Assembly (NCBI GenBank): GCA_009103225.1 | Contig: RHPI01002533.1 | Span: 709,368 to 773,367, forward strand | Direction of reading: 5' to 3' | DNA length: 64,000 nucleotides | From: Chlorokybus atmophyticus | Taxonomy: Eukaryota; Plantae; Mesostigma and Chlorokybus algae | In this document: in pieces, positions 1-64,000 of the stretch | How positions within the stretch are numbered: position 1 is the first letter of the stretch | Layout of the letters: every line of letters starts with the position of its first letter | Program-made: the position numbers and the translations under genes | The notes under the pieces: model-generated | Database searches by the model: none | Seen by the model: the letters and a program-made list of their open reading frames with translations, nothing else | Told to the model about the DNA's origin: nothing

Positions 1-1013
1 CATAAGTCCGGCTGAGCGTACCACCATTGTTACGCGGACTGTTCATACACGATAAGTTCAGTAAGGGCCGCTGTGCTGGAGGTTGTACAGGTAGATTGCA
101 CGACGCACATGTGCACAAGTTCTATGTAGGCGTATAGACACACAGCATACACAAACCAATTTGTTATCCCAGCCAGTCAGCCCGCAAGCTGCACAACCCT
201 TGATGCCAGCCTATTATGTGTAATAACTACTTCCCTGCAGTACGCTAGCGGACACCTGCTACCTAGGCAAGCCATATGTGCATGGCAATAATGGTGCGCG
301 TGTGTAGAGCAGCATGAGACTTTATGATGCATCGCATGCATATGGCATACACATCAGGGTGATGGTGTGATCGCTCAAGCCCACGGCATGCCAAAGCCTG
401 CTTAGTGCTGAGCCTGCCCCAGGCCGGACTAACTTTAATTGCTGCGTTCTGGCACTGGCGCTGTGCTTGTTTGCCTGCACACGGGTTAGCAGTAGCATAG
501 CGTAGCAAGCCATTGTACTAGCCCGTTGGTGAGTACTTGTTGCAGTGCATGTCATGCACTGCAACAAGTTGTCCATTCACCATGCAACCTGTGTATGCTC
601 AGGTGGGTGACTGCTGCTGCTACCTGCCTCACCCATCATTGCATTGCACAGCGCATAGGAGCACCTGTTGCAATGGGCGGCGGTGGCCCCGAATGTATTT
701 GTAATCATGTCTCTGCTTGCCTATGGTGTATGTTTTGCCTTTGAGCATAGCCTGTGACTGCATGGTTTAACAACGACTTATACGCTATGCATGCTGGCAC
801 AGCAGCATACCCCTTTCATACACTGTCTTCCAGGCAAACTTTGCAAAAGACTTGGGGCGTCCATCATCTTACAGCTCAGTCTTTATGCAACAGCTGAATT
901 TGTGCAAGCACAGTGCGATATGTGCTAAGGTGACGCCAAGAACCATTATTTAGGTGTTTGCAGCCGCCAGTGAGCTTCCAACAAGAGTGATGTACAGCAT
1001 GCCAGCCTAGCAT

Positions 1014-3223
<2,210 letters not shown>

Positions 3224-3561
3224 GTTGGACTCTCCTTCTCTCTATATGTGCGTGGATGTGGTTGTATGTGCGTGTGTGCGTGTGGTCTTCACCTGCCTTT
3301 CACTTCACTCTGATGCACAGGCAGGAGGAGCAGACCCCCTTGCACTAGGTCAATAAGCGTGCAAGGCCTGAGCCTTCTTCTCACGCACCAACTTATTCGC
3401 TCAGTCTTGTCCTGGCCTGGCCTGGCCTGGCCTAGCCTGGTGCAGAGCTTATTTCAGACGGAGGAAGCGAGCAGATTTGACTCTCGGCGCCACGTCACGT
3501 GACAACACGATAGATAGAGCGAACTCTTTAGCCCCATATCGGCGAAACCTGCTCGACAAGT

Positions 3562-3600
3562 TAGGGTTTGCTGCGCAATCGAGAAGACATATTAGGGTTA
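3562..3600 (+). promoter_or_regulatory. Telo-box (TAGGGTTT, 3562-3569) plus a second TTAGGGTTA just upstream of the NSUN2 ATG
   Basis: Exact reverse complement of AAACCCTA. Telo-boxes near the start of translation and RNA-processing genes are established in plants. Confidence 0.55.
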
Positions 3601-3644
3601 CGATTGCACCGCGTGTCGGCGGCGGCGGCGGTGGCGGCGGCGGT

Positions 3645-7934
<4,290 letters not shown>

Positions 7935-8809
7935 CATTGACTGGTGCAACTGTTGCAGTGCAAGTCATGGCGTGGAGGCTATCCCTGGTGCATGGTTACG
8001 TTTGCCACTTGCTCAATGCCCCACCCTTCTTACACCCATTGACAGTTGTTATGCATTAGTCAACGATATTTGCATGTTCACTGCAGCGTTACATGGCAAT
8101 TTGCTGCAGCTTGGTGTTGATGATGATGTTGCTGGGACAGTGCTTGAGCCGGGGACATGGCTGGGTACTGCGCCAAAGACATGTACCCAAGACACTATGA
8201 AAACTTACAAGATCTCTTGCCATGCTCGAACAGGTTTGCGGTAGTCTCGGCGCACCTTGCAGTGTAATTCAGAATGTGAACATGACGCCAAAAAGCAAGT
8301 CTTGTTCTCTTCGTGCTAGCTCATTTGATATGTTCCGGAATGGTTGTCAAAGGACACGACATCGTGAAACATTGGAGGGAATATTTCATGTTAATGCAGA
8401 TTGTTTTCAGTGTTTGATATGTGCATTGACAGATGTGTACATAGCATGACCTATTCGGCACACAAAACCTGGGCCGGCTTGTACGAAAGCCCTCTGTGCG
8501 GTCGCTGGCACAGATTTGAATGTACATATTCTGGGACGAAGGTGGGGCGAGGTGACTCCAACCCATCCATGAATGCGCGTGGCTGAGGAGACGGGCACAC
8601 AAGACTCAATCTCAACTTGAGCAGCCTCCACTTGCAAGGGGTGGCGCCTTCCCAAATGCTTACTTTAAACACTATAAAACATCATTTGCCATATGTGCTG
8701 CAATCGCCGCGCATTGGCTTGAATTGTGTGAAAGTGGTTGCAGGACGCACAATGTCAGCCTCGCCTCCAACTCGCCCATGACTGTGCACAGACACCCCCC
8801 CCCCCCCGT

Positions 8810-8923
8810 NNNNNNNNNNNNNNNNNNNNNNNNNNNNNNNNNNNNNNNNNNNNNNNNNNNNNNNNNNNNNNNNNNNNNNNNNNNNNNNNNNNNNNNNNNN
8901 NNNNNNNNNNNNNNNNNNNNNNN
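8810..8923. other. Assembly gap (N) flanked by poly-C
   Basis: Seen directly. Confidence 0.99.
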
Positions 8924-9473
8924 NCCCCCCCCCCGGTCGCGCGACAACACACTGGAACAATGACAGCGTTAAATAAAGGATTGTCCATGCGCCCAACCCG
9001 TTTCCCGCGTCATGGTACTGAGCAACAGGACACAGCAACTCCATGCAGCCAAGCAACAAGGAGCTCTAAGAGTCGAGACAAGGCCCAGTGTGACTAGTAG
9101 CCAGAGAAATCGCATCTCTCTGATAGAGCTTTCATTATTGTCAGCTGATCAGTTGAACACAAGGAATACAGGTTGCCTGATACGCTCCAGGCGGCAGACA
9201 GTGACACTAGCCAATGCTAATCTCCCATTCCTGTTAAGACTAGCTGCAGGCATGGCTTCTGGCGGCTCTAATTGACAGGCAGATTGGCTGGCAAAGCAGC
9301 AGCACCTATAAGGTCTCCAAAGCGGAGCAAGAACAGCCTTTGAGGTTGCCAGTGGCAGCGCTTTTTCACATTCTTCACAAAGCAAGCATCCACCGCCCCA
9401 CTAACAAACCCCATGACCAGGCTGTGACCAGGGTTAAACAGCAGCAGACAGCTGCCGCACAATTGCAACGCTG

Positions 9474-10329
9474 CTATTCCTCCGGTTCGTCTTCCTCGGG
9501 AACTCCTCTCAAGTACAGCACATTGTTACACCTGCATAATTTACCGCACCAGTCAACAGAATCATATGAAGTGTACAAGTATACGTCGGTGGACTGGAAG
9601 CCGCAAGTGAACTGCGGCACACTGCGTACCTTATCAACACTTCGCCAAGGTTGCCGGAAAAAGTGCCGTCAATGTACTCCTCAGTGCTTGCCAGCTGCCA
9701 AGTGGTTGGCTCGTCAAGCGATCACGAGAGCCAGCATTACAACAATGAACAGAGCACATAAGCAACTTCGCTAGTCTGTTTACTGGTGCTGTAGCAAGGA
9801 CTCAACATGCATGATGTAGCGTACTCGTCAGACACAGCCTGCGGTACTGACCTGCAAGTTCATGTAGGCGTCGACTGACACCAAGTAACCTGCACGACAA
9901 AAAGGCAGTGTATAAGATAGCGGAGCAGCTAGCCTGGACCAATGCATATCTCATGTGCAACGGCACCCACCTTTGTATTCCATCCCCCACTTGAGCTTCA
10001 CTATTACGGGCTTCCCAGTCAAGTCGTTGAGGAAGGGTTTGGGGTTCACTGGGACGGTCTGCACGCAGTAACAGCGTACAACGCACCGTGTCACAATGTT
10101 GGCATTACGTCCAGCCAAACAGTGCAATAAGATTGTATAACTTGCCGACCTCTTAGTGACACTGGTGGTGCGAAAAGCTCAGGCATGCAGCATGTCAACG
10201 TGCATGCAGCTTCCCACAGTGATTCGCTCTTTTATTACAAATGCGTGGCTAATTGCATAACGCACATCAAAGACTGCCGCCTCTGGATATGATGAGCAAG
10301 GCAAATGTGAAACTTGACCATACCGCCAT
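9474..10329 (-). CDS. SNRPF: Small nuclear ribonucleoprotein SmF (5 coding exons; not in the ORF track)
   Basis: Spliced product: MA|[30 protein letters not shown]|[12 protein letters not shown]|[22 protein letters not shown]|[18 protein letters not shown]. It has Sm1 and Sm2 motifs with the SmF-typical NPKPFL and RCNNVLY, and all junctions are GT-AG. Confidence 0.97.
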
Positions 10330-10432
10330 GGGTGGGCGCTCCGTCCGTCGTCGTCGCCGCCGCCGCCGCCGTCCTGACCGCCGCCACGGTTCGGAGCAGG
10401 TAAGGAACAATTGCTGGCAGCAACAGTTGGCT

Positions 10433-10469
10433 TAGGGTTTTCCACACCCGAGACTCCGGACTGTGGGCC
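10433..10469 (-). promoter_or_regulatory. Telo-box (AAACCCTA, 10433-10440) and site II element (TGGGCC, 10464-10469) upstream of SmF
   Basis: Exact motifs about 100-140 bp upstream of the SmF ATG. The telo-box plus site II pairing is an established plant promoter module. Confidence 0.55.
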
Positions 10470-12235
10470 GGCGCCAGACCCAAGTCCCACAACCTCGTTC
10501 ATAACATGTTGAATATGCACAATAATCTTCGGCTGCGATTACCATATTCAGAACCTCTGAGCATGCCATGCAGTGCATGGTGAGTGCATGAGTTATTGTG
10601 TCTCATGTCAAAGTCCACCAATGCATTCAAGATGTCAAAATTGAGATATTGTGACCACACTGTATGATTATCGGTGTTGAATGTTTCCACAATATGCGTA
10701 TGTATGTGTGAATTGTACAATGGTGTTTACATGTATAAGTGTGTAAGAGCCGAATGTCTCATTTATGCCCCATCCCATACATGTTACAACACGTGTGTGT
10801 ACACGTGCAGAGATCATCTGGAATACATGGCATGCTACACTCGCCTTTATCTGGCTTCGGAATCATGCATATCGCTCGTGGCACGAACACGTATATGCAT
10901 GTATACATGCATACACACGACCAGTGGTAAGCAAGCAGCATTACAACTTATGTCATAATAAAAGTAATCTTTATTCCAATATGATGTTTATAAATATACG
11001 CACGGTAGCACGATCCACTCACACTGTACGATGCCGAATGTGACATGGTGTCAAATGTCAAGTGTCACATGTAATTCAGGTTTTATGCACATCACGTGCC
11101 AGTCTACAACATATTAATTGCTTTGCGATAAAATCGTAATAAATAGATAGACGGGATCTAAAATCACGGCGCACAACCGCAAAAAAGGGAGCGCGTATAA
11201 AGAAGAGCACGATATTAAAAACTAGAGCCGCTCTTACTTTTGCTATTAAGTTGCTTGCAGCTTCGGTCAAGTTTTTCTTCTTACTAGATTTTTAATGACC
11301 GTATGCGGCGTGTATATTAAAAAGATGGCTCGAGCTAGTGCCGACGAGTGGCTCGAGCCATGTGTCGCATAAGCAGCGGTAACACTGAAAAACTTTTAAT
11401 GGGGGGTAAGTTGCAGGCATGTAAGGTTGTTTTGTGTCGCAGAGTATATGCGTAGCAAGGTGCATGCTGTGAGTAATTTGTATAGTGTATCAAGGTTGTT
11501 AATCTACACATCGTGCACCGTGTGGGCACTGTAGAGCAATTGGTGTCCATATGAGAGCAGACATAGATTGAGAATTGAGACATCTTTGTTAGAATTGTGT
11601 ACAGTGGCTGCATGGGACAAGATCTTACATCACATGACACAGCAACAAACGTGTCTTGCCCGACCACTGGCCCTCGCCTGCCTTTCTCCAAGCATTTCCC
11701 TTACCTCCCAAGCATGCATGCATGCGCGGATAATATAGGGAGGACAGGACAAGTGCCAGTTACTATCATGCTCACATGCACTCCTTGCTTATCGTGTGCA
11801 TAGAGTATGACATATCGCACCACATTGCAGATGCCAGCCGAGAGGAAATTCTGATTTCCAATCGAGGTGCTAACGGAGCTTGGTTTAGCGGATGCGCAGC
11901 TGGAGTTCTTTTATTTATATAATTACGCTTCTCCCCTGAAGCTGTAAATGTGGCTGATGACGCGCGGAATCTGCTTGGACGTTTGAATTGAGTCAGCCGA
12001 CAATGACGCTATAATTTGTGGCTGTTTGATGGATTATTGGATTGATAGCTAACTCCATCACTTTTTCGTGCAGGCCGCATGTGCAAGATGCTAGTGCGAT
12101 GGAGCCGATGCTTGCAAGAAGCATAACCGGCCAAACATGATTAATGTTTACATGTTTAATTGTTGATCTCGTTGGTGCTGTTGTCAGTTGTTACAGCGCC
12201 ACCCGCATTGCAGCATATTCTGCACGCTTCCTTTA

Positions 12236-12270
12236 CAGACAAGAGGCCCGAGGGGGTTTCACTGCGTCAG
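12236..12270 (+). repeat. Left bipartite terminal inverted repeat
   Basis: 23-bp outer block followed immediately by TCACTGCGTCAG. Confidence 0.92.
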
Positions 12271-12569
12271 TTTTGATGGTGCCGCGCTGTGTGGGTTAGT
12301 GCGTGTCGTGCGCTGTCGCGGTCAACAATGAGGTCCCTTGGGTCGCCGTTGGAAGCGTTCGTTGTCGAATGTCGGCGTCATGCAGTGGTTTCATGTGCAG
12401 TCTCGTATAGACGCAGTCGGCGGATGTTGATGCTATGTGCGGTCGATGCGCGTGGGTGAAGCGTGAAGTTTCGAAATTTGAAAACTGGGAATTGTGTCGG
12501 TTTGTGTGCGCAGTTGTTGCATTCTGGGCGGCGGTGTTGGTGTGGCGGTAGTGGCGGTGTGTGGGAGGT

Positions 12570-15500
12570 ATGGGCAGTGAGGGTGTGAGCGTGGGGGGGG
12601 AGTTTGATGACGAGCACGAGGTGAGCCTGCAGGAGCAGTGTGGTGAAGGTGATGGCAGGCGCGAGCATGCAGAACAGGCGGGGCAGGCAGAGCGGGCAGA
12701 GCTTGCGGAGCAGTCTGAGCGCCAGGGCGAGGCTTCGCATGCTCCCGGTCGTCGCGGAGCAAGGCCTCGGGCTGCTGGTGAGTCTGGTGCGACCTCTCCA
12801 GGTGCTGAGGCAGCCAAGAAGAAACGGAGGCTGCAGCAGCGGACGGCTTCCAAGAAGTACAGAGGGAATCGCAAGGACGTTATCGAGGCGCTGCGAGCTG
12901 ACCTCAACCTGTCTGATGGCTTGAACCACGCAGAGGTGTTGAAGGCCGTTGCGACGTCAGGGCGATGCTGGAGGTTGGGGTCGGACCGGCGTACGCTGTG
13001 TATGCTGCAGGTGAGTTCGTATGCATGTGGATGTATACGTGCCGTGAGAATGTGTGCTGCTTGCGGTGTGTGTGATTGAGGCGTTGACTGAGCTGATTGC
13101 AGGGAATCCATCCTGAGTGGCGTCCGCCTGGGTTTACAGGATTGCAAGAAGATATTGCCAGGCGTGCTTCGGTCCCATACATCAGCCCGCCTCTTGGCAG
13201 TCAATATGTGGTAATTTAGTGTTAGAGTGCGTTATGTTTGTGAGTCGACGTGCGGTTTGGGAGCTGGCAATTCGTGTCTGATGACGTGCTGTGTTTTGTA
13301 GAGTGGGCGAACCGACAATCAAGAGAATGTGGACCCAGCTGGAGTGGGCGGTCATGTAGCACGTTCGCCCGCTAATGGGAGTGCGCTGCACACCAGTCAA
13401 CTGCAGCGTCCATATGATAGCAATGTGCAGCCTTCCCAGCCAACATCTCAGCCTAGCCAGAGTTGTGATAACAGTGTCCTGCATGGTTCTCACCATATCG
13501 GAGGCCAGAATCATGCTCGCCCGACCCACTATGGGGGAGGTCCGCGAGCGCAGTTTGTGCGTCCGTATACATACCCCTAGTGAACTCGCAGTAGATTAAA
13601 CTGTGGCAATGTGCTGCCTTAGGTTTTGAAGATCCCCATTCTGGTGATGGCAGTGTGCCAGTGTTCAACATGAGTTTGAGTGCGGACAACTTGTCTTCAG
13701 TGCAGGTCAGCATGTGTCTGTGCATTGTGTGCGTGTGTGCGTGTGTACAAAAGAAGTATGCGACGTATGCTGCATGCATGTGTGTGTGTGTGGGNNNNNN
13801 NNNNNNNNNNNNNNNNNNNNNNNNNNNNNNNNNNNNNNNNNNNNNNNNNNNNNNNNNNNNNNNNNNNNNNNNNNNNNNNNNNNNNNNNNNNNNNNNNNNN
13901 NNNNNNNNNNNNNNNNNNNNNNNNNNNNNNNNNNNNNNNNNNNNNNNNNNNNNNNNNNNNNNNNNNNNNNNNNNNNNNNNNNNNNNNNNNNNNNNNNNNN
14001 NNNNNNNNNNNNNNNNNNNNNNNNNNNNNNNNNNNNNNNNNNNNNNNNNNNNNNNNNNNNNNNNNNNNNNNNNNNNNNNNGGGGGGGGTCACATGCAATG
14101 CATCAGTGGTGTGCAATGTGGTATGCCTATATGCTTACACTGGTAGAATGAACATCAACTTGTCACAGGATGTGGTGGCTGCGTGGGAATCAGATAGGTG
14201 TGGACTACTGCAACAACTTGAGAGTGTGTCGAGTGCATTGCTTGCTGCGGAGCTAGCTAATGAGAGCATGAAGCATGCGTTAGGCCAGCACCAGAACCAA
14301 GGCAGTGGAAGCAGTCAGTCATCACAAGTTGGCAGCGAGCCAAATTCAGTCCCGTCTCAACCCAATGAAGACTCTGGGTGTCCTAGTTGTGATCTGCCTG
14401 GGAGTATTGCAGCAGAGCAGCAGAGGCTACAGCAAGAGCAGTTAAGGCATGCCAGGGAGGTTGATGAGGCTGCGCATGAGTGTGAGCGCTGGCGAGAATA
14501 TGGAGTGCATCTGGAGCAAGAGCTGCGGTTGTTGCGCGCAAATTCTCCAAGTGTTGAGGAGCTGTGCACTGAGACAGTGTTGGCGAGGGAGAAGACCTCT
14601 GGGGAGGTTAGTGGTTTGCTGGGTCTGTTGGCAGAGCTCGAGGGCGCGCTGGAGGATGTGCTGCGGGAGCTTCATGCCTGTCAAGACCAGAAAGAGGTTA
14701 GTACACAACCATTACAACTTGATGTGGCAGTGCTTGCATTAGCTTGATGTGCAGACCTGTGTGTGCCTGGCAGCTGTTGAGGGTGGCGAAGGATGATGCC
14801 ACCAAGCTCGCCAATGACTTGGGTGCGCAGCTAAGAGAGCAAGAGCGTCGTGCGTCAGTAGCAGACCCAGAAGTGCATCAAATTGAGCAGGTCAATGGCT
14901 TAGTGCAAGCAATCAGTAGAATGGTGGGTCCTGCATCTTGATACAGCATTGTTTGACAAGGACCGCTCAACACAGAATGTGCACACCTTGCAGGCTTGTA
15001 GGAGTGTCAGCGATGAGGCCACCACGCGTGCCAACATGGTGGCTGCAAGGGTGATTGAGTTGGAGCGCTTGGATGCAATTGCGAAAGCTCAGGTGTGCCA
15101 GCTGCAGATGGAGTCCCGCACACAGAGAGACACGATTGAGGTGAGTGCATTGAGCTGTGCTGTGTGCTGGGAACGGATAAAGCAGTCTGCGTGTGCTGAA
15201 CATATGCTAGATGGCAGCAACTGACCATGGTTGTTGCAGGTTTTGCAGCGTGAGGTCATGGATGCTGTGGACGATGCGAGGGAGAATTATGCCCGTGCGC
15301 AAGAGGCTGATAATCATGAGGCACAGGCCTGTTTACACATCCAGGACCTGCAGTGCGAAGTGTCGAGGCTGCAAGACGCCCTGGATGCCCTGAAAGACTC
15401 ACTATCACCTAGCGGGATTTCTTGGCAGCAGCAACTTGGTCGAGAGGTGGAGCATATGGCCTTGCTGAAGCAAGTGGCTGGTGCTGTTGGCCATGCTGAG

Positions 15501-18500
15501 TTGCCAGCGGAGCCTGTGAGATACATCGCGCACCAGTTATGGCTCAGTAGTGTGCCTGTCAAGATGAGTGACGTTGGGACACTTTACAAGCTGACTCACC
15601 ATCAGCGTGGCAACTTAGTGCGCACTGTGAGGCGCGTGCTTGGGAACGCCCTGTTTGTGGTGACTGGCTCCAAGCGCAACGGGACTCTGCTGCTCAGGAG
15701 CTGGGTGGACCCAGCCGTGTGCATGCTGGGCGCGGTGCATCATCCTATGGAGCGGAGGGGAGAGCAGGAAGGCTTGTCTTCAAAGACGCTTGCCTACATC
15801 CTGCAGCTTGTCAAAGATGAGGCCAAGCAGAGGTCTGAAGTTAACAGCAAGACATGCGCTGATGTTAGATTTCTTAATGAGGAGAAGGAGTTGCAAGGCT
15901 GCCACCCAGATCTGGTTCGCCTATTTGAGGCGCTGACAGGGACGCCACATGTCCATGACAACATGAAGCAGTGGGAGAGGGTGAAGCACTTGAGAGCGAT
16001 GTACATGCTGAGCGGTGTGATATACATAAGGAACTCGCACGCATACTCGCGTCTTCACGTGGCGTTGGGAGAGGCTGTGGAGGCTTTCAGCGGGTCTCCT
16101 TCACTGCAGATGATACTCAATCGATTGGGGGTGTGCATTAGCAAGGCGACACTGGATCGCCACATCATGTCGCGCAACATCGAGGCGAGCAACAACCCCT
16201 GCCCTGTGCAAGCAGGAGGAGAACAGTTGGTAATTGCGACTGTGGACAATTGGGATTTCAGATGCCAAGGACAATTGAGGTACAATGGCGGCGCGGATAA
16301 AGACTTGCACTGCACCACAACCCAGGTTGTGATACCCAAGCCTGCACATGCGGGACCAATGCGTATGGAAGAGGTGCCCGCTCAGAGGTTCAGGACTCTG
16401 TCACAAGCTGGCATGTCTCCACCCACCACAGTTGAATTGCCTCCACAGCTGCCCAGGCCTCGCACTGATATGGCACCATCTGCAAGCGAGCAAATTACAA
16501 GTCAGACACTTAGTGAAGCTGACAGCTTCGCTAGCTTTCAAGTGGCGTTGCACAACACTGTGTGGAAGAGGATGGAAGTGCCTGCACTCAATCAGAACAA
16601 GCTGAAGAATGTTCTGGCGCACCTGTTAGGGGGTGGTGACGCTGCGTCTGCAAGTCAGGTGTATTACATGCCGCTCTTGCCCTTTAACCCTGACAAACCA
16701 GACCACTTGAAGCTTGCTCTGTTGAAGTTGCACGAGCATCTTCGTGTTGATCTGTCCGGCTGCAAGGTGTTAGTGGGGGGTGACCAGAAGACTTTCAGCC
16801 TCATGACGACACTCAAGCACACAGAACCAGGGTACTGGGACTGGCTCCTCCGTCTGCCAGGGGACTGGCACGCACTGTACAACTTGTTACCTGTCCTCTT
16901 CAAAATCTACTGGGATGCCGGACTGGACGAGATGTGTGTGTGTGCTGGTATCCCTAGCAGCACTGCGCGCAACATGCTAGCAGAGGGTTCCAATTGAAAG
17001 CGCATGCACGCGTACATGTTACAGTGCTGGGAGGGCATCTACAGGTACCAGCTCAAGGTATTCATGCAGGCTCACCCAGATACACTGGAGGCACTTGGCA
17101 TCTTCAGTGTGGAGGACATCGACCTCAATGACCCCAGACACTGCGCTGAGTTCTTCGCGTATGGTGCCCACAGAGCTGAGGAGGATGCCACTTGGGCTTT
17201 GTGGTGGCACTTCACCACCCGTGATGCTGCAGCCTATCTTGCGTTGTACCTTGCCCTGCGCACCAGCCAGTGGGACTTGCATGTGGCATCATACAAGGCG
17301 CTGTCTCCGCTATCCTTCGCATGGGATAGACCACATTACCAACGCCTCATGAGTCAGCACCTGGTGGACATTCAGCAAATGCCACCAGATATACTAGAGC
17401 AACTGCAGCAGGGTGCGTTCACAATCAGCATCACTGGCAAGAGCAGTAGCAATGTGGCACTGGATGAGGCGCATGAGTGCTTGATCAACAAGGATCTGAA
17501 GAGCTGTTTGACCAGACCAAATGGAGATTACCTGACACGCAGGACAGCACATGTCGCTCACCGAGCTGTGGGGCTCAAGAAGCTGTTGCACGTTCTGCGA
17601 GTCAAGGAGGACGCTGCGGTACCTGAAGACACAGTTATAGTACCCAGCGACAAGACCGCTATTGATGTGGAGGCCATGCTTCATCTGCTTGAGACATCTG
17701 GGGTGCTTAATGTCCACCGCGAAGAGCAACTCGTTCATCTCGTGAGAGGGAAGCCAGTCCATCCGCAGCTGCTGACCTGGGCAAGCACTACGCAGTTGGA
17801 CAAGACCAGTTCACGTTGTTTGTCAAAGCGGTGCATTGCAACGAGATGACTGGAGTCAACATAGGCAGGAGGTTTGGACTAAAGACTATGCAAGTGAAGA
17901 AGCAAGTGGTGCAGAAAGGGAGGGCATTGCATCGCATGCAGAAAACCAAGACACTGATCTTGAAAAAGTTGGCGAAATCTGGTGCACCGGTGGAGGCTGT
18001 GATGGCCTCTTATCAGGCTACCCCAATGGCTATCTTCACAGAAGAGGGAGACATGAGGAAGGGAGACAAGGCCAAGTTCCTCAACCTCCTGAGTACCGCA
18101 TGCCCAACAGCCCAGGTGCTCAGGCACCCATCAGGTGTGCAAGCCATTATCGCTGAAGGCATGTTCATCATCAACAAAGGCCCCAGCACAGGCGTGGTCA
18201 CAATGCGGGACTATCTTCTTCAGATACTTCGCACTTGCTTGCTCCCTCGCTTGTTCAACCCAAGCGTCCAATCCCTGCACGTGGTGTTTGACGATCCTGC
18301 ACACGCCACAGGCGTCAAAAGCAGCCTGCAGGCTTGCAGAGACAGTGGTGCTGGCCGATCAACCCGCACCTTGACTCTGGAGAGCGAGGTCCCCCGGTCC
18401 TGGAGAGATCTGCTTGCTGACCGCACTTTGAAGCGTAGCCTGTGCTGCCTCTTGACAACGCACTTACCTGAGTTGGTATCTCCTTATCTGAGGCTTGGAC

Positions 18501-19777
18501 AGTCCTTCATTATTGCAGGAGGGTCAGACTCCCCTGCCTACAAGGACAAGGCGAGAGTGGTAGCATGCACTGTCAACGGTGTCCAATCCTGTGAGAGCAG
18601 TGCATATCAGAGCAACCATGCCGAAGCCGACAGCAGAGTTTGGCTCCATGCTCTGCTGTGTGGATACCCAACCGTTCTCATCTACTCCCCCGACACAGAT
18701 GTGTCGATCATAGGGCTGTCCGCTCTGGAGCAGTGGCAGTCTCCAGAGCGCAGAGTATACATCCAGCTTGCGACCAACTCCCACTGCACTGCCAGGGCTC
18801 CCTTCATCGACTTGTCCGCCCTGTACACTCACTTGGCTCAGATTCCACAACTACGCCACATCACACCAACACTCCGTGCCAAGTTCATGCTGCTATTCTT
18901 CGCGGGCACGGGATGCGACTATACTAGCTATTTTGCAGGCATCAGCAAGACCTACTTCTGGTCAGATGTACTGGCAAGAGAGACAGAGTTCATCACACGC
19001 TGCGCTGACCTCAACGAGGTCGAGTGTACAGCCGTCCTGATGCGCCTCATCGGATGCGCCTACTTCGCTAAGCACAAAGTAGTTTTCCCAAACTACAACA
19101 GTGCTGCCAGCATCTTCTACGACACCAACGGCATCACAGCCTCGACGGGGGAACTGCCGTCACTTCGTAAATGGCTGCACACAATAGCACAAGGCATATG
19201 GGAAAAGACTGGCGACAGCAAGGAAGACATGCCATCACCTTCAGCGCTGGAGCTGCACGCGAAGAGGAGCAACTGGGTGATCGCAATGTGGCTGCAATCC
19301 TGTACTGCTCAGTTGCAGCTGCCACCCCTTTCAGAGTATGGATATGTACTCGTGGACGGGCTGTTTAAGGCCCAGATGGACACTCCGGAGACCATCGAAG
19401 CTGCCAAGCTCAGAGCGCAGCTCTTGTTGCATGGCTGCAATTGCAAGAAGAATAGATGCAACACAAGGCAGTGCAGATGCAGAAAGAATGGCAGCAGATG
19501 CGGCCCCAGCTGCGGCTGCCTCAACTGTCAGAACCTGGTAGACACCCAAGCCCCCACGCAGGTGGAGCCCACATCAACACAACCACCAGCTGAGTTCACA
19601 GACGATGATGACAGCAGTAGTTCAGAATCAGAGGAAGACCCAGAGGCAAATGAAATTAACATGCGTCCCACGCAGTTTGTGGATCCAGATCAGTCGTCAG
19701 CAGATGAGGAAGACGAACCCACATTCGACGTCCATGCATGGTTGGACCATGTGCAGGATGCAGACATAGCCTGGTAG
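12570..19777 (+). pseudogene. Academ transposase polyprotein (bHLH-like / coiled coil / DDE transposase / XPG-like nuclease / CXC finger), 8 exons, about 2,070 aa, with one in-frame TGA and one -1 frameshift
   Basis: Exons 12570-13010, 13103-13210, 13302-13539, 13623-13705, 14169-14696, 14774-14890, 14994-15140 and 15240-19777 splice in frame at GT-AG sites. Transposase motifs: ATVDNWDF, GGDQKTF, LPGDWHALY, VALDEAHECLINKDLK. Nuclease motifs: LHVVFDDP, NHAEADSRVWLH, YSPDTDV, GTGCDYTSYFAGISK. Finger: GCNCKKNRCNTRQCRCRKNGSRCGPSCGCLNC. Lesions: TGA at 16995-16997 and a frame change near 17760. Confidence 0.85.
13795..14080. other. Assembly gap inside intron 4 of the transposon gene, between (GT)n and poly-G
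   Basis: Seen directly. An extra exon hidden in the gap cannot be excluded. Confidence 0.98.
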
Positions 19778-20061
19778 CACATAAGAACACACTCCGCGTG
19801 CAAATGATAGGCTTCCTGGAGCTGTTCCACATTGTGTATACAGTGCATGCAATCTGTGTGCCTCGTGCCAGAACATGAAGTGCATACATTGAACCAGAAC
19901 ATGATCACAGACGGGCACTGCATTGCACACAACGCCCACGCACACCACAACACAAAACTGTTGCACACAACACACAGGTTGACATGTACATGGCTAGGCA
20001 AACACACACTGCATCTGCAGACACATGCAGACCAGCACAAGGCACAACTGCACAAGCAGCC

Positions 20062-20782
20062 TCAGCCATCTGCCTTATCTGGCAGCTGCACGAAGTCGTG
20101 TGACCCATGGTAGTCACAGTCGCAGGAAGTCGGGGGCATGGCTGGCAGTGAGATCATGCCAGAGCTCATGTAGCCGCTTGCCCCTGCAGCCAGATCCAGC
20201 CAGGCCAAGCGCTTGCCTGCACAGGGGGACAAAACACACCCAGAAATAATGAAATCAGTTGTGCAGCTTCACGCATGCAGATTAACTTACAATCACACAG
20301 TGCAGCAAAAACAACGCTATCTGATGTTAGCCATGCAATACCTGGGCCAGGGTCGTCCCCCATCTGAAAAAGTGCCCGGGCCTGTGGCACACCATGAACC
20401 AGGTGTTCTACGCTCACAATGTCCGGCAGCACTGGGCCCCACGCATCAGCGCGTGGTTCCTCAGCGTGGCGCGACACTGCCAACTGGAAGCCATTACAGA
20501 AGTCCAGGTGGAGGGTCTCGAGGCCGCCGTCTTCAAGTTCACGCGGCCACACCATCATCCCCCGCAGAGTCACCTGCATGCACATTCATAACTTACAATA
20601 AGCACAAGGCCCCACACATCATCGCTCACAGGCAAACTGAAATACAAGCATACCTGACGCATCATGGGAAAGGCGAAGTTGGCGTCGCGCCCAGTCGGAT
20701 ATGCCGGAGGCCCACGCTCAGCAGAAGCGCAACCCTGCACACGCGCAGGACGACGATCGCCCACACCCCCCCCAGCACGCAT
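20062..20782 (-). CDS. Putative second gene of the transposon: orphan protein of 171 aa, 3 exons
   Basis: Exons 20782-20654, 20573-20342 and 20216-20062 splice in frame (CAG|gtatgc..atgcag|GTG; CCAG|gtattg..gtgcag|GC) to a TGA. The ATG lies in GCCACCGCCATG. No family recognised. Confidence 0.55.
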
Positions 20783-21216
20783 GGCGGTGGCACAATCGCA
20801 ATCTCTCCCCACAGGCTGCGACCACGCCGCTACATCGACTACCGCTTGCACAGCCGCGCTGCCCTGGCTCCCAGCAGCACCGTTGCCACCGCTCCCCTCG
20901 GTGCGCACACCGCGGCCGCCTCCACGACCGCCCCCGCGGGCGCCCTCAGCAGCAACGCCAGCCACACCGCCGACACTGCCGCCGCTTTCAACCTACCACC
21001 TCTCGCGCCAAAACCCTCGTTCCTGCCCGTGTTGCCAGCAAACACCTGCGATGACGCCACTCAAAGCCGACACAGACTGCCATTGCTCTCACATCATCGA
21101 CTGTCATCACGTCATCAAGAGCCGACACACACAGCTGAACGGTGCGCACAATCGTTTCACGTCGCGCCGTTATGACGCCATCAGCGTCACAATCGCATCG
21201 CAGTTGATCAGAATGC

Positions 21217-21262
21217 CTGACGCAGTGAATGGCAGGCGGAACCCCCTCGGGCCTCTTGACTG
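21217..21262 (-). repeat. Right bipartite terminal inverted repeat
   Basis: Outer 23-bp block (21240-21262) and inner block CTGACGCAGTGAA (21217-21229), separated by about 10 nt that are absent at the left end. Confidence 0.92.
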
Positions 21263-23680
21263 TTTACCATTTTTTACTGCTGCTTGTAACCGCATGCCGC
21301 ACGCTCCCGTCCCGTTGAGTCCTGCTCGCTTTCTCATTATTCCGGTGTTGCAGACCCCGTTGCATTGTGTTTGATACAACGCATAAGTTATTGATAGTTG
21401 AAGAGAGTTGAGTTGCTAGGTTGTTGGAGCTTCTTTTTCCTTCCGTTCAGTTGAGGCGTAGCTCTTATAACGTGTTTCGAAAGGTTGCCAATGTTGTCAT
21501 CGATTTGCATCTGTTTACAGATAATTTGTAAGGTGGCTTGATAGGCCACCTTACGAATAATACATCCTCTACGTGCAAGCTTTACAACTCCAGCTCCTGG
21601 TGCTGCAATTATCACTATTAAGTCCCACTAAAATTCAACAACTCCGATTGTGAAATGCTCGCGTGCTGACCAACAAAGATGCTGTTAATACTTGAGGCAT
21701 CGCTTACCTCTACCACAACCACCTTCAAGTCAAACAATTGTGTGCACTCAAAGTTCACCTTACTACCATTATATGGATTTGGGTGACACTGAAAAACATC
21801 TATTGTTTTGTTAAGTTGTCGCTGCTTATGCAAACATCCGACATGCATGTAATGGCTGGTGTCACAATCGCTCGCGTTCTTCATAACTCAACACATGTGG
21901 TGGGTACATCCGCACCTCCAACTTGCCATTTCATCCGCAGTCGTGGCAAGGTCAACAGCTTAACCAATGTTTGCATGCATATGGTTGCCACTTTGAGTGG
22001 CAAACAAGATGGGCTCCCAAAGTGTTTTCATATGATCAATAATGATAATAATAGACTCATGTTGATGCCATGTTGAACGTATTTCCTCTCACCCGTAAGA
22101 GCAATGTTACAGAGTTGGCCCCCGCCTCGGATTCATACAGCTCGCGTTGAAGGCCGCGCTCCGCTAGTCCACTTGTAAGGGTGCGTAAGGTCAATTACAA
22201 GCACAATATAGCGGCAACAACGGCGGTCGCTAATGGAAAGGCTTCGATCATCCACTTTCGTGGCCTATTTAATGCTTGGTGCCAGCGGCCACATGGCTTA
22301 CACAAGATTTTTCCATAGTATGGATATCCTAATCCTGATCCATGAACGCAGTCATAATGAAGTGCAAACGCTTGCACTTTGAACATTGTCAAATGACGCC
22401 ATTTGTTAATGCTTGGAGATGATCTCCAACGAGAAATACAACACACGAAACAATCGAAATACAATGAGTCAATGTTATTAATTTTGCACCAGCATTGACA
22501 ACTATTGTACCTTTTGTGTTACCTCGTGTTGCACAATAGGTAGTCCATGCATGTATGGCTCTTATTAACATTAAATATAAACAATAATTAATACAAAAAA
22601 TAAACAGCAGCAACATAATATGTATACATTTCAGCATTGATTGCTGGTATGTGCATGTGTGTTTCCACTCACTCTGGTGATAAAAGTTTTTTTTAACGTA
22701 CGCGCAGTTGTCGTTGCAGCAGGTACTGTTATTGCAATGGCATGCAGATGGTGATCTACCATGCGCTGTGGACAACTGAATGTGGAAGACTTCAGAGAGA
22801 TTTACCCTTGAAGGCAACTGCTGCATAAGCCTATGGTGCCAAAAGCATGCATTGCAACCAGAGCAATAGTGTGGCACACCATCACGTTGCACTTGTCCAC
22901 GAAGTGAAAATGCTAAACCTACAAGCAATACACGGATATACCAATACATGGGCTCACTACTTCCAGATCTGAGGGATACCTACCGGAAGGCTACATTTTG
23001 TATTGTACATGCATGTCGTGGTATTCATCATATCATTTTTCTTCATAGATGTTAATTACCCTTGATTTAATACATCGACTCATGGTATGCTTGCCTTTAT
23101 ATTTGCACAATTATTTCAATTGCTGATACTGGTGGAGTGTGAGCTGCTCAATAGAATTACGAAGCCATGCACAGCTGATACAAGAAAGCCATCATTTTGG
23201 TTTGATGTCACTCTACTATTGCTGTGATTATAGCTATAGCAATTGCATGAACAAGCGCTGCGCGCTTGAATTTGCAGACGCCAAGAAACAGTTGACAGCA
23301 TGGGCCAGCGAACCCAAAGTTTGTGCCAATCTAACTTTCATAGTGAGAATGATCTACTGAAGGTTTGCTGTCTATTAACCGACATTAACAAATGTGCGCT
23401 TGATACGGTTAATAGGTTTTTGCAGCCATACATGCGGTTCAATAAGCTAAAATCCTTGCCTTGATGTGGCAGACACATTGCGCACTTGGAGTTTGCCATA
23501 CAGTGTGCCGCTGCAACCGTGTCACCATTGTATTTGTGCATTGCAGCTTGTGTGTTGTGTATAATAATGCAGGGGTCTATGCTCACTTAGAGGCAGCAGT
23601 TGTGTTAGCAGGCCTTCTTGGGTTGCAAGTGCGCAACTAGCCACGCTTCTTACTGCATTGACAACCACCGCGACTGGCCC

Positions 23681-24251
23681 NNNNNNNNNNNNNNNNNNNN
23701 NNNNNNNNNNNNNNNNNNNNNNNNNNNNNNNNNNNNNNNNNNNNNNNNNNNNNNNNNNNNNNNNNNNNNNNNNNNNNNNNNNNNNNNNNNNNNNNNNNNN
23801 NNNNNNNNNNNNNNNNNNNNNNNNNNNNNNNNNNNNNNNNNNNNNNNNNNNNNNNNNNNNNNNNNNNNNNNNNNNNNNNNNNNNNNNNNNNNNNNNNNNN
23901 NNNNNNNNNNNNNNNNNNNNNNNNNNNNNNNNNNNNNNNNNNNNNNNNNNNNNNNNNNNNNNNNNNNNNNNNNNNNNNNNNNNNNNNNNNNNNNNNNNNN
24001 NNNNNNNNNNNNNNNNNNNNNNNNNNNNNNNNNNNNNNNNNNNNNNNNNNNNNNNNNNNNNNNNNNNNNNNNNNNNNNNNNNNNNNNNNNNNNNNNNNNN
24101 NNNNNNNNNNNNNNNNNNNNNNNNNNNNNNNNNNNNNNNNNNNNNNNNNNNNNNNNNNNNNNNNNNNNNNNNNNNNNNNNNNNNNNNNNNNNNNNNNNNN
24201 NNNNNNNNNNNNNNNNNNNNNNNNNNNNNNNNNNNNNNNNNNNNNNNNNNN
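23681..24251. other. Assembly gap (N)
   Basis: Seen directly. Confidence 0.99.
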
Positions 24252-24645
24252 NCCCCCCCCTCCCTCAAGCGCGCTTCTCCTGCCCTCTCCAGCGTTTATG
24301 CAGATGGGCACCCACCACCCACCACACCATCAGTTGCATTGCACATGGTTGACATAGCAGCGAGCCCCCTATTCTAGTTGTGCTTGGTTGTTGGAGTGGT
24401 GAAGTTATACTGCATGCAATTGCTTATTGGTATTTGTAATGTGCTGTCTATTGATGTACTGGGCCCTCCGTTTTACCCTAGTGCTTATTTGCGTAGTTTC
24501 TTGGTCTAGTTCTACCCGCCGGTCTATGTTTAAGTACCGCGTGCGCTACTGCGGGTGCCCACTGCTGCACAAGCCATACGAAGGAAAGCGTGCTACCAAG
24601 GTGATTGCCACATTGTAACTGAGCTGAGGTAATCGTGCTTGCTAT

Positions 24646-28080
<3,435 letters not shown>

Positions 28081-28480
28081 CAGTCAACTCACGCTTCTAT
28101 CTCAGCACGCAACACATGCGGAGATCACCCGCATCACAATCGTGACACTACGCTGCCCATTAGCACAACGAGGAGCCTGCCGACACCATGAGGCTGCCTT
28201 CAACAAAGCAGCTTGACTGTTCCAGTGCTGAGAGCTTGCTGAACCTCCTCAACTAAGCCTCCTCAAGCTGACCACCAACATCAAGCTGGGGAAGCGCCTA
28301 CCGACAGCACACCCCACATAGCAGTAAGCAAGTCTGCGCACAACCCTACCAAAGCTACAAAGCTAGCAACGCCGTCGCCGAAGCCGCCGCCTTCACCACA
28401 GCCAAGCTCAAGCTCAAGCTCAAGCTCACTGCCTGAGGCGACACTCGAGCTCAGAGCAGTGCACAGGCCTGCTGTGTGCG

Positions 28481-28871
28481 ATGATGGCGGGCGGCGGGCG
28501 TGGATCAGGAGGAGTGGGCCGGCAGCAGGATCCGGATGGTGGCTTTGACGATGGCCCCACGCACGTCGTCGTTGTGCCCAGCCCGCCCGGGGGATTGGGC
28601 CGCAAGGGACGGCCAAGGCCGCAATGTGCGTGTGCTGTGTAGACAGTTGTAAGCTTGGGTGATCGTTCTAGCCACAACATTGAATGCTTCTTGCACTGAG
28701 GAACAGGCTTTATCATAATAATGAAACACACTGTAATGCCTCAAGATGGCGTGCTTGAATTGATGATCAGCTAAGCTGTACTGGTGTGTGCTATATCTGT
28801 TACGCTGCACCAGACTGCCATCTGTCAGCTTGATGCCATCTCTTATGTGCTTGTCATGACTCACACGATGG

Positions 28872-28948
<77 letters not shown>

Positions 28949-31900
28949 NACACACGCGCACACAAGTAAATACCAAACAACAGCTTGTAAGCAGAATAGC
29001 TCTTGTATTAGTACAAACTCTGGACGTCGTAAGCAGCATGAAAGTGTCAGGTCCTGCACTGCATGTCCTGGTTCTCAGTGCTGGTGCACTCAACGGTATT
29101 GTAACATTGGCTCCAATAGGCAATACCTCCTTGCCCACCCCTGTGCACATTGCTAGATAAAAGCGCAGCTGCTAGTGTCCATGTTGCAGAAGCCTGTTGT
29201 ACGGCAATATGTCATCGGCAGTCACTGAACTTTGCAAAGCTAATGCACGCTGTGCGTTTATGACAGCCGCACGGGTCGACTGGTTTGGCTACTGCTCGCG
29301 CTCGTCCGCCGCGCAGCTGCACGAAGCCAACAGGCTGCTCGGTAAGTTATATCGCCTTCAGCAACATTCACTCCGTACATATTGAATACACTTGAGATAC
29401 AAGCTTCACTCCACAACTTCGCATACATACTTGGCTTGATCAGCACTCTCAACCATGAGCAGTATGCAAGTCTGGACACGCAGACAATACCTGTATATAT
29501 ATAGCATACTGTTTGGTCTGATTTGGCATATGCACTTGATGTTGTCTCATTCGGTTTGTGCGTTCATGTGCAGCTGCAGAGGTGGCTCGCCTGCGCGCGG
29601 AGGCAGCTTCCCTGCAGTCGAGCGTGCAGGTGCAGGAGGCCGCGGCAGTGGAGCAGAGAGACCGCACGGCAGAAGCTGTAAGGGCTGCCAAAAGGGAGGC
29701 ACACCGCTTCGACACTGTACTGTTTAAGTGAGTATAATGACAGGAGTGTTATGGAGGAAGCTTACAGATAGGCAGTATGGCTCAACGGGTGCATGGCAGG
29801 TTGAAAGAGGAACAGCGGGCTTGTGCATCAGCGCAGCAGCGTGTGAGTGCGCTGGAGCATGAGGTATGATGTCGTTGCCAGCAGCCAAGTGTGTGCTAAG
29901 TGCTTGGCATGGTCTCGATGGTGGAGTTGACTGCCATGAAGTCCCAAATAGGGTTGCAATGGTGTAAACACAGGTGGGATCATTGCGGCAAGCTGCCGGC
30001 GCACACGAGGAGGCGCAGAAAGGTTGCGAACAAGCGTTGAACAGAGCCAATGGTAAGTCGCTGCACGTTATGGTAGTCTAGCCAGTCACGTTATGTACAA
30101 AACACACAAGCTTTACCAATCGTACTGGCAATTAGTATCATATGTTGCACAACTGACTGCACACACATGCGATGGATTTGAGTAACATAGGCGTAAGATG
30201 CTGTTTGGCGATACCAAAGTGTGCACATTATGCAGAGGCCAATGCAAAGTTGGAGGAGTTGTTGAAGGAGAAGGACAGCCAGCTCACTGCTGAGCGTGCT
30301 TTGAAGGAGCGTGACGGAGAAAGCGCACGTGCGCTTGAACTGCGTGCATCTGAACTCAAAGAAAGACTGGCAATTTCGGTGAGTTGGGCCTAATGTAGAT
30401 TGTGTACTGTGCACGAGAAAACCAGATGTGATGCAGTTGTGTGTACAGGAGGCTGGCAGGGAGAGCCTTGAGACCTTGTTGAGCAGGAGTAAAGAAGCTG
30501 AGGTGAGCCTGCACCAGGGCATCACTTTCGCTGCATGATGCGTGCAACTGTTCACATCTATGCTACAGTAGCAAGCACTGACTTTGTCACTTTGCAGTCT
30601 ATTCAACGGCGACTGACTGACGATGCGTGCGAAAGGTTGCATGCTGCCCAAGTGTTGAATAAGAATTACGAGATCGAGGTTGCTACATTGCGCACACGTC
30701 AGGTGTCGCTGGTAAGTTATCTTTGCACTTGAATTCACTTGAGCTGAAGGTTGTGATGCTTAAAGCGTTGCCATGCCATGCAGGAGGGAGTAGTCAGGTC
30801 GCTCAGCGAGCGTAGTAGCAAGCTGACGCAGTCCCTGCGTGCTGCAGAAGGAAAGGTTTGTTGTTGGCCAAAGTTGAGGAAACCCATTGCACAGCGATGA
30901 AGCGTTGCTGCAGCCATGAGATCGATCTGTTTTGTTTTGCACAGGAGGTGAAGGCTTCAGAGGTTGAGCGCCAAGCGCTACAGGAACAGTTGCGGGCAGA
31001 AGCAGCCGAAGCTGAGGCTGCCAAGTTGAGAGGGGAACTCCAGCGTGTTGCAAGTATGCAGCCGCCATCTGTGCGAGTAGTAATTGTGGGCGCCCATTGC
31101 TGACTGGCGTGTGGTTGCTGTGCAGGTGAACTGCGCAGGGCTTTGGATGCTGATGCTGCAGCAAGGGACATGTCGAATGAGAGCAAACAGCTCGCAGAAG
31201 ATGCTCAAGCACAGCTGGCGCAAGCAACACGCAAACATAAGGTATTTTGGCATGCTGTTGGTGTATGCAGTGTCAAGAGGGTGACACAGACTTTGCATTG
31301 CATGCAGGCGGCACTCAAAGCAGAACGTGAGCGCTACAGTGCTGCAGATGCTGAGTTGACAGAAGCAAAAGAGGAAGTCATTGGCTTGCGTGATAAGTTG
31401 TTGCGATCTGGTAATGATAATGGCCAGTGGTTGGCTGCGCATTGCAAAACACACTCAGATCGCAACCCTAGTCACACAAGTTCAACTATGTTTACAGAAG
31501 CGAAGGTGCAGGAGCTGAGCTCTACCAGTGGCAGTTACCGCAGCGAGGTGGAAAGCCTACAAAAACGCCTTTTGCAGGTGCTTCTTGTACTTTGCAAAAC
31601 ACAACTCACAGCTCATTTCCATCACAACGCTTGCGAGCTGTATGAAAATTAGTTACGCTTTTGTTCACACAAGCTAGTGGTCCACAGGCCGAAGCCACTC
31701 TGAAACAGTCACAGGAGGAGCTGCACAAATGTCGCCGGCGTGCTGAGGATGCTGAAGAAACAGCTCGTAGAACTGAAGAGCAGTTTCAAATCCTTGCTAG
31801 CGAGAAGGTGCTTTTAACATGCATATTCATATCGCCAACATCAATAGTAATGTGCACTCATCAATTCAGGTTGCATGTTTTTAAGTTGGTTGCAACATAG

Positions 31901-32519
31901 ATTGTTGTGACTTACAGAGATTAGCCGACAAAGCCGACTCTGAGCGCGCAAAGGCTTTGGAATTGGCAGTCAATGCCAATGACCGCAAGACGAGAGCTGA
32001 AGCGGAGATGATCAGCTTGCAAGACCAGGTACAGATTTTGCAGGCTGTTCTGCTTGCTTCAACCATCTAAACCAGCTTGACTGATAACCTACGGTCGATG
32101 CTTGCCAGTTGGCAGAAACACAGAATGAGATGGCACGACTGCGTGCTCTCCTGGCATCAGAGCGCATGAAACACCTTGGTGAGATGGAGAAGAAGAGTGC
32201 GCTTGTTGCCGAGACTCTTGCTGCGCTACAGGTAAAGATGACAGTGGTTCTTGCAACGTGTTGACTACATTATATACGTATGTACGTATACATGTATATA
32301 CCCGGATATATGTATACGTATATATATACGTATGTATACGTATACGAATGAATACTTATATATATATATATATATATATATATANNNNNNNNNNNNNNNN
32401 NNNNNNNNNNNNNNNNNNNNNNNNNNNNNNNNNNNNNNNNNNNNNNNNNNNNNNNNNNNNNNNNNNNNNNNNNNNNNNNNNNNNNNNNNNNNNNNNNNNN
32501 NNNNNNNNNNNNNNNNNNN

Positions 32520-32559
<40 letters not shown>

Positions 32560-32642
32560 ACGTTTACGTATATGTATGTATTTACGTATACATACGCATA
32601 CGTATACATACGCATACGTATACATACGTAAACGTATATGTG

Positions 32643-32674
<32 letters not shown>

Positions 32675-33270
32675 TATATATATGTATATGTATATGTATA
32701 TATATATATACATATACATATATATATGTGTGTGTGTGTATAGCAACAGAGTACTTGCAGGAGCAAGAAAAGAAGAACACAAGAGATGAGGCGGCCGCCA
32801 GAGCAACTCGACACAGATTGCGCGAAGTTGAGCGGCAACTCGAGAAGGTGAACGCCAGGTTTGAGGACTCGCAGAGGGAACTTGAGAAGGCATTGCAGCA
32901 GGAAAGCATGCTGTCGGCCGACAACCACAGTCTCAAACACAAGGTGAGGCAAGCTAAGTATCCCATGATTGGCATTGCAAGTTGTTCACCTGTTTACTGA
33001 AAGTTTGCTCACAGTTGAACTCATTGCGGGAGGAGAATCAGTCCATGTTGGTAATGTACGACAAGTGGCTCAAAACGCTCACAGCAAGGTGCGCATGTCA
33101 GTATAATCTGTCACGCATCGTTGGGTATCAGCATGGCAAGCACGTGCTCTGATAAGCCAACAACATGCAGGGAGTCGCCCGTGTCGTTGGATGGCATTGG
33201 ACATGCGCAGAGTGCAGAGTTCCTTGTCAGGCAACAACTGGCTCACCTGGAAAGACCGCACTCTGGTTGA
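28481..33270 (+). CDS. Uncharacterised long coiled-coil protein (many short exons; ends approximate)
   Basis: A series of GT-AG bounded E/A/R/Q-rich heptad exons, e.g. [76 protein letters not shown]. The first exon ([11 protein letters not shown]..) and the stop are inferred. Confidence 0.65.
28873..28948. repeat. Poly-C tract (76 nt) in an intron
   Basis: Seen directly; ends in an N. Confidence 0.85.
32269..32740. repeat. (AT)n / (TATACG)-like microsatellite around an N gap (32385-32519), intronic
   Basis: Seen directly. Confidence 0.95.
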
Positions 33271-33960
33271 AGCCCTGCGAGCTGTGTGCAGTCAATGATG
33301 TCTGAACAGAAGAAGTGTGCTGTGAGCATGCACGGCATGCGCAGCCAGCCAGATGGTGGAGCAAGCAGTGATGACGGTACGAAGCACACCACCACAAGCA
33401 CAAGCAATGCAGGACTCGATGCAGGCTGCCCCAAGCCCCCACAAGTGCGTGACTATGTGAAGGTAAGGCGACACCATCAGTAGGAACTCCATTGGCGCCA
33501 GCAGCACCACATCAGCTTCGCCAAAGCGTGCCATAAGGCATGAATGGATTTGAGTGCACGGACGGCCAGTGGACATTGGCTAAGCAATAGTGCTATCTAT
33601 GCTATCGTTGTGGCGCATGCTGTTGTGTCTGTAGAAAGTGGGACGTTGCCTACAGAAACCCTGTGGACCCACCCTCTAATGGTGGTAATAAGAATTGGAG
33701 CTAAGCGAATAGAGGGTGAGATTACCCTCAACCACCTTGTGTAAGTGTTACATGAAGAACATGACAACAATTGATCAAGGTACACAGGTCGCAACCGGCA
33801 AGGTCCGGTCGGGACCAATAAACGTGCGGAACACCGCGACTCACTATTACCATTTATATGCAACTGTTGGCTGTCAGTGCTACACCATGTAGAACTGCAC
33901 ATTACACAACCTCAGACACACACATACACGTAACTACGCTACGTGAGCGCCGTGTCCGCC

Positions 33961-36900
33961 TCAGTTGTTGGGGAGCTTTGTGCCACAAGACCCGAGTGCG
34001 GAATCACTGCGCAGTGCCGAAGAGTCGAGCCATTCGATTTGCTGGGCGGCGAAGAACATGCATAGGCCGCCAGATCGAACCTCAGCAGGTGGACATTTCC
34101 AGGCATGACCTACTAACAAACATGTGTAAAAGCATGCACCATGAGCATGCAAACGTGTGCAAACGCGTACAACACCAACACCAACACAAGTCGAAGGACT
34201 TAATGTACTGCAGGGAAGCCCCGAGCAATTGCTCTTTGGCTGAAGTGTTGAGAAATAAACAATGAAAAACTACGCATTTTATACTAGGCTCCAAGCTGGT
34301 CTTATTGGGCTAGCTATGCATGTTAAGTATACAAGAATGCATGAGGTAGCCACATCAACAAGAAAGCGTGACCAAGCATGTTAGTAATGTACAATGTAAT
34401 ATGCAAATGAAGAACTCATGGATAAAAGTCCATGCTTTTACAGAATAAAGCATAACCTACTTCGGTAAGATTGAGACTCGGTGATTAAGGGGTGCGCCAC
34501 CTCTCTCTCTGCAAAACGCGTTGAATGATATTATCACCGTTTGTGATGTATATCAGCGTGTGCGGAGATGTCAGCTGGTGGGGCCACGGATAGCAATGGT
34601 GGCATAAGTTCCGCACTTACGTGTCCACAGTGCTTGCAAAAATGCAGTTCCTTACCGCTGTCAACCAGTGCTGGTGCGGCAACTAGCCTCTCACTCAGAC
34701 ATGTGCTGGTGCGTGTCACATCAGACACGTCCTTGCACTCAGAGTAGCAGTAGTAGCAGTTGCAATTCGGCGTGTCCAGTGTGACCACAAGCAACCACAC
34801 TAGCAGCACTTCGTCTGCAAATTGCCTATCAATTGCTTTGCAGTCAACTGCTTGTTACACGTTCACATTGAGCAATGCATTTGTCTGTATGCCATGTTGA
34901 ACCCAGCCCATGGCGTTAGATCATTTGTGACTGCACAGACATTGACATTGCAAACTTAACGAGCTGACTGATGCGGACACACCACACCAAACACAGAAAC
35001 CGTCGTTTGCACTCAGCCCGTGTCCATTGGCGTTGGCAGCAACTCTTTTAGCTTCTTGCGTATGGCAATCGCGACAGCGCGCAGCTGATGGTGGCCATGA
35101 TTGGTGCCTGGCCAGGTCTTGTGGGAGATCTCCATTGTCACACTTGCCGCTTGAGCCGCACTGCCTTCATCTGAAGGACCCGCAGCGCTGCCGTCGTCCA
35201 CAGAACCCTCCACCCTCAGCTCGATCGACCCCGCCGACTTTGCACAAGCCGTGATGTCCGCCACAAGCGTCCCGAACCGCATCTGAGCCTGGCTCGAAGC
35301 CCGCACCACCGTGCCCTGTCCGCCAAGAGACTGCACCTCCTGGCGCAGATCTTCAAAAAAGTGCGCAATCACCTGGGTAACAGAAGACGTGCACACGGTT
35401 GGATGAGCAAAGAGAGAGCAACTCAGCACACGAGAAACTCCGTAAACTACCTGCGATTGAATGAAAGTTGGCAGCTCTGAGACTGACAGTGTCAAAGGCA
35501 AGCCCAGCAGTTCTGGATAGGCGCCAGTGGCAGCGATGAAATTGCCTTTCCTTTGCAACTGCCCTGACACCCCATTCTTGCCATGGCGGCTGGCGTCGAG
35601 TGCGCCTGTGAGGCCAGCAACTTCTATGGCGGAGCCACGGACGATGAGAAGACACGACACGCGAGGCCGGATGTCCACTGCGCACGCTGAGACACAGAAC
35701 GACAAGCCTGCTTGCGAGCGCAGCCTGATTGAAGGGTATAACTGAGCCTGTCACCACATACAAGTGAACTGCTTGGTGACCTTGGCGAAATGTGCAAGAG
35801 GTATGCTTTGATGATTGATAACCATTTTACAGTGGCTGTGGTAGACCATGCCATGCAGCGGTGGGTATCATCTCAATTCACGAAATTTATTCTACTTTAC
35901 ATACCTGCTGTTCCAAGGTCTGCACGACAGCAGAACGCACAGCGCCATGGTGAAGAACCTGGCAGGTGCGAGCGAGCACAGTCCGTTCGGCATCTCGGCG
36001 ATCGCGCTCCTTGTTTACCTTGATACCCGCAGACGGCCGGCGCGGAAGGTCCACCTGCTTCGGCCACAAGGACTGCAAGTACGCCTGCTCAATCGCTATG
36101 CGCACGGCTGCTTGGGACGGCATGGTCAAAGAGCCGATTGTTGTGTCTGCACCAGCATCGTTCAGCCTCAAGCGTAACTTGTGGCCTTGCCCATACATCA
36201 CCTCCAGGTCGCGATGCACCATGTGCACCACATCTATGTGCTCCCTTGCCACCAGCGCATCAGCATTTGCAGCTTCGAAAACCTGGCAGTCAAAACTCAG
36301 CTCGATCCACACGTATGCTGTTGAAGAGTGCCTTCATGCAGGACATGTACCTGTTGCTGAAAAGCAGCAAACTGCGCGCGGCTGAGAGTCATGTGTGCAG
36401 CGGCGACGTGGTCTTCGGACTCGGTGTTGCTGTTAGGGTATACAAGCGACGCCCCTGCCGTGGAATGCTCAACAGCTACAGTTCCCAATTGAGGCCTCGC
36501 TGATGGACAAGACTCCACAAGCAGCGTGACATCAGGTAATCCGGGAGGGAGATGCATGGTGAAAGGGTGTCGCTGGATTGGGATGAGCGGCGGGCGGACA
36601 GGCGGTAGAGCTGGCTGCGAAGAAGATGGCGCTGCTCCCCATGGCACAGGGAAAGACAAGTCTACAGCAAACGTGTACTCGGACGCCCGAGGTGCGCGCT
36701 GCAGGCGCCACGCACGCTGAAGACGGAGCAGATCATCGTACAGCCGCTGCTCGCGCGACACGTGCGACTGCAGGGACTCCACGCCTTGTCGCAGTCGAGC
36801 AGCTGCGCCCTAACATCAGCAAGCACTGGGGACGTATGCAACAAAGAGCAATACCGGTAGACATGTTGCTGACAAGCCATACCACACAACCGGCTTGCAC

Positions 36901-38043
36901 ATGCAAGCGTTCTGAGGCTGACAAGAAACATGCGTATTATGTTGGAATATGACAACTTGCACGACTAAGCAAGTTGGCAAGATCATACTTGAAGGATGCA
37001 AGCTAACCGTACATTGAGCGCTTGTCGATTAACAAATATGCGCGACACAAGCTCCTCAGCAGCCTCTTGTGGCGAGGGCTTTGGTTTGGTGATGTTGGCC
37101 ACCGCCAGATCTTGTGCTTTTTCAACCTGCAACCAGCAGCAATAACAGGAACGCTTTGAAGCTGGACATGGTTATTGCAAGTTGATGCACAATGCCGAAA
37201 CACAAAAAGTATAATGCAGCCATGCATGAGGTTGTGACACACAGCACGAGAGTATTGTCCATAACCATGCAGTGCCTGAAGTGGGGAGGCCGTACGCGCA
37301 ACGGGAAGCGTCGACGGACAAGGTCGCATCATCACGGTCGTCATCTATCGATGCCGACCGTGATGATGTCGACGACCTCAACCGTGCAAGGGCTACCTGA
37401 CACGCTGGTGTGGACCATCAATATCATCACGGTCGCTGTCGACGGGCAACGCACCCTTGTCCGACAACACTTTCCATTGGCGTGTGGCCTCCCCATCTTA
37501 GGCTGCATGCAGGCATGGAGTCCACATGTTTACCCTAAGACTTAAGCCCGTGGAGCTCTTAGTCGCCTAACGTGGGCAAGGCATGTGGAGGCTCTAGAGT
37601 GTTGTGCAAGACATGCTCATGCTCTCCTTCGTGCATTGCAAGCAGGAAGGGAAGGGAAATGTCAGCAATGAAGCAAAGATCACTCTAAACACAAGCAAGA
37701 AACAACTACTCACGCATTGCAATTGAAGCATGCAGCCAACCTGCCCAATGATGTCGATAAGGATGCCAAGTTCGGTCTGTGCGGAAGCAAGCTGTTCCGC
37801 AACTGCTTGCCACTTGGGGGCTTCCGCCTGCTTGTCTAGTGCATTGGCGGCGGAAGAGGAGGCGGCAGACGAGGCGGCAGGCGCAGCATGCAAGCGCAGA
37901 AGGGCCGCCTCCGGAGGCGGCCTAAGGGCGGGCTCCTCCGTGCCATCCTCAGCAACGAGCTGCACCACATGCCGCCCGCTCTGCAGCCCAAGTGCGGACA
38001 GCCTCAGCGCAGGCATCCCGGTACCTACACTTGCCTCACCCAT
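33961..38043 (-). CDS. MED17: Mediator subunit 17, plant type (multi-exon; 3' exons below about 34600 uncertain)
   Basis: VQLVAEDGTEE, PKWQAVAEQLASAQTELGILIDIIGQ and SLQSHVSREQRLYDDLLRLQRAWRLQR align from memory with plant MED17 (IEENGAE, WKGMVENLQLAHQELTVIIDLI, REARFYGALIRLQRNWKVKR). Confidence 0.8.
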
Positions 38044-38103
38044 GCCACGATGACCACCTCATCGACACCGTCACCACCACCGCCGCCAACAACTCGACCC
38101 ACA

Positions 38104-38177
38104 CTAAGCCTGAGCCTAAGCCTAAGCCAAGGCCTAACCTAAACGTAAACCTAAATCAAACCTAAACCTGAACCCTT
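38104..38177. repeat. Degenerate hexamer array (GCCTAA grading into ACCTAA), telomere/telo-box-like, in the MED17 / ankyrin-BTB bidirectional promoter
   Basis: ctaagcctgagcctaagcctaagccaaggcctaacctaaacgtaaacctaaatcaaacctaaacctgaaccc is seen directly. Confidence 0.75.
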
Positions 38178-38357
38178 CCAGGCTTGATGATGTGAATTAA
38201 TGTGATCCGAACTGAGCCTTATGGATTCAGGTTCACGCTGGGCTGTTATATCGTACTGCAGGTGACCAGCTGCCACGTGGCGGCTTGTCAGGAGGTGGCG
38301 GCGGCGGCGGTGGTGCAGAAGGGGGAAAGAGCGGAAGGGGCAGGTTCGAAAGGTGCA

Positions 38358-40400
38358 ATGGACGACTTCGACTTTGCCATGGCTGCCGGGCAGGGTGTTG
38401 CGACGGCCGTCAAGGACAATGCGCAGGGTGCGGAGCTGAGCATCGACGAGGAAGACCTCGCCGGCATTTGCGGCATTTCGCTGGACGAGGACGCCGTCAA
38501 CGAGCTTCTTCTGTTTAGGTGCATCGAGGAGGACAAGCTTGAAACCGTCCACGCCTTGCTGGACCGCAATCTCGCCCGCCTTGACACCTTCAACGACAAG
38601 GTACACAACATGACATGCAAGCAGCCTTGCATGTCATGCATGTAGGGTTTCTGTCACCCAGAGTGTGCCTTGAACAATGTTGTCACAAGACACATGGCAT
38701 TGTGTATTCTTTGCGCCACCTCCAGGTCGCATTCTGCGTCCTTGTTGGTTGGCAGTCCGAGCAGCCTGGCACGCACTACAACTGTGCAGCGTAAGGTGTC
38801 ATGCATATTACGCATGGACTCATTGAGTGATGGAGGCTCCTGCTTGTCAACACATGCATGGTGTCAATATACACATGTGTGTGCGGCCAGCTGCATGCCT
38901 GACATGACTAATGCATTGCACAGGGCTTGACGCCGCTGCAGTGGGCAGTGTACCATTTTCAGCACCACCGCAAACCTGATACTGTTCGCTTTCTCCTCGA
39001 TAAGGGTGCGGACCCGTTGCAACCGTGTTCAACCTCTTCCAACACGGCGACCCCGCACACGATCGGCTACACACTGCGGGATCCACGCTACGCCCACTAC
39101 CACCTTGAGCCTCGTGCAGTGCACCTTAAAGCCCACACGACTGCGCTCGCACTCGCATTGGAGTTGCAAGCCTCGTTGCAAGATGCCGCGTGGGAATTTG
39201 CTCACTTTGATGCGGTGCTGCGCTTGCTTTGCGCCGCAGCCGTGCAGCGCGTGGACGCGAAGGAGAGACCTCCGCAGCGTCTCAAGGAGGTGTCAGTGGC
39301 TTCGCATGTGGTGTCGGGTTGGAAGGCTGTGTTCGATGAGCGCAGTGACCCCGCGCAAGTGTGCATTCGCATCCCGTTTGCTGATGACATCATCGTGCTG
39401 CGCTCGTTGGTTGAGTACTGCTCGCCTGTGCTCGCCTCCCTTCTATCCAATGTTGACCAAAACATTCGTGAACCCATCACTGGTGTCAGTGCCGCCGCCG
39501 CTGAGAGCGTTGCCAGCTGGTTCTTCGGCATGACTGTGCGCCCACCTGTCGTCCTCGAGCTGGACCCTGCTGTTACAGGAGTCCGTCCACAAGTAAGCTT
39601 ACACTTGACAACCATCCACTGGAAGGTTCACTCGATGATGACCGTGTTACTTGTACATACAATATGGTGTATGAACGCGCATGCAAGTGTGAACAGCATA
39701 CAGCATGCGGGCAGTTATTTACCATTCAATAACTTACCACTGGGCTGACCTATTGTACCTTCACTACCACTACTACTAACACCACCTGTGTTCCTCAGGT
39801 GGTGCGGTGCATGCTGCAGTGGATGTATACAGGGCAAGTTGACGACCACGACATGCATGATCTAGGGCCGGAGCTGATGCTTGCTTCCCATAAGGTGCGC
39901 CCCACGATTCAGCATCCATTCTAGTAATTGCGCATGCTCATTCACTGTGATCATGGCACTGGCGCGCAGTTTAAAGTGGTCGATTTGATGGAGGTCTGTG
40001 CTGCACGCATCATGATCCGCGTTGGTGAGCACACCGTGTTGCATCGGTTTTTTTGATTACAGAAGTGTGTTATCAGTTGTGTGCGCTGCAGCATGGCTCT
40101 CAAACCTTTTCACACGCGACAGGAAATGTCGCCATGGTGCTCAATGCAGCCACGTCTTGCGGGGTGCCGTATCTTGTGCGCGAGAGCGCGGTGTTTCTCA
40201 AGGGGCTGTACGATGCACAGGAGCAGGGGCCGGTGTCCGGGGGCGGCAAGGGGCATGCTCACTTGGGCGGAGAGAAAGAGGGGTTCCGCAGCTTTGCTCA
40301 CATGTTCGAACCTCAAGAGCCGAACCAACTGTACTCTGCACCTTCTGCACCCCAGCAACCGCTGCCACCAGTCACGCCCCAGCAACAGCAACAAACATGA
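38358..40400 (+). CDS. Ankyrin-repeat and BTB/POZ(-BACK-like) domain protein
   Basis: Ankyrin: GLTPLQWAVYHF..TVRFLLDKGADP. BTB: LRSLVEYCSPVLASLLS and VVRCMLQWMYTGQV..ELMLASHKFKVVDLMEVC. BACK-like: NVAMVLNAATSCGVPYLVRESAVFL. Confidence 0.75.
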
Positions 40401-41097
40401 CACAACTATATTGGTTATTGTGTCGCTCATCCTGCTGCCGCAGTTGCCATTATACGACTTCACATGCATTGGGTTATAGCACTAACCATGACCCAACACA
40501 TGGGCGAAGTGCCTCATGTACGCTGTGAGCGGCATGCAAGGTCGTTTTGTATTTGTACATAGTAATAAGCAGAGGTAGGTGTCGGTAATCAGTTACTTCA
40601 AGGCTTATGTTCAGCGGCGCATAGGCAGAATAGTACTGTACTCCTTTTGTATAATGCAAGTCGTTTCTTGAGCTGGTGTTTTCAACTGGTTGTCCTGGTT
40701 GTCCTTCAACTAAAACAATCAGCATGCAAAATGGGAGGGGGCAGGGTGACAGTCTGCTTCCTGTGCTGTCCATGGCCATGCATGATGTGTAGATGAGGTC
40801 TACTGCTATGCGGCGTTGATTCCCAGCACTGTGTCACTCTAACACATGCGCAAAGGCAGAAGGCAGAAGGCATGCCTGTGTGTAAGAACTCATTCAGCCA
40901 TGTTGGGCACAATCGTACAGCAGCAATGGCTCCTTGACTAGTGGTTGCAGTCCATTTCCGTCTCAGTTTCGATGCAAGTTGCGCAGCATGCCTCCTGATT
41001 TGCATTCGTGGACGGGGAGTTGAAGCTACTTCCCACTAACTGATGCAAGGCAGACACATCCGTCCATATAACAGGCTCTGACGCTGGTGAACTGAAC

Positions 41098-43086
41098 TTA
41101 CAACAGATACTGTGACCACTCCGACACCACCTGTGCAGTGCCGTACCAAGGTTTCTTTGCTTCATCGACCTCCTCTCCGCTTGTTGGTCCTCTTCCGGCA
41201 TGGCGAACTCCAGGAAGCACCAAGTGTTCCCAGCCGTTCAGGAGCGTACTCTCAACTGGGCACACACCATCGCCCCACACATTGCCCACGCCACAATTTA
41301 CTTGATACGAGGTGTAGGCTATCTCTTCACCCGACAGACCACGAATCAACTGCGGCAACCTCCAACTGCGGCCCTGAATTGACCGCCCACAAACACCGAC
41401 ACACCTCACTGCCGACTGCCTCACAAAGAAGTCATCGGGGTAGAAGAAGTTGGCGTATTGGAGACTGCTGCTTCTTGCCTGTGGCCGATACAGCACCAGA
41501 CTTGAACAAGCTGACTATGTACCATTGTGAGCAATGAAGAATGCGCCTCTGTTGCATGAAAAGGTTGCTATCATCTCACCTCATCTGGCAGTCCTTCGCG
41601 CTCCTCTCCTCGGCGCCTTTCTGGAACCCTACCAAAAGGGTACTTCTGCACCAGCAAACCCACGCACTAAGGCTCTCATACCAGTGCCTTGCAAGCATGG
41701 AGCGCCGTTCTGGAGTCATTGCATGGTGCATGCACTACATGCGAGTAGGCTGTATGGACTGCATTGTACTCCAAGCAGTGATTCAACACAACACCGACAG
41801 AAGGGGGTCATACCTCATTGCTGAGGTGTGGAGTGCCTAGAGTAAGCAAAGAGGCAACCATGCCCGCATGTCCATATACTTCCCCATCGTAGACACGCTC
41901 ACCCATCAAGATGCGAGCCAGCCAACCGCCTGCCAGTATGTTCTTACATTGAATGTGCTGCAGACATGAGGTACGTGCAAGTTGCGCACGCTATTACATG
42001 CTGCTGTACTATGCAAGTGCCTGAGCACTTCCACGCTAGTAACACAAGGTAAGAGATACAATGCAGCTTGTCGTCGCCATACACTGCGCGTTAGAAACCT
42101 GACCTGCAGAGTGTCCAACAAGGTTGACTTTTTGCTCTCCATGGTTGCGGTATACTTGCTTCAAGACTTCCTCAGTGCGCTTCAGGTAGAAACTGAATGA
42201 GGCTCCAAACAACGTACTACACCAGTCATCTGTTGCGATGCGGACAAGGGTTGAGCGTCCAGCACACGTGCAAAACAATGGTAGCTTAGGCCACTTACCT
42301 GATCGTATAGGAACAATGTAGACATGAAACCCGAGGTCCTGCAAGCTGACAACCGCTTGTCAGGTGCAAGCAATGCTTGTAACACGCTTGCACGAAAACA
42401 GCTAATGCCACTGCCTGTGGCAATACGTGCAGGTAGCTGTTGCATGTGTAACAGTTGCAAGCCACAACAATGCACGCACAAGCAACGAGGCTCTGTTGCG
42501 CAAACCAGGCTGTGAACATGTTACAGAGAAGCAGATCCACAGATCTGGAGGTGACAATTACAATGCATCATTCGTGTGCTCATTGCACCGTCACCTGCAG
42601 GTGCTGAGACATGACAAAGTATGTCGCTGAAGAATTGAGAAACCCAGGCAGCAGAACTATAGGAGCCCTGTCTTCCTTGACCTTTGGTGCATAGTAGAAG
42701 GCATCAAGGCGATTGGAGGTAGCAGCTATCCACAACAGAGCACACACATCAGCCAGAGTGGAAGCAGGCATGCAGTGAAGTCAACCTGCATGCAAGACAC
42801 ACCAAAGTTTACTCATCAAAACATCCAGCCGCTGCCTTTGCAAAGACTGCTGAAAATCAAGCCAGAATGGTACTCGAGAACTTGTGACATAGAACAATGC
42901 AGCTTGGTAACGCATGCAGTTACCTCACGATTAACTGCATGCATTCTGAACAACGCTTTGCAGCATACTTGTCTTGCAATGTTGTCTAGCCCATCGTCCC
43001 CTTCCCCCACGTCGGCCGTCCACACGGACAGCCGGCCAGGACAGCGGCGGCAGCGTCGCTGGCAGGGGAACCATCACTGCGCACAT
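41098..43086 (-). CDS. Alpha/beta-hydrolase (PGAP1/lipase-like, plant-cyanobacterial type), probable plastid transit peptide
   Basis: PIVLLPGFLN (oxyanion region), KVNLVGHSAGGWLAR (GxSxG nucleophile) and VWGDGVCPV..HLVLPGVRH..KPWYGTAQVVSEWSQYLL* (Asp/His). The Pro/Arg-rich N-terminus MCAVMVPLPATLPP.. splices in frame. Confidence 0.85.
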
Positions 43087-43405
43087 GGCTCAATTCTGGG
43101 GAGACGAGGGAAAGGTCACCCTACCAGCTTGCGGGCGCCGTCAACGCGACGACTCGACAGTGCTTCAGCCTCACCTCGCCACTGGCCTCAGCGGTGACGC
43201 CGCCATCTCCGCCGCCCGCCATGACTTCCCATGCATGCTCGGCTAAACACATACATGCATTGCGTACTGCGGAGTGCATGTGATCAGTGCACATTCAGTG
43301 CCTTAACGGGGCTCCACTGCGGCCAACAAGCCCGTTAGTAATGCATTAAGGCATGGCAAAGAATGAGCTTAATGCTGCAATAAGGGCGTAGTAAGTCAGC
43401 GGTGG

Positions 43406-43420
43406 TTAGGGTTAGGGTTT
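43406..43420 (+). promoter_or_regulatory. Tandem telo-box TTAGGGTTAGGGTTT at the 5' end of the U2AF65-like gene
   Basis: Seen directly, in the lipase / U2AF divergent promoter region. Confidence 0.55.
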
Positions 43421-44113
43421 TGCAGCGGTGCTTTCGGCCTGTCTTTGGCGCCATTGCCTCGGGTGTCGGCGCCGTCGTCGTCAGCCATAGCTGCGGCTAT
43501 GTGATGACTTGATTGGGTTTGGGATTCTGTCGTGTGGCGATATGTCGTGAAGCTGTGACGGCGTTTTGCATGCATGCATTGCTTACTGTGCATGTCGGCG
43601 TCGTAAGTTCGCAGTTGCCACCGAGGCGGTGCATGGCGGCAACAACTCGAGGTTTGCGCTGCAAAGTTAGCATGTTGTGATTGTTTCTTTTGAACGTTAA
43701 TTACAACGCACCTGTGTGTCACGCTGCTTTGCATTTGCTTGCGCTGCTCTTGTGCGCCATACTTGTATTTATTGCCCCCATAGCACTAGCATTCCAAGGG
43801 TTTACATTTGTTATCGTTGCCAAGATTGTTGCAAGGGCAGTGTATTGAGCAGCTGACAGACTTGTGTTCGCTTGCATTTTACGTCGCTTACGTTGCTTTG
43901 AACAACTGCTCTGCACTTTACCCCCCTTATCATCGGGGTAGCTTGTAGTTGGCGAAGACTTGTTAACAGTTTGTTGCCGCTCCGGCGCTCATGATTGGGT
44001 GATTTTTTGCAGTGCCGTTGTATTTTGGTGGGGTCACCATTCTTGGGAAGTCCAATTGGTGCACGATGAGCAAACCTGTTTCCTAGCATCTGAGGGTAAT
44101 ACTGCTTGGTGCC

Positions 44114-47100
44114 ATGGCGGACAACGACAGGTGGTCGTTAGGTCTTGAAGAGGCCACGCTGCAAAAACTTGTTGAAAAAAACGGGGACACAGCCTCGGTG
44201 CCCACAGATGCTCCTGTGCAGGCGGTAGACGGTTCAGCTGCACATGATGGGCAGAAGAAGACAGATGGCTCACACGACAGGTATATATACTTTAAACATT
44301 GTGCTCGCATTCATCAGAGGTCACCTACGCTGCGCAGCTTTCAGTAGTGTCCATGCATGCTGTAACTGCTGCATCGGTGATTGCTGTCAAACTGTGCGGT
44401 GGTCCTTTTCCCAACCACCCAACTCACCATTGCGATTGGCTGCTGACGGCTTGGTGCCATGTGCCAGGGCAAAGGACAAGGATCGTCATCAATCTCGAGA
44501 CAAGGAGCCAAGCAGTCGAAGCAGTAAGAGCAAAGAAGGTGCCTCTGATCGCAAGAGTCGCAAGGAGCCGCGCGATGAAAAAGCGCATGCCAGATCGGAT
44601 GCTCATAACTCTGGGAAGGACGAAAAACCTGCACGAGATCCAAGAGAGCATGCTGAAAGAAATAAGGCGGATAAGGGGCGTGAGAAGTCATCGCGCAGCA
44701 GCCGTGAGGTGTCCAACAACAAGCATGATGGCAGACTTGAGAGTCGCTCTGATGGGCGTGATGCTGGTAAGAAATCAGAGAAGAAGCGAGAGGAGTCGTT
44801 GCCTGACAAGGAAGGCTCCGCAAAGCGGGCCAGGGTTGAAGACAAGGAGCAGGACAAGGATAAGAACAGGGACAAAGACAGGGAAACGGAGAAGGACAGA
44901 GACAGGGATAAGGAGAAGGTTAAGGACAGGGACGGGGATAGGAACAGGGACAGGAGCAAGGACAAGCACGACGGTAGGGACAAGGACAATGACAAGGATA
45001 AGAACAAGGACAGCAGAAATGGCCCGCGGGATGATGACAAGATTAATGGCCAACGCACAGATCGGGTTTCCCACCAAAGCTCAGAACGCTCAAAAAGTGC
45101 ACGCCATGAGCGCGAACGTGAGCGTTCGCGCTCGCCGCGCAAGCGCCGCAGGTCTCAATCGCGCTCGCCTAGCAGAAGGCGTCGCAGCAATTCCCCAAGG
45201 CGGCGCCGCTCGCGCAGCTCATCCAGACGGCATCGCTCGCGCACAAAGTCCATCAGTCCTCCACCCTTGAACCCCAAGTACAGACGTTTTGGTGGCGGGA
45301 GCAGTGGACTTGGAGGGTATTCACCCCGTCGGCGTATAGGTGGTGATGATCGCTCTCCTACCCCACTGCCTTCACCTGAACGGCGCATTCAGCGCACTCG
45401 CGCGCGTGCCTGGGATCAAGCACCCCCTGGTTTGGAAGGCATGTCAGCGACTCAGGTGTGTGGAGTGCCCTTACGGAGCACATGTTGGCTGAGGATTTTG
45501 ATTATGACATTTGCAATCGGGGGTCAAATGACCTTGACTTGGCTCCTGTGCAATTCTGCTCTCATTTTTGATGTCTGCAGGCGGTGCAAGCCGCAGTGAC
45601 TACACCAAACATGGCGGGTGTGAACCCCATGTTGATGATGCCGCAGCTCGCGCAGCAAATGTCTGCGATGCAGGTGGGTATCTTCTGTGGTCCCTGATGT
45701 TGGTGCAAGTGTTGAACAGAGCTGGAGGGTTAGATTAGCACGCTCTGCCCATAGATTATGTTGTGTAAGTCCTCTCATCGCACATAGTTGCCAACTTGTG
45801 CAGGCGCAAACACGTCCACTAAGAAGGCTCTATGTTGGCAACGTCCCTACCACATCCAATGAAGCTGAGTTGATGGCTTTTTTCAACACCCTTATGACCT
45901 CGTCCAGATGTCAACATATACCAGGGACGCAGCCCGTGTCATCTGTGTCGGTAAGTACTGTCGCACGCCACTGTTATGGTTATGGGTTATTGTGCATGTT
46001 AAACTGCAAGCTGACTGACTTGTCTGTGGTGTTACAGCTGTTTGTTGACAAGGCATATGCCTTTCTTGAGTTTCTCACGCCAGAGGATGCGGCCGCTGCA
46101 CTCAACTTTGATGGCGTCATATATAATGGCAGTGTTCTCAAAGTCAGGCGACCAAAGGATTACCCAGCATTGCAGGTAGCATTCTTTGTACATCTGGCCG
46201 CTCAGGCTCGGTCAACTTTTATCTTGTTTTGCTGCATCATGGGCAAGCACAATCAGTCTGCTCAGATGGTGCCGCTGCTCCTGGCTATGCATGATGCCTG
46301 CAAGTGTTGCAAGACCACGTGCCTCCTCCCTAACTTGTATATGTAACTTTGCAGCAGACTGTGTTGGGCCCACTGTTGCCACCAGCACCTATTGTAGACC
46401 TGTTGGACAAGGATGTGTCAGATGGCCCTAACAAGGTGTGCTGATGCTGACTTAGGTGTTGTCGTTGGTTGAAGGACTGTTTGTTTGAGCCTCGATAACC
46501 ATGCAACAACTTATTGCAGATCTTTGTTGGTGGCATTCCGCATTCCGTTGACCGTGAAAAGGTACCTGCAGTGTTCAACCAAATGACAACAGCACTTGGT
46601 AGTTAGTTTGCTCACAACCTTGCGTTTAGGTAAAGGAGATAGTCACAGCATTCGGTCAGTTGAAAGGGTTTTCCATGGTGATGGACCTGGAAACCGGCAA
46701 TCATCAGGGCCGGGCCTTCCTGGAGGTAGTGCTGTTTGCAAGCTGTTCCTGCAGTAGTGGTTTGTCCTGCCATACAAGGTTGCTGAATACACACCATGTG
46801 TGTTTGATGTAAACTACAGTACAAGGATTCCTCTGTCACAACCAGGGCCGTTGCGGGTCTGAATGGTATGGCGCTTGGGGAAGGGATTCTGACCGTTTGT
46901 CTTGCAACACCAGATGTAGAGGTATGCTCTGCTGCTTGGTGCCACCGGCACACTGCCACGTAACGCATGCTTACACACGTTAATGACATGAAACTGGAGA
47001 GCTTCGGCGTGTCGCATTCACCCAGACATCGCTGTTAAACCAAGGGCACATTGCGCTGATGCAGGAACCGCCAGTGGATGAACAGGGTGAAAGGCTGAAC

Positions 47101-48566
47101 TTCTATGGCATCCCAGAGCATGCCAAGCCATTGATGGAGACTCCACAACGTATCATCGAGTTATCGAATGTGGTCAGCACTCAATGTTTTGTCGAGGCGG
47201 TCATTGAAAATCACGTTTGTGTCCATGTCGTATCCATGCACTGAGCCTGATACCTGTTTGGAGCAGGTGACGTTGAATGATCTGATTGAAGATGAGGCTG
47301 TTGCTGCGATAGAAGAGGATATTAGGTTGGAGTGTGCGAGGTATACTTTTTGCACTGCTCAGTTTGAGGTTTGCTCACATGTTCTTCAGCGTGTGATAGT
47401 TGTTCCGTCTTTACAATTGCTGGCAACCATGTGGTTTTAAGACCTTTGCTGCTGTCAGGTGGGGCACGGTGAAGTCTGCGCACATTCCAAGGCCAGACGC
47501 TGAGTCTATAGCACTTGAGTTGGAAAAGCGAGCTGCCCGAGAAATTGCAGAAGCTGCAGCCTCTTCTGAGGCGGAGGATCAGGATGGCCAGGCACAGCTT
47601 CCGGCAGATTTTTACGTGCCGTCACCACCTCTTCCTCCGAATACCCAACAATCAAATGCGCCAGTACCTCAAGAGCATGGTGATGAGCCCGCTGCTTCCC
47701 ATGGCATTGTTGTCCCGCAAGACAACCAGCCGACATCAGAACAGGAAAGCATGCCAGCGCAGCAGAGTCACGGACAGGCTGCGCCCCCTGCGACAGTGGT
47801 GGTTGTAAAGCAGGAGGAGCCTGATCCATCAGCAAGCGAAGTCACCCAGCATTACAATGCCCCAGCGCTGGCTGCATTGCCGGAAGTCACTGTAAAGCAA
47901 GAGGAGGTGGAGACTGCATTGCACCCTGCTGCCCAACATACTGATGGTAATGGTGAAGGTGAAGCGGAAGTCACGCAGCCAGTTGTAAAGAACGCAGAAG
48001 CGACAGAGCCACTGCTGGCAGGTGTGGATGCTGCTCCGCCTCAGGAGGCGGGTGGATACCAGTCCGATGCGCAGGTCCTAGAGGCTGGACCAATCGAACC
48101 TGCCGTAAAGCTAGAGAATGGCATGTCTAGTGAAGGCCAGGGTGAGCTCGCGCAGGGAGAAGCACAAGCCAGTGCACAGCCGGCTGCACCTGCGGTCAAG
48201 GCCGAGAACGGGATGCTAGATGTGGAAGGCAAGGTTGAGGATGTGCCGGAAGAGGCACAGGCCAGCGCACAACCGACTGAAATGGCGCCAGCGGCAGTGA
48301 ATGGGGTGCAGGACAAGAAGAAAAGGGAACCCAAGGGCCTGTTCAAGGTGTACGTTGAGTTCTCGCGAGAGTCTTCCGCCGTACAGGCGGCGCACGTGTT
48401 GCACGGGCGCCTGTACAACGGTCGCAAGGTGAGCGCCCGCTACTTCCCCCTGCGCCTGTACCAGATGCACTTCCGCAAGGGCCTCGTTGCCACTACACAC
48501 GAAGAGAAGCAAGCCCTTGCACTGGCGGCTCAGGCTCGCATCACCGCGCATCTCCCGGATTACTAG
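44114..48566 (+). CDS. U2AF large-subunit-like splicing factor (RS domain, RRM1, RRM2, UHM with a long insertion); plant-type paralogue
   Basis: Long DK/RS-rich N-terminus, RARAWDQAPPG, RPLRRLYVGNVP..AFLEFLTPEDAAAALNFDG..KVRRPKDY, NKIFVGGIP, IRLECARWGTVKSAHIPRP and GLFKVYVEF..AAHVLHGRLYNGRKVSARYF. Confidence 0.9.
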
Positions 48567-49546
48567 AGCAAACTCCACCCATAGAGTTCTGTTCAGTGTC
48601 AAGCGGGTCTGAGATGCAGCGTAGCCAATGGTGTAGTACATAGGTCAATTGGCAACAACAATAGCTTGTAGTCTACCCTCTGTTGCAGTTGAAACGCAGT
48701 TTGGTGCATACTTTGCATCTGCACAGCATTTGCACAGCAGGCTGTTGTCCCTCTCGGCGGTTCATCTTGTACCAGTGCTTGTACTTGGCTCATATAAGCA
48801 TCTGTTTGATGCATGTATACACACTCTGCGCTGGACAATTGAAACAGAGCTAGTGCAATCCACATGTCAACTTGCAGAAGAAGCAGATGAAGATGTGATC
48901 TCCCTATACGATACAAAGTGTCCTCTGCCGACAGGCCCGCCTATGCGGAGGTGGCCGCTATGTTGGCGATGGAGTGAAGGAGGAAAGGACGCGGTGGCGT
49001 GGTGGTGGAGGCGCATGTGGCAGCTGCGGCTGGTAGTCATGCAATCCTGCACATGCAATGCGGGGCGTGCTTGCTCATGTCTGTGTAGTGTGTAGCGTGG
49101 TGTGCTGTGGTGCTAATGTACAACCTCTATGATCATCAACATGCCAGCGTCATTTCCCCGTTGCAAGCACAACACCACATCCCATCCGCAATAACGATGA
49201 TGAGAGCATGACCTGAGGCGTTGTTACAATCTTCTCGAGTTGTTCGTGTTTCAGTGTGTCTGTCTACGCTTTGCTTGTTTTCAGAACCTCCGTGTACAAA
49301 GGATGCAGCATGCATAGCGTGCATTAAAGTCAACAAACACACACGCCAGCAAGCACGCACATACCCACTCAGTAGCACGCATGTGTTAGCACCTTGATGG
49401 GTATGAACAGTGGGCTATGTTTGGTGGTGTGGGGGGGGNNNNNNNNNNNNNNNNNNNNNNNNNNNNNNNNNNNNNNNNNNNNNNNNNNNNNNNNNNNNNN
49501 NNNNNNNNNNNNNNNNNNNNNNNNNNNNNNNNNNNNNNNNNNNNNN

Positions 49547-49767
<221 letters not shown>

Positions 49768-49906
49768 ACCAGACCGCATCAAAGCTGACGCAGCAGCCCA
49801 AACAACCCTTACCAGCAAGCGTCCACACGCCTTGCCAGTCACACCTCTGTTAACAGCCGACTGTGCCCGGCCAGGCACATTGCCGCTTACGACGACCACG
49901 GCGGCC

Positions 49907-52081
49907 ATGGCGGCGGCGGCGGCGGTGGGGGCGGTGTCGGTGTTGCCGTCATGCGGGAGGGATTGTTACAGTGGTCAGGGAAGGAGCGTCCGCCGTTGCA
50001 TGCTGCGACCTGCGCGGCGCAGCCACGCAGCCGGCTGTGGGCCAGCGCAAGCAGGGAAACGGAGGAACAGCGGCAGGGTGGCTGCTAGGTGCTGCGCCGG
50101 CGACAGCAGGCGAGTGAGGCATTGCCTCTGGTCCGCACAATGGTGAACTCTGTCTGTAGTGCGTGTGCGTGAGTGGAGCGACCGTGCATGGGCGTTGGCT
50201 ACGCCTACCCATACTTGCTGCAATGCCCCTTCCTACACGCGGTTCTGCTACTCCATGTTGAGAACTGTGATGTGATAAGCATGCACAGTGAGCTGCAATC
50301 CATCATGCTCGTGTGACTGTGCTTGCTTGCGTGTAGTTGTAATCTTAGAATCAGATATAGAGGGTGTCTTACCGTTGGCATACGTGCTTTTCACAGAGGG
50401 GCATATGCTTGCTTTTTGCATGCAAGCGCACACGAGGCATGCATATGCGTAGCACGTTTATGCTGCAAGCAGCTTAGGCAGCTTATACTCACCTGCAAAT
50501 TCAAGAAGCTTCCCCGCTGCTGCTACTGGCTGCTGATGTCACCTTGCCACACAGACAGTCCACCGTGCTGCCAGAAGAAGGGGCTCGAGCCACGTCAACA
50601 CCAACATCAACACCAACACCAACACCAACACCAACCACATCGTCGAGCCACAGGAGGAAGGCGCGTGCGGTGTGCACGGACGTGGACGGCACGCTCCTGA
50701 CCAGCGCGCACGCATTGAGCGATGGCAACGCGTCCGCGGTGCGGGAGGCCGTCGCGTGCGGGATCCCCGTCATCCTCACCACGGGCAAGGCAAGGGGCCC
50801 GTGGGTGGAACCACTACGACGACAGCTCGGCTTTGACTCACACGGCTGGACACTCAACGGGCCCGCGGTCTTCCTACAAGTATATGACTGAGACAGTGTT
50901 TGTGTTGAGAAAGAAGTTATTGCTAACAACATGTAGAGGGGTCATTACAGTGCCACACGCATGCACGTGTACATGTGTACATGTGTACACGTGCGTGCAT
51001 GGCACTGTAAGCGCCTCTCATCAACATGTCCTTGTGTGTGCGCACATGCTTGGATTCTCATTCAAAGCTAGAGCGCATATGCATGTGTGAATGCATGTGA
51101 TTTTTGTTATGGCAGGGGTTGCTGGTGTGTTCTGAGGGAGGTGAGGTGCTCCACGCACAGACGATGCGGCACGAGGTGGTGCGGGAGATGGTGCGGTTCG
51201 CCACTTTGCATGGCATGACGCTGACGGCGTACACGACGGGAGACCGCATCGTCGCGCGTGCGACCAACGCACAGACAGACCGATTAATACCCTACAACGA
51301 GCCCGTCCCGGAGGTCGGATTGTGACAAAACCACAATGATTTGTGTGTGTGTGTGTGTGTGTTTGTACACAAGATGCAATGGGGATGTCATGCATGCGAT
51401 AGTGAGTACTTGCATGTACTTGCGTGTACTTTGCTCATCTTGCGCGTATATCAATGTAGTTTGTATAGCTAATCTTTACCTGTGGGTGTTCTTCAAGGCA
51501 GTTGGCGACATGATGGACTTGTTGAGCAGTGGCAAGGCCGGCGTTCCCGATGCGTACAAGATGATACTCATGGCCGAGGAGAGCTCTTTGGTACCCAACA
51601 CAACATGAACAGCAAACCAATGCATACCCATATACGCAACGCCAAACATGCTCCAACCAACATACTCATGTTTGCCAGGTGAGAGTGAGGCCTGCACTGG
51701 AGGAGATGCTTGGCTCCGAGGCCACCGTGACCAAAGCCCTCCCGGGCATGTTGGAAGTGTTGCCGCCGGGCGCGTCCAAGGCAGACGGCGTAAGGCGTGC
51801 GCTATCCACCATCGGCGTTGAAGTCAACGACGTGATTGCCCTCGGCGATGGAGAGAACGATATCGAGATGCTGCGAATGGTGAGGAAGCAACGAGCGTGT
51901 ATGCGTGGTTGGGTTGTTTGTGTCATCTGACGAAGTTGTGTCTGCGAAGGTGAGGGATGCGGGCGGGTGGTCAGTCGCCGTGGCTAATGCTGGCGTGGCT
52001 GTAAAGGCAACTGCGGAGCACTTGACGAGCAGCAATGATGATGACGGGTTCGCCGAGGCTCTGTACAAATACGTGTTGTAG
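49907..52081 (+). CDS. Cof-type HAD-IIB hydrolase with probable plastid transit peptide
   Basis: Motif I CTDVDGTLL, motif II ILTTGK, motif III EVLPPGASKADGV and motif IV VIALGDGENDIEML, ending GWSVAVANA..NDDDGFAEALYKYVL*. The N-terminus is Ala/Ser/Arg-rich. Confidence 0.92.
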
Positions 52082-52698
52082 CATCCTTGGTATGTACCAG
52101 TAAGTCTGCAGTTTACCTGCGCACGTTGTGCGCTCATGTGATACATACATACACGTACTGATATGTTCTGCAGACACATAGTGAGAGTGCACTCAATTGC
52201 AATGTCATCACATTAAGTTGGTTAAGGGAGTATGTACGCAAGGCAGGAAAGTGTGCGCGCATAGTACGGGCATGCAAGACCATTACAGCAGTAATGCTGC
52301 CAACAGCGCAATTGCAAGCAAGCCCATGAAGCGCAGCTCCCAAAGTGTGGGCATGAAGCTCGCAACTTGCTTGATTCTGTGTATTGTCAGTGAGAATGCT
52401 GCAGCAGCAATTGCCATCCTGTACCAATGGAGTGCACTGGCTTCAAGACTGAGCCTGCCGCTGCAAGCATACTTCAGGTGTACTATACTTTAAGTAGTAG
52501 CACCGCCATCTACTGCACACCTATCCTTCCCATCTCAACAACTACTCGCCAAAATCGCATGTGCATAGCAGCCACCAGCGCAAGTGCAGCGCACAGTGCG
52601 CAAAACAAAAACGCTGCGATGACAAGCGCGCACAACAAGTACACGAGCCACAACTTTTCCCTGAAAATCAGCTGCGGTCACACGGTCGCCATCCATAA

Positions 52699-55446
52699 TC
52701 AGAACACTTCATGGGCTTTGCCGTAGTACCGATTGATGAAGCTCGACTGCGCGCACACACATGCCAACAACATGTACGTGTTGTGAGTAATAACGGCGTC
52801 AAACACCCACCAGCATCGCCACGTACATGCCGCAAGCTCTCCTTACCTTGAACCCGGATATGTCGGGGTAATTGTCGGACTTGACGGGGTAGAACTTGTA
52901 AAACCGCATGTCTTCCATCACTTTTTTACTGTCGTCCGTGAGCGCTTCCAGCTCAGCCTTGCGCTTTGCCTTGGCCTGCATTGTATGTCACAAATATGTC
53001 TTACCTCAGATACACCTCAGGCTGTCATGTACGACCAGATGCGCATTAGATGTTGTTACCATACCTCGCGTACTTTCGCCTTGGCAGCATTCACCTCTGT
53101 TCTGCAAAAGTTCTGTTGACAAACATTGTCAACAGAAACAAGTTGTCAGTAATCAGTATGCCTCAATCACAGCTGAGAAACTTGCTTGTTAACTCACGCA
53201 TGCAATGCAGTAAAAGGTAGTTCATCGCATGCATGCACGGTATGAGCGCAGGCTTCTTCACGCACATGCACGCGCGCACGCACACACACTTGCCGTGAAC
53301 TCATCCGATTTTTCCTTGGGAAGTGTGCCCTCCTCCACCAGCTGCTCGGTAAACTCCTATTATGTGCACATGGGCGCGTGAGTGTATATTCGCACGCTGT
53401 GTACACATGTTGCAGACATTGTATATGCATCACCTATGCCATGCAAGCTTAAACCTAAAACACACATTGCACACGCACCTCTACGGTATCAAACTGCCAG
53501 TCGAACTCTGCAACAACCTGTCGGGAGCAGATTAGTGAGCCTCAATACCAACCAGTGAATGACGCAATCACCAACAAGTCTAGGCTGCATTGTTTTCTGT
53601 TTGTGAATTCTGTACGTACCGGTGGTTGCGGATCTTCCAATGGGAACATCAAGCTGACCGTGCTGTCATACTGAAATTGCTCTTCTTTCAACGGCTGGTA
53701 TATGTCTGTCTCAGCCAAGCATGTCAATTGGACACATGCGCACGCACGCACCACATGAACAGAAAACAATGCAGACTACACTAACACGCATCAGTCATCA
53801 ACATAACACTGACTGACCAGCAACTCACATGGTAGGCAGTACTCGTACTTCTTCACTTGCGCCTCTGACAGTCGTTTCAGTGCTGCCCTGCGAATGAACA
53901 CGTCAAGCGGACGTGTTCACATGCACGTGTTTGCAGTATTGCAAAGACCTTGACAGAGGACTGACCAACCTTCTGAGTATGCACTTGAGTACAAACACTT
54001 GCGGCTTCGTCCTCTCCACTTGTTTCCGTCTATGCATAGTCAAAGTGTGTATGCTTTTATTTGCGAAACAAACATGGCCGCCACAGTCATGAGGTTGCAA
54101 TGTTGTTGCACTTACGTGTCGGGGATGAAAGGCACCCAGTCCATCTTCATGTCCTGTACACACGCACACGTGCACGCGCACACAAAGCAACCGTCAGCCT
54201 TTGTTTTGCAGTAAGGTTGAACCCACACCATCAACCAACACAACAAAACAAAACAGTAGTGCACAAGTCCGCACTTTCAACTTCAACAGCGTGCCGTCGC
54301 CTTCCATCTGCACAGACTTTATCGACAGCTGGTCTGAAGGCGGGGTAGGTGACGTAACCTGGAAAAAACACAATGAGATCACACCCCAAGTTGTTGTTGT
54401 CAATGTACAACAATTATTGCACCGTACCGCGACGATTGCGGGTATGTGCGTGACCTTCCACTTGCCATCCTCGCCGTCTCCGCTCTGCAACAGCTGTGCT
54501 GCAGTCACGCAACAAGAGACGATGCTTTCAATACACGATTGCCTTTTACACCCAACGAGCACAATAGGTTGTTGTTGTTGTTGATACGTACGCTCTGTAA
54601 CGCCAAAAGCGTACACCCGCTTGTTGTGCAGCACCCCGCCCTCGTCAAACGCCTCCTGCAACAAACACCAACTTTTACACAATCGCAACATTCACGACAA
54701 CAGAGCCAGTCAGGACAACACATCACACGAGACACAAGCTAATCCTGTCCTCACTGAACCCCAGACACCACACAACGACAAAACAACAAAGATGTAGCTG
54801 TGTACAACAAAAAAACAGTGTGCGTGCATTTGTACACGAGTCGTATCCTGACCTCCAAGTTGCTAAAGTCCCACGGTGTCTCGTACACAGTGTTGTAGTG
54901 CTCCCACTGTCATCAAACGCATGGCATATGTTGAGGGAAAGAGAGAAGGAGTGACAATGCTGCTGATTAGCAGATATACAAACACGAAAAAATGCGCATG
55001 TGGTCATTGGATAATAATCCGCCTTGATAAGAACAGCCTGGAAAGAATCATTGCAAATAAACAGCTAGCATGCAGCCAATATCATAGAATCTAATGTTGT
55101 TCGCAATACTAAACACGTGATGGCGTATCAAAGTCTTGCCAATGTCTGCACGCATCCATGCACAGAAAGCAACAAGGTAGGCAGTCATTAGCATGCGCAT
55201 AACAGATGACCCTGCAAACACACATACCTCTGTGCCAACCAGGTACACCTCTTTCCACAATTCTTCCTGCCAGCAATTGATCAACACAATGCAAACACAA
55301 ACCAACTCGACAAAGCATATACACAAGCCTGGTAGTGATGAAGAAAAGCATGCGATCAAGTGCACGACAACACAGCACGGCGACAAGCTTAATAGCGACA
55401 GCAAGCACACATTTATTCTACATAGAATGATGCAGGCACCCACCAT
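52699..55446 (-). CDS. HIT4: HEAT INTOLERANT 4-like chromocentre protein
   Basis: M|EELWKEVYLVGTE|WEHYNTVYETPWDFSNLE|EAFDEGGVLHNKRVYAFGVTE..PPSDQLSIKSVQ..MKMDWVPFIP..KKYEYCLP..AEFDWQFD..MRFYKFYP..SSFINRYYGKAHEVF* matches HIT4 blocks from memory. Confidence 0.9.
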
Positions 55447-55727
55447 AACCTCGCACACCACGCCGCCGCCGCCTCCGCCGCTATATGGGCTAAAATTTCG
55501 TAATAACACTATTGCACTTTCTTCGCTGTGTTGATTTCTTTTTTCTGTCACAGTTGGGTGGGCTGAGCAACAACGCTGCTTCCAACGCTGTCGCTAACGC
55601 TGCGGACACACAATGCGAATCAGCGCAGCAACGCTCTGTGACTGCGATGCCACGTGGCGGAACGGGGCGGCGGTGGCGGTGACGGAGGAGGCAGGAGACG
55701 AGGAGGAGGAGGTTGCGGCTGTCCGTC

Positions 55728-58700
55728 ATGGGGTCTTGGCTGCAGAGTCAGATCCGGCGAGCAGAAGGTCAGCTGGCGGTTGGTTTGACCGTTGGCAGCA
55801 GTCACCCTACAGCCAGCAGAATGCATGTTCTATTACGTACAGTGTCATAGGGTTGTGCAGGGGGCGCGTCAGTAGTATGCTGCGTCTTTTTCTTGTCTCA
55901 TGTTCAACAATGTAAGCTGGAACGATGTTTGCACTGTGCCTGCACATTGTGACTGTTTAGCTGACTGGGTTGAGCACAGTACAACTAGGTAGGAAGGACA
56001 TGCAAGGTGCAGATAAGCTCGTGGTTGCATTTGCCATCGTGCTAATCAGCGAGCTTGGTAGGGTCCAAGCTGAGAAGCTTGCGCTCCTGCTGTTGCGTCG
56101 CAGTCGTTACCCTGCCTTTGTAACCAGAATGTTGATGCCATCATTTGCGTTGACACATGTTGCTGTTGGGCATGAGCGTGGTAACATAAAGAACAACTGC
56201 GTGCCATGTGTCATGTTACATTGTTGCGGTTTAACAGCAACGCAAGTAGATAGCTGTCAGCCAACTCCGTTAAGTTCCAAGCATGCATCATCGGCTACGC
56301 CCACTTATGAGTTCGTGCTTTCATGGTCTCAAGCATGTTGATGTGCATGCCTAGTTTGCAACCTGCCTTCTGCATACCTTATCATGTTACACTCAGCATT
56401 AGCTGTGCTACAACAACAACACATTAACAGCGCGTATAACTAGTATTTTACTGATCACAGTTGCATGCGTGCATTGCAAGCACTGTAGGAGCAGTCGCAT
56501 TTGTCTCATGCATTGCCTCACAAAGCGTTTGCACAACCAAACACTGCTCTTTGTGCAGAGCTGCTGGAAAGCGTGGACAGGACAGCCAAAAATGTTACGG
56601 CCGTGCGCGAACGTGAGCACACCACTCGCACGCCTGAAGTTGCCTTCAATCCTGAACCCATCCCCGAACCTGAAATCGTCATTGAAGCCCGCTCACCACT
56701 GCCGTCTGGTAATACGCAGTTCCTGGGCTGACTGTGTACATTGACATGCAAGTAACATAACTCAAACCACATGCGGAGGTGGGCATGTGTGTTTGACTCA
56801 GCTCTAGTGCATGACGCGGCCTTGATTGTTGTCTGGCATGTGCAGCGCAGCGCAGTCTACGTGCAAAACCGTTGGTAAAGTCACCCGCTCCACGCATAAA
56901 GGTAATGGCACCATCAGATGCAACAAACATTGACACAATTGCTTTTGCACTGGCTAACACTGTCGTGTGTGCAGTCAATAGCTCGGCCTGTAGGTGCAGT
57001 ACGTGCTGGTATTGCTCCTTCTGCAGACACCAACAACAGCGGTCCCGCCGTGCCACCACCAGCAGAGGCGCCATCCGCAGCACCCGCAGAGCTCATTGAC
57101 TCCTTGCCAACACAGATTGTTGCTTCCCCTGTCGTGTCCACCCCGCCGCCCAGTCACAGTCCCGCTGGTTCCATCTCAAAACAAGAGGGGTCGACACTCG
57201 GTTCAGCCCCGACTACCAGTGAAACAATAAGTGCGCGGGAACTTGCTCCTGCTGCTGGTGCTGCGAAGGGAGTTGACAACGCTGAGGTTGTGACTTCTAC
57301 TGGTGTCGAGAGCAATACAGGCGCTGCGAGTGCTTTGCAAGCGCAAGCAGCTGCGCTCAGCAATGGACACGCCGTTGTCGCTGATGCTGGTGACGATAAT
57401 GCTGATATTGACGCTGATCTCAAGCCTTCTTCCGGTACCGGCAGTAAAGTCGCAGCAGGGAACAACAACAAAGAAGCGAGGTTGGCTCGCGTGGCTGAGC
57501 GCCTCTCAGAGCGACTGGCAGGTGTTAACATGAGTAATTGTGCTCAGAACTTAAGGTCGAGAGTTTGTTGATCCTCACTCGCTGTCACGTGCGACTGGCA
57601 GAGTATAAGGCTGAGAATGCTCAGCTCGAGGAGCTTGTGCGCACCTCTGAAGCCCGTGCTAAGGAGCACGAAGCATTGATTGCTCACCTCCAGCAAGAGC
57701 TAGTTGCTGCACAGGTATCACGTCAACGGGTGTGCTCTAGTGCATGAGTTTTTTGAGTCGTAGTGTGCACAGGTGCTTGCATTCTTCTCCCACTGGCATA
57801 TTTTAGCACAGTCATCAATTTGTAAAACCCTGGGCCAGGGCTCCGTAGCTGCAGCAGAGGTGCAGACATCCGCGGCACTGGCCACAAAAAACCAAGAAGT
57901 GCTGGAGCTGTCAAACCGCCTCGAGTCTGTGGTGCGGCAGCTCTCCATCGTAGAAGGCCGTTCAGCAGCCTTGGCCTCGGAGAATGACATGTTGATGCAA
58001 GGGCGCGACCAAGCAGCTGCAGAGGTACAACAGCATACAAGACATGTACATGTAAATGTACATGTACCTGTCTTGTACGCTTTACATATTGTGTGAGGCA
58101 TATCAGACATGTACATGTACCTGTCTTGTATGCTTTGCATATCATGTGAGGCATACCAGACATGTACATATCAGACACATACTTTGAAATGTACGTGTCC
58201 AGCATGTGTGAGTTCGACATGTACATCTTACTTCAAGTCAATGTACCAGTTGTTGACACCAGCCTTGCAACCCTCCAGGTTTTGCAAAGTGTTCGGCATG
58301 AGCTGGCGATGATTGAACGGCAGCTGGATGAGGAGCGAGCGGCGCATTCAGCCTTGCGGCAGAACTCGTCCATGCGCGAGTCGGAGCTGGAGGCCAGGCT
58401 TGCGGACAGCTCCACCGCTCTGGTTGACATGCAGCGTCAGTTGAACGACCGCGCGGCCAAAGCGCAAGCGCTTGAACAACGCCTATCAGCCATGGAGGTA
58501 GCCATGCCAGCGTCATGTCTTTGGAAACAGCCTCACATTTCAATCTTAGTGCAGCTGTTCAGTTCTGAACTGTGTTTACTGTGCTGGGGTTGTATTCGGG
58601 TCTTGTGGCTTTGCAATTGTCACCTCAGGTGTGGTGTTTGTGGACAGGTGGAGTGCGCTTCAGCAAACCAGCGCCTCGCTGCGCTCCAGGCTGAGACACA

Positions 58701-59663
58701 AGGACAGCAGCCAAGCAGCAGTGGCAACGATGCAGCCAGCTTCATGATAGCTTCATGGAAAGACGAGGCAAGACGTTGAACACACCCCAACTCATTCAGA
58801 TTACAACTGTGGACTTCTTGTTGATTTATGCATGGCCTTATGTGGGTACGCCTTTGCGCTCACGTTGCACTTGTTGTCTCGTCAGGCTGAACGTGCAGAG
58901 CAACAAGCGCGTGAAGCAGAGGCGGCTCTAGCGAGGAGCCAAGCGGAGCTGGCGCAGATGCAAGTGGAGCTTCAGAAGAGCAGACAGCGGGCGGACGACG
59001 CTTACAACTCCACGAACACCGACCTCGAGAGACGCTTCAGGGAGCTCACTGAGCTGCTGTATGTCAAGCAGACGCAGCTGGAGGCCATGGCCAGTGATAG
59101 GGTCAGTATACAGGAGAGAGCCTTCATTGTCATGCAATGTGGCTGTTACACAAGCGCGAGTTGTGGTGTGACCTTTGTATATACTCTTCTGCAGGCTGCT
59201 ATGCAGCTTCAGGTGGAACACGAGAAGCGCCGGGCGCAAGATGCCGTTGAGCGAGAACGCACGGCCCGCATGCGTGCTGTTACCGTTGATGTGGAGGACA
59301 ACCTTGCGCCGATAGACGCGATCGGATCCGCCTACGAGCAGTTGCACAACGTGAAGAGCGTTGGCCCGAGCATACAAAGGGCGGCCAGGTGCTGTGCAAG
59401 TGTTTGATGGTTTTATTGTGTAGGTAGCCGCATGCCAGTCGGACTTGTTGTGAGATGTTGTCTCCTGGTTGTTGTTTTCACACAGGTTTCTCGACTTCAG
59501 CGCTGTGACTTGCGGCCGCTTCCTGTGGAGGAATCCAATGGCACGCATTGGCTTCGTGCTGTACTTGCTCTGCGTGCACCTCTTCCTCATGCTGCTTCTC
59601 CACAGGATGCAAGCCACCCTGGACCATCTTGCTGCTGCAAAGAGTTCACATACATTTGGTTGA
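55728..59663 (+). CDS. GOLGA5: Golgin-84 / golgin candidate 1-like protein
   Basis: MGSWLQSQIRRAE..LLESVDRTAK N-terminus, coiled coil ELERRFRELTELLYVKQTQLEAMASD, and C-terminal TM FLWRNPMARIGFVLYLLCVHLFLMLLLHRMQ, typical of golgin-84. Confidence 0.88.
58040..58185. repeat. Intronic tandem duplication of an about 53-65 bp unit starting AGACATGTACAT
   Basis: Two near-complete copies (58040-58104, 58105-58157) plus partial copies are seen directly. Confidence 0.8.
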
Positions 59664-61268
59664 CTCCAAAGTATCTCGGCATTTCAACATGTTGCCTTGT
59701 AGTCTGTATGTATATAGTTTCAAGCTGTAGATGATTGCCAGTACATGGGACAGTGTGTCCCCCCTCGCTCTCTGCACATTCCACACTGGTGCACAGCAGA
59801 TTTCCCGACAGGTCAGTAGTGTGTGTCGATGTTCCTGTCGTCACATGTATTGACAGTGAGCCTGTCGCCATACAACTCCTGCCTTGTTGTATGAGCATGC
59901 TGGGCACAAAACGGGCCAGTCACACTGCACGGGGAGCAGGCTGTAGTAACCAAGCCAAGATTGATTGGTAAACAAGCTTGCCCGTGCACCACAGCACATG
60001 CACACACACTGCTGCTCATGTTGACATTGTGTGCGACTACCAACCGCTACCCACAGCCCGTGTGGCCAGGTGCTACATGCATAAGGTAAAAGAGAGGGTC
60101 CCATGCATGTACTGACTGCTATGGCTAACCGGGTGTTGGTAGAGTAGGTAATGAAGTTAGCTAGTGACAGTAGCCCGGTGGTCTACATAAACAGTGTTAA
60201 CTGCACGTTGACATCATGCTTGGTCCATTGCATGCTTCGTGCATGTGCATACGTGTCGCACATTTTCTGTACAACGCCGATGCAGCACTGCAAACAAGTG
60301 CGATGCGGCACTACAACCGACCAAGGGGGAGGGCGGAGGGGCGGGAAGGGAGGGGAGGGGCCCGAGCTGCAGCAGCAAGGGTTGCAATGACCGCAGCGCC
60401 AGCAGGCTGGAGGTCAGGGGATGTGGTCGGAGGAAGGAGGAGGGGAACAGAGGGAGAGGGTCGGAGGGCTTAAACATGCTGCTGGCCGGAGTTACTATGA
60501 AGACCGACCATGACTGACTGCTGCTGCTCTTGCTGCTGCTCCTGCTGCTGTTGCGTGCTGTACAGGTAACGACTCAACACTTGCATGCCTGTATGCCCAA
60601 CGGGGACGGCGAGTAAAGTAGCATAGGTAGCGTACCCCGGTGGTGGGTTATGTTGTGCATGTTCTTGTTGTGAATGACACCCCGTGCATGCGACATTTGT
60701 AGCATACTATCTCTTGTACACATGCGTTCGGGGAGCAGGCTTCATGACAAAGCAGCTTGCCCGTGGTAAGGACACAGCCCCCCAACCCCACCACCCAACC
60801 CCTGCACCGTACCATGCCACGCGCCACCGCTGCAAGCGTGCACTGCTGACGTCAGCAGTACAAGGTCAGGGGTTACAAAGGGCTGCCAACGGCAGCAGCA
60901 AACGGAGAGGAGGGGCGAGGGTGATGCTGACGAAAGGAGGGAAGGGGAGACCGTCTGCTGTTGCTGCCGACTGCCTAGCGGCGCTGTTGACCACGACAAA
61001 CTGCCTAGCTGTTGGTGGTGCAGGTAATCCGCAGATGATATGCACGCTTGCATGTCTAACGGGGTGGTGGTGGTAGTGGTGGTCGTGAAGAATAGGCTAG
61101 CCCGGTGGTAAACTACTTCATGACAATGACTGCCTGCATGCTGTTGGCTGCTCACAATCCTTGCATGCCTTCATACAGCACATTGTATATACATGACACT
61201 CGCCTTGCGCTGTGAGGAACCAAGACACCCAAGTCTTTGATAGGCTATCCCAGGCAAGGATGTAGTTT

Positions 61269-62536
61269 CTAACCAGTGGTATACAGAAAAGCACACAGCG
61301 TCCTACCTGAAGTTGAACACTACATACAAATGTACTCGAAAGCCATACCCAACGCCAACGAGTAACCAAGCAACAAACGCCAGCAAGTCACTCACAGCTT
61401 TGTCTGAACCCAACCTCACGCCAGTAATCCGCGTAACCGCTTTTTACCACAACCCATCATGCCAGTGCATACGCAGCAAGCACAGCCAAAGCCGAGGTTG
61501 CGGTGACCCAGGCGGCCACGAGCGCGTCTTTCCTCCTGCACCTGGCCTCGTCCTGCAAGCTCAGCGCGTGCTCGTACTCCAGAGAACTCTCCAAGTGCTC
61601 AATCTCGTCTAGCAGCATCTGTGTCTTGTCCGATGTGGCCTGTGCGTGGGTTATCAGACACATGCGACTGAAGCGTACTTGTGGTTGCTTGAGAGAGAGT
61701 ACAAGCATTGTCACAGGCAACACATGGTGCGAGAGACAGCGTGTCATGACTTCTCGTTGACTGCTTTTAAAGGCTTACACTGTGAGATATTCACCTGCGT
61801 AATGGAAGCCACCCCATGTTCAGAACTCGACAGCTCGTTGGCAGAACCACCGCGCTGACCTGCAGCGTGCGTACACATGCATTGACACAACAGTTGACAG
61901 CTGTTATCGCTTACTGCCATGCGCCCTCAAGCAGTTCAGTGACGCCCCAGGTAAGTCGCTGTTCAACTTTGACACAAGCACACACAAGATGAAACACAAC
62001 ATGCCAGCAGCTTGACTAGCAACTGCCCGTCGGCTGCTTGAGAACCTGGTGTATGCAGAACACAACATTCACCCGCATGCCTCTTGTGTGTGTCACATTG
62101 AGCCTGTATGTCCGACACGCAGCCCACACTGGCACACGGCGGTAATAAGCAAACAGGATGTGGTTGTGTGACTCGCTTAGTCCACGAGCAACATGCAGGT
62201 GTACATGCATTGGCCTGACACTCCGTCAAGCTGCAAATCCAACGGAGCTTGCAACATTCAAAGCTGCACACTGTCCGTGTGATGCGGCCGCCTGCTGCTA
62301 ACCAAAGCCAGCCAGTGGACCGCACAAAGCACTGCTGCATGCAAGTGACACTGCTGTGCAGCCAACTGTGTACTTGAGATGCATGCACGACACATGCAAA
62401 GCTCAGACTTACTGCTTGCAGCCTGCTGCTCGATCTCGGTGAACTTGATGAGCAGCCTCAGCGACTGGTTGCACTTGGTCAGCTCCTGTATACGCCTCAG
62501 GGCGGCCTGGTGCTCCTCCACAGACACCCCCGCCAT
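61269..62536 (-). CDS. Uncharacterised coiled-coil protein with a C-terminal hydrophobic anchor (internal exons and 3' end uncertain)
   Basis: First exon MAGVSVEEHQAALRRIQELTKCNQSLRLLIKF; later exon ATSDKTQMLLDEIEHLESSLEYE..LVAAWVTATSALAVLAA. It ends either AYALA* (61457) or, after one more intron, ATLCAFLYTTG* (61269). Confidence 0.5.
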
Positions 62537-62796
62537 CCACACGCACAGGCATGTGCAATCAAGTCACCACCAATCAGCCGTCCACAACATCCACACAAAC
62601 ACCGACCACAACAGCCAAATCAACACCATTGACACCCAGAACTCCAACAACATGGCTGCTCTCAAAAATGAGCTAAGCTACGCTTTGTGCATTTTGGCAC
62701 TGAAAAGCTCAGCTAAGCTTAGCTCAGCTTTTATGTAAGCTCTCTGCTGTTAGCATAATTCAGCTCAGCGGCGGTGGCGGTGCCGGCGGCGGAGGC

Positions 62797-64000
62797 ATGG
62801 GTCTGGCGGTTGTGGGCGAGCGAGCTGCGGACGGCTCGCTGCTGGCCCACGACGGTGAGGAGGTGAGTGAGCAGGGAGAGATGGGTACTTTGCACGGGCT
62901 AGCTGCTTGCATGCTGCATAGCGAGAAGAGGCGGCGGTTGTGGTTGTGTCATTTGACTCTGATCTGTGACACTGGCAATGGCCAGCGTTTGCATATAAAC
63001 AATGCATTGCGAATGCGTCTTGACTGAATGTCAAGCGCAACTCTCACGAGAGAATGTAAGTTTAGTGGTTGTTGCCTAGTCCAACGCGACGGCATTTGCT
63101 CTGTGTTTTACGAAAGTCTGTGCTATTGGTTGACTTTGGAAGGAACAATGCGTCGGTGCATTTACACATATTAACATCCAGGAGACTAGTTGCGCAGCAC
63201 ATGCTTAATGCGCGTTCATGTGGCCTGCAGGTAAGGTTGACGCAGGCGCGCACAACTCTTGTTCTGGGTGACGCCGCTCCATCAGGCTATCTCCACCCCG
63301 GCACGCTCTACATAACCACAAAGTGCGCGTGCAGTTTATCAAATGTTACTCTTTGTATACATATATATCTGAATGCAAGTTATGCAATATGTAACACCTT
63401 TGCATTGACTGAACCTCGATTGTTGTTTGTTTCATGCTGTACAGGCGGCTTGCATGGCTGAGTGACGCCAGCTTGCAAACAGGGTATGCGGTAGACTTGC
63501 GTTTCCTGACAGTTCACGCTGTATCCCGAGACTTGGAGTCTTTTCCGCAGCCATGCATATACGCACAGGTCGTAGTCACCTACCAAGTGATATCCTTACC
63601 GTCACATGTCTAATTGTTGCAAATGTTCAGTCCCATGTTGATCTGCTCTCATGACAGATATACAGCGAAGATGATGAAGATGGCGACATGCATGAGTCGG
63701 ACGAGGAGGAGGTGGATGATGACAGGCAAGGCGCTGCTGCACAGCCACCAGCTGGTGCCAATGGTGTCATGGGCAATGTCACTGGCGTTGCTGAGATCAG
63801 ATTTATACCAGAAGACCCCTCCTTGTGTAAGCAACAAGTGCTGTTTTTCATGCATTGTCAGGTTAACAAACAGCACTGCATTGCTGGAGCTATACTTTCA
63901 ATGGCTCTGAGATCCGAGATTGAACAACTGATGAGACACATGTTGTCTTGTTGTTGGCACGTCATGTGCTCGTGTCGAACTGTCTCGAGCTGCTTGCTAA
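62797..64000 (+). CDS. CLNS1A: Chloride conductance regulatory protein ICln / methylosome subunit pICln (5' part; runs off the window)
   Basis: GTLYITTK, RLAWLSD..GYAVDL..TVHAVSRDLESFPQPCIYAQV, acidic DDEDGDMHESDEEEVDDD, then EIRFIPEDPS. Confidence 0.88.

Follow-up and report, generated by a model that had tools for sequence, protein, structure and literature searches.

Background

The question raised by this locus is whether the stretch from 12236 to 21262 in a 64-kb window of Chlorokybus atmophyticus DNA (the window being the whole stretch analysed, 64,000 nucleotides) is a transposon of the Academ superfamily, and what its presence in a streptophyte alga would mean for the host range of that group. 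Academ is among the least studied of the eukaryotic DNA transposon superfamilies and we know of no member that has been biochemically tested. The superfamily has been treated as an essentially animal and fungal group (PMC5751038, PMC4438587). One survey found it in animals only (PMC4438587), the fungal elements reach their highest abundance in rust fungi (PMC5751038), and no recently active Academ cluster was reported when 1007 green genomes were screened (PMC12973397). The literature agrees with the original prediction made for this stretch, in which the lineage was described as reported mainly from animals. The accessible part of the supplements to the Chlorokybus genome paper does not mention Academ.

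Element ends and target-site duplication

The inverted repeats at 12236–12258 and 21240–21262 match at 22 of 23 positions, both by direct reading and by repeat search. Beyond an 11-nt indel the repeat resumes for 13 further identical bases, so that 34 of the 35 aligned positions of the arms agree. When the terminal repeat was used as a search pattern, with up to three mismatches allowed, these two sites alone were found in the 64 kb, and the chance expectation from 100 dinucleotide shuffles is 0.00. The element termini are 5'-CAG...CTG-3'. Placing the start of the repeat one base further out, at an A/T pair with a 3-bp duplication, was ruled out because the flanks would then be TTT and TTA, which differ. 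The consistent boundary is therefore at CAG, with a 4-bp duplication outside it. Neither the element nor its ends recur elsewhere in the 64-kb window. As a single copy is seen, the evidence for the boundaries and for the length of the duplication comes from this copy and from one distant relative (locus L002), whose inverted repeats are 440 nt long, with CAGTC termini and a 4-bp duplication of TGTA. Clean ends were not found in the search for inverted repeats and duplications at loci L001 and L005 to L007. When metagenomes were scanned for a 19-nt piece of the terminal repeat, the one match (L008) was unrelated and GC-rich, and it lacks a CAG terminus.

The CA..TG termini, the 22/23 repeat and the TTTA on both flanks that had been described in the original prediction are all borne out. 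Its account of a complete element of 9,027 bp stands in part. The two ends are present and lie exactly at 12236 and 21262, but the length depends on a gap-size estimate, since there is an assembly gap inside the element, bordered by a (TG)n-rich stretch and by a G8 run, where there are no coding features. In addition, the ORF contains a nonsense codon and a frameshift.

Table 1. Features of the element, with positions in the 64-kb window.
Feature	Position	Strand	Evidence or remark
Left target-site duplication, TTTA	12232..12235	.	Direct reading; identical to 21263-21266
Left terminal inverted repeat, first bases CAGAC, 22 nt + 13 nt	12236..12270	+	Reading, repeat finding, pattern search, alignment
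Predicted exon 1, 147 aa: ATG, acidic/Gln-rich repeats, basic KKKRR stretch, GTGAGT donor at end	12570..13010	+	Ab initio only; no Pfam match
Predicted exon 2, 36 aa, phase 0, AG acceptor, GT donor	13103..13210	+	Ab initio only
Predicted exon 3, 85 aa, low-complexity Ser/Gln/Pro, GTGCGT donor at 13557	13302..13556	+	Prediction
Assembly gap, 286 N, in intron-like TG-rich DNA	13795..14080	.	Flanking predicted exons 13302-13556 and 14169-14696 both phase 0
Predicted exon 4, 176 aa, coiled-coil-like	14169..14696	+	Prediction
Predicted exon 5, 50 aa, preceded by 77-nt GT-AG intron	14774..14923	+	Prediction
Predicted exon 6, 49 aa, preceded by 70-nt GT-AG intron	14994..15140	+	Prediction
Last exon, intron-less: transposase, nuclease, CXC finger, acidic tail; broken by TGA and frameshift	15240..19777	+	
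DDE transposase core, DUF6589 kin	15950..17600	+	Pfam, alignment, fold of relative P0017
Transposase motif, D1 in VDNWDF	16245-16247	+	
Transposase motif, D2 in GGDQKT	16782-16784	+	
Transposase motif, PGDWH	16857-16871	+	
Transposase motif, E block LDEAHE	17460-17477	+	
In-frame TGA within conserved block	16995..16997	+	W or F at aligned site in relatives
-1 frameshift interval, transposase C-terminus to nuclease	17750..17773	+	Frame switch at P0001 residues 221 to 228, P0014 residues 352 to 363
Rad2/XPG-family (FEN-like PIN) 5' nuclease; FDD, EAD, SPDTD, GCDY motifs invariant	18065..19330	+	Alignment, model, fold comparison
Tesmin/TSO1-type CXC cysteine-rich finger	19430..19534	+	PF03638, 24.5 bits against cut-off of 23.5; conserved in relatives
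3' internal region, ORFs on both strands	19778..21216	.	No ORF with a family match
Right terminal inverted repeat, last bases GACTG, 11-nt insertion relative to left arm	21217..21262	-	Reading, repeat finding, pattern search, alignment
Right target-site duplication, TTTA	21263..21266	.	Direct reading

Gene organisation

Within the element there is one gene on the + strand, whose product would begin with a predicted N-terminal extension and continue with a DDE transposase, then a Rad2/XPG-family nuclease and last a CXC finger. The exons and ORF pieces were searched separately; pieces joined by X were used in tree building only. When spliced as predicted, the N-terminal extension would be about 543 aa, with a basic stretch, coiled-coil-like exons and at least six short introns. 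No homologue of this extension was detected, and a counterpart is absent in the relatives compared. Pfam searches of the N-terminal exons and of the 3' internal ORFs, on both strands, gave no match. Neither a bHLH/bZIP-like reading nor the reading of a second gene is thus backed by a Pfam family. An Rfam scan of positions 9000–24500 also gave no match.

The last exon does not have an uninterrupted transposase frame, and both of its lesions are within blocks that are conserved among the relatives. The presence of a short intron at the TGA or at the frame switch was ruled out, as the sole GT..AG options are 27–38 nt long and the position of the stop, in a conserved block, is W or F in the relatives. 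Because of the nonsense codon and the frameshift, this copy as assembled is unable to make the full protein, and it could be mobilised only if an intact sister copy provided the enzyme.

Transposase, nuclease and CXC finger

The match of the window transposase to DUF6589 is weak, at 24.5 bits against the Pfam cut-off of 27 bits. The alignment shows that the DN.D, GD and DE.HE columns are conserved among the relatives and are intact in the window copy. The transposase fold was modelled on a close relative, P0017, and not on the broken window protein. This model matches the P element transposase (Z 12.7), Hermes (Z 9.5) and RAG1 (about Z 7), as well as Tn5 and integrases. Based on this modelled fold and on the presence of all three acidic residues of the triad, the transposase of the element is of the DDE type on an RNase H-like fold.

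In the same gene, the nuclease follows immediately after the transposase. Its model (pLDDT 70.8) matches EXO1 (Z 15.4), FEN1 (Z 14.0), GEN1 (Z 12.1) and Rad2 (Z 12.0), with the match spanning residues 84–505 of the model and covering the known enzymes from residue 2 to approximately residue 300. Xrn2/Rat1 is also among the Foldseek matches. The acidic residues at the metal-binding positions of these enzymes (in FDD, EAD, SPDTD and GCDY) are invariant across the alignment with relatives and are intact in the window copy. There is no match to the Pfam XPG families (XPG_N/XPG_I) at E values of up to 0.1, and a profile made from the nuclease alignment found only chance matches among the solved structures. 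As modelled, the nuclease therefore resembles the Rad2/XPG family (FEN1, EXO1, GEN1 and XPG/Rad2) in fold and active-site residues only, not in sequence profile, and it differs from these enzymes in being fused to a transposase. The CXC finger is above the Pfam cut-off (Table 1). Each of the three domains named in the original prediction, a DDE transposase, an XPG-like nuclease and a Cys-rich finger, is therefore present in the element.

The arrangement of these domains suggests a possible mechanism of transposition. The DDE domain would bind the element ends, cut the 3' (transferred) strands and join them to the target DNA at a 4-bp stagger, while the fused structure-specific nuclease may cut or trim the other (5') strand at the ends. 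By analogy, the latter role might be likened to that of TnsA, the separate second-strand nuclease of Tn7. DNA binding and multimerisation may be the roles of the CXC finger and of the basic/coiled-coil N-terminus.

Relatives of the element

A full HMMER scan found 480 relatives. A word search with the 588-aa transposase piece gave no match, which reflects the length window and word index of that search and not an absence of relatives. The closest proteins to the element are from the Chlorokybus atmophyticus proteome, while identity to animal proteins is 25–38%. At least 20 public proteins, including those of Branchiostoma and Owenia, combine the transposase, nuclease and CXC modules in a single polypeptide and in this order, as does a Mytilus protein. 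The three coding pieces of the window are colinear with single polypeptides of 1256–2252 aa. In two fetched loci, L001 and L002, the same gene array adjoins DUF6589 ORFs. In the transposase tree a split with 100/99 support groups the window sequence with Klebsormidium nitens and separates both from the rows known to be of animal origin. DUF6589 clusters are commonest in Basidiomycota.

Classification

In PMC10045372, AcademX elements are described as having a nuclease and 3–4 bp duplications, and this lineage is traced to Kapitonov and Jurka 2010 and Kojima 2020. AcademH elements, whose hosts are fungi and animals, have in the same text a helicase and 9–10 bp duplications. The element described here has terminal inverted repeats, a 4-bp duplication and one protein in which a DDE transposase is joined to an XPG-family nuclease with a Cys-rich finger after it, and its animal relatives have the identical module order. 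No helicase domain was found in the element ORFs or in the 13 relatives that were scanned with Pfam. The duplication length is represented by two observations, TTTA in the window and TGTA in L002. The element therefore differs from AcademH, with which it presumably shares a transposase family, in its nuclease, its shorter duplication and its lack of a helicase. It differs from AcademX as published in its streptophyte algal host, in the grouping of its transposase with Klebsormidium and away from the known animal rows, and in the predicted N-terminal extension with its introns.

This suggests that the stretch is very probably one insertion, in a streptophyte alga, of a cut-and-paste DNA transposon from AcademX, the Academ lineage that encodes a nuclease. 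The name Academ is given on the basis of architecture, duplication length and family kinship. The XPG-encoding Academ lineage, to which the original prediction had assigned the element from its DDE transposase, nuclease and finger, is supported by the published definition (PMC10045372) and by the colinear animal proteins.

Alternatively, the element might lie outside Academ and belong to a P-like, hAT-like or Kolobok-like DDE superfamily in which a FEN/XPG-like nuclease was captured independently. The best structural match of the family's transposase, ahead of Hermes, is the P element transposase of Drosophila. Such an origin is unlikely. P and hAT elements have 8-bp duplications, rather than 4 bp, and the element has neither a sequence-family match to them nor a THAP or BED domain. 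In Pfam, the element and the relatives scanned match DUF6589 only, with no P, hAT or Kolobok family. Kolobok elements do make 4-bp duplications, however these are TTAA-specific (PMC9587614), which is not the case for TTTA or TGTA. The combination of a fused nuclease with a 3–4 bp duplication is, in contrast, the hallmark of AcademX in PMC10045372.

Host range and origin

Since the identifiable relatives are mostly animal proteins (Mytilus, Branchiostoma, Owenia and Sycon), the element could be foreign DNA, either from a contaminating animal contig or from a very recent animal transfer, rather than a member of a resident green-lineage family. This is very unlikely, given the low identity to the animal proteins, the Chlorokybus origin of the nearest proteins and the separation of the element and Klebsormidium nitens from all known-animal rows in the tree. 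The G+C content of the element, approximately 0.49–0.54, is also similar to that of the 64-kb window (0.36–0.56, mostly around 0.5), and an exon of an NSUN2-like host gene is located 4.7 kb upstream. The same tree split supports the green-lineage branch that had been proposed in the original prediction. That the gene is instead a domesticated host gene derived from an Academ transposase, with coincidental inverted repeats and TTTA flanks, would fit the predicted host-like short GT-AG introns in the 5' third of the gene and the intact catalytic motifs, but is highly improbable in light of the two lesions in conserved blocks, the inverted repeat of negligible chance expectation that adjoins a perfect 4-bp duplication, and the similar ends of the distant relative L002.

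An AcademX element in an early-branching streptophyte, with well-defined ends and a clean footprint, together with the Klebsormidium relatives, widens the host range of this mostly animal transposon group to include the green lineage. It is possible, though this is put forward tentatively, that the streptophyte algae (Chlorokybus, Klebsormidium and their kin) carry an old, separate AcademX clade, distinguished by an N-terminal basic/coiled-coil module of its own and by introns of host type. Such a clade would have been passed down within the green lineage and not recently acquired from animals. Were this the case, AcademX would be older than the plant-animal split or would have crossed between kingdoms in ancient times, and Chlorokybus, as the holder of several diverged families, would lend itself to the study of how a DDE transposase works alongside a fused XPG-type nuclease. 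The element termini and catalytic motifs constitute a defined set with which the cooperation of a DDE transposase and a fused structure-specific nuclease can be tested. For annotation, predicted 'genes' of Chlorokybus and Klebsormidium, such as GAQ93396.1, should be seen as transposon fragments.

Ends and target-site duplication

The evidence supports an AcademX-type transposon (AcademX being the nuclease-encoding Academ lineage) that is complete in structure but defective in coding, with a streptophyte alga as its host. The original prediction had described it as complete, which stands for its structure of ends and duplication and fails for its coding frame, broken by a TGA codon and a -1 frameshift. 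The predicted pair of ends and the TTTA duplication were borne out by direct reading, a repeat search of the window, a shuffle test and alignment of the ends. The repeat search found a terminal inverted repeat pair of 24 nt that is 96% complementary. Taken as a degenerate pattern with up to 3 mismatches, the 23 nt terminus occurs at only 2 sites in the window, where shuffles expect 0.00. The two arms are identical at 34 of 35 aligned positions, with an 11 nt insertion in the right arm past which the inverted repeat resumes for 13 identical bases; similarity of the ends ceases beyond the arms. An inverted repeat begun one base further out was rejected because its 3 bp flanks would be unequal, and CAG...CTG termini with a 4 bp TTTA duplication are therefore the consistent reading. 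No further copy or end was found elsewhere in the window.

Features of the element (window coordinates)
Feature	Position	Strand	Basis and remarks
Left end	from 12236		Read directly; TTTA, then CAGACAAGAGGCCC...
Left arm	12236–12270		Alignment of both ends
Predicted upstream exons	12570–13010, 13103–13210, 13302–13556, 14169–14696, 14774–14923, 14994–15140	+	Third followed by a GTGCGT donor
Assembly gap	13795–14080		Run of N
Acidic block 1, (V/I)DN.D	D at 16245		Alignment; VDNWDF in the window
Acidic block 2, (V/A)GD.KT	D at 16782		Alignment; GGDQKT in the window, then PGDWH
Nonsense codon TGA	16995–16997	+	Within a block conserved in relatives; aligned residue W (protein P0014) or F (protein P0002, contig L001)
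Acidic block 3, LDE.HE	17460–17477		Alignment
Frame switch, window frame 0 to 2	~17750–17773	+	Seen against relatives that are continuous polypeptides
Tesmin/TSO1 CXC domain	19430–19534		After the nuclease; 24.5 bits, cut-off 23.5
Right arm	21217–21262		Alignment of both ends
Right end	to 21262		Read directly; ...GGGCCTCTTGACTG, then TTTA

Gene structure and lesions

The forward strand from 15240 to 19777 is essentially a single intron-less reading frame, broken twice. The frame switch is bracketed by residues 221 and 228 of the related protein P0001 and by residues 352 and 363 of P0014. An intron is ruled out at either break, the GT..AG options there being only 27–38 nt. The copy as assembled therefore carries two lesions, a nonsense mutation and a -1 frameshift.

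The six upstream exons are predictions, joined by short phase-0 GT-AG introns of 70–99 nt and, across the assembly gap, by a further intron. They would add ~543 aa of acidic/Gln-rich repeats, a basic KKKRR stretch and coiled-coil-like segments. In homology searches made with the exons and ORF pieces one by one, none of the six matched Pfam or any fetched relative. The predicted N-terminal extension is lineage-specific. A 27 nt tandem repeat within predicted exon 1 (12654–12721, 2.5 copies, 75% matches) encodes a repeated AEQAGQAERAELAEQ-type acidic/Gln-rich stretch.

The assembly gap makes the element length a nominal figure. To its left lies TG-rich, microsatellite-like DNA, and to its right a G8 run with a good acceptor (ttgtcacag/G at 14168/14169) 80 nt on. 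Long ORFs running through the run of N were dismissed as artefacts. The nearest credible exons, the third and fourth of those predicted, are both phase 0, and a single ~612 nt intron across the gap therefore fits the reading frame; the region may instead hide an exon or a mis-join.

The 3' internal 1.4 kb (19778–21216) has ORFs on both strands, for example 20213–21175 on the forward and 20166–20585 and 20570–20965 on the reverse strand. These have no family match and no relative among the fetched sequences.

Transposase, nuclease and CXC finger

The 588 aa transposase piece has a weak DUF6589 match (E 1.3e-5, 24.5 bits) under the 27-bit cut-off, which was exceeded in all 6 long relatives checked. 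HMMER, run in full against 1.84 billion representatives, returned 480 relatives at E ≤1e-3, 56 of them at E ≤1e-10. Three acidic blocks are conserved across the alignment and all are intact in the window. Since the window protein is broken, its close relative P0017 (28–39% identical to the window pieces) was modelled instead, with a 47-row family alignment (pLDDT 79.5). The best structural matches of this model are all RNase H-like DDE recombinases, with Z 12.7 over 375 aligned residues for the Drosophila P element transposase and 9.5 for Hermes; others are ISCth4, RAG1, Tn5 and retroviral integrases. Foldseek by itself was weak (best E 0.0095, Hermes).

The 653 aa nuclease piece matches 15 proteins at 26–32% identity across most of its length. 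Invariant columns of the alignment include FDD, E.D (EAD), SPDTD and G.D (GCDY), and the first strand adds an E/D position; together they are the acidic set of FEN-type nucleases. In the predicted structure (pLDDT 70.8), residues 84–505 match known enzymes from their residue 2 to ~290–312: EXO1 (Z 15.4, 264 aligned residues), FEN1 (14.0, 257), XRN1 (12.7, 342), GEN1 (12.1, 245) and Rad2/XPG (12.0, 258). Neither Pfam XPG families nor solved chains gave a sequence-profile match. Foldseek ranked Xrn2/Rat1 first, so the safe label for the modelled protein is a Rad2/XPG-family, FEN-like PIN 5' nuclease. The CXC domain is conserved in the aligned relatives. The set of modules first proposed is thus upheld: the DDE transposase by the intact acidic blocks in the window and the fold modelled for a relative, the XPG-like nuclease by its fold and acidic residues, and the Cys-rich finger by a CXC score above the Pfam cut-off.

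Architecture in relatives

All window pieces align colinearly with two eukaryotic contigs from ENA assemblies, L001 and L002, in which a nuclease-CXC homologue lies directly 3' of DUF6589 ORFs on the same strand. The three pieces occur in the same order in one polypeptide in 20 retrieved proteins (the long ones 1256–2252 aa), including Branchiostoma lanceolatum XP_066282530.1 and Owenia fusiformis CAH1775834.1; Mytilus coruscus CAC5420144.1 (1417 aa) also has all three. Some animal relatives, P0036 (the Owenia protein) and P0105, have an OTU-like cysteine protease domain 5' of the transposase, whereas the algal element does not.

The AcademX-like element of L002 (7066–13829, 6.76 kb) has 440 nt inverted repeats at 98%, CAGTCC...GGACTG termini and TGTA on either flank. 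Its three consecutive ORFs (648, 181 and 968 aa) are colinear with the window gene at ~30% protein identity. CAG termini paired with a 4 bp duplication are thereby seen independently for a second time. Clean ends were not found in L001 or in the metagenome contigs L005–L007.

Host and lineage

The best match, P0016, and P0038, another of the closest by identity, are EukProt predicted proteins of Chlorokybus atmophyticus. At 42–49% identity (P0038, 49% over 75 residues) these represent other, diverged families. Another close match is Klebsormidium nitens GAQ93396.1. This "hypothetical protein" is the transposase half of an AcademX-like element ended by the edge of its scaffold (DF238446.1, 5203 bp). 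The scaffold opens with GCAGACAG, recalling the CAGAC terminus of the window element, which may be chance.

A maximum likelihood tree of the transposase core (46 rows, 572 columns, LG+C20) left out the long-branch pair P0052/P0182 and rows under 300 residues. A 100/99 branch sets the window, Klebsormidium, P0017 (Logan run SRR14092359) and L005–L007 apart from all 40 remaining rows, among them Sycon, Mytilus, Branchiostoma and Owenia. In an earlier quick tree that took in the short Chlorokybus proteins, these fell in a group with the window (99). The topology supports a separate transposase group common to two streptophyte algae; as the tree is unrooted and only 2 of the 6 rows on the window's side are of known green-lineage origin, the evidence reaches a separate group and not proven vertical descent. 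L005–L007, 60–95 kb contigs from JGI metagenomes 3300060284 and 3300060285, carry colinear transposase-nuclease-CXC arrays and, given their tight clustering with K. nitens, are probably from Klebsormidium-like algae.

The split shared with Klebsormidium favours the green-lineage branch originally proposed. The literature agrees: one survey places Academ in animals only (PMC4438587), and an Academ profile was part of a screen of 1007 green genomes, which reported active clusters only for seven other superfamilies (PMC12973397). No joint mention of Chlorokybus and Academ was found in a literature search.

Superfamily assignment

P and hAT elements generate 8 bp duplications, which do not fit the element. 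Nor does Kolobok fit, its 4 bp duplication being TTAA-specific (PMC9587614). AcademX is described as encoding a nuclease and generating 3–4 bp duplications, and AcademH as encoding a helicase and generating 9–10 bp duplications, in Kojima's later paper (PMC10045372). No helicase was found in the element, which agrees with the published description of AcademX on every testable point; to that extent the proposed XPG-encoding Academ lineage is supported. DUF6589 clusters are most frequent in Basidiomycota, and among fungi Academ reaches its highest abundance in rust fungi (PMC5751038), a circumstantial link between DUF6589 and Academ.

Surroundings

About 4.7 kb upstream of the element, an ORF at 6989–7516 on the forward strand contains an NSUN2 pre-PUA domain (E 2.5e-13) and a PUA domain (E 4.6e-14). 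It is an exon of a host gene that resembles RNA cytosine methyltransferases. No RNA family was found in 9000–24500 of the window. The G+C content of the element is ~0.49–0.54, and that of the window 0.36–0.56, mostly ~0.5. Just 3' of the element, at 22001–24400, it falls sharply to 0.36. Both strands carry long, overlapping ORFs at 23522–24377 that match no Pfam family, and the 22001–24400 region has the appearance of low-complexity or AT-rich repeat sequence.

Follow-up and report, generated by a model that had tools for sequence, protein, structure and literature searches.

A basic, putatively DNA-binding module encoded near the left end of an AcademX-type transposon of Chlorokybus atmophyticus

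A transposon of the alga Chlorokybus atmophyticus encodes, close to its left end, a short peptide in which a run of basic residues precedes two predicted helices, and the locus raises the question of what this peptide is, where it came from, and whether it belongs to the transposase encoded downstream. In the initial annotation of the window, by which we mean the whole stretch of 64,000 nucleotides analysed here (contig RHPI01002533.1, positions 709,368 to 773,367 of the forward strand), the peptide was taken for a hybrid bHLH/bZIP DNA-binding module, captured or novel, and fused to the N-terminus of an Academ transposase. N-terminal DNA-binding domains are well known from other transposons (e.g. 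the paired-like HTH of Tc1/mariner, the THAP domain of P elements and the BED domain of hAT elements), and the part of a transposase that reads DNA commonly differs between lineages at the N-terminus. In this study, we examined the reading frame, the RNA that covers it, the predicted structure of its product, and the relatives of both the peptide and the element that carries it.

The transposon and its transcripts

The peptide is encoded within an element of about 9 kb, with outer ends at 12236 and 21262 and TTTA flanks at both ends (Table 1). Its two 23-nt terminal inverted repeats (TIRs) differ by one mismatch (23/24 identical by blastn of the two ends, one flank base included), and a second block common to both ends, TTCACTGCGTCAG, continues from the TIR. 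A TGACGC/GCGTCA core, a motif that was chosen post hoc, is present six times within the two 335-bp ends, i.e. at 9 per kb as compared with 0.5-0.6 per kb elsewhere, and five of the six copies point the same way with respect to the nearer end. Some protein presumably binds these oriented subterminal GCGTCA repeats.

Table 1. Features of the element, in coordinates of the window
Feature	Position	Strand	Extent, content and evidence
Left terminal inverted repeat	12236-12258	+	23 nt; target-site duplication TTTA at 12232-12235 before it
Exon 1	12570-13010	+	147 codons from ATG 12570; ORF and RNA contig of run X1
Basic stretch	12816-12875	+	Residues 83-102, KKKRRLQQRTASKKYRGNRK; pattern and charge scan
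Predicted small domain	12870-13001	+	Residues 101-144; two AlphaFold2 models
Intron 1	13011-13102	+	GT..AG; joint in X1 RNA contig
Exon 2	13103-13210	+	36 codons, in frame; X1 RNA contig
Intron 2	13211-13301	+	GT..AG; X1 RNA contig
Exon 3	13302-13580	+	92 codons, Ser/Pro/Gln/Gly/His-rich; ends at in-frame TAG 13578-13580
Assembly gap	13795-14080	.	286 N; separates the 5' ORF from the coiled-coil/transposase ORFs
Coiled-coil exons and transposase ORFs	14148-19777	+	ORF list, Pfam
Antisense spliced RNA, abundant	14302-16200	-	RNA contigs across the transposase gene
Transposase ORF	15231-16997	+	Weak DUF6589 match
ORF	17004-17849	+	
ORF	17816-19777	+	Nuclease-like part and CXC domain (cysteine cluster)
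Right terminal inverted repeat	21240-21262	-	Target-site duplication TTTA at 21263-21266 after it

The transposase ORFs gave a DUF6589 match (E 1.3e-5, weak and below Pfam's cut-off) and a CXC domain (E 3.3e-5 in Pfam). Relatives of the transposase in public assemblies share 27-32% identity with it, at E-values down to 1e-72, and keep the order DUF6589-nuclease-CXC; a word-index search with the 588-aa ORF gave no match, and the exact products of two ORFs of the window had no database record. A passage of PMC10045372, citing Kojima 2020, describes AcademX as a nuclease-encoding lineage with target-site duplications (TSDs) of 3-4 bp, and the TTTA duplication and the TIRs fit this description. 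With its 4-bp TSD and short TIRs, and with a weak DUF6589 core followed by a nuclease-like ORF that carries the CXC cluster, in an order shared with the relatives, we provisionally class the element as an AcademX-type transposon. The fetched relatives differ from it at their start, where they carry C-x2-3-C...C-x2-H motifs with THAP-like spacing (no Pfam match), whereas the Chlorokybus copy shows the basic module, spliceosomal introns and an extended coiled-coil region in their place, and none of these relatives matches exon 1.

Spliced + strand RNA begins just inside the left end of the transposon. The public runs from which it comes bear the label RNA only by guess, and the guess is borne out by their contigs, which derive from the same organism and skip introns. 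One contig of run X1 enters exon 1 at 12598, reaches the GT donor at 13011 and aligns as 12598-13010 / 13103-13210 / 13302-13506 with 0 mismatches, both introns being GT..AG on the + strand, and exon 1 is thereby confirmed in transcripts; its absence from them, which the initial annotation had named as a ground for refutation, is not what the RNA shows. Exons 1 and 2 (441 and 108 nt, respectively) are multiples of three and the frame is open into exon 3, which gives 275 codons up to the TAG. A further X1 contig runs unspliced from 13484 to 13686, straight through this TAG, at a k-mer depth of 7.6 vs 7.4 for the exon contig, even though the RNA lacks introns 1 and 2. A 275-codon upstream ORF is the simplest reading of the RNA.

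Next to this stretch lies the assembly gap, whose 286 N permit no firm gene model across it, and beyond the gap all contigs (from three runs of two studies, with depths of 172, 41 and 21) show introns that are canonical on the minus strand only (14678-14756, 14831-14986, 15102-15225 and 15514-15599). Because the RNA passes through the in-frame TAG at exon depth, then meets the gap, and is followed beyond it by antisense-spliced RNA only, there is no RNA evidence that joins exon 1 to the transposase, and the fusion to the transposase N-terminus asserted in the initial annotation is not supported. In-frame joins of donors and acceptors across the gap number 224 combinations on paper and were set aside as uninformative. 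The spliced antisense RNA is ~25 times as abundant as the sense 5' RNA (172 vs ~7 depth), and it contains no ORF longer than 109 aa.

The module may accordingly be part of a separate upstream protein of 275 residues, and one can go further and suppose that this product would be an accessory ORF1 protein, which would be imported into the nucleus, attach to the subterminal repeats and bring in the transposase. Such a two-protein arrangement, in which a Myb-like ORF1 protein recruits the transposase, is found in PIF/Harbinger elements, and the likeness consists in a possible separate upstream ORF, with a nuclear-localisation signal (NLS) and a small helical domain, placed before the transposase gene; the Chlorokybus module, however, has no Myb/SANT similarity. 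In favour of an accessory protein, RNA runs past the TAG at exon depth although the splicing of introns 1 and 2 is clean, ATG 14148 shares its frame with the first of the coiled-coil exons and offers a possible start for the second protein, and both NLS-like patterns and oriented subterminal repeats are present. On the other side, the gap conceals the stretch between the two parts, a minor spliced form is compatible with the contigs and could use the in-frame donor/acceptor pairs that exist on paper, and the Academ elements described so far encode one long protein. We consider a Harbinger-like accessory protein unlikely as an account of its own, and it overlaps with the reading that we prefer below.

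The basic stretch and the predicted domain

Translation of the + strand from 12810 to 12956 gives AAKKKRRLQQRTASKKYRGNRKDVIEALRADLNLSDGLNHAEVLKAVAT, which corresponds to residues 81-129 of the 147-codon exon 1 frame (ATG 12570 to 13010), and the ATG is set 334 nt inward from the left end of the element. The initial annotation had this peptide at 12808-12955; its sequence is indeed present in the DNA, and its start has to be moved, since 12808 is 2 nt out of frame. Exon 1 as a whole is predicted to lead from an acidic, disordered N-terminal part through the basic stretch into a small folded module. The basic stretch, KKKRRLQQRTASKKYRGNRK, carries a net charge of +9 over 20 residues and contains monopartite nuclear-localisation patterns (K-K/R-x-K/R) at KKKR, KKRR and KKYR, as well as a bipartite one ((K/R)2-x10-12-basic) at RR-x10-RGNRK.

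Two independent single-sequence runs of AlphaFold2, one on the 147-aa exon and the other on residues 78-147, returned the basic stretch as low-confidence helix or coil, followed by a helix (101-112), a loop of 7 residues (113-119), a second helix (120-130) and a beta-hairpin (133-136 / 141-144). Helix pLDDT was 82-87 in one run and 75-82 in the other, and residues 101-144 are the only part of the product that is predicted to look folded. The helix ending in LR and the helix starting with AEVLKAV, which had been singled out before, are correct as a description of the peptide. A helix-loop-helix secondary structure after the basic stretch, as expected from the initial annotation, was thus recovered in both runs, and none of the structural matches reached significance: Foldseek against the PDB gave nothing significant for either model (E at least 2), an exhaustive structural comparison of the two models gave nothing significant, with a best Z of 3.4, where according to the tool models lacking a clear match usually reach a best Z of 7-8, and an ESM-Atlas shape search gave nothing significant at TM values of at most 0.30. 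Matches of the last search to AAA_22 N-terminal parts were rejected at TM 0.29.

One may also ask if the frame makes a functional protein at all, or if exons 1-3 make up a spliced 5' leader or a non-coding RNA that looks like a transcription factor by chance, in a frame that is rich in GC and purines. Between the left end and ATG 12570 there are nine further ATGs, which would hinder translation if contig 12293-12546 is part of the same transcript. The 275-residue product is mostly low-complexity, with about two thirds of it predicted as disordered, relatives of exon 1 were found in none of the databases searched, and the sense RNA is shallow (a depth of about 7, as compared with 172 for the antisense RNA). 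Over the same DNA, the opposite strand carries a still longer chance ORF of 302 aa, which means that long open frames are cheap here, and a relaxed bZIP-like motif recurs by chance within the window, as detailed below. Against a leader or non-coding RNA speak a frame that stays open for 275 codons across two confirmed introns, a codon-position GC in exon 1 (0.71/0.53/0.67) that is similar to that of the transposase ORFs, and the agreement of two models on a compact domain whose pLDDT reaches 87, which would be out of the ordinary for a random frame. Weighing these points, we find an untranslated frame doubtful, while leaving it an appreciable share of the probability.

Comparison with the bHLH and bZIP families

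Sequence searches, for which the exons were taken singly, brought up no relative of the module among transcription factors. With the 69-aa module, the 147-aa exon and the 172-aa ORF as queries, hmmscan found 0 Pfam families at E<=10, HLH, bZIP_1 and bZIP_2 included, with the caveat that the HMMER filters may conceal matches above about 0.1. No bHLH or bZIP chain was found by phmmer at E<=10 among 177,635 PDB sequences, and none of 1.84 billion representative proteins searched with HMMER was a bHLH or bZIP relative. The sole PDB match of phmmer was a ribosomal S4e chain (E 1.2), and the only two matches of the HMMER search, both to TPR-repeat proteins of bacterial type, were rejected because their scores are sums over up to seven repeats. 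A word-index search with exon 1 gave no match, and scans of metagenome and viral contigs for the module gave no relative. The capture suggested in the initial annotation, taken as capture from a host gene, is therefore not substantiated, with neither a donor nor a relative found in the word, 1.84-billion-protein, metagenome and viral searches.

At the level of single residues, the likeness to the bZIP families (PF00170 and PF07716, with an ATF4-type basic region) consists of Q-R-T-A-S-K-K-Y-R, which fits the spacing N-x2-A-A-x2-[CSY]-R, of a basic cluster ahead of this signature, and of a Leu at +18. The Arg of the bZIP N-x7-R pattern is present (R98), whereas the position of its Asn is taken by Gln (Q90), just as the position of the E-box-contacting glutamate of bHLH proteins is taken by Ser94; both substitutions had already been remarked upon, correctly as descriptions. 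A leucine zipper is absent, in that +25, +32 and +39 are Ser, Glu and Thr, and the would-be bZIP helix is interrupted by Gly-Asn and Ser-Asp-Gly, in line with the models, where short helices stand apart, residues 92-100 and 113-119 are coil, and a long uninterrupted helix is absent. The relaxed signature [NQ]..[AST][AS]..[CSYF]R is found 7 times when the window is translated in all six frames, which makes it weak by itself, and among the 7 the exon 1 occurrence alone is preceded by a basic cluster; both the signature and the cluster pattern were defined post hoc.

The likeness to bHLH proteins (Pfam HLH, PF00010) lies in the order of the parts, i.e. a basic stretch, a helix ending in LR..L, a loop and a helix starting with AEVLKAV, and in weak structural look-alikes such as ID2 and MyoD/E47 at a Z of about 3. 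The module is unlike this family in that it has no profile match, that Gly99-Asn100 part the basic stretch from the helix at 101-112, and that in the models a helix 1 of 12 residues is followed by a helix 2 of 10-11 residues, which loses the bHLH hydrophobic core after eight residues, is devoid of the Y-I-x2-L core, and leads into a beta-hairpin.

A very divergent bHLH-like or bZIP-like module, in which the basic helix would read DNA and the two helices or a downstream coiled coil would dimerise, has to be weighed against these differences. In the exhaustive structural comparison, HLH transcription factors account for about 17 of the 50 chains listed for the first model and are the commonest family there (ID2 with Z 3.1 and an rmsd of 3.3 over 40 residues, MyoD-E47 3.1, ID1 3.0, MYC-MAX 2.6, as well as ARNT partners and MITF), and HLH chains recur for the second model. 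All structural Z values, however, fall between 2 and 3.4, where the noise level of the tool is 7-8, and winged-helix (ORC/Cdc6, ArgR, Fur), SAP, LEM and unrelated chains appear at like scores, and we take the frequency of HLH chains among these weak rows as a lead and not as support. The nearest language-model cluster in an Atlas feature search is a bZIP family, with a score of 0.79, but a third of shuffled proteins reach that score. The Q-x2-A-S-x2-Y-R motif with its Leu at +18 mimics a bZIP basic region, and the subterminal TGACGC repeats are similar to a bZIP half-site, but the bZIP Asn that is replaced here is near-invariant and the zipper positions after +18 are without Leu. For a bHLH-like dimer, a break separates the basic part from helix 1, and helix 2 as modelled is probably too short for a four-helix bundle; long coiled coils are encoded downstream, but they lie beyond an in-frame stop and the assembly gap.

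With no match in Pfam, in PDB sequences or among the 1.84 billion proteins, no significant fold match, and the defining residues as well as the zipper or long helix 2 missing, the kinship put forward in the initial annotation is not supported, and we judge even a very divergent member of either family to be improbable. A bHLH/bZIP hybrid without statistical support has no bearing on transcription-factor evolution. Far more speculative, and in our view highly improbable, is a composite in which a separate small nuclear protein would read the TGACGC repeats through a monomeric bZIP-like basic helix and a mini-domain and would recruit the transposase, which would turn this Academ lineage into a two-protein system with a new end-binding domain, held in check by the abundant spliced antisense RNA.

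A candidate N-terminal part for DNA recognition

Our preferred reading, held with moderate confidence, is that exon 1 encodes an NLS and a lineage-specific, orphan N-terminal DNA-binding module of an AcademX-type transposon, outside the bHLH and bZIP families, and that this module belongs either to the transposase or to a protein of its own encoded upstream. The relatives keep DUF6589-nuclease-CXC but have no counterpart of exon 1, which marks the N-terminal part as the swappable part of this gene family. Judging from its sequence, the basic stretch (residues 83-102) most likely acts as a classical nuclear-localisation signal, and it may contribute non-specific contacts to DNA. The ~45-residue domain at residues 101-144 would be the sequence-specific DNA-binding part of the element, replacing the Cys/His-rich N-terminus of the distant relatives, and its targets would be the terminal or subterminal repeats. 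We infer both nuclear import and DNA binding from sequence features, and DNA binding or end recognition by the module is plausible on these grounds.

In its layout, the putative module resembles the N-termini of cut-and-paste transposases, being placed at the extreme 5' end of the coding region, with an NLS-like stretch beside a small helical domain, in an element that has intact TIRs and oriented subterminal repeats in need of a reader. It differs from the domains of Tc1/mariner, P elements and hAT in that no sequence or fold relation to them is detectable, and both its DNA-binding role and its linkage to the catalytic protein are putative.

Taken together, the module is a modestly interesting orphan N-terminal part of a known kind of transposon. 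If it is conserved among the Academ copies of Chlorokybus and binds the ends of the element, no DNA-recognition part of an Academ transposon would have been described before it, and it would add to the cases in which transposases have exchanged the DNA readers at their N-termini. For understanding how the alga controls this element, the spliced antisense RNA and the oriented subterminal repeats may serve better.

Antisense RNA and open frames

In this AcademX-type transposon an abundant spliced antisense RNA spans both the transposase ORF and the coiled-coil exons. Contigs of this RNA come from three runs in two studies and match the window sequence exactly. Its k-mer depth reached 172, 41 and 21 in the three runs, versus approximately 7 for the spliced sense RNA over the 5' ORF (exons 1-3), and no sense-strand RNA was seen among the RNA contigs over the tabulated antisense stretch, in which antisense ORFs reach at most 109 aa. 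Opposite exon 1, which encodes the basic module, a 302-aa minus-strand frame is most likely a compositional artefact, so that around this exon long open frames are by themselves weak evidence. Nine upstream ATGs lie between the left TIR and the ATG at 12570 (12276-12446), opening short uORFs of 5-43 codons, and an RNA contig (12293-12546) covers the stretch that holds them. The assembly gap is flanked by (TG)n-like low-complexity sequence, and all gene models that span it are provisional.

Coordinates of the features (window positions unless a locus is named)
Feature	Position	Strand	Remark
Antisense spliced RNA	14302-16200, continuing past 16200	minus	RNA contigs
Its four introns	14678-14756, 14831-14986, 15102-15225, 15514-15599	minus	splice sites canonical on minus strand only
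302-aa open frame	12296-13204	minus	opposite exon 1 and both introns
Subterminal repeats, core TGACGC/GCGTCA	12264, 12375, 21052, 21173, 21184, 21218		within 12259-12569 and 20930-21239
Assembly gap, 286 N	13795-14080		inside transposon, between 5' ORF and coiled-coil exons
Transposase relatives	L001:7674-12670, L002:7550-12907		two ENA assemblies

Transposon ends

A second block, TTCACTGCGTCAG, continues the TIR at both ends, preceded at the right end by an 11-nt insertion. The TGACGC/GCGTCA core, a motif chosen post hoc, is enriched approximately 15-fold in the subterminal regions relative to the remaining element and window, and five of the six copies point the same way with respect to whichever end is closer; extended versions, GGCGTCAT and CTGCGTCAG, recur.

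Relatives of the transposase

Both relatives keep the order of transposase core (DUF6589), nuclease-like part and CXC cluster. Their N-termini, which have no Pfam match, carry C-x2-3-C ... C-x2-H motifs with THAP-like spacing, whereas the Chlorokybus element has the basic module and coiled coil in this place.
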